Source: Oculina patagonica (lineage: Eukaryota). From it: a DNA stretch of 64,000 bases. Positions 1 through 64,000 of the stretch are shown in pieces (within the stretch, counting starts at the first letter, position 1; every line of letters begins with the position of its first letter). The stretch lies in assembly GCF_052425735.1 (NCBI RefSeq), contig NC_135767.1:21328001-21392000 (forward strand). Direction: 5' to 3'. A program made the position numbers and the translations under genes. Under the pieces are notes generated by a model. The model did no database searches. It saw only the letters and a program-made list of their open reading frames with translations, and was not told the origin of the DNA.

Positions 1-645
1 TTATTATTGTTAGTGTTCATTGAAAATGGTACATTTTATAAAGTGGCATGGAAGTGATACTTTTGTTGGGCGTCTCAGTCCCAGCATGTTCTGATTGGAT
101 CTAAATCTACATCACACTTTTGTTGAGCACAAGTGAATCATTTATTAGCCAACTTTTGTACTTTCATGTTTTCTTCTCATCCCCGCACCCCGCCCAGATA
201 TATAAAATGTACACTATATAGTATATTCTCTACCACTCTTGTGGTGTGGCAGTTTTGGGACAGTGTGGTCTGGGTGCTGACAGTAGCAACTAGCAGAGGC
301 TATGCCAGGGTTAAATTCCGACAAACGACATGGCCCAAAAAATAGCAACAGCACATAAAATAAAATCACGACTTAAATTCCGACAAGGACAAGTAATTTT
401 TCTTCAATTTTACTACCGACAGCAATGCAAAGTTTGATAAAACAGCGACACGGCACATTTTTAAATTTAGACAAGCAACACAGGAACCCCCCCGGCAGGG
501 CCTCCTAGCAGTATGAGATAATGAGGGCCCCAGTCTAGCCCAGGATTTAGTGAACACCACTGATTTGTTACCTTAATTATTGTTTCTAGAAAAATGTTCT
601 TCATTTATTCCTTAAATATTTTGAAATGTCTTTTTTTGTTTTTAG

Positions 646-3600
646 AAAAGAAGTCTTCACTTGTAAAGGGTGGTCCGTCCAAGAAAGACATTGCAATAGC
701 AGAAGCACACAAAAGAATCCATGGCACTGCAACGCTATGCGTAAAAATGTACACTTTCTTCTCTGGAGTGAAATCAAACACCACCAAATTGGGAAAACCT
801 GCAGGAAACATTGAGGAGTTGCTGCTGTCTGTTTCACTTGATAATGAGCTCTTGTCAGAAATTCAGAAGCGTGAGTTGAACCCAATGGTGATAAGAGTGT
901 CGTCAGCAAGTGAGCTTCCCAACAAACCACTCACATATATGCAGCTGAAGGAAAAGTAAGCAGGACTTAACTCTTGTTTGTTTATTGTGTAACATGTGGA
1001 ACCTTTCCCCCCTATAAATCCAGAGCCCCTTTTGGCGCAGGGCGCCAAAAGGGTTTAGGGTCAAGGTTTTTTTTTTTTTGTAAATCTTGTGGGTGGCATG
1101 GTGACAATGGTTAGTGCACTGGGCCGAGTTGTTTGAAAGACGATTAACGCTTACCCAGGATTAAAAGATGATCAAGATTTTAATTTCTCTTGTTTTAAAG
1201 GGGTTCCCAAAGCTAATATTTTGTTAAGTTTGAGATTGGTCCATGTCAAAACTGTGGGACAGAAAATATTAACAGAAAACCTCAACGAAATTATATAAAA
1301 TTAAAATCAAATTTCACGCTAATCCTGGATTAGCTTAATCGTGCTTTGATCGAACAACCGGGCCCTGGACTCTAGGTTGAGCAGTCTGTTCAAGTCTTGG
1401 CCACTTATCGCAAGACATTTTACTCTGACTCATACTGCCTCTCTCCACTCAGGTGTATTATGGGCACTGTCCAACTTACACTGTTATGCTCGGGGGGGGG
1501 GGGTAACCCTGTAATGAACTAGCATCAGTCTCTTCTTGCTACACAAACCAGGGTAAGCCCCAACAGGATGGTACAATGATGGCCTGATACAGACTCTTTC
1601 AAAGTAAAATTCCAAATTCCTTATTGCAAGATTGTGTCAAACAAAAGAGGCCTTCCAAGGGGTAAAAGTGACAAGGTGCATGACCCTGGATACTGGCGAC
1701 AGGAACATTTTACAGCGACAAGCGACATCATTACAGCACTGAAATGCGACAGCGATACAATAGGGTAAAAAAACGACAGCGACATTTGCAGCTGTTAGCT
1801 AGGCGACATGGGTTCTCAGAAACATGCGACATTGCGACACTGCTACCGCCCTTGGAAGGCCTCACAAATGGTTACTTGTATTGTCAGTGGTTAATTGATG
1901 TGTACTTTTTTCGTTACCATACATGATGTAGATGCCAGCCAGTGCATGTATCATACCAGTTCTACAAACAGCCTCTTCACGAGAGCACAGGGCGGGACCA
2001 TGGCAGTGACGTCTACTGGGAGGATGTGAATGTGGTCCTTCTAGGCACCTTAGACAAAGGTGGTCTTGCAGAATATCTCCAGGGGCCACATTTCCAAATT
2101 GAGGTCCATGACAGAGATCGTAAGATTGAGCAAAAGAAACCCAAGCCCAGTTTGTTTGGCGAGAACCCAGAGGATGAGATGATCAACAATGTCAGCTTGG
2201 TGGCAGGTATGTGAAACAGTTTTTTAATCCCAACTTAAATGCATGTATGAATTCTCTTTTGTGCATCTCCAATGTGCCTATGATTCCAGGCGGTACTGTA
2301 CATGTAAATGTGGTCAATTTGCACTTAGCTTCGAGATCACTAGCTTCTAGGTAGCCGACTCAAATATAAGAGGAAACAAAGATTTCAAATAAGCATGCTA
2401 GTTGAAATCCCAACTGGCAGAAGGTTTTAAGGAGGTTTTTAGACCATTGCCCCGAACTACTTGCTTGTTCAGTCCCTAAAGCCCCTTCTCAGCTCGCTTT
2501 GCTTGCCGATCAGATCGGGAGCCTGCTCGCAGGCTAATTCAGTCACTGTGTATCTTATTGTATTTTAGTTCAGCGGACTGTGAAACAAAAAGAACTCAAG
2601 ATCACCCTTTACAAAATAGTGACAAAACTTTATTTACCTTATTGTTACTTATTTTCGCAGGACTTCATTTTTGCGATTTTCGCGATTTTCAAAAAAGCGC
2701 GAGATTAAAGACCCGCAAAAATTTATTTTAAATGTTTTCTATTGTATTTTATATGTTAATTACATGTACGTATTTTTGGCCAAATCGCGAAAATTTAGTC
2801 CCACGAATTATGCCCGTTCCATTTTCGCGAAATAAAGTTCCCGTGAAAATAAGTAACAATAAGGTACTTAGAAATAACTGTTGTTTCACTGCAGGTCGTC
2901 GCACTACTCACAATCCATTCACAAGTCGTGATAAGCCTTGGGACCCATATGGCATTGCCAAATTTGACCTGTCAGGGCTGTTACTGGGTCAGAAGTACCT
3001 GTACTTGAGATCTCCTATTCACTGCTGTCCTTTGCCAGATACTCACTCAGGGCTCCAGAAACCAGATGGAGCTATTGTGGGTCAGCCAGGAAATGTCGAT
3101 GGGCCAGGTACATGTATGGTATTGCTTTGTTCTGTAGACCGGTTTTCACTTGTGTGTCGGAAGTAATTCGCATTTGCTTTAGTTTTGCATTACTACACTT
3201 AGTGATTGGTTTAAAAATCTCGCGCCTCTTTCTTGACCAATCAGAAGTGAAACCAAAACCAATCGTGACCTGCCCACACATGTTTTCGTGCTCTTTGTGT
3301 CAGCTACTTTTACAGGTATTTACTTTGCATTTTGACTGGTTCACTGGATTGTCTGTGTCTTTTGTGATTGGGCAGAGTGATTACTTTGCATTTCGTTTCA
3401 CAACACTCAATTATGGTATATGCTCTTTTGCTCAGAGAGCAGCCAACCTTTTAAATACGGAGTAAATTAGGTTGAACTCATTGAAATCAGAATTCAATTT
3501 CGTGACTGCATGAATTCGAGTCAATAATTTGAAACGATGCAAATTGATAATTACATGCATGCGTTTTCTTTTTTGAAGGGTGAAGCACTTTTTGTGTTGA

Positions 3601-6600
3601 TTGCCAAAAACGCATCAGCTTACTGTGTACAAGTATGGTGACGTGCAAATGTATGCATAAGTAAAAACTGACACCTTTTTCGTGCACCAAGAGAACAAGA
3701 GATCACCCGGTCTTGATTCCTGTTTGAAATCCATTTTATTTAGTAAAATGTGTGGTCATACTACCCATAGTACTTCCAAAATTTGTTGTTATTTAGTACA
3801 ATGAAATGAACTTTTCTTTTTTAGAGGATAAACCCATGCCAGTTGCTAACTACCTGGAGTGTGGCAGTGAGTTGAAGATTAAGGTCGACCTGGCTTTTCC
3901 GCTAAATGCTTCAGAAGAAGACATAAAGGCAACAGAAACAACTCCAATAGATGAGGTATGATGTTTAATTTACGCACACTCAGTATATTACTCTTGCGTG
4001 AAGTCCGGTTTTTTTCTAATAGCTCGTTAAACCAAAACGAAAGTGAGGGTCCTGAAGTTAGGCCATAAAATCCCATTCCCAGCGTATTGTTTTCCCGATT
4101 TTCCAAATCCCAGTCCCAGTTCTATTGTTTATTTGTTAGTGATTCTCAGTCCCATGACCCAATTCCTATTTTCCCAGTGAAAATTTGCCCAAATCCCAGT
4201 TCCCATTTTACCCCTTCAGGACCCTCTTAAGTTAGCACTCTCTCGACAACCACCACAAACGAAATAAACGCATTGAAACAATCAAAACTCGAACCGACAT
4301 GTGCAATGTGCAATGTGCAACCCTCGCCAAGCGAGCTATACAAACGCCGGAAAACGGCCATCGGTCCTGGCGAACAGGCAATCCGCTTTCCATTCTTTTC
4401 GTATTGATGGAAGACAGACGCGATTTATTCCTTGACATTTTTTAACCTTCATGTTTCATTTTTCCACAGTGTCCATTCGGTCGTGTTATCTACGTATTTG
4501 AATACAAGAATGCTCCTTTTCTCCGCCAACTTCAGTCTGAGATTACGGCCGTGAATGCTGAGGCACTGGAACTAGACACGTTACCGCAGCACGTGATTGA
4601 GGCTGCTCTGTCAACCTACAAATTGTCAAAGTAAGTACGAATGGAAAGTTCTTCAATAGCTTCTGAACATTAAAACCATCGTGAACACAGAACGAAATCA
4701 TAACCGCCTCAAATAGTGCGGTGAAACAATCAGAAGTTGATACATAAACATGCTACCAGTGCGAAGCGCGGGAGAACATGTAGCTTGAATAAAACGCGGG
4801 AAACGTGTACCGATGCCGAGCGCGGACAAGTGAGGAATTGTTCCCAAGCGAGGAAAAACTCACCGCAGGCTAGGTGCTTAGCGGTGGAAAATCGCACCGT
4901 AGTTACATGTAAAATTACGATTGATTTATGCTTTAAATCTCATTGACCGAAATCGCAGCAAGAACGGAGCGTCTTCTCTTTTTAATGATATACAGTTGGT
5001 AAATGCTTTGGAAATCGATAGATAAGAAAACGCGAACTGATAGTTTTCGACGTCAACAAAATGCTACAAAAAAGGAGTAAAGCTGTTTCCACGAATAAGG
5101 ACTGAAGCGTCCATAAGTTCTTTTGGAATTCCAGATTAAAAATATCGGTGCAAATGTTATTTAATTTTTATTTTCATTTATTCAGAGATCAAAGAAAGAA
5201 CAAGAAACTGGACATCATTACAGGATTTCAGGTCGGACTTTCAGCTTCAATATTGTAACAGTTACACCTTCTTGTTAGTTTGTTATGAAAAGTCTTTCCA
5301 CGTACAACTTCTTTCTTGATCTTTCGTTCTGTTTGTTTATCAGGTTCTTGATGGCCAGTATCACGTGTTTGTGTTAGAAGGCCTGGGCGCGAAGGGCATC
5401 AAAAGACTCTGGGAAAAACTACCCAGACCACAGGAGGAAGGTATGATCTTAGAGTCATCGAGTGGGTAAAGAAATAGTTAATGTTCTCAGTGTTGTAGTA
5501 AAGTTTTTGCGCAAAATTGTTAGTAAAACTGTACGAACATTTTCCACAGTGCATGATTGTTTCAGTTTTTGTGTCTGATTCGAAGGGGAGAATTGAAATC
5601 CCCAAATCGGAAAATCAAGAACTTTTAACCAGTAGCAGAAAAATCGCGTTTTATTTTTGTTTTTAATTGTCCAAAAAGATGGCATCCTTGCTTACAAACG
5701 AAACATCTGGCTGTCTCGTAAGATGCTCGACAGGGCAACCCGTTATTCGAGGCGGCTAGCTGAGTCAGTCAGTCAGTCAGTCACTCACTCATTCACTCAG
5801 TCAGTCAGTCAGTCAAATATAACCAACCTATCAATCAGTCAATCAATCGGACGGTTTGTCAGTCAGTCAGTCAGTCAGTCAGTCAGTCAGTCAGTCAGTC
5901 AGTCAGTCAGTCAGTCAGTCAGTCAGTCAGTCAGACAGTTAGTCCAATAGCATTCTTTATACATTGTATAACAGCAAGGACAACAAACAGGTGTTGCATA
6001 GCATTGCATTACTTGTAACCATTTGTTATTTACTGAATCTTATTTGTTTTGTTTGCTCTCAACCCTTCAGATATCACCAAGTTTAATGTTCTCTACAACT
6101 CGGACCTGAGGTTTAATGAGCGTTTGTATGCGTCGCTCGATGTGGACTTGTGCCGAGTCAGACTTCACGAGCCACTGGAGGTTATAGTCCAGAATCCATT
6201 GCTGTACGTTAGAGACCTCGTACCTAAACCTTGCTTTGACGCGCTGGCGAAACTGGACCAGGTGTGAAACTTGAATGTTTGCTGGACGATACATGTAATT
6301 CGTTAGCGTGGTATTTTATTTTGGTCTACTCTAAATTTGGGTTCAGTGCTGTTAGAGTAAAGGAGTAAAATTGTGAGGGAAACAAAACCTACGCAAAATT
6401 TGAAAAAAAAAATAACATAAAATTATGGGACAGGTCATTGTCATGGCTTTCCAGGTGGCAATCCTCCCCTAACCTCCCCCCTCTCCCCTTCCGCCTTTCT
6501 AAATCCCTCCCCGAAAAGTTGCATAGCGGTTAGTTTGACGGTTAGATTTCACTCATTGAACAACTGAAAGTCCAACAAAGTCCTCCCTTCTGCAGTAAAG

Positions 6601-9600
6601 ATAACCTTCATTTGACAGTTGACTATTTAATTTTAATTCATTTATGCTTTACACGGAAAGTAATTCCCTTACTGTGCGTGGAAGGTACGGCGTCATTTTT
6701 GGAAACTAGATACCCCCAAAGATTTTCTTCAATAGCCCTTTCTCGCTTGAAAATTTTGCCAGAGTTTATTTTAATTATTTTGTTTTTAATAAGTTCTCCT
6801 TACTCGTTTTATTCAGATGTTGAAAGTGACAAAACTCCGCGAAGTGACTCGTAACGACTTGTTCCCATCCGCTGACATGGTCATCTCCATGAGCCGCGAA
6901 TTTGGAGTACCGCTGACCGCTGAAGATTTCGGAGGTGAGTTATACATTAGTAACCAGGCCGTTACGACCATTTGTCGTCCTCACCCTGCCCCCTACCGTA
7001 GCCTACCCCCACCCAGAACCCCCTGTCTTGGCTGCAGTTTGACAACCAACAAAGACGATTGAAGCAGTTCTTAGCTTTTTAGGGCAGAAAATTTAATGTA
7101 GTTTCTGTGCCCTCTGTTATGGAAAACTCAGGCTTTAACTGAGGGCGACAGGTAGGATATTTGTTATTTGACAACGAATCCTGCTCTAATCAGTGAGCGT
7201 TTTTCCTTGAATACTTTACTCAATCTTTCCTGAATCTTCCATTTTCCAGATCTTCTTTATCTTGCTTCTGTGCTAGTTTCCTCTTGGATCTTGTGGAATA
7301 CACTGTACTTTGCAAATTGTGAGGTATATTTTCACGTGGAATCCTTTCTTCTTTCAACTTACACTATTGTCTGGAGGATTCTGTTGAGGTCTGTAGTGTT
7401 TGGTGGCTTTTGTCTACGTGAGTAGTGCAACACCACGTACTTTGTCAAGTTGCGTTAGCTTTCGTCACCTTCCTGCTTGACGCTGGTTTAATAGTAAGAC
7501 TTGTTCAGATCTGTAGGTTTTGGGGAAAAACACTTACATTGTAAGTGACCACCATGAGCGTGCTTTTGGCTGTTCCTGCTCTTCTCAGTCTCTCAAGACC
7601 TTCGTGCTTGTTGTATACGATACTCTTGGGTTTCTTGATATTTAGTACCTTATCTGTGTAAAGCTTTTAAATGAGGTGCTTCGTCTATTCAGTTTCTGGC
7701 ATCTTAGATCTCATCACCTTAGTGTTTCTACTGCTTGAGGTTCTTCTCGCAGTACTAGTGTTTTCTACGGACCTTCTGGTGCTTCCAGGTACTTTGGGTA
7801 GAAGTACAATCTACTTTTTTCGGCGTGAAACAACAACAACAACAACAATATTTAGTGCACTCTTGTCCTTACAAAAATTATTAATACAAAAAGTAATTAA
7901 AATACAGTTTGAATCTTTCGACATATGCATCATCAAGATTTCAGTTCTTGAAAGGTCAGTAACAGATCAGACAGGCTACTTTTTATCATTAACATTCTTC
8001 TGAAAATTTCTTAAAGGAATTTCTAGTCTATTCCTAGAATCTCGTTCTATTGTTAGCTATTCTCATTTCCTTATGGTTTTCTTTCATTTGCTGATTACTT
8101 TCTAAAACATGATACCATTGTTACTGGGTTATCTTTCATCAAAGTGTGATTGACTTTGAGTTTCTATTCTTTGCTGATTCGTTCGTTCAATAAGCACCAT
8201 AAATAATCTTCATCTTACTTTTTCTGTTCTCTCCCGAACTGATGCAAAAAAAAAACCGCTTCCACAAGCCACTTAAAATGGAAGAACTGTATATAACTAC
8301 CCATTTTTCATGTGATAACTCAGAAAACTGTTGACGCTCCGCCTTGCTCTGTTTTAACCAAGAATTCTTTCTGCTTTCTGTTTATCTTCTTAAAGGTCGT
8401 TTTATTGTGAATCGTGGCCTTTTTTAACATTCTAACTGTCTATCTTTTTTATGGTGCTTGTTGGTGTTTGTTTATTCGTTTTTATGTTGGAGTATTTTCA
8501 TTTTTCACGTCTTGATTACGTTTTTTCTTTTCTTTAGAACTGGAATCCAGCAGTGGCTCCGAAAAGGAAGAGGCTGGCACGGGTAACCTACTGGAGGAGC
8601 CTAGACCCAGGACCACGCGGCCATGGACGCCCTTGTCACTTTTCAACTCAGATTATGTCGCGATGCTCAAAGAACGAGAACAGACCCTTATACAACACGA
8701 CTTCATCAAAGAGAACATTGTAAGTGAAATACATTTTGATCATAATGTATACTTTTCAAGCACTCTTGAAAGTGTGAATTTGCTTGCATATTCAAACTGG
8801 TTTTGACTAGTAAGTGGCAACATGTGACTTTATGTATTTGTATTACAGCAAGGCGCCCATGGGACCACTTTATCACACTTCGTGAGAAATCCAATCAGAA
8901 GTCCTGCCAGCGATCCACGGTGATTGGAAAACGACGAAAGAGTGTTAAAGTGGCCGGGCGCCGCTGTAAGCCAAGGCCCTAATAAAATTTCTTATTTTTC
9001 TACGAAGAATACAATAAGGAAGCCAAGTTACTTATCACTTTTTAAATGTTTTAATTTCAGTTAAGGACACGGACAACAGAACCGAAGAGAAGACCACAAA
9101 CCATTGCCGTGGACATTACTGAACTTCATCAGCAAACTGCACACAACTATAGCATACAGACATTAAACTCTACTGAGCTGGCGAAAGAGAAGCTTAGACA
9201 AGTTTTAGCAAAGGTATGTGCTTTTAGAAAGCCCCCTTGTGGTCTCCACGAAATGTTTTTACTTCGTGTACGATGCGAAACTCGCGCCTTATCTGAAAAT
9301 ACTCTTACGCCCGCTTCACATGTGAAGCAAAGGCGGGAATTTCATGGCATGCGTCATCAGAGTCAAAAGCTGATTGGCTGAGCGTTAATACCAGACGGTG
9401 AGACCACTCATATCACGTTCATTTGAATGGCTTCCGTAATTACAGGTGACACCTGAGTCAAGCGTAAAGAGAATTCGTAGGTAGCAAAATTAACCTTTCA
9501 ACTGTTATTGTTCATTTTTTTTTTAGGATGAAGATCGTCGTTTTACTTACTGTCCTCAGTACAACTCGGCCACGGTTCTCCCCATCCATCCAGAGACTGT

Positions 9601-12600
9601 AAAGAAACAAGATCTCATGGACTCTAAAGAATTGTGGAGAACTGATAAAGGATTTATTTTCCCTGGAAAGAAGACCTCTTTAGTGTCAAACGTACATCCT
9701 AAGAAACCAGACTCCGCTCGGGTGGACGAACTTGAAAAGGTACCTGGATAGATAGCTAGAAACAAGTCTTTTCGTAACAACGATGAAGTAAACAAAAAGT
9801 TGAACCAGTGTAACAGTTCAGAGGTTTAACAGAACATGCAGAGGTTTAAAAACACCGTATTTTCATTGTCAAATTACCTGTGAAATTACCCGTCGCGTCG
9901 GTTTTTGTTAGAAATCTGCCTAGAAAATTTATTTTATAACTTGTGCTTAGTCGTTCTTTCATTTCTTTGCAGCCGTGGAAGGAGAACATTCTCCATGCAA
10001 ACATCTTGAAACCAACTGTAAATAGGTAAGCTTGTGCATTGTGTAACGATTCATGCCGCCTATCTCCTAAATTCGGTTCTTTTTTTCTTTTCTTTTTTTT
10101 TAACGCCATCAGAGAGTAGAATTTGTAGGGATGACTCCTACCTACTGATTGCCAGACGTAGCTTTATGGTGTGACGTATATGACGTATTACCCGGTTAAC
10201 CAATCAGAACAAACGAGTTTTCTCAGCCAATCAGGTGCAAAATCAAAACCAACCGCGAATTGGGTTCTCAAGTTTTCCCGCACTCGCTTTGCATCGGTTG
10301 CGCAGTGTCATTGCGAGCTCTACCAATAATAAATGCAATGTAGCCTAGATTTTCCAGGTTTCCTTTTTGTAAATCCTCCTCAATCTTTCTCATTGTTAAC
10401 CCTCCTTGTTCGGTTTTGCGGGATTAGAATTACCTCTTAGGTGTACATTTTGTATTTCTACCTAAATAAAGTATTATTTAACTATACATTCGATTTGAAA
10501 GTAATTTTGTATATCATAGAAAATAGCTTCTTTGAATTTAAGGGGACTACGTCACGGGGATTCGCAATTTTTGATCCTGTCTGAAATTTTAATTAGTGGT
10601 GGCAACTAACCTAATAACATTATTTTTGAACATCTAAAGAAATTATACCTTATAATTGCGGAAGAATCAGCTACGCTATCAATATCGATCGAAGACGCGG
10701 GAACACTGAACGTGCAACTTTCTCCGTTCCACCGAACCATCCGCAGCCAAGACGCATGCTTATACAGTTCAGTGCTCTATATAGCATAAAGTGGACTTAT
10801 TTTTGGCGCACATATTATTTTCGTTCAGAATCCGTGACAAAACCCAATGCAAGATGTTCTAACCCAACAGGGAAAACTTCCGTGGGATACCGGGACGCCG
10901 ACTAAACCGTTTCCATCCGAACCATCCGCAGCCATAGACGCATGCTTATTAACAGTTTCGTGCTCTATATAGCAATTGTTAATAAAAATGGACTTTATTT
11001 TTAGGTGCTGCAACATAAATGTTAATATTTGTCGGTTCAAAAATCAGTAAAATCCGTGTCATACCCTATATGCAATGTGTTGATGTTGTTTTCTTAACCC
11101 AACAGGGAAAACTTTCCGTGGGATTACAGGGACGCCGACTTAAACTTGCTTTCTGTTCCACCTCCGTTCTTCGATAAAAACCCAGTGCTGTCTGTTCACG
11201 CCGCCGGTGACACAAAAGAACAAGAAGAAACTGAAGCGGCAGAGAGACACACTCGTCAATGGCAGGAAAGAATTGTTGTGGACGATACAATTTTCCGCAC
11301 GCATCGTTGTTTAACGGAAACAGAACTCAGGCACCGAGGTCGAAAAGCGTCAAATCAGCTCGCAAAGCTAGAAGGACTTCTTAAAAACAACCCGAAAAAA
11401 TTCTCACTTTCGAGAGCTGGACTAACTGTTGAAGAAATCCCGCCGTTGGGTGTGGTCGTTAATCCGAACGTCGATACACCCGCAAGGAAAACTGGGAAAT
11501 TAGTTCCAATCGCAAGGGATCACAAGGAGCAGGGACAATGGGGATTTTATCCGGGACCTTATGAGAAGGAGGGCTGGCTTCTAGAGAAGAATAAGGTGCC
11601 AATACCTGATCAGGAGCATGAGAAGTTTAGGAGCCTCAAGGGACACGATTTCAGGTACTTTGGTTAAAATGTTGTTGATGATTATCGCATGTATAGGTAA
11701 ACAGAGGGCGTCATTAAAGTGTCTACCTAACGTCGAGCAGTCTGCAGTAGTTTCTGAGATAGGGGAAGCCATACGAGCTTAGTGGCATCAGGCCGGAGGA
11801 AGGAGAAGCGAGGAGAGCTACTTCCCCGGAGGAGCAAGTCCACGCAGGGTACCCCCGGAGAGCGCCGGACCCAAACACCTGGGTGGAGAGAGGCAGGAGA
11901 GAAAGTGTCTGCCCAAGAACACAACGCAGCGCCCCGGCCGGCCCGAACCCGGCCGCTGACCGGGCGGCGCACTAACCATAGGCCACCGCGCCTCCCACAG
12001 TAGTTTTTTAACCGCCGAGACTGATTCAAAAAGCTGACAGTTTGATCGCTTCAGCCCTTTGTCCACGACTACCGGCTGGCAGATGCCCGAAACGCCAGCA
12101 TTTTGAGCTTTTCACCGCGGTTTTTAAACCATTAAGAAATTTAAAACATTTCCCGTGCTTTTACTGAGTAATCGAAAAACGGGTTGAGTTTTGGAAGAGC
12201 TGGAAATAGTGTAGATAAGGATCACGAGCCGAAAGTGACCAGTGTTTCCACGGTTTTTCGAGTTCTCCCATAATTTCTTCGAGTGTTTCTGTTATTCTGT
12301 AGAAACATTCAGTGGACAAAGAAAGTGTCACAGCTTTGGGTTTTCCAAAACTTTTTCATATGGCAAGCGATCGGTAATGGGGTTTTCTCAGTTCGTAGCT
12401 TTACGAGTTTTCTTTAACTATAGAAACACCATAGAGGACAAAATGATTTATATTTCGGTTAGAAAATATTACTCATCAAGTTTTATCTGTTTCTGTAGAG
12501 ATCGAGACTGATATATAGAATCTCGGCTTTTGGCCAATCAGAGCGCGCTTATTTAGCCTGCGTAGCAGGCGCCTGTGCTTTTTTAGTTTTTGGGAAATGC

Positions 12601-12942
12601 GATAGGCGCGAGATCGCGAAACGGCCACGCGAAGAAAAGAGAAAAGGGAGGCCTTCTTTCTTTTTCCCTCGCGTGGCCGTCTCGCGCCTTTCGCATTTCC
12701 CAAATGCGCGCCCAAAAAATACACAGGCGCCTGCCACGCAGACTAGCGCTGTTTTTAAGCCAGACAACCATTGAGAGTACGCGTTATTTATTATAATAAC
12801 AATTTTAACAATATCTCTTTTCTTTCTATGCACCAGGTTATACTACAATGACAAAGACGTCCTCTGTCGCCGGCCTATTGAACCTTTACAAGATGAAGAA
12901 AGAGACAACCATCTTTTTCGTGTTGCAGACATTTGCAGCTGA
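646..12942 (+). CDS. CFAP92: CFAP92/KIAA1257(FLJ43738)-like cilia- and flagella-associated protein; 5'-partial, 15 exons in window (about 932 aa)
   Basis: GT-AG exons in continuous frame: 646-955, 1932-2206, 2895-3107, 3825-3955, 4470-4630, 5186-5231, 5344-5440, 6071-6261, 6817-6934, 8538-8719, 9061-9213, 9527-9739, 9973-10025, 11106-11654, 12837-12942 (TGA). Peptides resemble what I recall of CFAP92/FLJ43738: LQGPHFQIEVHDRD, CPFGRVIY, ITGFQVLDG, VLYNSDLRFNERLY, DLFPSADMVISMSREFGVP, HNYSIQTLNSTELAK, PWKENILHA. The first exon opens in phase 1, so the start lies upstream of it, probably outside the window. Confidence 0.8.
1089..1600 (+). mobile_element. Old SINE copy interrupted by a Harbinger-like MITE (1122-1364)
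   Basis: SINE head and body homologous to the 28930 copy, with CpG decay. The insert has ggcc(c/g)(g/a)gttgtt TIRs and a CTG TSD (1119-1121 and 1365-1367). Confidence 0.75.
1647..1863. mobile_element. MITE with gaggccttccaaggg TIR (related element at about 297-505)
   Basis: 15-bp inverted ends and internal cgaca repeats. Confidence 0.7.
2637..2864. mobile_element. TA-flanked MITE
   Basis: Perfect 20-bp TIR ccttattgttacttattttc and a TA TSD. Confidence 0.8.
5761..5945 (+). repeat. (AGTC)n microsatellite
   Basis: Long tetranucleotide run that gives a spurious SQSV ORF. Confidence 0.95.
10542..11067. mobile_element. Degenerate TTAA MITE containing a local duplication
   Basis: Left end TTAA-ggggactacgtcacgg; right end aatccgtgtcataccct. 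Confidence 0.55.
11761..12001 (-). mobile_element. SINE copy with many single-base deletions
   Basis: The reverse complement aligns to the 28930 SINE over its whole length with many 1-3 nt gaps. Confidence 0.85.
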
Positions 12943-14451
12943 CGGGCGCTGCTAAAGCATCCTCATTTTTCAATTACCTCTGTGTACGGCGAAAATGGCT
13001 CTGACATTTCAGTAGCGGAGTTGTTTCTCACTACGCCGCGCTATAGGAGAACTGTTTCCCTTGCGAAGAGTTTATAGATATCATAAATCGTTTATAACAG
13101 ACTATATCACAGAAACGTTTGGAATGTTTTTCATAAATTTATTTTAAATTATTTCATATGTACAAAAGAAAAGCTCTTCTCCATTTTACTAGCGGTAATG
13201 CAATTACATGTACAGCTACTTATATCGGATAAAAACATCGCCTTGGTTTTAAATATGCATTTACGTATTTTGCAAAATTTTCAAATAGGTTTAAAGGCCA
13301 GAACAAAAAAGATCCGGCCGCTTTTCACCAAGGTTACCTAATAAAATATACCTTTTGAGAAATCTTTTCCGTCTCGTTTATTTAGTATATAAAGTATTTT
13401 CAATTTAAATTTCCCCCTTTCCCCTGTTCTCCTTTTGGATAATGTTTTTGAAACCCATAATCACTATTAGAAAAAAAAAATGTTACTAACTCCACTGCAA
13501 ACTGTTGCATCGATGAACTTCCGGAGACCAAAATTGTTCTTAACAAAATTGTGAGGGAAGTGTTGTGAGTTGCGCACGAGTTTTGGTGATTCTCGTACCC
13601 AGGACCCTTTGTTGTGAAACTGGATTTTTCCGTGGGCAATCTTTAAATATAATTTCAAAATTATAAGTCTCAATGCAGTTTACTATTTCATAACAAATTG
13701 ACGGTAAATTTATGGCGAAAAAGCAAACGTACTCAAAGATATACAAAAAAATTTTAAGTTGTATGCATGATGGCCTATTGAATTTAATTTAATTTTATAT
13801 CTGGATTTATTGTAATGCCATGAAAATGAATGTTAGAAAATCTATGGTACAATTCTTACTTTAGGCCTTTGTCCTGTGATGAAGTAACTTAAACCTGTGT
13901 ACAGTAAAACTGAAACAGTTCTTCTTCTTTTTTTTTTTTTTTTTTTGCCCCTTTTCTTTTCTTTTTTTTTCTTTTTTTTCCTTTTCCGTGTCCAACCCAG
14001 TTCAAAAGCTGAATACCATAGTAACATTTTGTGAATTGTTACTGTTTCAGAATTGTTGCCACAAAAACACCTTCGAATTATGAAACTTTTTTCTAGCCCA
14101 TGAATCTCTTACATTACCTTCTTATTGAAATTTTGTAAATGATGAACATATGACTGGCGTTAAAATCGAAAAAAAAAAATGCTATCTACACTTTAAGTTC
14201 CTTACGACATTTTGAAAAATTGCGCTTAACTAACATCACAAGTTTAACTTGTTGATCTCGTCTACTGTTTCTATTTGCATCGTCGCAATCCTGAGATAAG
14301 ATTTTCGGTGACAATCGTTGACACTTCGGGAATGTTCGGCCATTCGGTCTTCTAAGAAACACTAGCCGCCAGCTTCACTTTTGCCGCGATGCCTCAGTAT
14401 TATGTCATTATTATCTGCGATATTGCACCCTGGTTTTATCTTGCTCGGGAT

Positions 14452-17400
14452 CTACTTCATACTCAGCGCTTTGTTGTTTAACACAACAACATAGTCTACT
14501 GAAAAACGATTTCTTCTCGGCCCGAGCGCGCGCCTTCTCTGGTACTCCAGTTCCGGGCTGTACCTATCGCTATTTCTGAAATCCCTTCGTTGTCCCTTTT
14601 TAGACCTCGCTGTTCTTCTTCGCTTCGCCTCTCTCATAATCTCGTTCTTTTTCCTCAGGAGTGTTCCTGTACTGGTCAGTAGATCAGGACCTTCAGCCGT
14701 CCTCGAGTCTGGTTGTGTAGGCGATGGACTCCCACCAGCGTCTTTCAAATCGACATCACTAAACGCACTATTCACACCATATCCACCCATTTCTACATCT
14801 ACAGCTCTTTCACTATAAAACGGAAAATCTGTCATGGTCCCCACCTCTGTAGTCGATTTTTCAGTCGCCGCCGCAACTGCTGCTGCTGGCTTCTCCTTTT
14901 GTTTCGTCAAAGTGAGGTATTGAATCTCATTTTCTTGCTCTCTACAAGTCTCCTCTATTCGGCGTTGCTTGTTGAGCAGCGCTTTCTCTCGTAGCTGCGA
15001 GCTTTCCAAACACGCCTCAAAATCTTTTTCTCTTTCAAGCGCATCGCTCAGTTCATCCAGAGCTTCTGTCAAGTCGCTCTCCAAAATTAAAATTTTTTGC
15101 TTGAAATCCTCAGTTACTCTCTGTGATATAAAAAAGATATAAATCAGGGGGGTAGGAACAGTATACAGGGGACACTGGGATACAGTATTTTTACACTAGA
15201 GTGTAGGGTGAAAGATACTGTGACATCAAAAAAGATATAAATCAGAATGGTGTCAAAAAGTAGGTCCGCTTTGCGTGCATAGTTGATTAGAAGGTTTAAG
15301 AAGTTTCTTGCTTTTAGAATGAACCTACGAAACATTTAGAGACAATATCCTCTATAAATTCCAGATTCTCAAAATGGACATTAAAAGACGTGTATGGCTG
15401 TCAGGAAAATTAGTCTATTGTAAGTTTGAGAGTGATACAAGAAGGGTTTTATTTATCGTTTCCAGCCATTGCTCACTACGTGATTTAAAATGGCGGATAG
15501 CGTTATCAGAGGTCACAGATAAGAAGACGAAGCAAATCGGAACTAGATATTGTAAATCGGAAACGACCCGACAGTTTAAATATCCCGAATTGTTCCGATG
15601 TACTCCGAGTTTGCTGTTATGTTGTTGTTGTTCTTGTGCTGCTATTTTTGTTGTTTGTTTGTTTGTTTTGATGTCTTGAAGTGTAAACTCAACTGCAGAG
15701 AATTATATATTTTCTTACCTCCCTTTCTTTCTGTTCCATGTAAAGTCTAAGTTTCAAATCGAAGTTCTCTTTCTTTAGCTCTTGAATTAACTGCAAGAAT
15801 CGGAGATTAAAATTCAGTGACGGAGTTATAGCCAGGATTCCATTTAGATTCGCGCTAACGTTTCTAGCATTGCAACTGTCAGAGCCGGTTACCTTAAGGG
15901 AGCGGTCTTGTCAGTCTAACTACTCGAAATCTGGAATGACAACCATAGCCGCCCACATTTCTCCTGGCATTAAAAGACTCGAGACTAACTGAAAAGTTAT
16001 ATTACTCCGTCTCTTCGTTACTTTTGCCATTACCTTCTTTGTATTTGCTTTTTATTTAAATGTCCCTTCACTTTTTAGAAGTTTATATTTCGCCAAATAT
16101 GATGCATATCGGCTCATGCCTTGACAAATCCGTGACACAGTCCCTTTAATTGCAGATAAGTAGCTTACTGTAATCAAAACAAGGGTTATAAAGTATAGTT
16201 AAGATGGTTTCCCCCAACGAGAGGAAGTACGACCTCAGCGTGAAACAAGCAAGCACGGACCCGAGATGAGGCCGGGGGCGCGAGGACCGAGGGGGGCGAC
16301 AATGCAAAGACAGAAGGCTGAGGCGCCGGCTCGAATTTCAGCGGAATCCGTCTAAGTCCCAAGAAGTGAGACATTTTCACGCCAAATAATGCCACGATTT
16401 TAAAACTCAAAAATGCGTCAAAAAAATCGGAAAAAGTTTTCCAGATTGTTCGATTATGTTCGTAAATTAAACCTGGCGTAATAAAATATGAAGATACAGC
16501 AATAATTTTTTGAACACAATTTCTAAAATGTTTGAATTGATGACTCTTTTCCTTCCAGTAATATATTTTTAGTTTATGTTTCTACATGAAGGAAACACAC
16601 GATTGCTGTTGCGATTTCAAAGAATCTCAACAATGTTATAATTGCGTACTTTAACTGCATATTTAAATAAATTATAAAAATAATATGGCAACAAGTTTCT
16701 GAAAAGCCACTTTACGTATTAAGATGGTTAACTTTATAAATGTTTTAAATTGCTTTTAAAGTAAAACAATATTGTTTACTGAAACTTTAAAACAAATGTT
16801 TTTTTTTGTATTACTATAAATCAGTTGTTACTCTCATAACAAAAGTTGATTGGTTTACATTCATGTTGCACGTCACGCGAAATTTTAAAAGATATATATA
16901 ATATAATTTCCTCAAACACATAGCAATTTTCTGAAAAATTTAGCAGTTTGATATAAACACTTACCGTTTCATGGTCCTTGATCGTGTGACCACCAGGCGA
17001 GGCAACTGGAAAAACAACAACAAAATCCCTACATGAGCAATATTAGACATAAACTCAATTTACACCTATAAGAAAAAAATAGTTGCAACAGCGGTGAACC
17101 ACAAACTGAATAAAGATAAGATTTTTAAATTATTGTTTTAAATTTTTTAGCGAGTTGTTTAGCAGCTGTAGTAAAATTTATTTTTTTATTTATCTTTTTT
17201 CAAGATGTTTTTGATGAGTTTTGTAGAGTTTTATAAACAAAGTAAAACGTCACAATACGCCGACACGGCCATGTTTTTACACGAATTTCGCGTGCCGGAA
17301 ACTATGACGGAATTTAAGCACGGAACTTACAAAAGAAGCTTCCACGAGATGATTTTCGTTCGGTATTCTTTCGACTATCCTTCTAAGATATTAAATTATT

Positions 17401-18822
17401 AAACATCGATATAAAATATTGATTTGTTGCTTAACCTACCGCTCAAGGCTTCGAGCTGCTCAAGGCTCCTATAACTTTGCATCTTGGCTTTGTCTAATTC
17501 CTCTGTATAAGAAAAAACAAAATAATAAATAAGTAAAAGGCTAGCATTACTGCGTAACGTAAGAATTAAATTTTAAGCGAAAGCTAGTGACTTGATCTTT
17601 GTATGAAATAACAATATCACTCATAAATGAGAATGACTGAGGCATTGTTAAGGTCGGATGAATTTAAACCTGGTATTGATCGCGAGTAATTTCCCGCAAA
17701 ATATCTTAAATGGCAGCAAAATGGCAGACGCTACCTTATCACTAAATGTAGCGGGCTTAAGGTCGACGCAGAGATCGGATATTTCATTAAACAATCGGCT
17801 TACCTACGTAAAAAGTGTGATCAGTCTCAGTGCTCAACTTGGCCTGGTTGATTTTTGAATAAATGTTTGATAAATGAGTTTGTTAATTCGCGTTTACAAT
17901 CCAATTCTTTGGCCCTACGGCTATGGATGGATTCCCTGTCGATTGAAAGCGCTATCTGGTCTCCAATTTCACTTCAAGGATGTAAATCTTAATCCTGGTT
18001 ACATGATAACATCGGTGAAAAATAAATACATCGCTGAATCTTCAAATATGTTATAGATTCGAAACATCCATAGCTGAAAGCAATAAATTGCCCTGGGTTA
18101 TTTTCTTTTCCGCACGGTGATTCTACCAATGGCGTATGTCTTTCGCAAATTAATAATAATGACGAGTAAATAGCTGTCTTTATTTTGCACAGGTGGGTCT
18201 CTGAAACTCTAGTACCTTCTTTTATTTGCAAAGCTCGACTTATAACAACATTCAAGCGAATCTGGTGACCTTTATATCAACAAAATGCTCGTTGAATCAT
18301 CTTTCCATTTTTGCGAGGCAGTTCCCGTGACGAACCTATTTTTAGAAGAATAGAGCACGATAATGGCTTTCTTAGCCTATTAGAGAGTGAAAATGGTTGT
18401 TATAATCGGTGGCTTTACAAACATAAAGTTCACTTCGAGTCAAATCTTGTCGTTTTGAAAGAAAACGGGGGATGTCTGAAACATGGCATTGTACGTCAAC
18501 ATAAGTGAGATGTAGAAATATATTGTTTTCTTTTAACCCATAAAACTGGCAAAAGTTCCTTTCTCAAACATTGTTTTCTTCAAATAGATAAATTTGAAAA
18601 GCAAGATAGATGAGATTCGTTACCAACCAAGGATTACTAAAATGACTATATACTTCACGTGAAAAAGCCTCTTTGAAATAGTAAGATTCGTTGTATTGTA
18701 AACTTCTACACTGAAGAATTTTCCGTAATGATAGTGTCGATCTGCTGTATAAATGTTGGTTTTAAGAGTTGGTCGACAAGTTTCGATGCCAAATGAAACC
18801 ACGTACCTTTATGGTCCCCCAT
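14452..18822 (-). CDS. Short CM1 (centrosomin motif 1 / gamma-TuNA) coiled-coil protein, CDK5RAP2/myomegalin/Cnn-related, 286 aa, 5 coding exons
   Basis: Minus-strand exons 18822-18807 (gccATGG start), 17502-17440, 17005-16965, 15790-15719 and 15120-14452. All are GT-AG and phase-compatible (861 nt). The product begins MGDHKEELDKAKMQSYRSLEQLEALSVASPGGHTIKDHETLIQELKKENFDLKLRLYMEQKERERVTEDFKQKILILESDL. The CM1 consensus (MKDFENQITELKKENFNLKLRIYF in CDK5RAP2) is clearly recognisable. The 16-nt first coding exon is the least certain part. Confidence 0.8.
15898..16145. mobile_element. Deleted copy of the 43505 MITE family
   Basis: Ends in aaatccgtgacacagtccct-TTAA; internal sequence is similar to 43740-43900. 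Confidence 0.65.
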
Positions 18823-20719
18823 GGCAGATTGTCAGTCACAAAACGACAGAGTCAATCGTTATACTTCCAAATCTAACAAGGATTCGCTTCTGCCAAAGCT
18901 AACACAAATCTGTCTCTAAAATGATATTGGTTCCCTTCTTTGGCGTCGAGCAAGTTTCTAGCACGTAAATGGGGGGTTTAAGTTCAGCGACGATATTGTA
19001 ATTTTAAATTTAATTTATTCGTTTTCGCAAAAAAGGAAGTTTATACGTAGAACAATAGCGGAATATTATAGCATCGGGTATATTTACTACTTCGTCATTT
19101 TAGAAGACAAAAATACATAATTAAAAAGGAAATTATGAGAGTGATGTAATTTGACGAATTTAGACAAAAATTATCTATCACTTTCGACATATTATTGGCC
19201 GACAAACAAAAAATACAATATATATTCGATCGTTAGCATATATTGCTACGAAATTCCTTGAAAGTAATATCAAAATTTGAAAGAAGCTACTTAAAATTAT
19301 ATTTATATACGATGAGCAAGCCATTCTTTAAAAAGTAGTATTTACTTCGTTTCTCATAGCTAGAGCTTTTTTAACATTAAAATGCACTAATCCCGGCTAC
19401 CTATACTTATCTTGGAAGTGCCGTGTTAAGATACACATTTGTGTGCATGCATCAGCCATTTTGCGGTTAAAATTTCTAATCATGCACGTGTTGTACAAAA
19501 ATAACCAACTTTCCTACCGCGACCTACAGTTAATTATATTCTATTTTTACTTATGGTCTATATAACTGACGCGCAGTTATAAATCTGGACGGACCATACC
19601 CTAATGAGTCCCTAATGTCTTTTATTTTCGAAGAGTTTATTTTCGATAATTTCACGAGCCAAAATTAAAAGCGCAAAAGTTTGTCCTTGAAATGAAAGGT
19701 AAATATTCCCTGAGTGACTCTTCGCGATACTCAAAAAATACAAAACTGTAATAACGGGACCGATTTCGTGAACTTGAGGCGAATTTCTAAACCTCAACAA
19801 AAATAATAAAGAGCCGAGGGAAAGTTTGACTTCTGTTAGCCTGTATTGAGCGTAATAAAGAAAAGGTATTTTTCCATTCAAGCATATGGGCTCACAAATA
19901 TATTGTACTAATTTTCGAATTCAGATACAAAAACATCCCATAGTTGACATTTTATATCGCACAATGAAGAGGTCTTTTATCAGCAATATTTACCCGAAAC
20001 AAACCTGGTCTGTTGCCGTGAATTTGCATATGAGTTTGCTGATAATTTGTTTTTAGTATTGATAGCGCGTTGAATAGGGGAAACCAGGACTTGAATGACT
20101 GTAAAAGATATTGTGATCTAGTATAAACTTGGCAAGTTTTGCTGTCTACGTGTAGACGAGAAGGCTTTTTAAGAGAGCACGTTCACTATAGGTCTTGATT
20201 GCATGTCATTTAAAATTCGACACATTCGAAACGGAGCCATCGAAAGCATAATTACTAACAACGAATCGGCGATAGAGCCAGGTTTAACTCACACGCGTAA
20301 ATTTACTTATAAACTGGATAAAAGATAGGGAGGAAACGCGTTCGGGCGTTATAGCCTTCGCGTTAGAACCACTCAAGCGAAACGAGAAAACACGGGCACG
20401 CGCTTAAGACAGGCGTAATTTCGCGTAGAAGGATTGTTAAACAAGTGAACTTGGCAAGCTCCCAGTTGGTGAGGTTCTTGTTTTCTTTTAAATTTGAATT
20501 TTGAATTAAAAGCATCAGGTAGATTTTCGACAATATCGGTCTGGAAATTTAAGATCTGCATGCTGAATCCAAAAATGTTTTCTGTACATTGTATTAGCAC
20601 AGCTCGTCCGCTCCATCGCATTTCCTCAAAATAAACTCCGTATCGAATTTTCATTTTAAACGATTGTAGACAGGTTATCTTTCGTCAAGGAAAATAATTA
20701 GAAAATCGAGTTTTCTTAC

Positions 20720-21330
20720 CTTAAATTATTCCATGTAAAATCTCATATTTTCGTGTACTGAAAACGTCAAAATTTTCGTCTCAAATATTCACTTAGTAAC
20801 TTCCAAGGTTATATCCCTTCAAATCCACAGTTAGACCGTAAATTAGAGTGTGGATAAGCCTGAAATATTGATGACGGTTTCGTAAGTGTATAAAATAACC
20901 TGTCTTATTGTGTTTTTAGCCAATCAGCGGACGAGTTAGCGAGGAACCTTTTGTTTACGCGCCAGCTGAGTCAATGCCTCGTCTCGAAGTGGATGCCGGG
21001 AGGTAGAAGAACTACCGCCGTCATTTCACGTCACACGGAGTGTCATGGTGAAAGATTTCATCAAAACGCTCTCCGGCCTACACGTGTTACCTTTATTTGA
21101 ATATCCCCCGTTGTGGAAGATATTCTTAGCCTATAATATTATACTCCGTTTAAAGGAGATGAATCGCGTTTCAAACAGCCAGAAAGTCATAAAAAAGGTC
21201 GATAAATAGGATAATGTAAGATTGCAAAAATAGGATAATGTAAGTGTTGACGGTTTTTGCCGACTTGAACGTGAGGTTATTTTAGATAGGCGCGAAAAAT
21301 GGTTTTCTTGAGGAAGCGTCGCCTAGTAAC
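20720..21330 (-). promoter_or_regulatory. Putative 5'UTR exon and promoter of the CM1 gene
   Basis: Minus-strand donor AAG|GTAAG at 20720/20719. CCAAT box (agccaatcag) near 20920, TGTTTAC at 20952-20958, TGAGTCA at 20967-20973, and RFX X-box-like GTCGCCTAGTAAC at 21318-21330, all in a CpG-retaining region. Confidence 0.35.
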
Positions 21331-24300
21331 AACGACCTGAACAACTTGCACTTAGACAAAATAATTCAAAACAAGAGAGGATTTCTGGCTTGCCGGAATA
21401 GAGTTTGAGGAAATGAAATTTCAAAATAACAGTTGCACGACTGAAATATATTTTTCAGATAAAACAAAACTTCCTTACTTCAAAACTGATTTTGCAGTCA
21501 TGTCGTACGAATAAATTGGTAGCAAATTAAAGTTCACGGGCAAAAATCTATACCTAGAATGTTCCACGGATCTGCTATCGCCCGGGTACTTTTTTATTCT
21601 TTTTATCGAGAATAAGACGCTGAAAAATTATTGGCTTTTCAAAGAAGGGGACTACACAAATTGAAAAGTAAAAACCACTACAACAAAAATGATATGAAAC
21701 GACACAGTAATATTATTAAAAGTAGTTTATCGTGAGGTTGCATATCGTTAAATGCATAAATGTTACACCGATCGATACATTCTATTTTTTCGGAATAATT
21801 TCTGGTAAAATATAAGGCGAAGTTTGCATTCGTCAGGTTTCAAGACAATTATTCAGTTAAAACAACTTGTTGTATTTGTTAAGCAAGCACGTCCAGCTGG
21901 CCCTTTCAAAATACTATTTTGACTTGTAAACACGTTTCGCTTTTGATCGTTTTGTATTCACTTGTGCTCATTTTAATTTTTGATGGTGCTTTCAGAAGAA
22001 TAGGCGAGGCGGGAGGCCAAAAATAAAGAAGAAAAAAGCTATATTGGAATGCTTCTTTTCACTACAGACTCTAGTAATTCTCAGTTCATCCGTCCCTCCG
22101 GCATATACAAATTAAAACCTCTCGAAAATTCAACCGCTATATTAAAGCAACCTTCTAGTTTTAATCTATTATTGACAATGAAATATCGTTCATTACTTTC
22201 ATAAAATTTTAGTATCAATAAATTTTTTTCTCGAATTTTCTCTGGTAAAGGATTCAGAGGGATTCATATATACCAGAGTATATAGCAGTCCTATGCCAGG
22301 TCTAATGAGCAATTATGATTTCAGTACCCTAGATAACGGCACTGCCGCATCGCAAGATGGAGCAAGTTAGTAAACAAACCTACGTACAATGTCTTTATGT
22401 GATACTATCCGTCTTGTGCCTGTCTATCTGATCTGAAGAGATCGCTTCAGAATCCTTGCACGAATTTTCTACTCAATCATTTTATACAACCTACCTAACA
22501 GTCCAAGACTTTCCATTGCATGTTTTTGTAAAATAAAAACTCCACGTTGAATACGCTAGACGACCTTCAGTCTCGACCCAGAGTTCCACATTTTACAAAT
22601 CGCGCAAGGCTCTGGTAATCAGTAAAGGGCTACTGCTAGGGGCCAAAAAAGGGGAGGGGGGTGCGCCGGTGTTCTCATGTTATTTTATGGACTTAATTCA
22701 AGGCGCGTTGCAAAGCAATGATTTCCAATGAAAACTGATGTTAAAAATTGTTTAAGAACTGAATATGAATCGCGTTATAATTATTTGCTGTACTGAATAG
22801 CCATCTGACATTATTTAAGGGGATGTGCGATAGGTATAGAAGCCAGCAATGCTCAGAATCATTAATTGAACAACGCTCAAATTAAACCTTTGAGAAGCAA
22901 AATCAAACCACCCTGGAAAAAAGTCACACTTATTTTCACACTGAAAGATCATCTACCTTGGAAAACGTAAGTTATGTGAAAACAGGTTAATAATTCAAAG
23001 ACCGTGACCCCAATCCCCACCCCGCAGAAAAACGAACGTACGGAGCCTAGCCACTGTTTGGGGCGCCACGCAACGAAACGTTGTGTGACGGCACAATTAA
23101 CGGCTATAAAAGAGACTCCTTTCAGTGACCTGGGTTTGCTTGGCATTTGCTTCAGTCCCTTTCCTCACTAGCCTCCTACGCAGACGCTTTTTTCGATCGC
23201 CACGCTAGCACAAAGAGCTTTAGTGAATCGACGTTTGCAATTGAAGTTATCTCCCCGTGCGCGAAAATAATGCACATGTAACGCGCACTTCACGTTCGTC
23301 ACGCGTCACGTTGTACTTCAAAGAATCAGAGGACTTCCTTTATACCTGGAAGTTTTGCTGTCTAGCCACCAGTGCATACATTTAAAGCTAAATATATTTA
23401 CGCTATAAAAGCTCCATCAAAATAAAACTAAACCTAACCTACGGCTCAGTATTTTTCTTGTATAATTTCGCTTTAAAAACACGAAGGATCGAAAATTATT
23501 GTAAATAATAAGGTCGAGATAAGACCTGATCGCGCAGGAAATGAATGCATTAATTTTATATTCAATGTAAATGCCCATTAAAAAGTATCGGTAAATAAAA
23601 CAATAAGTTATGAAGTTTACAACTACGGATGAGCTTAATTTTACCTTCTTTTCCGCTGCAATAATGTCCTAAATGGAATATCGGTTAGAACGTGTTCATT
23701 GTATCAAAAATTATAGCCCGTCTGATCACATTTCACAGCACGTATAGTTTTCCCGGAAACGACAATGGCCATCATGTGACAAGCAAATTATTAACTAAAT
23801 CACTTTGTGCAAATCGAGGAAGATTCCTTTTGCTGGGAGTTTTAAATAAAAATACGCAGTTTAAATATATCAGCGATATTTTCCTGTATAGGCAACATGG
23901 CTAAGGTGAAAGGAACGGCGACCGAGCGCTGAGAAATACCAGCGAAAAACAATAGCAGACAAAAGCTAGCAATCAGCCTGCTCGCAAGCTCTCGATTCGA
24001 GGGTAATGTGAATTGAACCCTTCAGAGTTCCACCCCTTTAGGGATCACTTAAGTGGGTTCTTCAAAATCATCCCTACCCCACCCTTCACCCAATTAATTC
24101 TTAACTATCGCTACAGAAAAATTAAAGAAGCGACGTGTCACGCAAACATCAAGTCATGTCGCATCATGTCACGTACTCAGCCAGCGAGCTCAGTTACTTA
24201 TATACAATGGTCGTACGCACGCGATACCCGCGTTTTGAACTGTTATATGGCCTGTTTAGTTATTTTAGCGCATTTTTAAAAACGAGAGCGCGATCGCGAG

Positions 24301-25230
24301 AAGGCCACGCGAAGAAAAATCCTCGCGTGGCCCCCTCGCACTTTTCGAAGCTACGGCGCCTGCTACGCAGGCTAAGTTGCCTACGAAAGAAAAACTCCAA
24401 CCTGTATTCTTTCTCCATCGATCATCACTAGGCCTCCGAAACAAGAGATGAAGTGTCCACAGAGAGAAGAGCCCGAAGGAGGACGAGGAGGCGAGACAAA
24501 GAAAGTGTGGAGCGGGAAGAGCATGCAGCCCAGGACCGGCGCCACAAAAACGGAGGACGCGAACGACACCAGACACGAACTGGAGAGATCCAAATGAAAG
24601 CGAGGAGGCGATTAAGCGGACAGGAAAACCACAAGAGAATGAATAGAACTAAGAGAAATTGCTAAAACAGAAGTCTTTATGACATGCATAGAATCAGGTG
24701 GATTGAAAACGGCGGCTAAAACTTTTCTATTTTTTTTTTTTTAAATCGGATCCCCGTCCCCGGATGCACAATGTCTAGATCTGATGCCCTGAGTAGGGGG
24801 AGGTATGTCTGTAGCTCATTTCCGATTTTCGTTTCCGATCAGCGCAAGATATATATACTTGTATTGTTCAACGAATAAAATCAGCTCATAATGATATCCA
24901 GGATTTTTTTTGGCACAAAGATTCGTGAAAGCAGAAAAAGAAGAAAATGATAACTCCAAATATGGACAAAAGAGGAAATAATTTCCTGGAAAAAGCCCAA
25001 AAAAGAGCAGCCTCGCTTTCGAAAGCCTAAGTCGATGGAGCCTGGGTGCCAGCGTAGTTTCGAAGTTTCCTTCCGGCAAGCCAGCTCTCCTATGTGCGTG
25101 AATTTTGGTCTCAAAACAAAGAGTTTCTTGATCTAAAAACTTGCCAAAAACTGGCGAGTTCCTTCCTTGTTAAAGAACAATCATCAAGTATCAAGATGGC
25201 GTAGTGGCGTGCACGTTTTAGCAGATAAAA

Positions 25231-28200
25231 ATGACGTCGAGCGGCAAGAAAGGGAAGGCCGCTGTGTTGGAGTTCGACACTCAAACGAAAGGTCAGTCTT
25301 TATTTTGTTCTGTGTTGAAACGATGCTGCCACAGGCAGCGAATAAATGAACAGTTGATATTAAACATGGTGATGTCGAGAAAATAATCGAGATATTCGCC
25401 ATACGGCTTCCGGAGATGAATTATTTTAGCGAGCTTGCGTCGGACGAGGGGGCAGTTCTCTTATCGTTTTTCAGTAGCGCTGAGTGACTATTGAGCGCGC
25501 GTTGATTTCTGCGAGACAGTCGGTAAATATTAGGCTGTTTTGCTTGTTTTTTCTCGTTCAGTGGAGAGATAAACTTCCCTTGCTTCTTTCGCGCAAAATG
25601 TACGAGTAGGAAGTTTTAAAAGCTAGCTAGCCTTGTGTTAAATGCTGTGGTGTTATTAAAATATGAAGTAGTAAATTTCATCGGTCAGAAATAGCTGTAG
25701 GTTTACTTTGTACCGACAAGCAAACTTCGTCAAGTGTGAGGTTTGATGAATGGATGTATTTGGTTTTAGGAAACATTTTTGTTTGTAGAAGTAGCTGCTT
25801 TTTGCGACTCTTTAGTCATTCATCGCTGCTTCGCGAAGCTTTTGACGAGGTCCAATTTTCCAGAAACAAGATTGCAGAATTAAAATTACTTGTAAATAAA
25901 TGGGTTTCCCTCGTGGTCAAAATGGAGAGAGAGTCTTGGTTTAAATTTGTCAATTTAAACGTGTTTAGAAGCATTAAATATTTAAACCTCTTCAAAATGA
26001 AACGTTACTGCAAAATCTTGGAGAGCTTTGTTCATTTGGAGACATTTTGGTCGAGTATGGGCTTGCAAGATACCGCAAGCATTCACAAATGACCTTATTG
26101 AAATTCGTCGGGCTTACAAATTTAATTCGTTACTTTTGTAGTTTGACAAATTGCTTTGTCATTTTGAATATAATGGCTTCTTGATTTTGTCGTGATATTA
26201 AAACTGATTTGGTTGTAATTGCCGTGCGTTTAATTTTGGTTGATCTTTAGCTTTTCAGATTTTAGTTACATCGAAAGTTCCTCAATGCTAATTATAATAT
26301 CCACATCCTCAAGTCCACGAATGAACAATTTTATGTAAAAAAATAAGACTTGCGTGTCTGAAGGGAATTCGCTGTCAAAAACAGTTGAAGAGTTTTTCTC
26401 TTTAAGCTCATCAAATTATATACTGCCCAGTGTTGGGTCACGAGATTTTAAAATCGAATTTCCACACCTTCGACAACTGCCTAAATCACTGCGTTTTGTT
26501 GAATAGTTTGTACAAAATGGTGAAAGCCCCGTGAAATTTTTTATTAAATAAATTGGATTTTCCAACTGTGTTTTTCATAATCACATGTTTCTGTACACAA
26601 TAGATTATATAGTGCTAAGTAGCCGATCTTTAAGCTTTTTGGACTGTAGAATTGAAATAATATATATTTTCAAGCTTGTATAAACAATCCACGTTTTAGT
26701 TTCAGCTCTGATCTTAATCACAGCATGCTATAGTTTCAAATTTATACATCGTAAAATTTTTATCTTGGTATTGTTTAGAAACTTTGTAATTGTACATGTA
26801 GCTATTAAAACCTAAAACATTTTCAGTTGTTTGTATTCATTTGGTGGATAAATCCAATATTATTTCACCCATGGGCATATTATGCAAATTATTGTACCCT
26901 TGCAGTACAACTATGGCTCAATCTGAACTCCATGTATTAATGGATTAACTCAGAACTGTTTCAGTAGAACTTTTATGTCTGAGACATAAATGTATCAGAC
27001 TTTCTTGTTGTGCAGTTGATTGCTATATTGCATGTTCTTGAAAAGCAAAATAGTCGTTTAATAATGATTTGACTGATAGCAGTTATTTGTTTACTCTTCA
27101 TCCTAACTGGAAATCATTTCCTGTGAAACAAACACTTCTGCTTGGCTTAATATATATCCTCTGCTTCTTGAACAAAACTATTCAAGTTTTACCAAATGTG
27201 TGTATGTTCTGTTCTGTTACAAATTTTGTTCAGTCAGCTTTGAGTATTTCTGGTTTCAAGAGAAATAGCACGACTATTGTTTTATATGTCTGACCTTTTA
27301 CATGTGTTATCTTGTAGTTGGAACAGGAAGTTATGATTTTTCTCAGTTTAGAATTACGGCTATAATCTTGCTTCCTTCCTTGAACTTAGGGATTGGCTTG
27401 GCAAAGAATTAAATTACTATCAACACAGAACACATCCTTAAGCTGTATTTTTATTCAAGGGAATTTTTGTTGTTTTATGTACAGCGAATCCCTAATATTA
27501 TCACCAACTTGCAGTTATTTACTAAATTATTCTTAATATTCTAAAAAAAAAAGTAAAAAAGTTCTTCTTAAGAAATCTGGGCCCGGTTGTTCAAAACTCC
27601 GATTAAACTAACCAACGATTAAGCCTAATTGTCGATTAAAATCACTAACACTGGGTTAGCTAATCGGTGGAATTGAGAACGTTGTTCAAAGCCCGATTAG
27701 AGGCGAGATTAGTTAATCGCCGATTAACGGTTAGTACTTGGTGTAAAACCAATTGTATTGTATCGCTAATCGATGATTAGTATCCCAGAATGCATTTCTC
27801 CTTGAGTAAACATTTCGATGGTTTCCAATATGGCGTCCGCAGTGTCGCATGTGGTAAATGGAAAACAGTTGTGGCGACGTAAAACTAACTGGTCCGATTC
27901 GAAAATAATCATGTTTCCACTCGCATTAAATCATAGTGATGACTAGCATTTGGACAACTGGTCTCAGAGCGAGACAAGGCTTCGTAAATCCGCCTCTACG
28001 AGGTTTGTAATTTACTGGACGCTCTGCCGAAGGAAGTCCGTCTTTCTTGTTTTTGTACTGTTTGTATTGTATTTATTGTTTTATAAAGCTTTAAATAAAG
28101 CTTACACAGAAAAGAAATGTACAGCAAAAAGTAAATAAAACTATTTTAACGAAAAAGGTTGTAGTTCTTGATCGCAACAAGCCGGTATGGTGCCGTTATA

Positions 28201-31200
28201 TTGATAACTTCGCATACGTCTTTGTCTCACAAAGAACGAGTACGCCATTTTTTTCCAGTTTAATCGGTCGATTAGTGAGTTAATCATCTCCCGGAGCAGT
28301 GTTAAATTTAACCCTTAGTTTAATCGTTGATTAGCGCTAATCGGCTTTGAACAACGCAATCTAATCGCAGGTTAAATTTTAATCGCCGATTAGCATATTT
28401 AATCGCTGATTAGTGCTAATCGGAGTTTTGAACAACCGGGCCCTGGTCACCCCTTTGAACAACTTGGCCTTGGCGATTAGCATAGCCTCCCTGCAGAGAG
28501 GCCCTGGGATAAGTTATCACAGAATAAGTGCCCAAAACCTTGTACTCGACTCAGGCACAGGCACCTGAATTATGGCATGGGCACTTGAAAAAATAGTATG
28601 TTCACATTGGTGCCCAGGAGTGAGAATCGTACTCAGGCACCAAGTGTCAACACAGCCTTAAAAACAAAATTAACCCTGCTGTGTACTCTTGTTTTGTTTC
28701 AGAGGTGCGGCAGATTCTGATTGAGCAGCTCAAATGCTTTGATAGCAGGACAGAAGGAAAGCTTCTTTTCCTAGCTGATCTGCAGGAGTTTTTCAGGAGG
28801 CTGTCAGAGATTGAACTGGATTACTCTAGAAACTTAGAAAGACTTTCAAGGATGTATTTGGACAAGCTCCAAAGGCATAAAACCCAAAGGTACAACAAGT
28901 GCAGTTATTTTATTATTATAATAAAGTATCGTGGGAGGCGGGCGCGGTGGCCGAATGGTTAGCGCGCTTGCCTCCGAGTTGGACGGCCTGGGTTCGAGGC
29001 CTGGCCGGGGCGCTGCGTTGTGTTCTTGGGCAAGACACTTAACTCTCACAGTGCCTCTCTCCACCCAGGTGTATAAATGGGTACCGGCGAATTTACTGCT
29101 GGGGGGTAACCCTGCGATGGACTAGCATCCCATCCAGGGGGGAGTAGCAATACTCTCAGTAGCTTAATGCTATGATAAGCTCCAGCCTGTATGGGCCACT
29201 AGGCTCGAACCAAACTTTACCTTTACCTTATAATAAAGTATATAACCTCATTGTCCTCCTTTTTAGATACCATTTGTGTTTATTTATTTATTATTATTAT
29301 TATTGATACTGCAACAGCCTTGATTGTATTTAGAAAATGAATTTAGAAGCATTCTGATTTCTCATTTCAAATTACTTAGAAAATATAATTTCTGATGCCC
29401 CCAGTAGGGGTCGAACCCAGGCAGATACCAGATAACAGTTAAATTAAATTTGCCTGAAGTTTGGTGAACTTGGCTACCATAATTATTATTATGGACAGTC
29501 AACTGTCAACTGTTACAAACAATATTTTGGATTTATATTCTGCACCACTCAGTTTTCTTGAAGGCTTAGACAGGCCTTTTGGCTAGGACCTACAGTGTTA
29601 TCAAAGCTGTGCTCTTAGAATAGTTCCTGGGTGCCCCGCTCTAAAAAGATTTTATGATAGCAAAGTCATACAAGTTGCCCAAAGACAAAAGTAGGTCACC
29701 TGTGGCACCCGGTCTCTGCTATCTAGAGCGAAGCTCTGTGTAATGGCTTGATCTTGTTCCAAGCCTTGGAGCAACTTAATAAAATAAATGTGTATTTTCT
29801 TTGCACTCTGTAAAACCTTATAAATTTAAGTTTTGTTGTAAAGTTGAAATCTTTTTATTTTGTTGTTATTTTTATTAGGAAGGAGAAAGGAACCACAATG
29901 GATTTATGGCAGCAAGTTCTTATTGAAACCAAGAACAAATCTAAGATGCATCAAGGCCTTAGTGACAATGTTGCCAACAACATTGTTAATAGATTTATGA
30001 TTATTAGCGATGACTGTTCGAGAATTTCCAAAAAGGTACTTGCCGGTAATGTATATTCATAGGAATACTTGCAATTGTTTAATCAGACATAATACTTGTC
30101 ATGTTCACCCCCTAACCTGCAAAGGCCATAATTAATAGATGTTTCAAGGTACGGTACATGCATACAGACCTTTCATGTGTATATTTTGGATATATTTCCA
30201 TATGTGAATTATATTGTTTTATTAGATGGTCCAGGCCACTGGCGGCCGACACTGTCTCATGCTTTCGGTTAAGTTTTTTGTAGGAAGGGTATTGAAGATC
30301 ACACATTTTGATTGGCTTAAAACGGGTCATCTTCATCAGCCACTTGAAATGACCTGGCATGGGGAAGGGGTATTGGATTGAGGGATTTTATTTACTTGCC
30401 TAGTGGTTGTTTTTCTAGTAAGGGCTTTCTATGTCACTTCATCTGTTGGGCTCACTACCAGCCACTTGAAATTGCTTAGATGAGGCAGAAGGATGGAGGC
30501 AGTTATAAAAGACTAGTACAAGATATAAAAAAAAAGAGAAAAGTTATAATTATAATTACTTCATGAGTTTTAGTATTAGAAAGAAGACAGACATCTCTAC
30601 ATTTAAAGCGGTGTAAACAATTCATGACCAAAGGTGGGTTTGACCTAACTGGTGGCCGAGCATCATATTTCTTATATCGGATATCAGTTTTCAGTATAAC
30701 GCAACATAGCCTTATTTCCTTGTTGAACAATATAAACAAGGAAATAACGCTACTACATGTACATGTAGCCCTGTCTTAAAAGCCACATGGCTTCTTGCTG
30801 TATGAAAAATGCATGCAAAGTATTGATTTTTGTGGGAGGAACAGTGACCTAAATGGTTGGCGTGCTAAACTCTGGATCAAGCAGTCTGGGATAGAGCTCT
30901 GGTCGGGGTAACTGCATTTTTTCCTAGGGTAGGACACTTTTAAAAGGTGATTCCTTAGTATTGCATTGCTCATCCTTACTGCACAGAATTTTATGCGTAA
31001 TTAGCATGTGCACACAAACAAAATGGCTGCTTTTTTCTAAGCGGCTTGGCTCGCGAGAGAGATAAATCAATGTTTTCTCGTAAACAAGTACGGTGACCTA
31101 TCATTTTTTTCTCTTAGTTCAAGAGTAGCGATCAACTTCTTTCTATAAAACTTTAGAATATAGATCAATTTCTATGGCAGAATAAAACATTATGACCGAA

Positions 31201-34200
31201 AACATGTACTTTGCAAGTACTCGCAAAGGAATTATTGAGGGACTATTTGGTATATACAAGGTCTTTCTGCTCCTAAACGAATACGGTGACCTCCCTTTTT
31301 TATTCCATAATTTAAGTTCCCTTTAAAAGGTAAACAATGAACCGGCAAAGTTTGGTTGGAAATCTATGAACAGTTCTATTTCACGTGAATTACCTTTTAA
31401 CTCTCATATTGCCTCTCTCAACAAAGGAGTATACATGTAAATGGAATTGGATACTAATGATTTTAATGCTGGGGTAAACGGGGGGGGGGGGGGGCAACCT
31501 TGATGGACTAGCATCCCATCCAGGGGGGAGTAGACATTTGACTTGTTAATTAAAATAATAAGTCAAAAGTGTATTCCCCCCTGGATGGCCTTAATGCTAT
31601 GGAAACTGGGATTTAAGCTCCAGCCTGATGGGTCTCTTGGCCCCAGTGCAGATTTCACCTTAACCAAGTATTCTAACGCAACTTATAACCCACAAACTCT
31701 CAATGGTTTTTCAAATTGGTTGCCGAAATCATTTTTCTTAGTCTTTAACTAGCTTTTTACTTTTTATAGCACACGGCATTCATGTAAAGCAGAGTTATGT
31801 TAGTATAGATTAGTATTGTTTTGTTTTTAGTATTGTATTTATTACCATTTTAGTATTTTATAATTGAATTTCTGATGAATTTACCGTGTTTTAGTAAAGT
31901 TACTATCCTATCCTATTCTGTACAGCCAACAGTTTTTAATGAAACAATCTGAAACTTTAAAGCCAATGAATGTTGCTGCATGTTTCTCAGTGGGAGGGGT
32001 CACTTTATGTACCATTGAAGTTTTTTGAGGGCATGGTATTTATTTGTGTTCTTCAGTGCCGAGAGACAGCAACTACTCTACAAGATGAGCTGCTGAAATC
32101 AGTCCAAGAACTTCACAGAGTAATATAGTCGCTATTTATTATAATTCAGTTGTTATTTTACTGTGTATATAATTTAACTGGGGCCACCCTATGGCTGCCA
32201 TTCAGTAAAATAATGTTTGTTCGCCCTTCCAGTGATTGAAGTCAACAGCATTACATTTTGCTGTAAACACTGAGCTTTTGCACAGTCATTGCATCTGATC
32301 CTGTCGAACTAGCAGTTAAAATGTGATTGGACTGCTGATGAACAAACTCTTGTGATTGGCTGAAAAATATTGGGTGGCCCCAGTTGAATTTGTTACACTG
32401 TGGTAATTAATTGCCACTGTTGTTAATTATACCAGTTTTCTAATTTCGCGGGTTGATGCCTCACATAAGGATAACCTCAGTGCACCTTCCCCACTTGGAC
32501 AGAATTGTCCAGGAAAAATTGCTATTATAAGAGTCGCTATCATATCATACAAAGTCATGTACTTAAATTACATGTACATTGTACATTTTAAGTGTTTTAT
32601 TGGGCATTTTTCGGCTGTCATTCAAATGATTTGAGGCACATAAGGATAACCTCAGTGCATCTTCCCCACTTGGACAGAATTGTCCAAGAAAAATTGCCAT
32701 TGTAAGAGTCGCTATCATATCATACAAAGTCATGTACTTAAATTACATGTACTACATGTTAAGTGTTTTATTGGGCATTTTTCGGCTCTCATTTAAATGA
32801 TTTGATGTTGTTGCAGTATTTCTTTAACTTGTTATTGAGGGCACACTGCAATTTGTTTCCCATGTAGGACTCTAAATTTGATCTGTGTTGACATTTTTCT
32901 AAGAGGAGTGCATACATGTATGATATGATATGGGTGCTTATATAGGGCATTTACAAAGCTCGTGATCAATGCGCTTCACAATTTGAATCTATGGGATGAG
33001 ACCGGACATGTAGCCGGATGTAGCCAAGTTATTTAAGGTGTTCCAAGGTAAATTTTGGCCTTTAGTTTAATAACTATTTTACAATGAAGCTCATACATTT
33101 TTATTATGTTTGTTGTAGAGACTCCATAGATATCACACCATGGCTGTTGAGAGCAAAAGTGCTGAGCAGAAACTTCAAAAGATGGAAGATTCACGGCGAA
33201 AGAATGAGAAAATGGCCAAGCAAGTAGAAAAGGTACTACATTGGATACAAGTTTATTAGCAGCATATAATAATACTACCGATAGTTGTAAATTGTGATAG
33301 TCTGGGTGAGAGTACCGTATTTATTCGATTAAGCGCCCAGCCTCGAATAAGCGCCCACCCTGTTGGTAGGAAAAGTTAATAAACGCCCAGCCTCGAATAA
33401 GCGCCCACCCTGTTGGTAGGAAAAGTTAATAAGCGCCCAGCCTCGAATAAGCGCCCACCCTGTTGGTAGGAAAAGTTAATAAGCGCCCAGCCTCGAATAA
33501 GCGCCCACCCTGTTGGTAGGAAAAGTTAATAAGCGCCCAGCCTCGAATAAGCGCCCACCCCCACCCCCTAGAAAGAGGGCACAAGAGGAGTATTTACTAT
33601 TCCAGCTATTGAGATTTAAATTGACTAAGTACTACTGAGAGACTTACCAGTAGACCGCGTTTTTTTAGTATTTTTAAAGAAACTTTCAATGAACAGTTAA
33701 AATTCAGCTTTGATACATCTTCACGTTTTGTCATTAAACATTGTTTTCTTGCTAAAAATGGCGAAAATTTAATAAGCGCCCAGCCTCGAATAAGCGCCCA
33801 CCTCGAGTAAGCGCCCACTCTCAAGGTCCAAAAATTTAATAAGCGCCCAGGGCGCTTAATCGAATTATTACGGTAGTTCTGAAAAGAACTGTTGTTGGTG
33901 ATTGATGTTGGTGACTGACGTAGATTAAAACTGACTGGTCAATGGCTGTTGACAAACCTAACACAAGACTTACAGCCAATAATATCATGGCTAAACTTAC
34001 CAATCAGCTTCAACAGACCAGACTTCTAACATCATCGACTGACAATGACAGTTAAATTGACTCTGAAGGTCACTTGGTTGGGTTGAAATGCCAGTTGCCA
34101 CTAACTCTCAACCAGCGGGTATGACACTGTGCAAACTATGTAGTGTATAACCTAATTATTAGTTTTTTGAGAATTAATTTGATTCTTTTATTGTTTGTGT

Positions 34201-37200
34201 GTAGCATCAACAAAAATTCACAGAATGCAAGAAGAAAAGTGTAAAAGCAAAGAATGATTATGTGTTATCCCTGCAGTCTACAAACCGCTTCTTGGAAAAT
34301 TATTACAACGGGTTCCTGAGCACTTTGGTAGATGTAAGTATTGTACAGTTAGTACAGTTAAATCTCGATAACTCGAACCCTCAATAACTCTATCCTCCCG
34401 CTAACTCGAACCTTATCCGATTCCCCTCCAGGTTGTTTTTCTTAGTACTTATTTTACCCTCAAAAACTCGAACTCCCAATATCTGGAACCTTTTTCGATT
34501 TCCCTTGAAGGTTCGAGTTATCAGGATTCGACTGTAGTAACAAATAAAATGTGAGGTTACATTTTAGTTTAATATAATCCTTGGCATCCCCAGCACCCAA
34601 AATTGATTGGTTTTCACATTATTTTTCTATGTATACTATCGTTCTAAGAATTTGGTGATTCTGTACATTAGAACAAAATACCCTTTGATGCCCTGGCCAG
34701 GTTCAGTGTGTTGCCACTGTACTCTTAAAGTGCCTCTTTCCACTCACTCACTAACTCAAGCCATTATCCCGGTGTGGAGCATAGGCCATTGACGATCTCA
34801 GTTTTCCATCAGCTTCTTTCCTGGGCCTGCCTTCCCTGTGTGGTCCAAGTGTGGCCCCAAATCCTCACTTCAGCCTCTACACCTCTTCGCCAGGGGTTCT
34901 TTGGACGGCCCCTCTTCCTCTTGCCCTGAGGATTCCATCGTAGTACCTGCCGAGTGATGTTGTTTACCAGTGTGGCCAATCCAATGCCACTTTCTCCATC
35001 AATTAGGATTTAATCCACCCAGATTAAATGCTGGGAGGTAACGCTGTAATGGAATGACATCTAATCCAGGGGGCAGTGGGGCAGAAATATTCTTAGTCAC
35101 TCAAGTTTATTGAAACAGAAGATAGGTGCTGGCCATGTGTGATGGGCCACTAGGCTATACTTGCAAACTCTCACGCCTTAGGCACGAGTTTCACGCCTGT
35201 GAGTTGAAAACTTCGATCTCACGCCAACTCATGCTTACGAACCAATTTCTCACACCTAGTTGAAAATTAATGTGAGTTATTACAACCATAACCGACACAC
35301 TTTCTAAAAATTTGTTATTAATAAGTAAAACCAATGTGAGGAATGAAAACTTGAGTTATTGACTCGACACTTGCCCCAAAATCTCAGATGGATTCATTGA
35401 AAAGCATTGGGAACGAGGTTGTGTTTAGCATGCAAACACGTCCACCAATGGGATCGGGATATGTGCGGAACGTCTTCAGAATACTACGGACGTCTTCGGA
35501 CATGGTTGTATCATCTTCGGAAACCCTGCCACTTTTGGGGATAAAAAATCTTACTACGCCTTTGGCCCAGAAAAAGTTGGCAGGTACATGTATACTAGGC
35601 TCAAGTGCCAACTTTATTGTTACCTACTTTGACCAGAGACATATTTTTTCTTACATGCTGTCACACTCTAAAGTTGTACAATTAACATGTATTTACACAG
35701 GGTTTTGACTGCAATTTCCACGACTCTTTCAAGCGAGGAGTTGAAGCATACGTGACGGCAGAAGCTAACCTTGCCGAAGCAACCATTCAATCTGTCAATA
35801 GCCTACGTGAAGCGAAACTCTCTGTTGAAGCTGACAAAGACAAGCAGTTCTTCTTTGAGGACAATCATGCAACTGTAGTACTGCCATTTAAGTTTGCTTA
35901 TTTGCCCTACAATGATGAAGAGGTGGGTATCTTCATGCAACTTCAGGGCCGTAACTAGCAAGAGGCAAGACAAGGCACTGTACTTGTCTCATCTAGATTT
36001 AAACTCAAATTAAAAACAAAGTATGTTAAGTTGAAGAATAAATCCCAGTTGAACACGATTGAGTTTTTTCAAGAAATAACTTATGAAATATGTTGAAAAA
36101 ATGTGTTTCAGGGCTTCTGTTGAATGGTAACCCCCCCCCCCCCCCCCGGGCCCTCCCCAGGGGTTAACTCAAGCGTATAACATTTGCAATCTGTGAATGA
36201 CGACATGGATGCATGGTCATCATATTATATTCAAGAGGGAAGGGGAAAAGATTGATTTCCTATTTACTACATGCTATAGAAACTGCAAATGAGCACCACT
36301 AGGCATGCAACAGACTACCTTTCACTTGTTTTGGTTATTACCTCTTCACTTTTTCTGAAACTTTCTTTGTATATTTTTGTTGACAGTTAAATCAAGTGTC
36401 ACCTCAACAGACGGATGTTATAGAACACCACGTTAAAGTGTATGAGAGACTCCAGAAAATAAAGACAGAAACAGAGGAGGTTGGTTTTAATTGTTCATTA
36501 ATTATTTTTCCTTATTGCTTGAAGAATGCATAAGAGTCAAGCATAAATCCATAAAACTGCAAATAAAAATATAAGGCATTCATTCTCAAAGCACACTCAA
36601 GCTGCATGTAATCTAGGATTGCCGTGAGTTTTGCTTCCAGTTTTTTAACTTTTCATTGATGCTTTTTGTTTATATTTTCAGTTCATTTTTTTTTTGTTTC
36701 GACATCAACCAATCTAAAGCTTGGCAGAAAAAAATTATCAATGAAATCCACTTAATTAATGTATACACAAAAAGATTGTTAAAGGGAACGTTCACTCTTG
36801 CCGGAAGTTGCATGAATTTGAATTGTTTGAAATAATGCCTAAATTTCAAATTTTACAGGACAAAGGGGAAATAACATTTAAAAGCAACAAAAAGTGAAAA
36901 AGATTATGGCTTTAATTTCCCGTGCGCCGCCATTTTAGATTTAATGACATGTAATGGTTGCCCAATTGTTTCACACAATAGATCCTCTGCTTTCTAACAA
37001 AAACAGCAACCGTTACACGTCATAGAAGCCAAAATGGCAGCCCGCTGAAAATTTAAAAGCCATAATCTTTTCCACTTCTTGTTGCTATTAAATGCTATTA
37101 ATTTCTTCCTTGCCCTGTTAAATTTGAATTTTCGGCATTATTTCAAACAATTCAACGTCAACTTGTCGTAAGAGTTGAGGTTCCCTTTAAAGACCTTTCA

Positions 37201-40200
37201 ACCTTAAAACTTGTCTCAGGGTTGGAAATTAGCGCTCGCCCACTCGCCCAGGCGAGTGTGAAAACGGTCGGGCGAGTACAACTCACGGATCACTCGCCCG
37301 GTTTGGCGAGTACGATTTTTTCAAAATGTGTTAGTCAAAATAGGTGTAACTTTTTATATTCCACTTAAAAAAACAATCTACGCTGTCCACAAGCAACATT
37401 GGTTTGTAAACAGACAGAAATGGCATAAAAACACTGACTCGTCCACTGAGCTGCAAAACGCGGCAAGATGGCTAATTTCCGCGAATTTTAGTGTACAATT
37501 TCGATACTTTGCTAACAAAATACAGGGCGATGGGGGAGGGGGGGGGGGATTCACTTTTTTAAATGTTTAATGGAGGAGACTGGGCGAGTGAAAACTGATT
37601 TGGGCGAATGCAATTTGCTAGTCACTCGCCCAGATGGCGAGTGCTCCGAAATTTTAGTTTCAAACCCTGTTGTCTGTTTGTCGCAAAAGATCGATAAGAC
37701 AGCCGAAGCCACAACAGATGCACTCAGTGAAATGTATCGGCAATGGGACAATGAGATGATGAGAGTGGCTAATGGTGAAGTAGACTCTGTCAGTGGAAGT
37801 GTGAGCTGTCAATCAATCAAGAACAGCAGTGAAGATCTAGAAATGTATTATATGACGGTATGTAAACATATATTCTTGCTATGATCTGTACATGTATGTC
37901 CGCTATGTTTTATGTGTGCCATTCACTTTTTGGCAGGTGTTTTTTGGTGTGTAATTTACACACGTGGGACATTTGGTGGCCTATTGACTAAGCCCATAGA
38001 GCCCTTGCTGGGATCATTACTTATGTTGTGTTTTTGGGTAAAATCACTTTTACCGGTACCTTTACAGTGCCTTTCTCTACAAGGTGTATAATTGAGTACT
38101 GTCAAATTTAATGCTAGAGGGTAATCCTTTGATAGACTAGCATTCCATCCAGGAGGGAGCAGTAATGCTGTGAGAGGGGGATAAGCTCCAGCCTGATGGG
38201 ATTCTTTGATTGGGTGCAGACTTGAGCTTTCGTAATTAAATCGGTACAGTATTGTTGCATAAATTCTTACCACAGGAAAATGTAAATACATGTGTACGTA
38301 TAACTTAAGGTGGCTCAACTGGATTTTTTAGGGGAAACACCGCTCAAATTTGAGAATTGACTACGTCGGCATTAACAATGCTATCGAAAAACGATCACCA
38401 CAGTTGTATCAGATAAAGATGAAATTTTTTATGACCAGTGTTATATTGACATCGGAGTTGCCATAGCGACGAAATGACATCATTACGTTTTTTACTTTCG
38501 CTCGTATTGCTCGGCACCAGGAGATTTTCGGAAATCGCTCAAAGGAGCTTGTACCACACACAGCTGCCTCGATGTTGGCAAAGTTTGAACAAATTCTATG
38601 AGAGCGTTTTCGAAATATTTGGGGATGAAGTTTTCGGGCCTATAAATACAGTCAAAAACATACTAACGAGAAAATGGGGCAATATCTAAAGAAAACGACG
38701 CGCCTGTGAATTGCAATTTCATCTTATAGTAGTTTGATTCCATTTAAAATCGTGTTTAAAATAGTGGTGGGGATTGCTTTGGTCGATTGCGAGAAAAAAG
38801 AATTTGATGAGCGTGCGTTCAGGTGCGCTTGTTGCCATTTTTGTTTATAATTTGGTCTATGCCTACATAAAAGATAATAAATTAAAAACCGCTCGATGAA
38901 TTCTTTTTAAAATTTGACAAACACGAGGTTTGTCATCAATTGATATAGCTTGCAAGTTTCAAGCTCATTGAAAACATTTAAGGCAATAAAATTGGGCTTC
39001 CCATGAACTGATTTTTTCTCGAAGATTTCGTGTTTACAAGCAAGTGTCCTCATTATTCACGGGTATTGTTTTCAAGTGTCATATCTACGTGCACCACTCC
39101 AGCAAAAAAAATCATTTGCATTAAACAGAATGCTCGATTGCTTTCCGAAAATTTTTCCGAAGCATACTAATCTGCGTTGGGGTGAGAATAGCAATGACAA
39201 TATATGCAGAATAATAGCTTTCGTTTTCTGGACAGAGGCCCTTGACATCAATCGCCCGACAAATGCTGTTACAATTTCTTAAGCAATATAAGCATGTTTC
39301 GGAAAACTGTTCGGAAAGCAGTCGCGCGTCCTATTTAATGCACATGAATTTTTTTGCTGAAGTCGTGCACGTGGATTTGAAACTTGAAAACAATACCCGT
39401 GAATAATGAGGACACTCGCTTGTAAACACGAAATCTGCGAGAAAAAATCAGTACATTGGAGGCCCAATTTTACTGCCTTAAATGTTTTCAATGAGCTTGA
39501 AACTTGCAAGCTATATCAATTGTTGACAAACCTCGTGTTTGTCAAATTTTAAAAAAAAATCATCGAGCGGTTTTTAATTTATTATCACTTTTGTAGGCAT
39601 AGACGAAATTATAAACAAAAATGGCAACAAGCGCACCTGAACGCTCGCTCGTCAAATTCTTTTTTCTCGCAATCGACCAAAACAATCCCCACCACTGTTT
39701 TACACACGATTTTAAATGGAATCAAACTACTATAAGATGAAATTGCAATTCACAGGCGCGTCGTTTTCTTCAGATATTACCCCATTTTCTCGTTAGTATG
39801 TTTTTGACTGTATTTATAGGCCCGAAAACTTCATCCACAAATATTTCGAAAACGCTCTCATAGAATTTGTTCAAACTTTGCCAACATCGAGGCAACTATG
39901 TGTGGTACAAGCTCCTTTGAGCGATTTTCGAAAAAAATCTCCTGGTGCCGAGTAATACGAGCGAAAGTAAAAAACGTAATGACGTCATTTCGTCGCTATG
40001 GCAACTCCGATGTCCATAAAACACTGGTCATAAAAAAATTTCATCTTTATCTAATACAACTGTGGTGATCGTTTTTCGATAGCATTGTTATTGGCGACGT
40101 AGTTAATTCTCAAACTTGAGCGGTGTTACCCCTTGAAAATCCAGCTGAGCCACCTTAAGAAGTCAATGTCATTTTCAAGCATATAAGGCTCAAACCAATC

Positions 40201-43200
40201 GTTTTAAACATAGTTTTTTCCCCTCTATGGCAAATTTTTAATATAGTTATAATAGATTTTAATAGTTGTATCATATATGTTTTTTTTTTCTTTTTTTTTA
40301 TAACTTATCCCTTTGTAAATTATTACACAATTCAGTTTTAAGACTGTCATGTATCTATCTTTTATCTTAAAAATAATACGCATCATGGTTTTGGCGGGCC
40401 TAGATTTTGGTGGTTAACATTTGCATGTGTCATCTGACAACAGTCAACCTGCAGTAGTATTTTATAACAAACTTCTTGAATTGTATTCACAACTTATATT
40501 TTTACTTTTTTCCAGAAAATGAGAGAACTCATTCTCACCAGTAGTTTAAAAATCAGGATGGAAGCTGAAAATGATATGCTGACTAAAACACTAGGTTGGT
40601 GGCATTTATGTTTTAGACTGTTCATGGCCTCCCAGATATTTTTCAATGAAAAAAAATGCGAGAGATTTAACACCCTTACCCCCTTGTGCCGTGTGCTGTG
40701 TTCAACGAGTACAGAAAAATATGAGAACGGATGTAACAGTCTAGCAATATTTAGCTATTTCTTGTTTTGGAAAACTAAAGAAAAATAACTCTCTTTTCTA
40801 ATGTAAACTAAAACTTTCTAAAGATAATTATCTATAGTTACAAAAAGCTGAGAACTTCACAAAGTTAATCGGTACAGTATTGTTGCAAGGCAATATCTTT
40901 GAGAAGTTTACACGCCCTCAAAATATTAACTGTTGTGAATCCAGAAGAATAGATCTTAAGAACTTTTTTTTTTTGCATTCTAGGTGAAGTAACGCCAGAC
41001 ATAGTTGGAGCCAGGTACTACTGCTTGTTTGTTTTCTGCTGAAGGGTGTATTAAAGAGAACGTTCCAAAGATACAAAGGCTTTTTTTTTTTTTGCAGAAT
41101 TCTTGCAGAATTCAATATTGTAACGTGACGTAAAATAAGAGGCTGTTATTTTTTTCCCTTATGCAGGCTCAAGAGACCACATTTAGACATGTCATCCAAA
41201 GAGGCTTCAGCTATCCTTGACTCTGTGCAAAAGAAAACCAAAGTGTTTGGTTGCAATCTAGAAAATTATATAAAAGTAAGTATGCATGTACATGATTTTT
41301 ATTTTTTAAAAATTGTAATAAAACTATCAACAAATGTGCGCCCTGCATTAATTGCGCAGGGGATGGTCCATCCCCCCTCCCGCCTCACCACCTCCTCCAC
41401 CCCTCCCTCCTGGGTAAACTTGTATAAACCATTACAAGTTATTTACGCTTAATCTGTTCTAACTACAGATTACAGGAAGAGAAATTCCTGAAGTTATAGA
41501 AAGTTGTATCAAATTTATTACAAAGTTTGGTGAGTACATTACTTTACATTTAGTTGCCAATTGTTTTTTTTTCTTTTTTCCTCTGTTCTTTTTTTCTTTG
41601 CATACTGTACTTGCTTACCTTGTTTCAGTTCCCTCTTTTTTACCTCACCCCTCCAGCTGTTTTAGAGTCATAATGTATAAGGTAGTTTGATGTGCTCTTC
41701 TTGTTTACTGGGGCTGTTCACTTGTTGACTGACTGTAAGTGTCGTTAGCCTTATTGAACAGACCAACTTAATTCTTTCCCGCCCAAAATTTCCAAAATTC
41801 GACCCAAAACAGTTTGCTGTTGTTCCAAGTTGTTCTTTTGATTGGTCGTTTCTCTGTTCAGAACGTTCAGGACAGAACGTCATGGTATATAACGTTTATC
41901 TGTCATCTGTACATAAGGGGCGAATTAGACGGTACGGTTTTTCCTACGACTATCGAATGCGACACGCTTACGCCACGACTACAACACGAATCGCGTCGTG
42001 TAAATCAACCTTGAGTCATGTCATAGGCCTGTCGAAAGCTTGTCGCATGCGAGGAAGTCGTACCGTGTAAATCGGCCCTAACAAAAATTCTGCGATGTAC
42101 GTAGGTTGCAACGATTCGTCCGTCCAAAGTCTTGCAAAGCGCTCCATAACCACAGTTATTTAAGCTGTAAATCATATTTCATTAACAATTGGTTGAATAA
42201 TAAAGCAATTATCCTGCTAAACCTTGCGGAATATCGCCTTAATTTAGGCAACTCGGCCTGTGGTTTCGCCGGCTAAAGTATCAGGGGATATTCTGCGCGA
42301 TTTCGCAGGATAGCTGTTAAATAAAGGACACCACATAAACAAAAACCTATTTAATTATTTGCAGGTCTGGACCATCAAGGAATATTTCGATTATCAGGAT
42401 CTACAACGGAAATTAACGACATGAAGCAGTTATTTGAAAATGGTAAATGTCAGTAACGAAAAAACAAAAACTAACCAATCTAGGTGATCTTCAGTGATTT
42501 TCTTATCACAGGTTCATAAAAGTCGGGCATTTTTTAAGGTCAGAAAAAAGTCAGAAAAATAAGTCTGTTCAAGAAAATCCGAAAATTCCTGCTAAATACA
42601 GGGAAAATACCAGAAATTTTAGTCATTTTCTTGGGAAAATTGACGCTTTGGTTAAAGGAAAATCACAAATACAACGTTGTGTTCGGGATAAAGTTAAGTC
42701 AAAGTCTTAAGAAATGGTCGTTTCACAAGCAGGGTTCATACGGCTCATGGAAAACCTGAAAAGCCGTGAAATTTTAAAATTTCATTTTCCAGGCCTGAAA
42801 AGTCTTGGAATTTAAATGTGGGCCATGAAAATCATGGAAAATGGTATTGTTTGTACAAAATAAATTCGGCAGATTCTTGTTTGCGATGAAAAGGGTAAAA
42901 ACTTACCCGAAATCAAGATAATTTGTGAAAAATTTTCAAGGAAAATGCGGTCAAATTTAGGTCATGGAAAACTTTGAAAAGTCATGGAAAAGGTCATGGA
43001 AAGTCATGGAATTTCAAAAGCTCAAAAGAGTACGAACCCTGACAAGGAGTGTTCGTATAACATGTAATCTTTGCTCATATTTTCTTTAGGTCGGGATCCA
43101 TTAGCAGGTCTAAATCACTGGAAAGATATTAACGCTGTGGCTGGATTGCTGAGGGTTTACTTCAGAGAATTGGAAGACCCTCTTTTTTCAAGTTCACATT

Positions 43201-46200
43201 ATCAAGAATTCATCAAAGCAAGCCGTAAGTATCACATTGTAAATAACACTGTAAAATTCTGAAAATAAGCCCCAGGCTTGTAATTTCTGAATGTCCCTTT
43301 TAATAAAGGGGGTTTTGTCATGGATTTTACCAGATTTTTGAACAGCCAAAATTTAACAAGCGTCTTTGGCTGCAGATGGCTCGGATGGAAATGGATTGCA
43401 ACTTGAAAAATTAAGGCTTAACTTTTCAAGTTGTTTCCACGCACCTTCCAAAAAGAAAACGAAGAAGGTTATATCTTTTTTCCTTTATGTTTTTCATTGG
43501 TTAAAGGGACTGTGTCACGGCTGATTTAAGTTTATTTTATTACGTTTTGCCAAATACTCGATATGAAATTTAATTTTTGCAAAGAAATTACTTCTATGGG
43601 TCTAATTGACAAATCCATAGCTTCATTGTAACTAAATGTGTCTCCCTGGCGTTATAATTTAAAGTTACAAGCAGACGAGATTAACTTTGAAAACTGGTCC
43701 GCCGGACAATATTTCAAAAACCCATATCGCAATCCGTTTCAATCTTCGTCGCTATTGGCCATCCGTTACTTCTTTTGTATTTGCTGTGTTATTAAAATGT
43801 TCCTTCACTGTTTTAAGATGTTATTTTATATATTTAAACGAATTTGATGGTCATTTTCTATGCCTAAGTTTGGCTAAAATCCGTGACACAGTCCCTTTAA
43901 GTCGCCCACCACTTATTTCAGAAAAGTTTAGACCAAAAATCTGCCGTCCCCGTGACGTGTCTCCTTTAACTAATCCGTCTCAATTGACCAATCCATTTTG
44001 CTTGGTTTCCACAGTGTCTAGCTCAGTAGAGGATGGTTTGAAGGAATTATCAGCTGTTCTGAATACCTTGCCTGAGTCTGTTGTTCGCGTTATGGAGTAC
44101 CTTTTCTCTTTCCTGAGTTTGTAAGTACTCACAGTATAAGGTTAAGGTTAAAGACNNNNNNNNNNNNNNNNNNNNNNNNNNNNNNNNNNNNNNNNNNNNN
44201 NNNNNNNNNNNNNNNNNNNNNNNNNNNNNNNNNNNNNNNNNNNNNNNNNNNNNNNNNNNNNNNNNNNNNNNNNNNNNNNNNNNNNNNNNNNNNNNNNNNN
44301 NNNNNNNNNNNNNNNNNNNNNNNNNNNNNNNNNNNNNNNNNNNNNNNNNNNNNNNNNNNNNNNNNNNNNNNNNNNNNNNNNNNNNNNNNNNNNNNNNNNN
44401 NNNNNNNNNNAGATATATCCTATTTGTCGTCCTTGTGTGTAAAGTATCGCTGAATTTTTAAGTTTTATGCAATTTTTTTTTGCGAGCCCGTAGGAAGAGT
44501 CAAAATGGTCGTTCAAATTAATACAGCGACCATATACCCGAATTTATTATAAAGTGATTTCTTATCCCAAACGCTTACTGAACAGTTTTTGGCGCTCTCG
44601 CGTGGTGAGAACAAATAAGAGGCGTACAGAAACCTTATAAAATCGGTCTCCAGAGTACACACGTGGTGAGATTTTGTACTCACTTCGCGCGTTATTTGTA
44701 CTCTACTTAGCGGAGCTGATTTACAAAAGAAAAAATGATTTACATTTATACACTTCTAATCTGTGTTCTGCGCAGGGTGGCTGAACACAGCGATGCCAAC
44801 AAGATGGATGCTCACAATCTCGCGGTAGTATTTGGTCCGACGTTATTACGGATCCCGTCTGAGCAGGACATGATAGCTTACCAGAGTCAAGTGAATGGTA
44901 TGATGGAGCTGCTGATTAAACACTGTGGCGAGGTCTTCCCTGGCTCAGGAGAACCGCTACATACACGCCTCTCAGAGACTGAGGAAAGCGACAGTGAGGA
45001 AGGTATGTGTATTGAACAGCTACAGGGTTCGTACAGGTCATGAAAAACCTGGAAAATCATGAAATTTTAAAATGTCATTCTCAAGGCCTGGAAAGTCATG
45101 GAATTTAAGTGTGGTTCATGGAAAGTGGTATTGATTATACAAAAAAATTAGGCAGGTTTTTTTTGTGCAGAAAAAGGTAAAAACGCACCCGAAGTCAAGA
45201 TAATTTTTGAACATTACCAAGAAACGTGGTCAAATTTTGGCCATAGAAAACTTTGAAAAGTCATCGAAAAGATCATGTAAAGTCATGGAGTTTCAAAAGC
45301 TCAAAAAAGTACGAACCCTGAGTCCTTTGGATTTGCTTCTCTCATTCGACCCCAGCAATCTTAGCCTCGATTTCTGAACCTCCCGATTTTTCGAAATAAC
45401 TTTGTTTCACTTGGAAATTGGAGATATCAGGATTATACTGTGAATATCTCTTGAATGTAGAGATTCCGTATAGTACGTACTTTCTGCTTAACGAAAGTAC
45501 GACTTTGCAACCACGCACATATGTTGGATTGCATTTCAGCGACAACAGGCCTGCAGCTTAAATTGAAGAACACAGTGTATTATGTTAGGCCTCAACCAAC
45601 ATAAGCAAACTACGGCTGCCGTATCTTTGTGTTGATCAAAAATGCAAGGCTAATCAATCAGCTAAAAATGTTTTTTAATTTGATTCAATTTTAAAATTAG
45701 ACAAACCTAACCTTAATCAGGGGCTTTCTAGTCTTTTTAGCCCCCCGAAGAAGGAATCTAATTTTGTCCCACAGAGATGTTGGGCCAAAAAGAAATCGAA
45801 AAGAACGCATTTTCAGTTTAATTTTGTTTATTTTTCAGACTTTGAGCCAAGAGATGCAGAAGCACTGTTTGACTACTCAGCTCGATCATCAAAGGAGCTC
45901 TCCTTCAAAAAAGGCGACATCATCCGGGTATTCAAAAGGTTTAACAATGACTGGTGGGATGGGACAATCAATGGAACAGACGGCTTTGTTCCCGCCAAGT
46001 ACATCCGCCTGCCTACTGACGATGATGTCGATATTACTGACGGTGAAGGAAACATTTCCATCCCTGGAGAGCCGTCACCCTCTCCCAAGGTTTCCTCCAG
46101 CAGAGCAGATAGACCTAAGGACTTTAACGTGCCTCCAAGGATCCCTAAGAGAGAAGGCTCGCTCAGGGGGAGGGATAGTATTCCTTCGCCTACTTTTGAA

Positions 46201-46812
46201 CCAACGAGCCCCTTAGGAACGAGCCCCCAGGCGCCTCCTACGGGAACGTCCTCGTTTAAGAAGACATCCACGCCATTATCAGTGTCACCGGTAGCAGCAG
46301 CAGCAGCACCTGCGATATCATCAGAAGATATCGTGAAGCGACAGTTGACGCTGCTACGCAAGGCTCCCAGAGAAGAGAGCGAAAGCTCTGTTGACAAGAC
46401 GCCTGATAAAGACCAGCCGTTCAATATACCCCGCCTTCGGAGCATATCACCCACTAGGAAAACACAGTCTCCGGGTCAGGAGAATACCGCAGCGACACCA
46501 GAAAAAGACGAAAAAGAAGCAACAACTGCGAAGGAAGAACACCGCAAATCAGGCGAAGGTGTATGGCAGCCGAGGGGGGACGCAAACCACACTCCCCCAG
46601 GAAGTCCCCGGACAACAACGGGGGCGAAAATTCCCCCAGCGGTCATGCCTAAACCTAAGAAGGGCAATCCGACGCCCCCCTTTCGCAAAAATTCTGATGA
46701 CTTGTTAGCCTCTCTACAGGCGGCGCAAGCCGTACGGAGTCACCGAGGGAGTGGGGGTGGGGAAGACCCGAGGAAGAGTAGGGGCTCAGTGGGGGATGAT
46801 ACCCCATTTTGA
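25231..46812 (+). CDS. SRGAP: SLIT-ROBO Rho GTPase-activating protein (srGAP; F-BAR, RhoGAP, SH3, Pro/Ser-rich tail), 18 exons, 997 aa
   Basis: Exons 25231-25291, 28703-28889, 29879-30035, 32057-32119, 33119-33232, 34205-34333, 35701-35922, 36387-36479, 37690-37857, 40516-40594, 40984-41014, 41167-41275, 41469-41529, 42365-42442, 43090-43224, 44015-44120, 44776-45002, 45839-46812 (2994 nt, in frame). N-terminus MTSSGKKGKAAVLEFDTQTKEVRQILIEQLKCFD matches the srGAP F-BAR start. RhoGAP motifs: VFG, GLDHQGIFRLSG (arginine finger intact), AGLLRVYFREL, NKMDAHNLAVVFGPTL. SH3: ALFDYSARSSKELSFKKGD..DWWDG..GFVPAKYI. Confidence 0.93.
27580..28442. mobile_element. PIF/Harbinger-like MITE
   Basis: Perfect 26-bp TIR ggcccggttgttcaaaactccgatta, CTG (CWG-type) TSD, and many subterminal taatcg/cgatta motifs. 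Confidence 0.88.
28930..29227 (+). mobile_element. Young tRNA-derived CORE-type SINE with 14-bp TSD
   Basis: A box (tggccgaatgg), B box (ggttcgaggcc), CORE-like block (tgtgttcttgggcaagacacttaactctc...gtataaatggg) and (CTTTAC)n tail. TSD TTATAATAAAGTAT at 28916-28929 and 29228-29241. Confidence 0.9.
30831..31660 (+). mobile_element. Old SINE split by a TTAA-flanked MITE (30944-31396)
   Basis: The SINE 5' half ends at gacactt-TTAA and resumes at TTAA-ctctca. The insert has aaggt(g/a)attc TIRs. Confidence 0.7.
32462..32804 (+). repeat. Two-copy tandem duplication, period 175 bp
   Basis: cacataaggataacctcagtgca... begins at both 32462 and 32637. Confidence 0.9.
33315..33873. mobile_element. Tc1/mariner-like MITE with an internal 50-bp tandem array
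   Basis: TA TSD and TIR ccgta(t/a)t(t/a)attcgattaagcgccc. About 4.6 copies of aagcgcccagcctcgaataagcgcccaccctgttggtaggaaaagttaat at 33331-33560. Confidence 0.85.
34355..34534. mobile_element. Tigger/pogo-like MITE
   Basis: TA-cagt...gataactcgaacc and ggttcgagttatc...actg-TA inverted ends. Confidence 0.75.
34690..35155. mobile_element. SINE remnant interrupted by a minus-strand RTE-clade LINE 3' end (about 34745-34985)
   Basis: The minus strand translates (with frameshifts) to WIGHT..ITRQVLRWNPQGKRKRGRPK..WRR..GLCS, typical of an RTE C-terminus. SINE CORE and 3' parts lie on either side. Confidence 0.75.
36783..37186. mobile_element. Palindromic TTAA MITE (Kolobok-like)
   Basis: TTAA-agggaac...gttccct-TTAA; the two halves are inverted copies. 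Confidence 0.8.
37217..37669. mobile_element. hAT-like MITE with 6-bp TSD
   Basis: cagggtt(g/t)gaaa TIRs, TSD TTGTCT on both sides, and internal ctcgcc/ggcgag repeats. Confidence 0.8.
38309..40154. mobile_element. 1.85-kb foldback non-autonomous DNA transposon (Kolobok-like) in srGAP intron 9
   Basis: TTAA on both sides (38305-38308 and 40155-40158), GG...CC termini, inverted arms of about 860 bp (38309-39168 and 39290-40154), a spacer of about 120 bp, and no transposase ORF. Confidence 0.9.
41925..42080. mobile_element. Short palindromic MITE (Harbinger-like)
   Basis: gggcgaattagacggtacg ... cgtaccgtgtaaatcggccc imperfect inverted ends. Confidence 0.55.
42730..43041. mobile_element. hAT-like MITE with 5-bp TSD
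   Basis: cagggttc(a/g)tac TIRs, TSD ACAAG, and tcatggaa repeats. Confidence 0.8.
43505..43896. mobile_element. TTAA MITE (Kolobok-like)
   Basis: Perfect 16-bp TIR agggactgtgtcacgg flanked by TTAA. Related copies lie at about 15898-16145 and 10542-11067. Confidence 0.85.
44156..44410. other. Assembly gap (255 N) in srGAP intron 16
   Basis: Run of N. The flanking exons join in frame, so no exon needs to be missing. Confidence 0.99.
45023..45320. mobile_element. Second copy of the 42730 MITE family
   Basis: cagggttcgtac...gtacgaaccctg ends; colinear with 42730-43041. Confidence 0.8.
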
Positions 46813-48364
46813 GAGTATGTGAAAGGGACGGGGGGAGGCGAGGAAAGGAGAAGTTGGGGAGGGTAGGGCTGGGTTTAATTTGTGGTATTAAGAAACCAAT
46901 ATTCTTAAATCTAGTTCAACCTTTGTCTGGGAAGATATCGTATTTTCAGATTTGTTATCATGGTGGGATAGGTCCTTGGTAAAAAGAAGTACACACCAGT
47001 TCACATTTGTTGTCGGAGTGGGAGGGGGGGAGGGGGGGAGGTTGCTATAAAGAAGCAGATACCTCTGTGGTTCAGATTTTTTGTCAGGGTGGGGTGGGGT
47101 CTCGTCACGAAAAAGTCTAGATCTAAATTTTCAGATTTGTTGCCGGGTTGGGGTGGGAGGGGTTAGGGTTGGTTGGGAAAAGGTGTTCTGTTTTATAGTG
47201 TTGTTCTTACGTTTGTACTGTGTAGTGAAAGAGTAAAATAAGAGAACCATTTTAATTTTGAAAAATAATAACTCAAAGTTGAATTCTAATGGTGCTGTAA
47301 ATATGTAATTTTTTAGGTAGACATACGTTTCTAGTACAAAATTAACAACTCCGCTAAAAGTATTGATTTATTGTTCTAGTTTTATTCATATGAAATATTT
47401 ATGATTTCTTTTGGTTTCTCGATGTGCATTTTAATACAAAATGATAGCAAATTTTTCGCGTATTTGACATGTTTGACTCTAATGATTCCCTCTTGATTTT
47501 GCGTACCGCTTTAAGTTCTAGTTTTAAAAATTGCCAAAACACTATTACCAAAACCTTGATTCTCTCTACATTCTTGTACCAAAACCTAAAGACAGGTTAT
47601 AAGAATCAGCCACTTGATCATCGTAGGAAGAAAACGTCGACCAAAATTTGAATTCCCCTTTAGTTAGTATTTTTGTAGAGAAGGTGTGTTATTAGAACGG
47701 TGAATTTCCATGTTGAAAAATAAAATCGTTTGAACCTGGGTAACAACTAAACTAGTCGCTGAAATTACCATAGATACTTGTTATAACGTAAAATTGTACA
47801 ATGATTGCCAAGTCACCTCAGTAAAAAGGCAAAAAAGGTTAAACCAGAAGGTATTATTAATTTTAGGGAAGTTTTCCTCGAATTTTTACCGGTGAAAGAA
47901 CGGTTTCTGTTTGAACTCCGGGTGCTCTATACCATTCGTTTTGTTTTCCAGCTTTACTCTACCCTTGGTTAACACATTTTATGTTTGGAGGGTTGTTTAA
48001 GCAAATTTGATTATTTCTCGTGTAGTTGGAGTAAACCATTTTCGTTAAATGACCGAAATGGTATTAAATAATATTCTAGAGATTCGAAAGAAAAAGACAT
48101 TGTGAAGAAATATTTTGGTGTATGTAAGAATATTAGATAAGTTATGAAGCAATGAAGTAAATAAAACAAGCGTTTTATAAGTTTGGAACTGCGTTAATTG
48201 CTCTTTGTATTGGAGATGAAGTATGGTTTAAACAGCTTAAAGACTGAATGCCCATTTATATAGACTCGGGTACCCGAGAAAACCCTCCCCCCGAGTTATT
48301 TTCCCTGGTCGAGCTAAAGTTTCTCTTTTTTCTTTGAAAAGTTCAAAGATCCGCCACTGAATTC

Positions 48365-48450
48365 CTGATGCTTTGCATGCGCCACGCGTAGACGGACGGT
48401 TTAATGTTATCAAAACAGTTAGGTCGACGAAAATTAACGTGCATTCCAAA
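48365..48450 (-). pseudogene. Small relic of GPCR TM7/helix 8
   Basis: tttgcatgcgccacgcgtagacggacgg nearly matches tttggcatgcgccacgcgtagacgaacgg at 52248 (VYAWRM). Confidence 0.55.
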
Positions 48451-48959
48451 CGACGAACTTTACATTTTCAGACAAAAAGAGAAAAAACCCCGATAGTTTG
48501 GACTAGGAAAGATTAAGATGCATGAAGTCTACAAACGTCGAGGTTAAATTTTTCGAAATTAGCCATCTGGATAGCTGTGTCGACATTTTGACTGATGCCA
48601 GCTTTAAAGTAATTCTAAACTTTTTAAAAAGAAGCTCATAAATTGTTGCATTATACATGTTTATTATTGTTTTTTATATATCACGTACATTTTATCTCGA
48701 GTAATATGATATTTGGAGGGTACTTCCATCGAGTTTTATATGAAAAAGATTAACAAAACCATCGCCATCTTTACGACAAAGGCTACCTTTTACAATAAAG
48801 GTCACGTGATCGTTAGTGAAATGCTAAATATATATTCGATTGCTCTAAGTTTTATACAATGTATATATTTTAGTTATATATTTTTGATATTTTCATAACT
48901 GGGCACAATAATGTATACAATAACAAGGATTGTTTAGATAATATGGAGCGCTTGAGTAA

Positions 48960-49185
48960 AACATCCTTTCATCCCTCGGTCGGTGTCGACGCCTTGGGGT
49001 AGACAGTTGTTGTAGAGATGCGGCAGGAGCAGCTTGGTTGTGGCTGATGAGACCGATACGCGAATGACAGTCCCTGCGGCAGTGGATGCGGATGTGCCCG
49101 TTTGCGAGGTTGTTGTCGTAGAGTGCCTTTCTTCTGGCTCACTCTTCTCCTCAGCCAGGTTCTGAATCTTCTCCACCCAGCTTCA
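48960..49185 (-). mobile_element. RTE/BovB-like LINE 3' fragment
   Basis: One minus frame reads HCRRDCHSRIGLISH, matching the C-terminal zinc-finger motif (CxRxCxSRIGLxSH) of RTE-BovB ORF2. Confidence 0.7.
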
Positions 49186-49339
49186 GTTGATTCTGGCGGG
49201 CGGGCGGGCGGGCGGGCGCGCGCGCGTACGCTCACTTGATAACCAAATTTTTTCGGCTTCATGGGTTTACCAAATTTCCTTACCCATGGTGCTCCGCTTG
49301 GGCGCTTCGCGCGCTGGAGCTCCGCCTTCATGGAGTATT

Positions 49340-50090
49340 TTCTGCGCATGCCATTATTGCCATACAGTAGGTTTCCTTCTATGTGTTCAGCGCCACTGTT
49401 GACAACCCGCCATCACGAACTTCTCCAACTGCTTACTTGTTCTGGTTTCTATTTCGATTCGATTCTCTGTCGATATTTTTGCGAAAAATAATTTTGCAGA
49501 GGGATTCTCGATCAGCTTTGGCATGCGCCACGCGTAGACGAACGGATCTAACAGGACTTCAAGGTAAAGCAGGTTATCCACCATCAAGTTTGCAATTAGA
49601 TCATTCGCGGAAACAACATCTTCTTTAGAAAACATGTTTATTGTCAGATAAAGATAGCTCCAGGCATGTTACATACAATCAACACAGTTAGCAGCATGAA
49701 ATTCACACGGACAAAGTTATATGCACTTGGATGTGCTTTCCGCTGTCTTGCCTCTCCGTTTGGCCTCGAAGAGAGTTTCCTGTCGCCATCTTTTTCATCA
49801 CGAGATGTAAAGGAATGTAGATAGCGATAGTCACAAAGGCTGAGGGATAACTGTGAATAAACAGGTCCATATAAATTGAATATTTTGAGACAGCCCCGTT
49901 AAATGCAGGCACCAAAAGGCTGCTGCTTCACTTGCTAACGTGTTCCAAATGGCAGTCGAATGATAATAATGTTTGGGAGGAAATGTTTGGCTGTAATTCA
50001 AGGCGTTCTTCAAGTTTCAAGAAACACCTTAATGGCTTCCTCTGTCGCTTGTCCTTCCTTTAAGTATTATTTCCATCGTATAATTTGTCA
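49340..50090 (-). pseudogene. Disrupted copy of the 52070-53209 GPCR
   Basis: Fragments LHLVMKKMATGNSLR and IANLMVDNLLYLEVLLDPFVYAWRMPK occur in separate ORFs and TM1-TM4 are missing. 50010-50085 resembles the upstream flank of the intact gene (53366-53440). Confidence 0.8.
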
Positions 50091-52069
50091 TGCAGAGTTA
50101 TTTTTAACTGGTCACTTTCAGCTGATTTATTCAATCTAATAAGCAATTATTTTACCAAATTCTGAAATGAAGTGAATTCTTATGTTCCCTCCTCGGGACT
50201 TGAAGAATATTAGTTTCTACGATGTTATATTGCGTAGCAGAAGCTAATTTGTGCATTTCAAGCTTTCATAATGAAAGCTTCAATTAGTTGAAAAATAGAA
50301 TAAAGTTTGTAAATATATATTTGAATAGAAATGTGACGTGGCAGTTTTGTTCGCAGTTTATCGCACACATACAATCATCTTTCCCCAAATTAAGAAAGGC
50401 CATACTCATCTCAAACAACAATGAGCAAGAGAATGTTCCAGATCAACAGATGTTAGATTCCCGAGTAAGAGAAAAATGAAGTTAATTTTCAAGTCTCTTA
50501 TGGGTGCTTTCTATATTTTCACCCACGCTATCTTCTAGATGTATGGTAAGCAGCAATTTTACCGCAGCTTTGCTTAACTGTGTTTTAAATTAAGCGCCTC
50601 TTCTTAGCTCCGGTTGTTTTAATGAATACTTACCGGGCGTAATTTGAACTAATCTATTCATGACCTTGACATGTGTGCAGTTTCAAACGTTTTCTCATTG
50701 TTAAGCTTCTCTTGGACTACAATTTCTGTTTAATTGTTTCTTCATTAGCATGATAGCATAGAGTGCAAGCTATCGGATCGATGAAGCAATTGAATGTGAA
50801 TATAAAGCAAAGCGACGATAGATATAATCACTGTCAGTAGGAATTGAGCCGTGTCATCCACAAGCAAACAACTCTTCACCGAGTTCTCCCTTGCTATGGC
50901 ATATTTTAAAGCTGTTTAAAAGCGTAGCTTTAAAAGCGTAAAAGTGATAAAACATCTACACAGGGTATCGTTTCACGTCAGCAGTCAACAATTCTGTTGA
51001 TTAGCAAGGTCATGTGACTACCTTGATGCAAAAAGGGCCTAATTTCTTCAGTGCAGTTGCTAACAAAAACTCAGTATAGCCCCTTCACTTTCAAGAAAAC
51101 CAAAGACAAAATCCGCGTAGTGGTATTTTGTACAATATGAAAAGGTTCAGATTTAAGGATTATTTTGTACTCGTACTCATGAAGTGACATACGGTGGATT
51201 TTTAATACCTCACTCGAAAACTTTTCCAGCTGTCGAGAACATGAATTATTCGAAGGCGTGTCCTAACGTTTGATTGACGTTTAGTTTGTCCATCGTTTTC
51301 ATTGGACCCTTTCACACTTCTTTGTTGGTGAAAAAACGTTAAAACTTTTACTTTATAATATGCATGTTTATTATATATTATGTACAAAATTCGCAATCAA
51401 TATAGTGTTTGGAGAACACTTCTACCATGTTTGGAATAAATAATTATTAACGAAAACGTCTACATTTTTACAAAAAAAGATCACTATTTACAGGCAACCG
51501 TTCTATTTTGTTCATTAAAAAGCCAAATTCAACATACGGATTTTACAGACAACCGTTCTGTGTTCCTTCATAGAAAGCTAAATTACAACAATTTATTGCT
51601 TATATCTCTTTCAATGTATGTTACAGGACTACATTGACTTTGTTCATTGTCTCAATTGGGACAGAAATATACATGGTAATATGAGAGGACTATGTAAACA
51701 TATACGGGCTGCTTTAGCATGCAGCAGCATTTTCTTTCAAAAGCCCTCGTATTTTTTTTATTTTTTGGTCGAAACGAAATTGAATAATGCATCGCTATGT
51801 ACAGTCAAGCTGATTTTTTAGACCAAAAGTGTAATTCAACGTGCTAAATATTTATATATTTTGTCATGGTTTGCTGCCTTAGGGGACATTCACTCTACAT
51901 CAACAGACGACTCCACTAAATGTTTTAAACTTAGTTATCGCCGGTCTGTATATAACTACTGCTTGTGACAATTCATCATCGCGACTTAGTCAAATTTGAA
52001 GAAGTGCTATCGTTTTAATTTCGACTCAAAACTCTGTCGATATCTTTCTCTGTCCTACAGGACGTGCAC

Positions 52070-53209
52070 TCAATGGGACACCTCGATATTTTTAAAGCTT
52101 AGTAAAGTTATCGCTGATCTGTTCAGTGCTGTTGAAAGTTCACCATCATGGCTTACTCCAGCGGCTAACAGGTTCTGATTTTCATTTCGACTGGATTCTC
52201 TTTCGATACTTCTGCGACAAACAATCTTGTTCAGGGACTCTCGGTACTTTGGCATGCGCCACGCGTAGACGAACGGATCAAACAGGAATTTCAGGTAAAG
52301 CAGGTTATCCATCATCAAATTTGCGATCACAACAGTTATTGCAGAAGGAGCATACTTTTCTTCCATGAACAGCCTTATGGTTATTGTGATCACTGTAGGC
52401 AAGAAACACACAATTAAAGCGATTAAAAGTAATACGTTCAAGCGAACAAAGTTTCGTTGTACTTGAGTATGTTTACTTTCCTCGCGGGAAGCACCCTCGT
52501 TTCTAAGTGAGTTACCTGTTGCCATTTTCCTTTTCATAGTGTAATGCAGAAGGATGTAGAAAACAATGGTGATCAGGATCAATGTATAGTTGTGAAGGAA
52601 CAGTTCTACAAAATCTTTAATTTTCCCTAGAACACTCATCAAAGGCAAGCAAGAGAAGAGTGCTGTATAAAGATAGATAGACACAACGCTTATTAAGACT
52701 TTCTTCTTTGTTACCAAGCGACCGAACTTTAGAGGCGACGCAACCACGATGTACTGCGTCACGGTAAAGGCGAAAACGATTATCAACGATATAGTTATAG
52801 AACAAGATGCAAAATAACCAGCAAACTCCATGAAAGGTTGACATTTCCTCACCAAAGGATGTTGAAGGTACATGAACATAAAACAAGTAGCATATATGGG
52901 TTCTTGCACCAGTCCTGTTAGTAAGTCGACTATGGCCAAACCGATGAGGAAATACGTGGTTGGGTTGCGGAAAATTTTCAATGGGTCGATGCAGAGAATG
53001 AGAAGAAGAAGGCTGTTGGCCAAAATTGTGACAAATGAGACGACAAACATGAAGATAGCTGAACCAAAGGCAGCTTTGAAAAAATCCTCAAATGGGTTGC
53101 CTCCATCTGCAGGAATTGAAGTGTTTGCCAGATTGGTATCGTTGTCGGTTGAATTGCTGTTGAGCATGATATCCAAACTGGAATTGAAGGCTTCGTTTGA
53201 TAACGACAT
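52070..53209 (-). CDS. Intronless class A (rhodopsin-like) orphan GPCR, 379 aa
   Basis: Seven hydrophobic segments, N-glycosylation sequons in the N-terminus, TM1 AN, TM2 LAIVD, TM3 end FTVTQY, TM6 CFLP, TM7 LKFLFDPFVYAWRMPKYR. Confidence 0.92.
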   Translation of the reverse strand: MSLSNEAFNSSLDIMLNSNSTDNDTNLANTSIPADGGNPFEDFFKAAFGSAIFMFVVSFVTILANSLLLLILCIDPLKIFRNPTTYFLIGLAIVDLLTGLVQEPIYATCFMFMYLQHPLVRKCQPFMEFAGYFASCSITISLIIVFAFTVTQYIVVASPLKFGRLVTKKKVLISVVSIYLYTALFSCLPLMSVLGKIKDFVELFLHNYTLILITIVFYILLHYTMKRKMATGNSLRNEGASREESKHTQVQRNFVRLNVLLLIALIVCFLPTVITITIRLFMEEKYAPSAITVVIANLMMDNLLYLKFLFDPFVYAWRMPKYRESLNKIVCRRSIERESSRNENQNLLAAGVSHDGELSTALNRSAITLLSFKNIEVSH

Positions 53210-53509
53210 CTTTCAAATGACACTCGAAGTCCACGAATTATCTGCGGCAGCGATATTTGCTGGGTTGTGGATACAGTATTTGTGGTACACTAGTGCAGAT
53301 GTGTCACTTGTGAAACACGGGAAAACTGCAGAAAAACGTACAACAGAAAAACCTGGAACGATCTCTAAGTTCTAAACGAACGCCTTAATGGCCACATCTG
53401 ACTTTTGTCGATCCTTAAAGTATATTGTTTTCAAGGGATAATGTTTTCGTCCAAATTTAACTTTAATAGGTTGCTTCCAACTGGTTTGTTCAAACCGACA
53501 TTCTTTGTC

Positions 53510-53723
53510 GAGGGTACCAAAGGGGGGTTCGTGATCCCGTTTCACGCACAAGTTTTAACCAAATTCACGTGTCACGTATACTTGAAACAGCAGAATTCAC
53601 GGATCACGTTTCTTTTCTAACTATTTTTCACGCGTCACGGTCTAATTTTTGCCCTATTTTCACGCGTCACGGACTAATTTTTGCCCTTTTCACGTGTCAC
53701 GCATAAACCCTTTGCCCCCCTCT
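53510..53723. mobile_element. Short MITE with cacg(t/c)gtcacg repeats
   Basis: gagggtaccaaagggg ... ccctttgccccccctc-like inverted ends and internal repeats. Confidence 0.55.
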
Positions 53724-54513
53724 TTGTCCACTTTTGATTGAACTGCACAATTCCATTTCTTCTTCGTATTGAGTCAGGAGATTAACAGCAATTGACAGTT
53801 CCATTCTTCGGTCGCATTGTTTGAGAGATTCACATGAAGAGGATGTCTTTGTTAATTAGGATTTTTTCATTATCGACGAAAATACCAAAAAAAAACGAAA
53901 AAAACAAACAAAGCAAAACCAACAGTTCAATCTTAAGGAGGCTCAATGGAACAGACAGTTTTACCGATACAACTGTTTTGCAAAAACTCGACGGGAAACC
54001 TTTGGACAAGTTCGTCTCGAAATGTGTTTTACCATCTGGTCAGTAGAGACGCATTTTTTAATGCGTTATATAATCACTAATTGATTTTTCGGTGAGCGTT
54101 TAAAATTGAAATTATTATCGCACGGAGTCTCTCTTTTAAATGGGGACCAACGGATCAACAGTGTGAGGATGCAAGGAAAAAATTGTTAGTTGACGTTCAA
54201 TTTAAGTAGAAAGAAGATTTAATTTTTGAATGGAAAAAGATCGATGAAAAGCCAGTTAAAAGTTCCGATTGAATTCTTGATAATAGGTATTGCTTCACGC
54301 TTGTTTTGTCGACTCTGATAGGGTTGAAGTCAGGGTTTTATCCCGCCTTTCAAGGAAAAGATCCTAGAAATGTTATGAGCGCGATATAAGTGGTTTTCTA
54401 TTGATAGTATATTTTAGGTGCACCATAATAGCAACTATAATACAGGGAGCTAGATAAAATCACGCGGACACCACAGCAAACAATTAACAATGCACTTCAG
54501 TTTATGCTGATGT

Positions 54514-55626
54514 TTAGTCCGGAGAAATGCTTTTAAAATCCAGAGTGATCACAGTCTCACGTGACTTGCTCATCCGGGCTACAACGCGGTCACTGAACGT
54601 TGACGTGGTCTCAGCCTGTTCTCTGCCACAGCGAAGGACAATCTTGAGCGCCTGACGATACTTGGGAATTCTCCACGCGTACACAAACGGGTCAAGCAGG
54701 AATTTCAGGTAAAGCACGTTCTCCACCATAAGAAAACTAATGAGAACTCTTGGACTCGGAGGGTCTTCGAATACGTTCCCGTATAAATTGATACTCCACA
54801 GAATCACTGAAGGCTGAGAGCAAAGAAACAAAATGGCGATGAGAAGAAAATTAACGGTGATAAATTTTCGTTCCAGTGTCGTTTGTCTGTCATTTTGACA
54901 TCCTCCTATGCCGTTATCTTCTCGGCGAAGATTTTTAGAAGCGGCCATTTTCTTCTTGAAAGCAACGTGCAAAAGGATGTAAAAGATTATAGTGAGATAT
55001 GTAATAACAAATGAGTGGAAAATGTGATCAATTTTGTAGTGGATATCTTCGGGGACACCCATCATACCCAAAAAGCTAAAAAATATAGCGTACGCATATA
55101 TTGATATCACGGCTAACATTACACGCGTTTTGGTAACTTTAAGGGCGTAGTTCAAAGGCGAAATCACGACAATGTATTGTGTGACGGTAAAAGCCAACAC
55201 GATAAGAAACGAAGCATTCCAGGCAGCAAGTGATATCGTTTGTCCTGTCTCAATAAGACGTTTACATGTAGAAACAGTGTCAGGGTGTCCGAGATACATC
55301 ATTATGAAACATGTAGCGTTCATGGGTTGCTGGGTTGTGGCTGTTAAAATATCGACGAGGGCAAGACCGATCAGGAAATACGTGGTAGCGTTCCGGAATA
55401 CCTTGAAAGGATCAAAGAAGAAAACCAAAAGCAACAAGCCGTTTGCCACGATGCTTGTGAATGAAACGACGATTATGTAGATTGCGGAGCCAAAAGCGAA
55501 CTTGTGGAACTCACGATAAGGGTTAGGTATAGCAAGTGATGGCTGTGGTATAGTCAGTGGACATGATGAAGAATTGCCAGTAAAATGTGTTGTTAAGTTA
55601 CAACCTAATGCTGTTAAAGGTTCCAT
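54514..55626 (-). CDS. Intronless class A orphan GPCR, paralog 2, 370 aa
   Basis: 7TM ORF with LALVD, FTVTQY, LCSQP and LKFLLDPFVYAWRIPKYR; clearly paralogous to its neighbours. Confidence 0.92.
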   Translation of the reverse strand: MEPLTALGCNLTTHFTGNSSSCPLTIPQPSLAIPNPYREFHKFAFGSAIYIIVVSFTSIVANGLLLLVFFFDPFKVFRNATTYFLIGLALVDILTATTQQPMNATCFIMMYLGHPDTVSTCKRLIETGQTISLAAWNASFLIVLAFTVTQYIVVISPLNYALKVTKTRVMLAVISIYAYAIFFSFLGMMGVPEDIHYKIDHIFHSFVITYLTIIFYILLHVAFKKKMAASKNLRREDNGIGGCQNDRQTTLERKFITVNFLLIAILFLCSQPSVILWSINLYGNVFEDPPSPRVLISFLMVENVLYLKFLLDPFVYAWRIPKYRQALKIVLRCGREQAETTSTFSDRVVARMSKSRETVITLDFKSISPD

Positions 55627-57819
55627 TTTGCATTAAAGCTTTGACAAAGTAAGGTCTGTCTCACCATAACAGGTGAAACAAGTGTAATTGGCTAACGCGA
55701 TTGTTTAGTTTCTTTTATTCATATGTACCGGTAGTACTTTGATAACAGCACATAGGGGGGCCTTTAGCGCTTTAAAACGCCTACTGCTTGTGAAGGTTTT
55801 AGCTTTTGTTCACCATTTTTATGCATTATAAGATTAGTTGCATGTCGATATTTCCATTTGATTTTTCTTTCTCTTGATGTCTTTCTTGTAATCCGCTGTA
55901 CAATTTAGAACGTCAGTTTAAGTTTATGTTCTGCGTCACAATAATATCACGGTAGGATATCTCTCTTTGCAATATATAAAAGCCAGCACCAACCGATGGG
56001 CTAATGTATCAAATTTGAAATCGAAATTACTTGTTAAATTTGTACGCTTACGTCCAGTGGTGGCTTTAATTGTTTTTTATTTTGGGGAAAGATTAAAAAG
56101 GGTTGAAAGCCACGAATTGATGTATTATGGGTTTTCCTCGATGTTTTGCAGCTATAGTTTACCTGCTCTATGTTGTTTGAAGGTTTACGTAGTTTTCTAA
56201 GTTCTTCTTTGTTTCACGTTACTGGTGAGCTTTTAACACTGAGGGGAGCCGACCTGATTGAATGCGAGGTACTTTTGTACTCTAGAGGTTTCAATTAATG
56301 TTCATGGGAAGCGAGATTCTCAATATTTCAGTTGTGATTGTGTCCCTCAGTTGTTTATGACACCACAAAAAAATAAAAAAAATCATAATGAATGTTCGTA
56401 ATTTCTTTAACTGTTAGTGAAATTTTCCAATTACACTCATGCACAATAATGCATGAGAATTTTATGTGGTATGACATTTGTCGTTAACTGAGGGTTGAAT
56501 TATACGCAGTATTTTATTCACATCCAAAGTAGTTGACGCCATACAGACTTAACGCTGTTCCTTGGTTCGACTGCGTTGCAACACATCATGGAAGCAGCGT
56601 GTTATAATTTCTGTGACCAGGTTTCAGCCTTAAAATAATGGTGGAATCGATATAACTTTGACATATAAAATTTTGTAATGTAGAAGCTCTCCTCCCCCCT
56701 CTACTGGTCATCTAGTGTAGCAGTAGCTATTGCTTTTGTAGCTAGGGGCATTGTTCTAAAGTTTTCTCGAAGAGTCAATCCATAAATATGCAAGGCCTCG
56801 CCAGAGCTGCAACCCGAGCCAACTCAAAGCGCATTTCTCTGAGATTTTGCCTTCGTATGGCCAAATGGTTAGCTCGCTGGAGCCGTTCGGTTTCGAGAAT
56901 TGGTCGAGGTACATACTCCATATAGTCCAAGTCGCCTCATGCTATAGAAACTACAGATAAGCGCAGGTCTGATGGGCCACTTTTAATCTCAAATACAGAT
57001 CTCTTGAGTCTTATCTTTTTATACTTAAATTACTATAGAAAAGAGAGGAATTCTTTGCGAGACAAATTGATAGCCAAATACCTTGTGCAGGTATAACAGG
57101 TTGGCAAATATTGTTTCCTTTTTTAAAGAATTCTATAGCGTTTAACATTGAAGAGTGGTTTCTAATTGGGCACAAAAAAGAACCAAAACCAAGTTGAAAC
57201 CAAAAAACTCACAATAAGCAATCATGTGAACTGTCAGTCACCTCTTCTGAGAAAATTGGAAGACGCGGGGATGATGGGAAGGGGCCAATCAAGACAGAGA
57301 GAGGACTGGCAGATAGTGTGTGAGAAAAATTGAGATATCCATCTCTTTCTCCCTTGGCATCGTCAAGCCAGCAGTAACTGAGGAGCTGATGTATGAAAGC
57401 AGGAGACAGGAACAGAATGCTCATCCCAGTTGCAACCTATATATAATCTTCCACAAGAAAAGATAATGTAAAATTACAGACAGCAGAAGGATAAAACATA
57501 TATATAAAACACGCGTGACAAACCGCGATTGACTTCAGTTGCCTTTGTATAAGAAAAACTGCAATCAACTTCAAAAGCTGCAAATTCCTGCTGTATGTTT
57601 TTTTGTATTGAAATGTATTCTTGAAAACTTGTTAAACAGTGATCTATTGAGCTTTGAGTAATATCACTTTTTCTACTTGCATTAAAGCCGGACTTGATAA
57701 TGATTAGATACAGAAAGCATTTATATTTTAAACGGGGCAACCTTACTTGAAAACGTTTGCTAACTTTGTGCTGCTCTATTTAGATAAAGTGTTTTTCTTT
57801 TACTTCACTTTCATCGAGC

Positions 57820-58983
57820 TTATTCCCTGGAAATGCTCTTAAAATCCAGAGTGATCACAGTCTCACGTGACTTGCTCATCCGGGCTACAACGCGGTCACT
57901 GAACGTTGACGGGGTCTCAGGCTCTTCTCTGCCACAGCGCAGGACAATCTTGAGCGCCTGACGATATTTGGGAATTCTCCATGCGTAGACAAACGGGTCA
58001 AGCAGGAATTTCAGGTACAGTATGTTATCCACCATGAGATTGATAATCAGAAGTTTTGGACTGTTAACGTCATCTTTGGAGTACAAGCGATAAATCCACA
58101 ACATGGCGGAGGGCTGAGAAGCCAGAAACAAGATGGCAATCAGAAGAAAATTCACAATAATAAACTTTCGCTCCACGCCCGTTTGCCTACCATTCTTTCT
58201 TTCATCTTGTGCGTTGCTGTCTTCTTGAAGATTTTTGGAAGCGGCCATTTTCTTCTTGAAAGCGATGTATAAGAGGATATAAAAGATTATGTTCAGATAT
58301 ATCAAGGAAATAGAATGAAATATATTGTCGATCTTTTGTGTGATATCAATTGGGACGCCCATACGAGGTGATACGCTGAACAGTATAGAGTACACGTAAA
58401 TGGCCAACACGCAGATTATCACACGCGTTTTTGTCACCTTTCGCGCGTGGTTCAGAGGCGAAATCACGACAATGTACTGTGTGACGGTAAAAGCCAACAC
58501 GATAAGAAACGAGGCATTCATGGCAGTTAGAGCTATCGTTCGTCCTGTCTCCAAGAGAGGTAGACAAGTATCACGAGTGTCAGGGTGTCTAATATACATC
58601 ATTATAAAACATGTGGCGTACATGGGCTGTTGTGCTGCGGCTGTTAAAATATCCACAAAGGCAAGACCGATCAGGAAACAAGTGGTGGCATTCTGGAATT
58701 CTTTTAAAGGATCGAGGAGAAAAACCACAAGCAAAAAGCCGTTTGCTACGATTGTTGTGAATGAAATAATGATCATGTAGATTGCAGAGCCAAAAGCAAA
58801 CTTGAAGAACTCAAGGTAAGTGTTGAGGATGGGTGCCGACGGTGGGGGTATAGCCTGCGGACATGTCGTGGAATTCAGACCCGAATCTGTAGTATTTACC
58901 ATGGAGGAGCAGTTGTGGGTTGAGTTCAGTGTGTTAAGCAAAATTTTTATTGTGGAATTGAAGGCTTCGCTTGCCAATGACAT
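57820..58983 (-). CDS. Intronless class A orphan GPCR, paralog 3 (about 387 aa)
   Basis: The ORF track starts at a TTG (59097). The first ATG, at 58983, gives MSLASEAFNS, homologous to MSLSNEAFNS of the 52070 gene. Motifs LAFVD, FTVTQY, LASQP and DPFVYAWRIPKYR. Confidence 0.9.
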   Translation of the reverse strand: MSLASEAFNSTIKILLNTLNSTHNCSSMVNTTDSGLNSTTCPQAIPPPSAPILNTYLEFFKFAFGSAIYMIIISFTTIVANGFLLVVFLLDPLKEFQNATTCFLIGLAFVDILTAAAQQPMYATCFIMMYIRHPDTRDTCLPLLETGRTIALTAMNASFLIVLAFTVTQYIVVISPLNHARKVTKTRVIICVLAIYVYSILFSVSPRMGVPIDITQKIDNIFHSISLIYLNIIFYILLYIAFKKKMAASKNLQEDSNAQDERKNGRQTGVERKFIIVNFLLIAILFLASQPSAMLWIYRLYSKDDVNSPKLLIINLMVDNILYLKFLLDPFVYAWRIPKYRQALKIVLRCGREEPETPSTFSDRVVARMSKSRETVITLDFKSISRE

Positions 58984-59694
58984 GTTCCAAGAGGCACTCG
59001 GATGGACTGTCTCGGTTGTTCTTGTTGGGTCGTAAAGGGACTTTGTGTTGCACTTGCGCGGGTTATGTCGATTCTGTGGCAATTGGATGTAGATCAATTA
59101 TAGTCAGGCCTAAATGAGTAAGAAAATATTTGAGAGACAATTACGGTTTATATATACTCGTTTGGTGTTTTTCTACCTTGGAAAACTAATGTTTTTTGAG
59201 ATTTCCTACAATTTGAAATGAATTTTGATCACTTTTCATGAAAAAAATATTGTAAAAATAACAAATTGATCTTTTTTGTTGTCGAGCTGCAGCTAATTAG
59301 TCTATTATACATTGTGGTCACTAGCTGTCTTCTCATTGGCTAAGAGCCTACAGCTAATTCTGGGAATCCGCGCAACACCGCGCAACCTACAGATTAGTGA
59401 ATAATCTGCTAGCAGATTATTCACTACATCTGTAGGTTGCGCGCGCAATGCATGATTTCCAAGAGCAATGTGTCAGGCATCTGGCGGCGAAGGAAATTCA
59501 TAGTTCGGCGATTCACTTCTTCAAACGAGAAATAGTTTGACCAAAGTTCAAAATTTGCTGGACAATAAAGTCTCGGAAAACACAAAATGACTAACAAAAA
59601 TGTGACCTCTCACGCGAAAACGTTCCTTAGGACTTGCCGTTTTGACGCGGATAGCCGCGCGTTTGCCGTTCAGTAGCCGTGTGCACGGAAAGGG

Positions 59695-60060
59695 ATGCCG
59701 TTTGAGCCGTGTAAGCTATCCGTGTAACATAAATTAAGGGCCGTTTGAGCCGTGTGGCCGTTCCGTGTAAAAAAAATTGTCAGCCGTTCGAGCCGTGTGA
59801 CCGTTCCGTGTAAAGAAATTGACTAGCCGTTCGAGCCGTGCAGCCGTTCCGTGTGAAGAAATTTATTGGCCGTTCGAGCCGTGTAGCCGTTCCGTGTAAA
59901 GAAATTTACTAGCCGTTCGAGCCGTGTAGCCGTTCCGTGTGAAGAAATTTACTAGCCGTTCGAGCTGTGTAGCCGTTCCGTGTGAAGAAATTTACTAGCC
60001 GTTCGAGCCGTGTAGCCGTTCCGTGTAAAGAAATTTACTAGCCGTTCAACCGTTCCATGC
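59695..60060 (+). repeat. Minisatellite of about 43 bp, roughly 8 copies, probably inside a non-autonomous element
   Basis: Unit gccgttcgagccgtgtagccgttccgtgtaaagaaatttacta. Confidence 0.9.
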
Positions 60061-60869
60061 AAAGAAAACTTTTAGCCGCTCGAGCAGCAAAAGCTATCCG
60101 TTTAAAGTTTCGTCAGCCCTTGAAGCGGCTCAAGCTACACGCTACACATACAAGAAAGTTGACAGACGTTCAAATGGCACGAGCTAAAAACTGCACCTTA
60201 GTAAATGTGTTGTTTACAAACACCTCGTTTTAAACAGACACGGTTTTTTTTTCTGCTCTTGAAATATCTTCGCTTTTATAACATTCGATCATCGATAAAA
60301 ATTTTATCTAAGACTAAAATCTAAGTTCAATTCAACGAGTTACGAGAAAATGTTTCGTTGCTTGACGGAATGCAAATTTCGAGCGCTTCTGATTTGAGAT
60401 CTAAGATAAATTCCGACAAGCGACACGGCGTTTAAACAGCGACATGGAAGAAGTAAAATGGCGACGAACGACGAGACTTTTATTGAAATAATGACAGCGA
60501 AAGTTGAAAGGAACAAACTCAGGCTAAACTAATGAGGGTTTGCATTAGAGCGGGAAAGCGGGAATGTTGCTGCTATAATCAGCTGGCAACCAACTAACGT
60601 ACTTCGTCCTGATAAAGCATAGCAAAGTATAGGGAAATACGACAAGTAAGCCCAGATGTCATTTCAGCTGAGCGACATCAAACCCACCTTTGAAAAATTG
60701 ACAGTGAACGCCTGAAACAGCTGAAAGCAGTCCAAAAATAATCGCCCGTCGAGGTCGAAAAATCGGTGGAGAAATGTTTTGCGATCGAGAATTTTTGATC
60801 AGTTGTGAACACATCGTTTTTTAATTAATCTGTCAAAGAATTAAATTATATTAATTTTAACGGCTCTCT

Positions 60870-61660
60870 TAAAATGCACGAAAAACTTCTGCTCTGTGTA
60901 CTTAGAGTCTGTGTACTCTGTGTACTTAGAGTCACGTCGTTTTTTATTTGGTCAAAAAATTTAAAACACCTTTTCTTACTGTGATATTAAAGGGCCCGAA
61001 AAACTACTGCTTAGAGTCAAGTCGTTTTTTAGTTGGTCCAAAAATTTAAAACACCGTCAAGTTTTTAATGCAAAATTTAAAGTGCCCGAGAAACTTCTGC
61101 TTTGTGTACCTAATTTAGTCACGTCGTTTTAAATTGGTCGAGACTTTAAAAACATTAACAACCTTTTTAAAATACCGGAGAAAGTTCTGCACTTTGTACC
61201 GAGGTTACTCACGTCTATTATGTTCTAAAGTTAGATACATCGTGTTTTTATTTATCTATACAAATAATTGCTCTTTCAAAATGCACGAGAAACTCCTGCT
61301 CCGTTTACTTAGTTCAGAGTCACGTCGTTTATTAATTGGTCGAAAACTCCGGCTTGTTTTTAATTGGTCCATATATTAAAAAAATGAACTGCCTTATTTT
61401 ATTAAAATACAGGGGCACCCAGCAGACCGTTTCGTTGTAAATTCGGGTAATAGTATTTTGGTCCCTAAAATTTTCTGAAGTTTGAAAGTTCCGCTAGCGT
61501 ATCCGAAAAGATACACTTTTCTTAGCGTTTAAAAATAAGGCTTTAAATCACACAAAAAGGACACTTATAACTTACTTCTGCTCTGTGTACCTAGGTTACT
61601 CAAGCATTTTTTAATTGGTTGAGAAATTAAAATATCTGAGAAACTTCTGCTCTGTTACTC
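60870..61660 (+). repeat. Degenerate tandem repeat of about 90-110 bp
   Basis: Recurrent aaacttctgctctgtgtac(t/c)tag..tcacgtcgtttt..attggtc motif, at least 6 times. Confidence 0.75.
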
Positions 61661-64000
61661 GCGTCCGTCTTTAGACGGAATGACGAAATTACGAAAGCGA
61701 CATGCGGACCATTCTTAGTTGCGACATGACAAGCTTTGAAATTGAGACGGGAGACATGTATACCTACCCTAACAGGGCCTCACTTGACTCGCGCAGTGCC
61801 TGTCTTCACACAGGATTACAAATGAGTACCAGTGATCTGTTATGGAACATTTACAAATGTTAGGGAACCTGCGGATGTGGGCTTGAGAGCCGAGTTCGAA
61901 TTGAGCTTAGTATCTGCGCATAATACATGTATAATGTTCGTTTTTTTGCTAGTTTTTTCACTCGATGTAAAAATAAACTTACTATTGATGACAATAATTT
62001 AGAATGCCCGATTCAGTGTTTCATAATATATTTTTCCTTTTTGAAAGTCTCTTACGAGCAAGCTTAATGCATTGTGGCAAAACCCATCATTACTTGTAAG
62101 GCTTGGACATTTAAAACAAACAAAACAACCCATGAAATATAAGAAAAGTTGACTGATTGTTACCTTGAATTTGAATCTTGCAGGATGCTTCACAAGCGCA
62201 TCGAATACGTAGGTGATAAATGATTAGTTGCGACTTGTTTTGCCAGTTTTAAACTTTTATTAAATGTGGGCCGTCTTTATCAAGGGGCCGTCTTTATCAG
62301 CTTTAATGCTTCTCTCAAATTAAATGCAAATGCCTTTGCATTTTAATAACGGGAAGTCTTTCGAGACAGATGGCACAATTTGAAAATGAACTACCTTAAC
62401 TTTCCAATACAGCACTTTATTAGGGCGTTTATCTTTACAAAATCGCGGTGTTTTGTTTTAGCTTTCGACAAGACTTGAATCACTGCCTAAATTGTACATA
62501 AAAGTTGTCGGTATATGTTTTCAGTTGATAGAACTCTCTCAGAATATGTTAATTGTCGGAAAACTGTTTAATTAACAGACTGAACTGGCTAAAAAACTGA
62601 CATCAAATAATACAAACGGCGCCTTTATGTCCATTGCTTCTTCGGTTTGTATTGTGATTAAAATGAGACTAATAAGAGGATATGCTCAAAGTCTAATTAA
62701 CCACACTGACATGAAGTTTTCAGACAACAGCTGTCGCACTTTATTAGTCAGCCTCCGTTTCGATCACTTGAAGCGAAAAGTTTTTCCTTTTTTTGTTATA
62801 TACGCGCCTGGGAGCGGCTGAGGCATTTTGAAAGCTATGATTATAGCGAAGATTGCTGTGGCACAAAACAGCAATAATTTGTTAGTCGCCAGGATGTGTA
62901 GTTTAACAGTCTTTTCTATTGACATCAGGTTAACAAGCTGCACACAGGATCAAATACTTAATATGTTGGTTTTCAATTATTTGAAAAGCCTAATTATATA
63001 TTTATTTTGGGAATCTTGCAGTGTTGCAGAGATGAAATGAAGACGAACTGTTTTATCGTAATACATTGATAAAATAAGTTAGTTCCGTCAGCGATGATGT
63101 TTGCAAAATAGCCGTCCCTTTCTAGTGTAATCAACGAGGAAAGTACGTAGAAATAGGAATATGAAGGCGCACTTCTAGAACCGCAAAGTAGGGCGGGTAT
63201 ATATGTTTAGATGACTCTCAGTGATTGAGGAGAATTGGGGCGAGTGAAAGCCTGGTCCCAATTCTCTTTTCGTCTTTTTTGACACGCCCCAAAGATCGCT
63301 CCGCGTTTAATTGATTCAACGAGCCAACTTATTGATCGTTCGCAAAGAACAATTTGTTCTAGTCAGTAATAAAACAGTAACCGCTGTATTATCGATGATA
63401 CATGATAAATGATAGCGATATTCGTTGCCTCGTCAACTGTCACTATCCGGTTTTGTCTTTTCGAGAATTAAATTATCAAGAAATATTTCTTAATCTTTCT
63501 CCGAAACTTCAGAGAAACAAGAAAACGCCACCATTTTTTAGACAATCTCCAGCCACTGCGTACTAATGACTGACAGCATACAAAATATCTCAGCAATGAG
63601 ATTACAGCATTGCATTAGCCAACTAGTACAATTTTTCTAAAACTCTATAGAAACACGAAATATTTGCAACAGATATTTTTATTTTCAAGGGGAATCTGTT
63701 TTCGTTACGGAAAGGTTAGAATGGAAGCCAGCTACCATAAAATTGTGTTCACGAAAAGAGTGTTATCGCTTCTCGAGTGCTCTCCAAACTCCCGATTGCA
63801 TTCATTACTTGAAAGATGCACAGCTATATATAAGTATCGATCAATATTTTTGGCAATGAAAGCGTCAGGGATCGAGAATAAGTCGCTAGGTTGGTGTGTC
63901 AAAAAAATAAAGACTGATTTCAGCTTTAATGTAATTCAATATTTGTTGCATAACATGTTTTACATACATAATGTACGCTTTATCTCGACAAATTCAACAT

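Follow-up and report, generated by a model that had tools for sequence, protein, structure and literature searches.

A short, expressed CM1 gene of the coral Oculina patagonica belongs to a cnidarian-wide family with a conserved C-terminal motif

A five-exon coral gene encodes a short protein

The window analysed here is a stretch of 64,000 nucleotides of the Oculina patagonica genome. On its minus strand, coding exons separated by GT..AG introns can be joined in frame into 861 nt that encode 286 aa. The five exons of this model and an alternative first exon are as follows.

18807..18822, minus strand: exon 1, 16 coding nt, with the ATG at 18822 and a GT donor after the coding part
17440..17502, minus strand: exon 2, 63 nt, with AG/GT flanks and joints 17005/17440 and 17502/18807
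16965..17005, minus strand: exon 3, 41 nt, ending in HTIKDHET; CM1 begins here, and the L011 transcript has an edge at 16965
15719..15790, minus strand: exon 4, 72 nt, carrying the CM1 core LIQELKKENFDLKLRLYMEQKERE, with joints on both sides
14452..15120, minus strand: coding part of exon 5 as assembled, with the stop codon at 14454-14452
22495..22516, minus strand: alternative first exon, 22 nt, encoding MESLGLL in the same phase; found by six-frame search, followed by a GT donor, without read coverage

The initial annotation of this DNA had proposed that four minute exons (16, 63, 41 and 72 nt) splice in frame onto the open reading frame at 14452. Spliced contigs of X1 and X2, two public runs called RNA-like whose RNA nature is a guess, contain all four joints (15120/15719, 15790/16965, 17005/17440 and 17502/18807), each coinciding exactly with a predicted exon edge. 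These RNA-like runs are ~3% diverged from the window and thus come from relatives or other populations. The same exon 3/4 and exon 4/5 edges are found in L011, a spliced transcript contig from another coral. At the 5' end, an X1 contig spanning 18807-18883 extends the untranslated part of exon 1 to at least 18883, and the N-terminus of the orthologue P0016, MGDSKE, resembles the exon 1 peptide. GenBank already holds a model of this gene, KAL9960809.1 (P0030; Oculina patagonica, "hypothetical protein"), so its earlier description as hidden does not hold. That model uses the alternative first exon at 22516-22495 where ours uses 18822-18807, and it equals ours over all 281 residues from exons 2-5. 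These results demonstrate that the locus is a genuine, expressed five-exon coral gene.

The gene is also short, with no room for a CM2 domain, as had been argued from its surroundings. The last coding exon of the convergent neighbour ends near 12939, ~1.5 kb from the stop codon, and no splice joint leads out of exon 5 in the contigs of the RNA-like runs. The neighbour itself, taken for CFAP92 in the initial annotation, matched no Pfam family and had no usable match in the ESM Atlas.

The N-terminal third of the protein matches CM1

CM1 is a universal handle for switching on microtubule nucleation via gamma-TuRC, the ring complex of gamma-tubulin. The initial annotation had recognized this motif in the sequence, and P0030 indeed matches the Pfam family Cnn_1N (PF07989) with 30.8 bits (E 3.3e-7), a margin of only ~2 bits over the gathering score of 28.5. 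Exon 4 on its own reached 25.5 bits, and exon 5 on its own matched no Pfam family. Unspliced, the PF07989 signal alone is not convincing, because in a six-frame scan of the genome the window exon ranked only seventh, with 22.2 bits, among many coiled-coil open reading frames that reach ~20 bits by chance.

A phmmer search aligned the protein to the CM1 chain of CDK5RAP2 in the PDB (8rx1_G, E 6.9e-5). The core KD.E..I.ELKKENF.LKLR.Y is conserved in this alignment, and the Phe equivalent to F75 of CDK5RAP2, which lies in exon 4 as residue 50 of the 286-aa model, is retained together with its neighbours, in agreement with the earlier reading. Without F75, CDK5RAP2 can neither bind nor activate gamma-TuRC (bioRxiv 10.1101/2023.12.14.571518). 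PF07989 was matched by all 20 orthologues considered, and the block LKKENFDLKLRL is invariant in 20/20 of them; the core does not vary within the cnidarian family.

The same genome also carries a canonical-type CM1 exon (46.4 bits). This exon is on C1, another chromosome, where the analysis covered the two CM1 exons of the paralogue, while the short gene is on C10; the short gene is therefore a locus of its own, as had been supposed, and not a splice isoform. A phase-0 intron to which the initial annotation had drawn attention lies 9 codons ahead of the Phe and occupies the same position in the C1 paralogue. By this common intron position, the short gene and the canonical-type gene are old duplicates.

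We considered whether the protein is a coiled coil that only resembles CM1 and has a partner other than gamma-TuRC. The Pfam score near the cut-off, the abundance of coiled-coil frames at ~20 bits in the six-frame scan and the automatic names of orthologues (ELKS-like, SUN2, INCENP-like) would all fit such a protein. An invariant block in every orthologue is not what a generic coiled coil would retain, and the intron position is common with the canonical paralogue; we thus judge this explanation the least probable of those weighed here. By its sequence, the window protein is a bona fide CM1 protein, in which CM1 makes up the N-terminal third.

Structure prediction places the motif in a coiled-coil context. 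AlphaFold2 (AF2) modelled residues 35-136 as a single helix, with block-mean pLDDT of 96-98 across residues 41-130, and the CM1 motif lies at the start of this ~100-residue helix. Past the long helix the model is disordered up to two shorter helices, 208-229 and 250-264, the latter just ahead of a cluster of Cys residues. A homodimer model scored 0.58 (best control, 0.01), although this may reflect memory of solved CM1 coiled coils; among proteins of solved structure, 21 of 30 one-chain pairs and none of 23 single chains reached the mark used for this score. Contact agreement between runs was at least 92%, and partner pLDDT was at least 85. The predicted dimer is parallel and in register, with Phe52 of P0030 outside the interface, again with the proviso that solved structures may have been remembered.

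The short CM1 family is found in cnidarians and is under strong purifying selection

Orthologues, all of them short (260-495 aa), are present in stony corals (Scleractinia), Nematostella, octocorals, a scyphozoan, Clytia and Hydra. Every cnidarian class sampled (Hexacorallia, Octocorallia, Scyphozoa and Hydrozoa) therefore has the short CM1 family, and the expectation that other cnidarians would have short orthologues was borne out. These orthologues already exist as predicted proteins in GenBank, RefSeq and UniProt. Several of them carry wrong automatic names, namely SUN2, ELKS/CAST-like and INCENP-like. No paper on the short cnidarian CM1 family was found; the gene is known to databases, yet its family is unstudied in the literature found.

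We found no bilaterian orthologue when a profile was searched exhaustively against 1.84 billion representatives, which gave 44 matches, all cnidarian-like or CM1 fragments, nor in a search of named proteins restricted to 210-668 aa. Long CDK5RAP2-type proteins were likewise not retrieved, which limits the sensitivity of these searches for matches over CM1 only. At the search depth used, the short CM1 family was found only in cnidarians.

Comparison with the close relative L009 gave a dN/dS of 0.087, and comparison with L011 gave pN 0.15 and pS 0.80. The short CM1 family is thus under strong purifying selection. That the gene as a whole might be a decaying partial duplicate, a possibility raised at the outset, is excluded by this dN/dS and by conservation across the cnidarian classes.

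A 2-nt insertion puts the conserved tail out of frame

Two features mark the 3' end of the gene.

14540..14541, minus strand: 'CA' insertion, 2 nt, seen in the alignment with L009, L010 and L011; it displaces the reading frame from that of every orthologue
14411..14539, minus strand: conserved family tail (..EKARARAEKKSFFSRLCCCVKQQSAEYEVD..), intact but out of frame, with its stop codon at 14413-14411; it matches the tails of the orthologues

As assembled, exon 5 encodes, in this order, coiled coil, a disordered linker, a basic helix and a frameshifted end. The CA insertion at 14541-14540 makes a frameshift product of the 286-aa model's final 29 residues, from QRRRALGP on; the remaining 257 codons are intact, and the conserved frame runs to 299 codons, versus 286 as assembled. 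The protein had been described initially as 286 aa with a disordered, basic tail. The disorder and the basic helix stand, but the final 29 residues are out of frame, and the conserved tail motif was missed because of the frameshift in the window assembly.

Downstream of the insertion, the window and L009 differ at seven sites, every one of them (7/7) a third codon position in the conserved frame; this has a chance of ~0.0005 if changes are spread evenly over codon positions. Together with the otherwise intact gene, this indicates that the insertion is very recent, heterozygous or an error. The CA is absent from X15, X2, L009 and L010. An exact match to the window at the insertion was found in none of the indexed runs, and none has all 9 sampled words of this stretch.

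If the insertion is real, the window copy would yield a tail-less, probably mis-targeted product, and the gene could be an incipient pseudogene in this genome, a decaying remnant of a family that functions elsewhere. Both the assembly and its GenBank protein, KAL9960809.1, carry the insertion. Furthermore, in the contigs of X16 and X1, which show two unexplained gap letters, no omission falls at 14540, and X1 and eight other runs have one more sampled word of the insertion stretch than the remaining runs, so that the CA allele may exist in other samples. Decay is nevertheless hard to reconcile with 257 intact codons, the low dN/dS, the confinement of later changes to third positions, the samples in which CA is missing and the want of any indexed run identical to the window here, and we consider it improbable. 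The insertion may be an allele or an assembly error.

The conserved C-terminal motif is a candidate targeting module

The C-termini of all orthologues share one motif, a basic run followed by hydrophobic residues and then by cysteine. Its form varies by group (CCC in hexacorals; KKKKKG..F.LC.G in medusozoans), while the basic run, the adjacent hydrophobic residues and an invariant Cys are kept from Hydra to corals. The motif lies on or adjoins predicted short helices (AF2), and a search of the ESM Atlas with the tail gave no match. Judged from its composition and conservation, it looks like a replacement targeting module. S-acylation of the tail Cys is a guess from the sequence; as an alternative, the same basic, amphipathic segment could be a binding site for calmodulin, for tubulin or for acidic lipids.

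We favour, with reasonable but far from full confidence, the reading that this gene is the Oculina-type member of a short CM1 family spread across the cnidarians, in which a dimer binds gamma-TuRC and a C-terminal module replaces CM2. The CM1 dimer would bind gamma-TuRC, and the tail would address this dimer, possibly to a membrane. The module (basic helix, basic run, hydrophobic residues and cysteine) would stand in for CM2 as the targeting part, most plausibly as a polybasic and S-acylated membrane anchor. The result would be a non-centrosomal, membrane-associated nucleation site that follows the 'CM1 plus address label' principle of Drosophila CnnT (PMC6162459).

Alternatively, the protein could be a soluble regulator without an address, that is, a cytoplasmic CM1 dimer that either activates gamma-TuRC generally or keeps the long CDK5RAP2-type protein from its site by competition, with a regulatory tail (e.g., for autoinhibition or calmodulin binding). 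Its CM1 core is complete, and CDK5RAP2 offers a precedent in an autoinhibitory segment directly after the activating part (bioRxiv 10.1101/2023.12.14.571518). Proteins could bind to the basic amphipathic helices 208-229 and 250-264, and the tail-less form in the window assembly would itself be of this type. However, the conservation from Hydra to corals of a basic run beside hydrophobic residues and a Cys that does not vary fits an anchor better than a linker, and CM1 left free to act would set off microtubule nucleation throughout the cell. Cells normally avoid such ubiquitous nucleation, as gamma-TuNA overexpression illustrates. We therefore regard a soluble regulator as rather unlikely, if the strongest of the alternatives.

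A far bolder version of the membrane-anchor reading is that cnidarians invented, in this family, a minimal activator of gamma-TuRC with a lipid anchor, by which a membrane becomes a microtubule-organizing center (MTOC). The obvious candidate membrane would be the post-Golgi nematocyst vesicle. We offer this as a long shot. To our knowledge, the molecular origin of the nematocyst microtubule basket has no explanation. In the nematocyst vesicle, the growing tube is surrounded by this basket (PMC10014300). If the idea were true, a 300-residue protein would connect how the stinging organelle arose with a CM1 module given a new address.

It is an open question how CM1 comes to be directed to non-centrosomal sites, and in this family nature supplies a minimal 'CM1 plus short tail' protein. 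The family offers a compact system for studying how a bare CM1 dimer acts in vivo and how a tail of ~40 residues addresses it, and the gene is present in the genetically tractable Nematostella, Hydra and Clytia. Two points matter in practice for annotation: several orthologues have misleading names, and the Oculina model ends in a frameshift product.

Comparison with known CM1 proteins

Fungal CM1 proteins resemble the window protein in layout. In Mto1, Spc110, Spc72 and short Mucorales proteins, CM1 sits at the N-terminal end of a coiled coil, as it does here, and the CM1-only proteins of Mucorales (~200 aa) are short like the window family. Mto1 and Spc110, both long, have targeting domains of their own. 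Alignment of the fungal proteins to the window family covers CM1 only (E 1e-4 to 1e-6), and they are without the cnidarian tail motif.

CDK5RAP2, myomegalin and Drosophila Cnn (PF07989) have in common with the window protein the CM1 core with its essential Phe and, as modelled for the window protein, a parallel dimeric coiled coil. The canonical CM1 gene of the same genome adds the phase-0 intron position. Whereas those proteins have 1000-2000 aa or more, the window protein has, as in every lineage, ~290-300 aa and lacks both the long scaffold and CM2, an architecture that is absent given the stop after 286 codons and orthologues of 260-495 aa with conserved ends. Unlike them, the window family has a tail of its own with a basic run, hydrophobic residues and a cysteine.

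The testis isoform CnnT consists of CM1 and a mitochondrial targeting domain, so that, as in the reading we favour, CM1 is kept, CM2 is swapped for another C-terminal module and no other parts of the pericentriolar material (PCM) are needed (PMC6162459). CnnT differs in being a splice isoform of cnn, whereas the window protein is encoded by a separate gene, and the C-terminal modules of the two are unrelated.

A five-exon gene encoding a short CM1 protein

The initial annotation described four tiny minus-strand exons spliced onto the 14452 ORF to encode a stand-alone 286-aa CM1 protein, and we re-derived the same exons and product. The five exons total 861 nt, and the encoded protein contains ..SPGGHTIKDHET|LIQELKKENFDLKLRLYMEQKERE.

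Features of the gene, its surroundings and a related locus
18822-18807, minus strand: exon 1 (AG..GT-type bounds)
17502-17440, minus strand: exon 2 (AG..GT bounds)
17005-16965, minus strand: exon 3 (AG..GT bounds)
15790-15719, minus strand: exon 4 (AG..GT bounds)
15120-14452, minus strand: exon 5 (AG..GT-type bounds)
22516-22495, minus strand: alternative first exon, MESLGLL, used by GenBank model KAL9960809.1
6154-12939, plus strand: convergent neighbour with multiple exons, traced by eight tblastn segments that cover most of a 493-aa C-terminal product of L011
L001 1507-1614 (G000:C1:32505764-32505871), plus strand: canonical-type CM1 exon on chromosome C1 (six-frame Pfam scan)

Contigs from four public runs (X1, X2, X15 and X16) were aligned to window positions 13100-19000. 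All four joints (15120|15719, 15790|16965, 17005|17440 and 17502|18807) were found at exactly the predicted edges in the RNA-like X1 and X2, and contigs of the DNA-like X15 and X16 covered the introns. Since all four runs diverge from the window by ~3%, this demonstrates splicing in close relatives rather than in the sequenced animal. The exon 3/4 and 4/5 edges are also the same in L011, a transcript contig from a more distant coral that encodes P0012. At the 3' end of intron 4 (15120-15240, minus strand), two copies of the acceptor region (..ctgatttatatctttttt.atgtcacag) lie ~100 nt apart; X15 and X1 contigs skip 97-98 nt here, which marks this short tandem duplication as polymorphic by an indel.

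The gene had been thought hidden; however, GenBank already predicts it as KAL9960809.1, a 288-aa Oculina patagonica hypothetical protein that is identical to our product at every residue from exons 2-5. That model starts from an exon 3.7 kb farther upstream than exon 1; the RNA-like contigs carry the exon 1 originally annotated, which resembles the start of the orthologue P0016. Acropora and Stylophora orthologues have several N-terminal isoforms too.

No joint from exon 5 to a downstream exon was found in the aligned contigs (13100-19000, four runs), and the final coding exon of the neighbour runs to about 12939, leaving ~1.5 kb of intergenic and UTR space, as anticipated. The neighbour matched no Pfam family, so its CFAP92 label lacks support from the Pfam search. 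Between 13842 and 14034, in what is presumably 3' UTR or intergenic space, the sequence is of low complexity and rich in purines, with poly-Lys/Glu ORFs on either strand, and reads are cut there. Positions 44156-44410 are 255 N, a gap or masked sequence.

CM1 identity and predicted structure

Exon 4 by itself scored 25.5 bits against Pfam Cnn_1N and KAL9960809.1 scored 30.8 bits (curated cut-off 28.5); all 20 of 20 aligned orthologues matched the family. In a PDB search the sole meaningful match was the CM1 chain of CDK5RAP2 in 8rx1 (E 6.9e-5), in which NMKDFENQITELKKENFNLKLRIYF aligns with TIKDHETLIQELKKENFDLKLRLYM of the window's protein. This alignment indicates that the equivalent of CDK5RAP2 F75, a residue that gamma-TuRC binding and activation require (bioRxiv 10.1101/2023.12.14.571518), is kept. 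The proposed CM1 membership is right.

AlphaFold2 (20-sequence alignment) predicted a single unbroken helix over residues 35-136, with block-mean pLDDT of 96-98 over 41-130. A two-copy model of residues 24-140 scored 0.58 (best control 0.01), a value reached by 21/30 proteins whose solved structure is a pair of identical chains and by 0/23 solved as single chains, with contact agreement among runs of at least 92% and partner pLDDT of at least 85. The modelled dimer is parallel and in register; as a prediction, it may owe something to the network's recall of CM1 coiled coils already solved. The Phe is absent from its interface residues, a placement compatible with the Phe pointing outward to GCP2.

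A constrained family distinct from the canonical type

In a six-frame Pfam scan of the genome, a CM1 exon that scores higher (46.4 bits; QISELKKENFGLKLRIYFLEERV..) came up on C1, preceded by an exon that ends at L001 347 and finishes ..TMKDYEY|gt. By sequence, this exon pair is the CDK5RAP2-like form, and the window's gene is separate from the canonical type, as proposed. A phase-0 intron exactly 9 codons ahead of the Phe is common to both genes, which argues that they are old duplicates and rules out a retrocopy origin for the window's gene.

Short orthologues, all of 260-495 aa, were found in stony corals (Stylophora XP_022806921.1; Acropora XP_015774625-8), Nematostella (XP_001624862.1, UniProt A7SU50, 382 aa), octocorals (Dendronephthya, Paramuricea, Xenia), the scyphozoan Rhopilema and the hydrozoans Clytia and Hydra. 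These lengths, the conserved end described below and the lack of a joint out of exon 5 bear out the compactness first suggested. The Hydra, Acropora and Clytia orthologues P0104, P0025 and P0137 are all short CM1 proteins with misleading automatic RefSeq names ('SUN domain-containing protein 2', 'ELKS/Rab6-interacting/CAST family member 1-like' and 'inner centromere protein A-like'). When 1.84 billion representatives were searched exhaustively with a profile, only 44 matched, none of them recognisably bilaterian, and a literature search found no paper on the short cnidarian family. With members in every cnidarian class sampled, these short proteins form a new and uncharacterised variant of CM1 architecture, which should be of moderate interest to those who study microtubule nucleation or the cell biology of cnidarians. 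Proteins of ~160-270 aa with the CM1 domain alone also occur in Mucorales fungi (Mucor, Rhizopus and relatives; P0120-P0132) and may be a separate, independent case of 'mini' CM1 proteins.

Exon 5 compared with L009 and L010, genomic contigs of a close relative, gave dS 0.146, dN 0.013 and dN/dS 0.087, with 21/27 differences at third codon positions. Against the distant transcript L011, pN was 0.15 and pS 0.80 (saturated), and corals and Nematostella share the block from KD.ETLIQELKKENFDLKLRLYMEQKERER without any change. Together, these data reject a decaying partial duplicate, for which dN/dS near 1 had been expected, for the gene as a whole.

A frameshift at the conserved C-terminus

Relative to L009, L010 and L011, the window carries an additional CA at 14541-14540 (minus strand ..GAGTAC[CA]GAGAAG..), a 2-nt insertion that shifts the last ~40 codons relative to all orthologues. 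The assembled ORF thus enters 29 unrelated codons (QRRRALGP to ..ALSMK) before its stop at 14452, so the 286-aa product stands in exon structure but not in these codons; KAL9960809.1 ends in the same frameshifted sequence. The conserved tail is encoded perfectly in another frame, with a stop at 14413-14411 that yields 299 aa. Past the insertion, 7/7 differences from L009 fall at third positions of the conserved frame (6 synonymous; chance ~(1/3)^7 if changes are even over codon positions). Selection thus acted on the conserved frame through practically the whole of the divergence, and the CA is of very recent origin, heterozygous or erroneous. CA is missing from X15, X2, L009 and L010; X16 and X1 contigs span the site with no omission displayed, each having two unplaced gap letters. 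Of nine words sampled from 14478-14600, X1 and eight further runs contained 5, which fits their carrying the CA, and others contained 4; no indexed run matched the window fully there. On balance, we lean towards a real allele.

All hexacoral orthologues finish ..ARARAEKKSFFS(R/K)LCCCVKQQSAEYEVD.., with counterparts in Nematostella (..KKDKKSALSKFLCCCG..), medusozoans (..KKKKKG(I/L)MK(V/I)FKLC(T/G)GKSG..) and octocorals (..KKNKKYNFWGCVRAR..). The tails thus share a hallmark of a basic run, hydrophobic or aromatic residues and at least one Cys, preceded by a conserved basic helix, LLRKKNEI.REAKRRRTARSKK. The tail had been called basic and disordered; its basic character holds, while the frame-corrected C-terminus carries this previously missed motif, and AlphaFold2 models the basic helix and tail as helices 208-229 and 250-264.

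A possible mechanism

The protein is short and strongly constrained, its end is conserved, and the long helix that bears CM1 is modelled as dimeric. Its tail may take the place of CM2 as an address. A polybasic stretch beside hydrophobic residues and a Cys is the usual electrostatic plus S-acyl membrane anchor of palmitoylated proteins, and the tail is a putative anchor of this kind; alternatively, it could be a calmodulin- or tubulin-binding amphipathic helix. The CM1 dimer would dock on GCP2 and MZT2 and promote ring closure and nucleation, as described for CDK5RAP2 (bioRxiv 10.1101/2023.12.14.571518). At least one conspicuous non-centrosomal array of cnidarians sits on a membrane: a basket of microtubules that surrounds the nematocyst tube as it grows (PMC10014300). 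We tie the short protein to this basket speculatively. A precedent for CM1 with its own address is CnnT, to which we liken the cnidarian protein: CM1 fused to a mitochondrial address suffices for an MTOC (PMC6162459).
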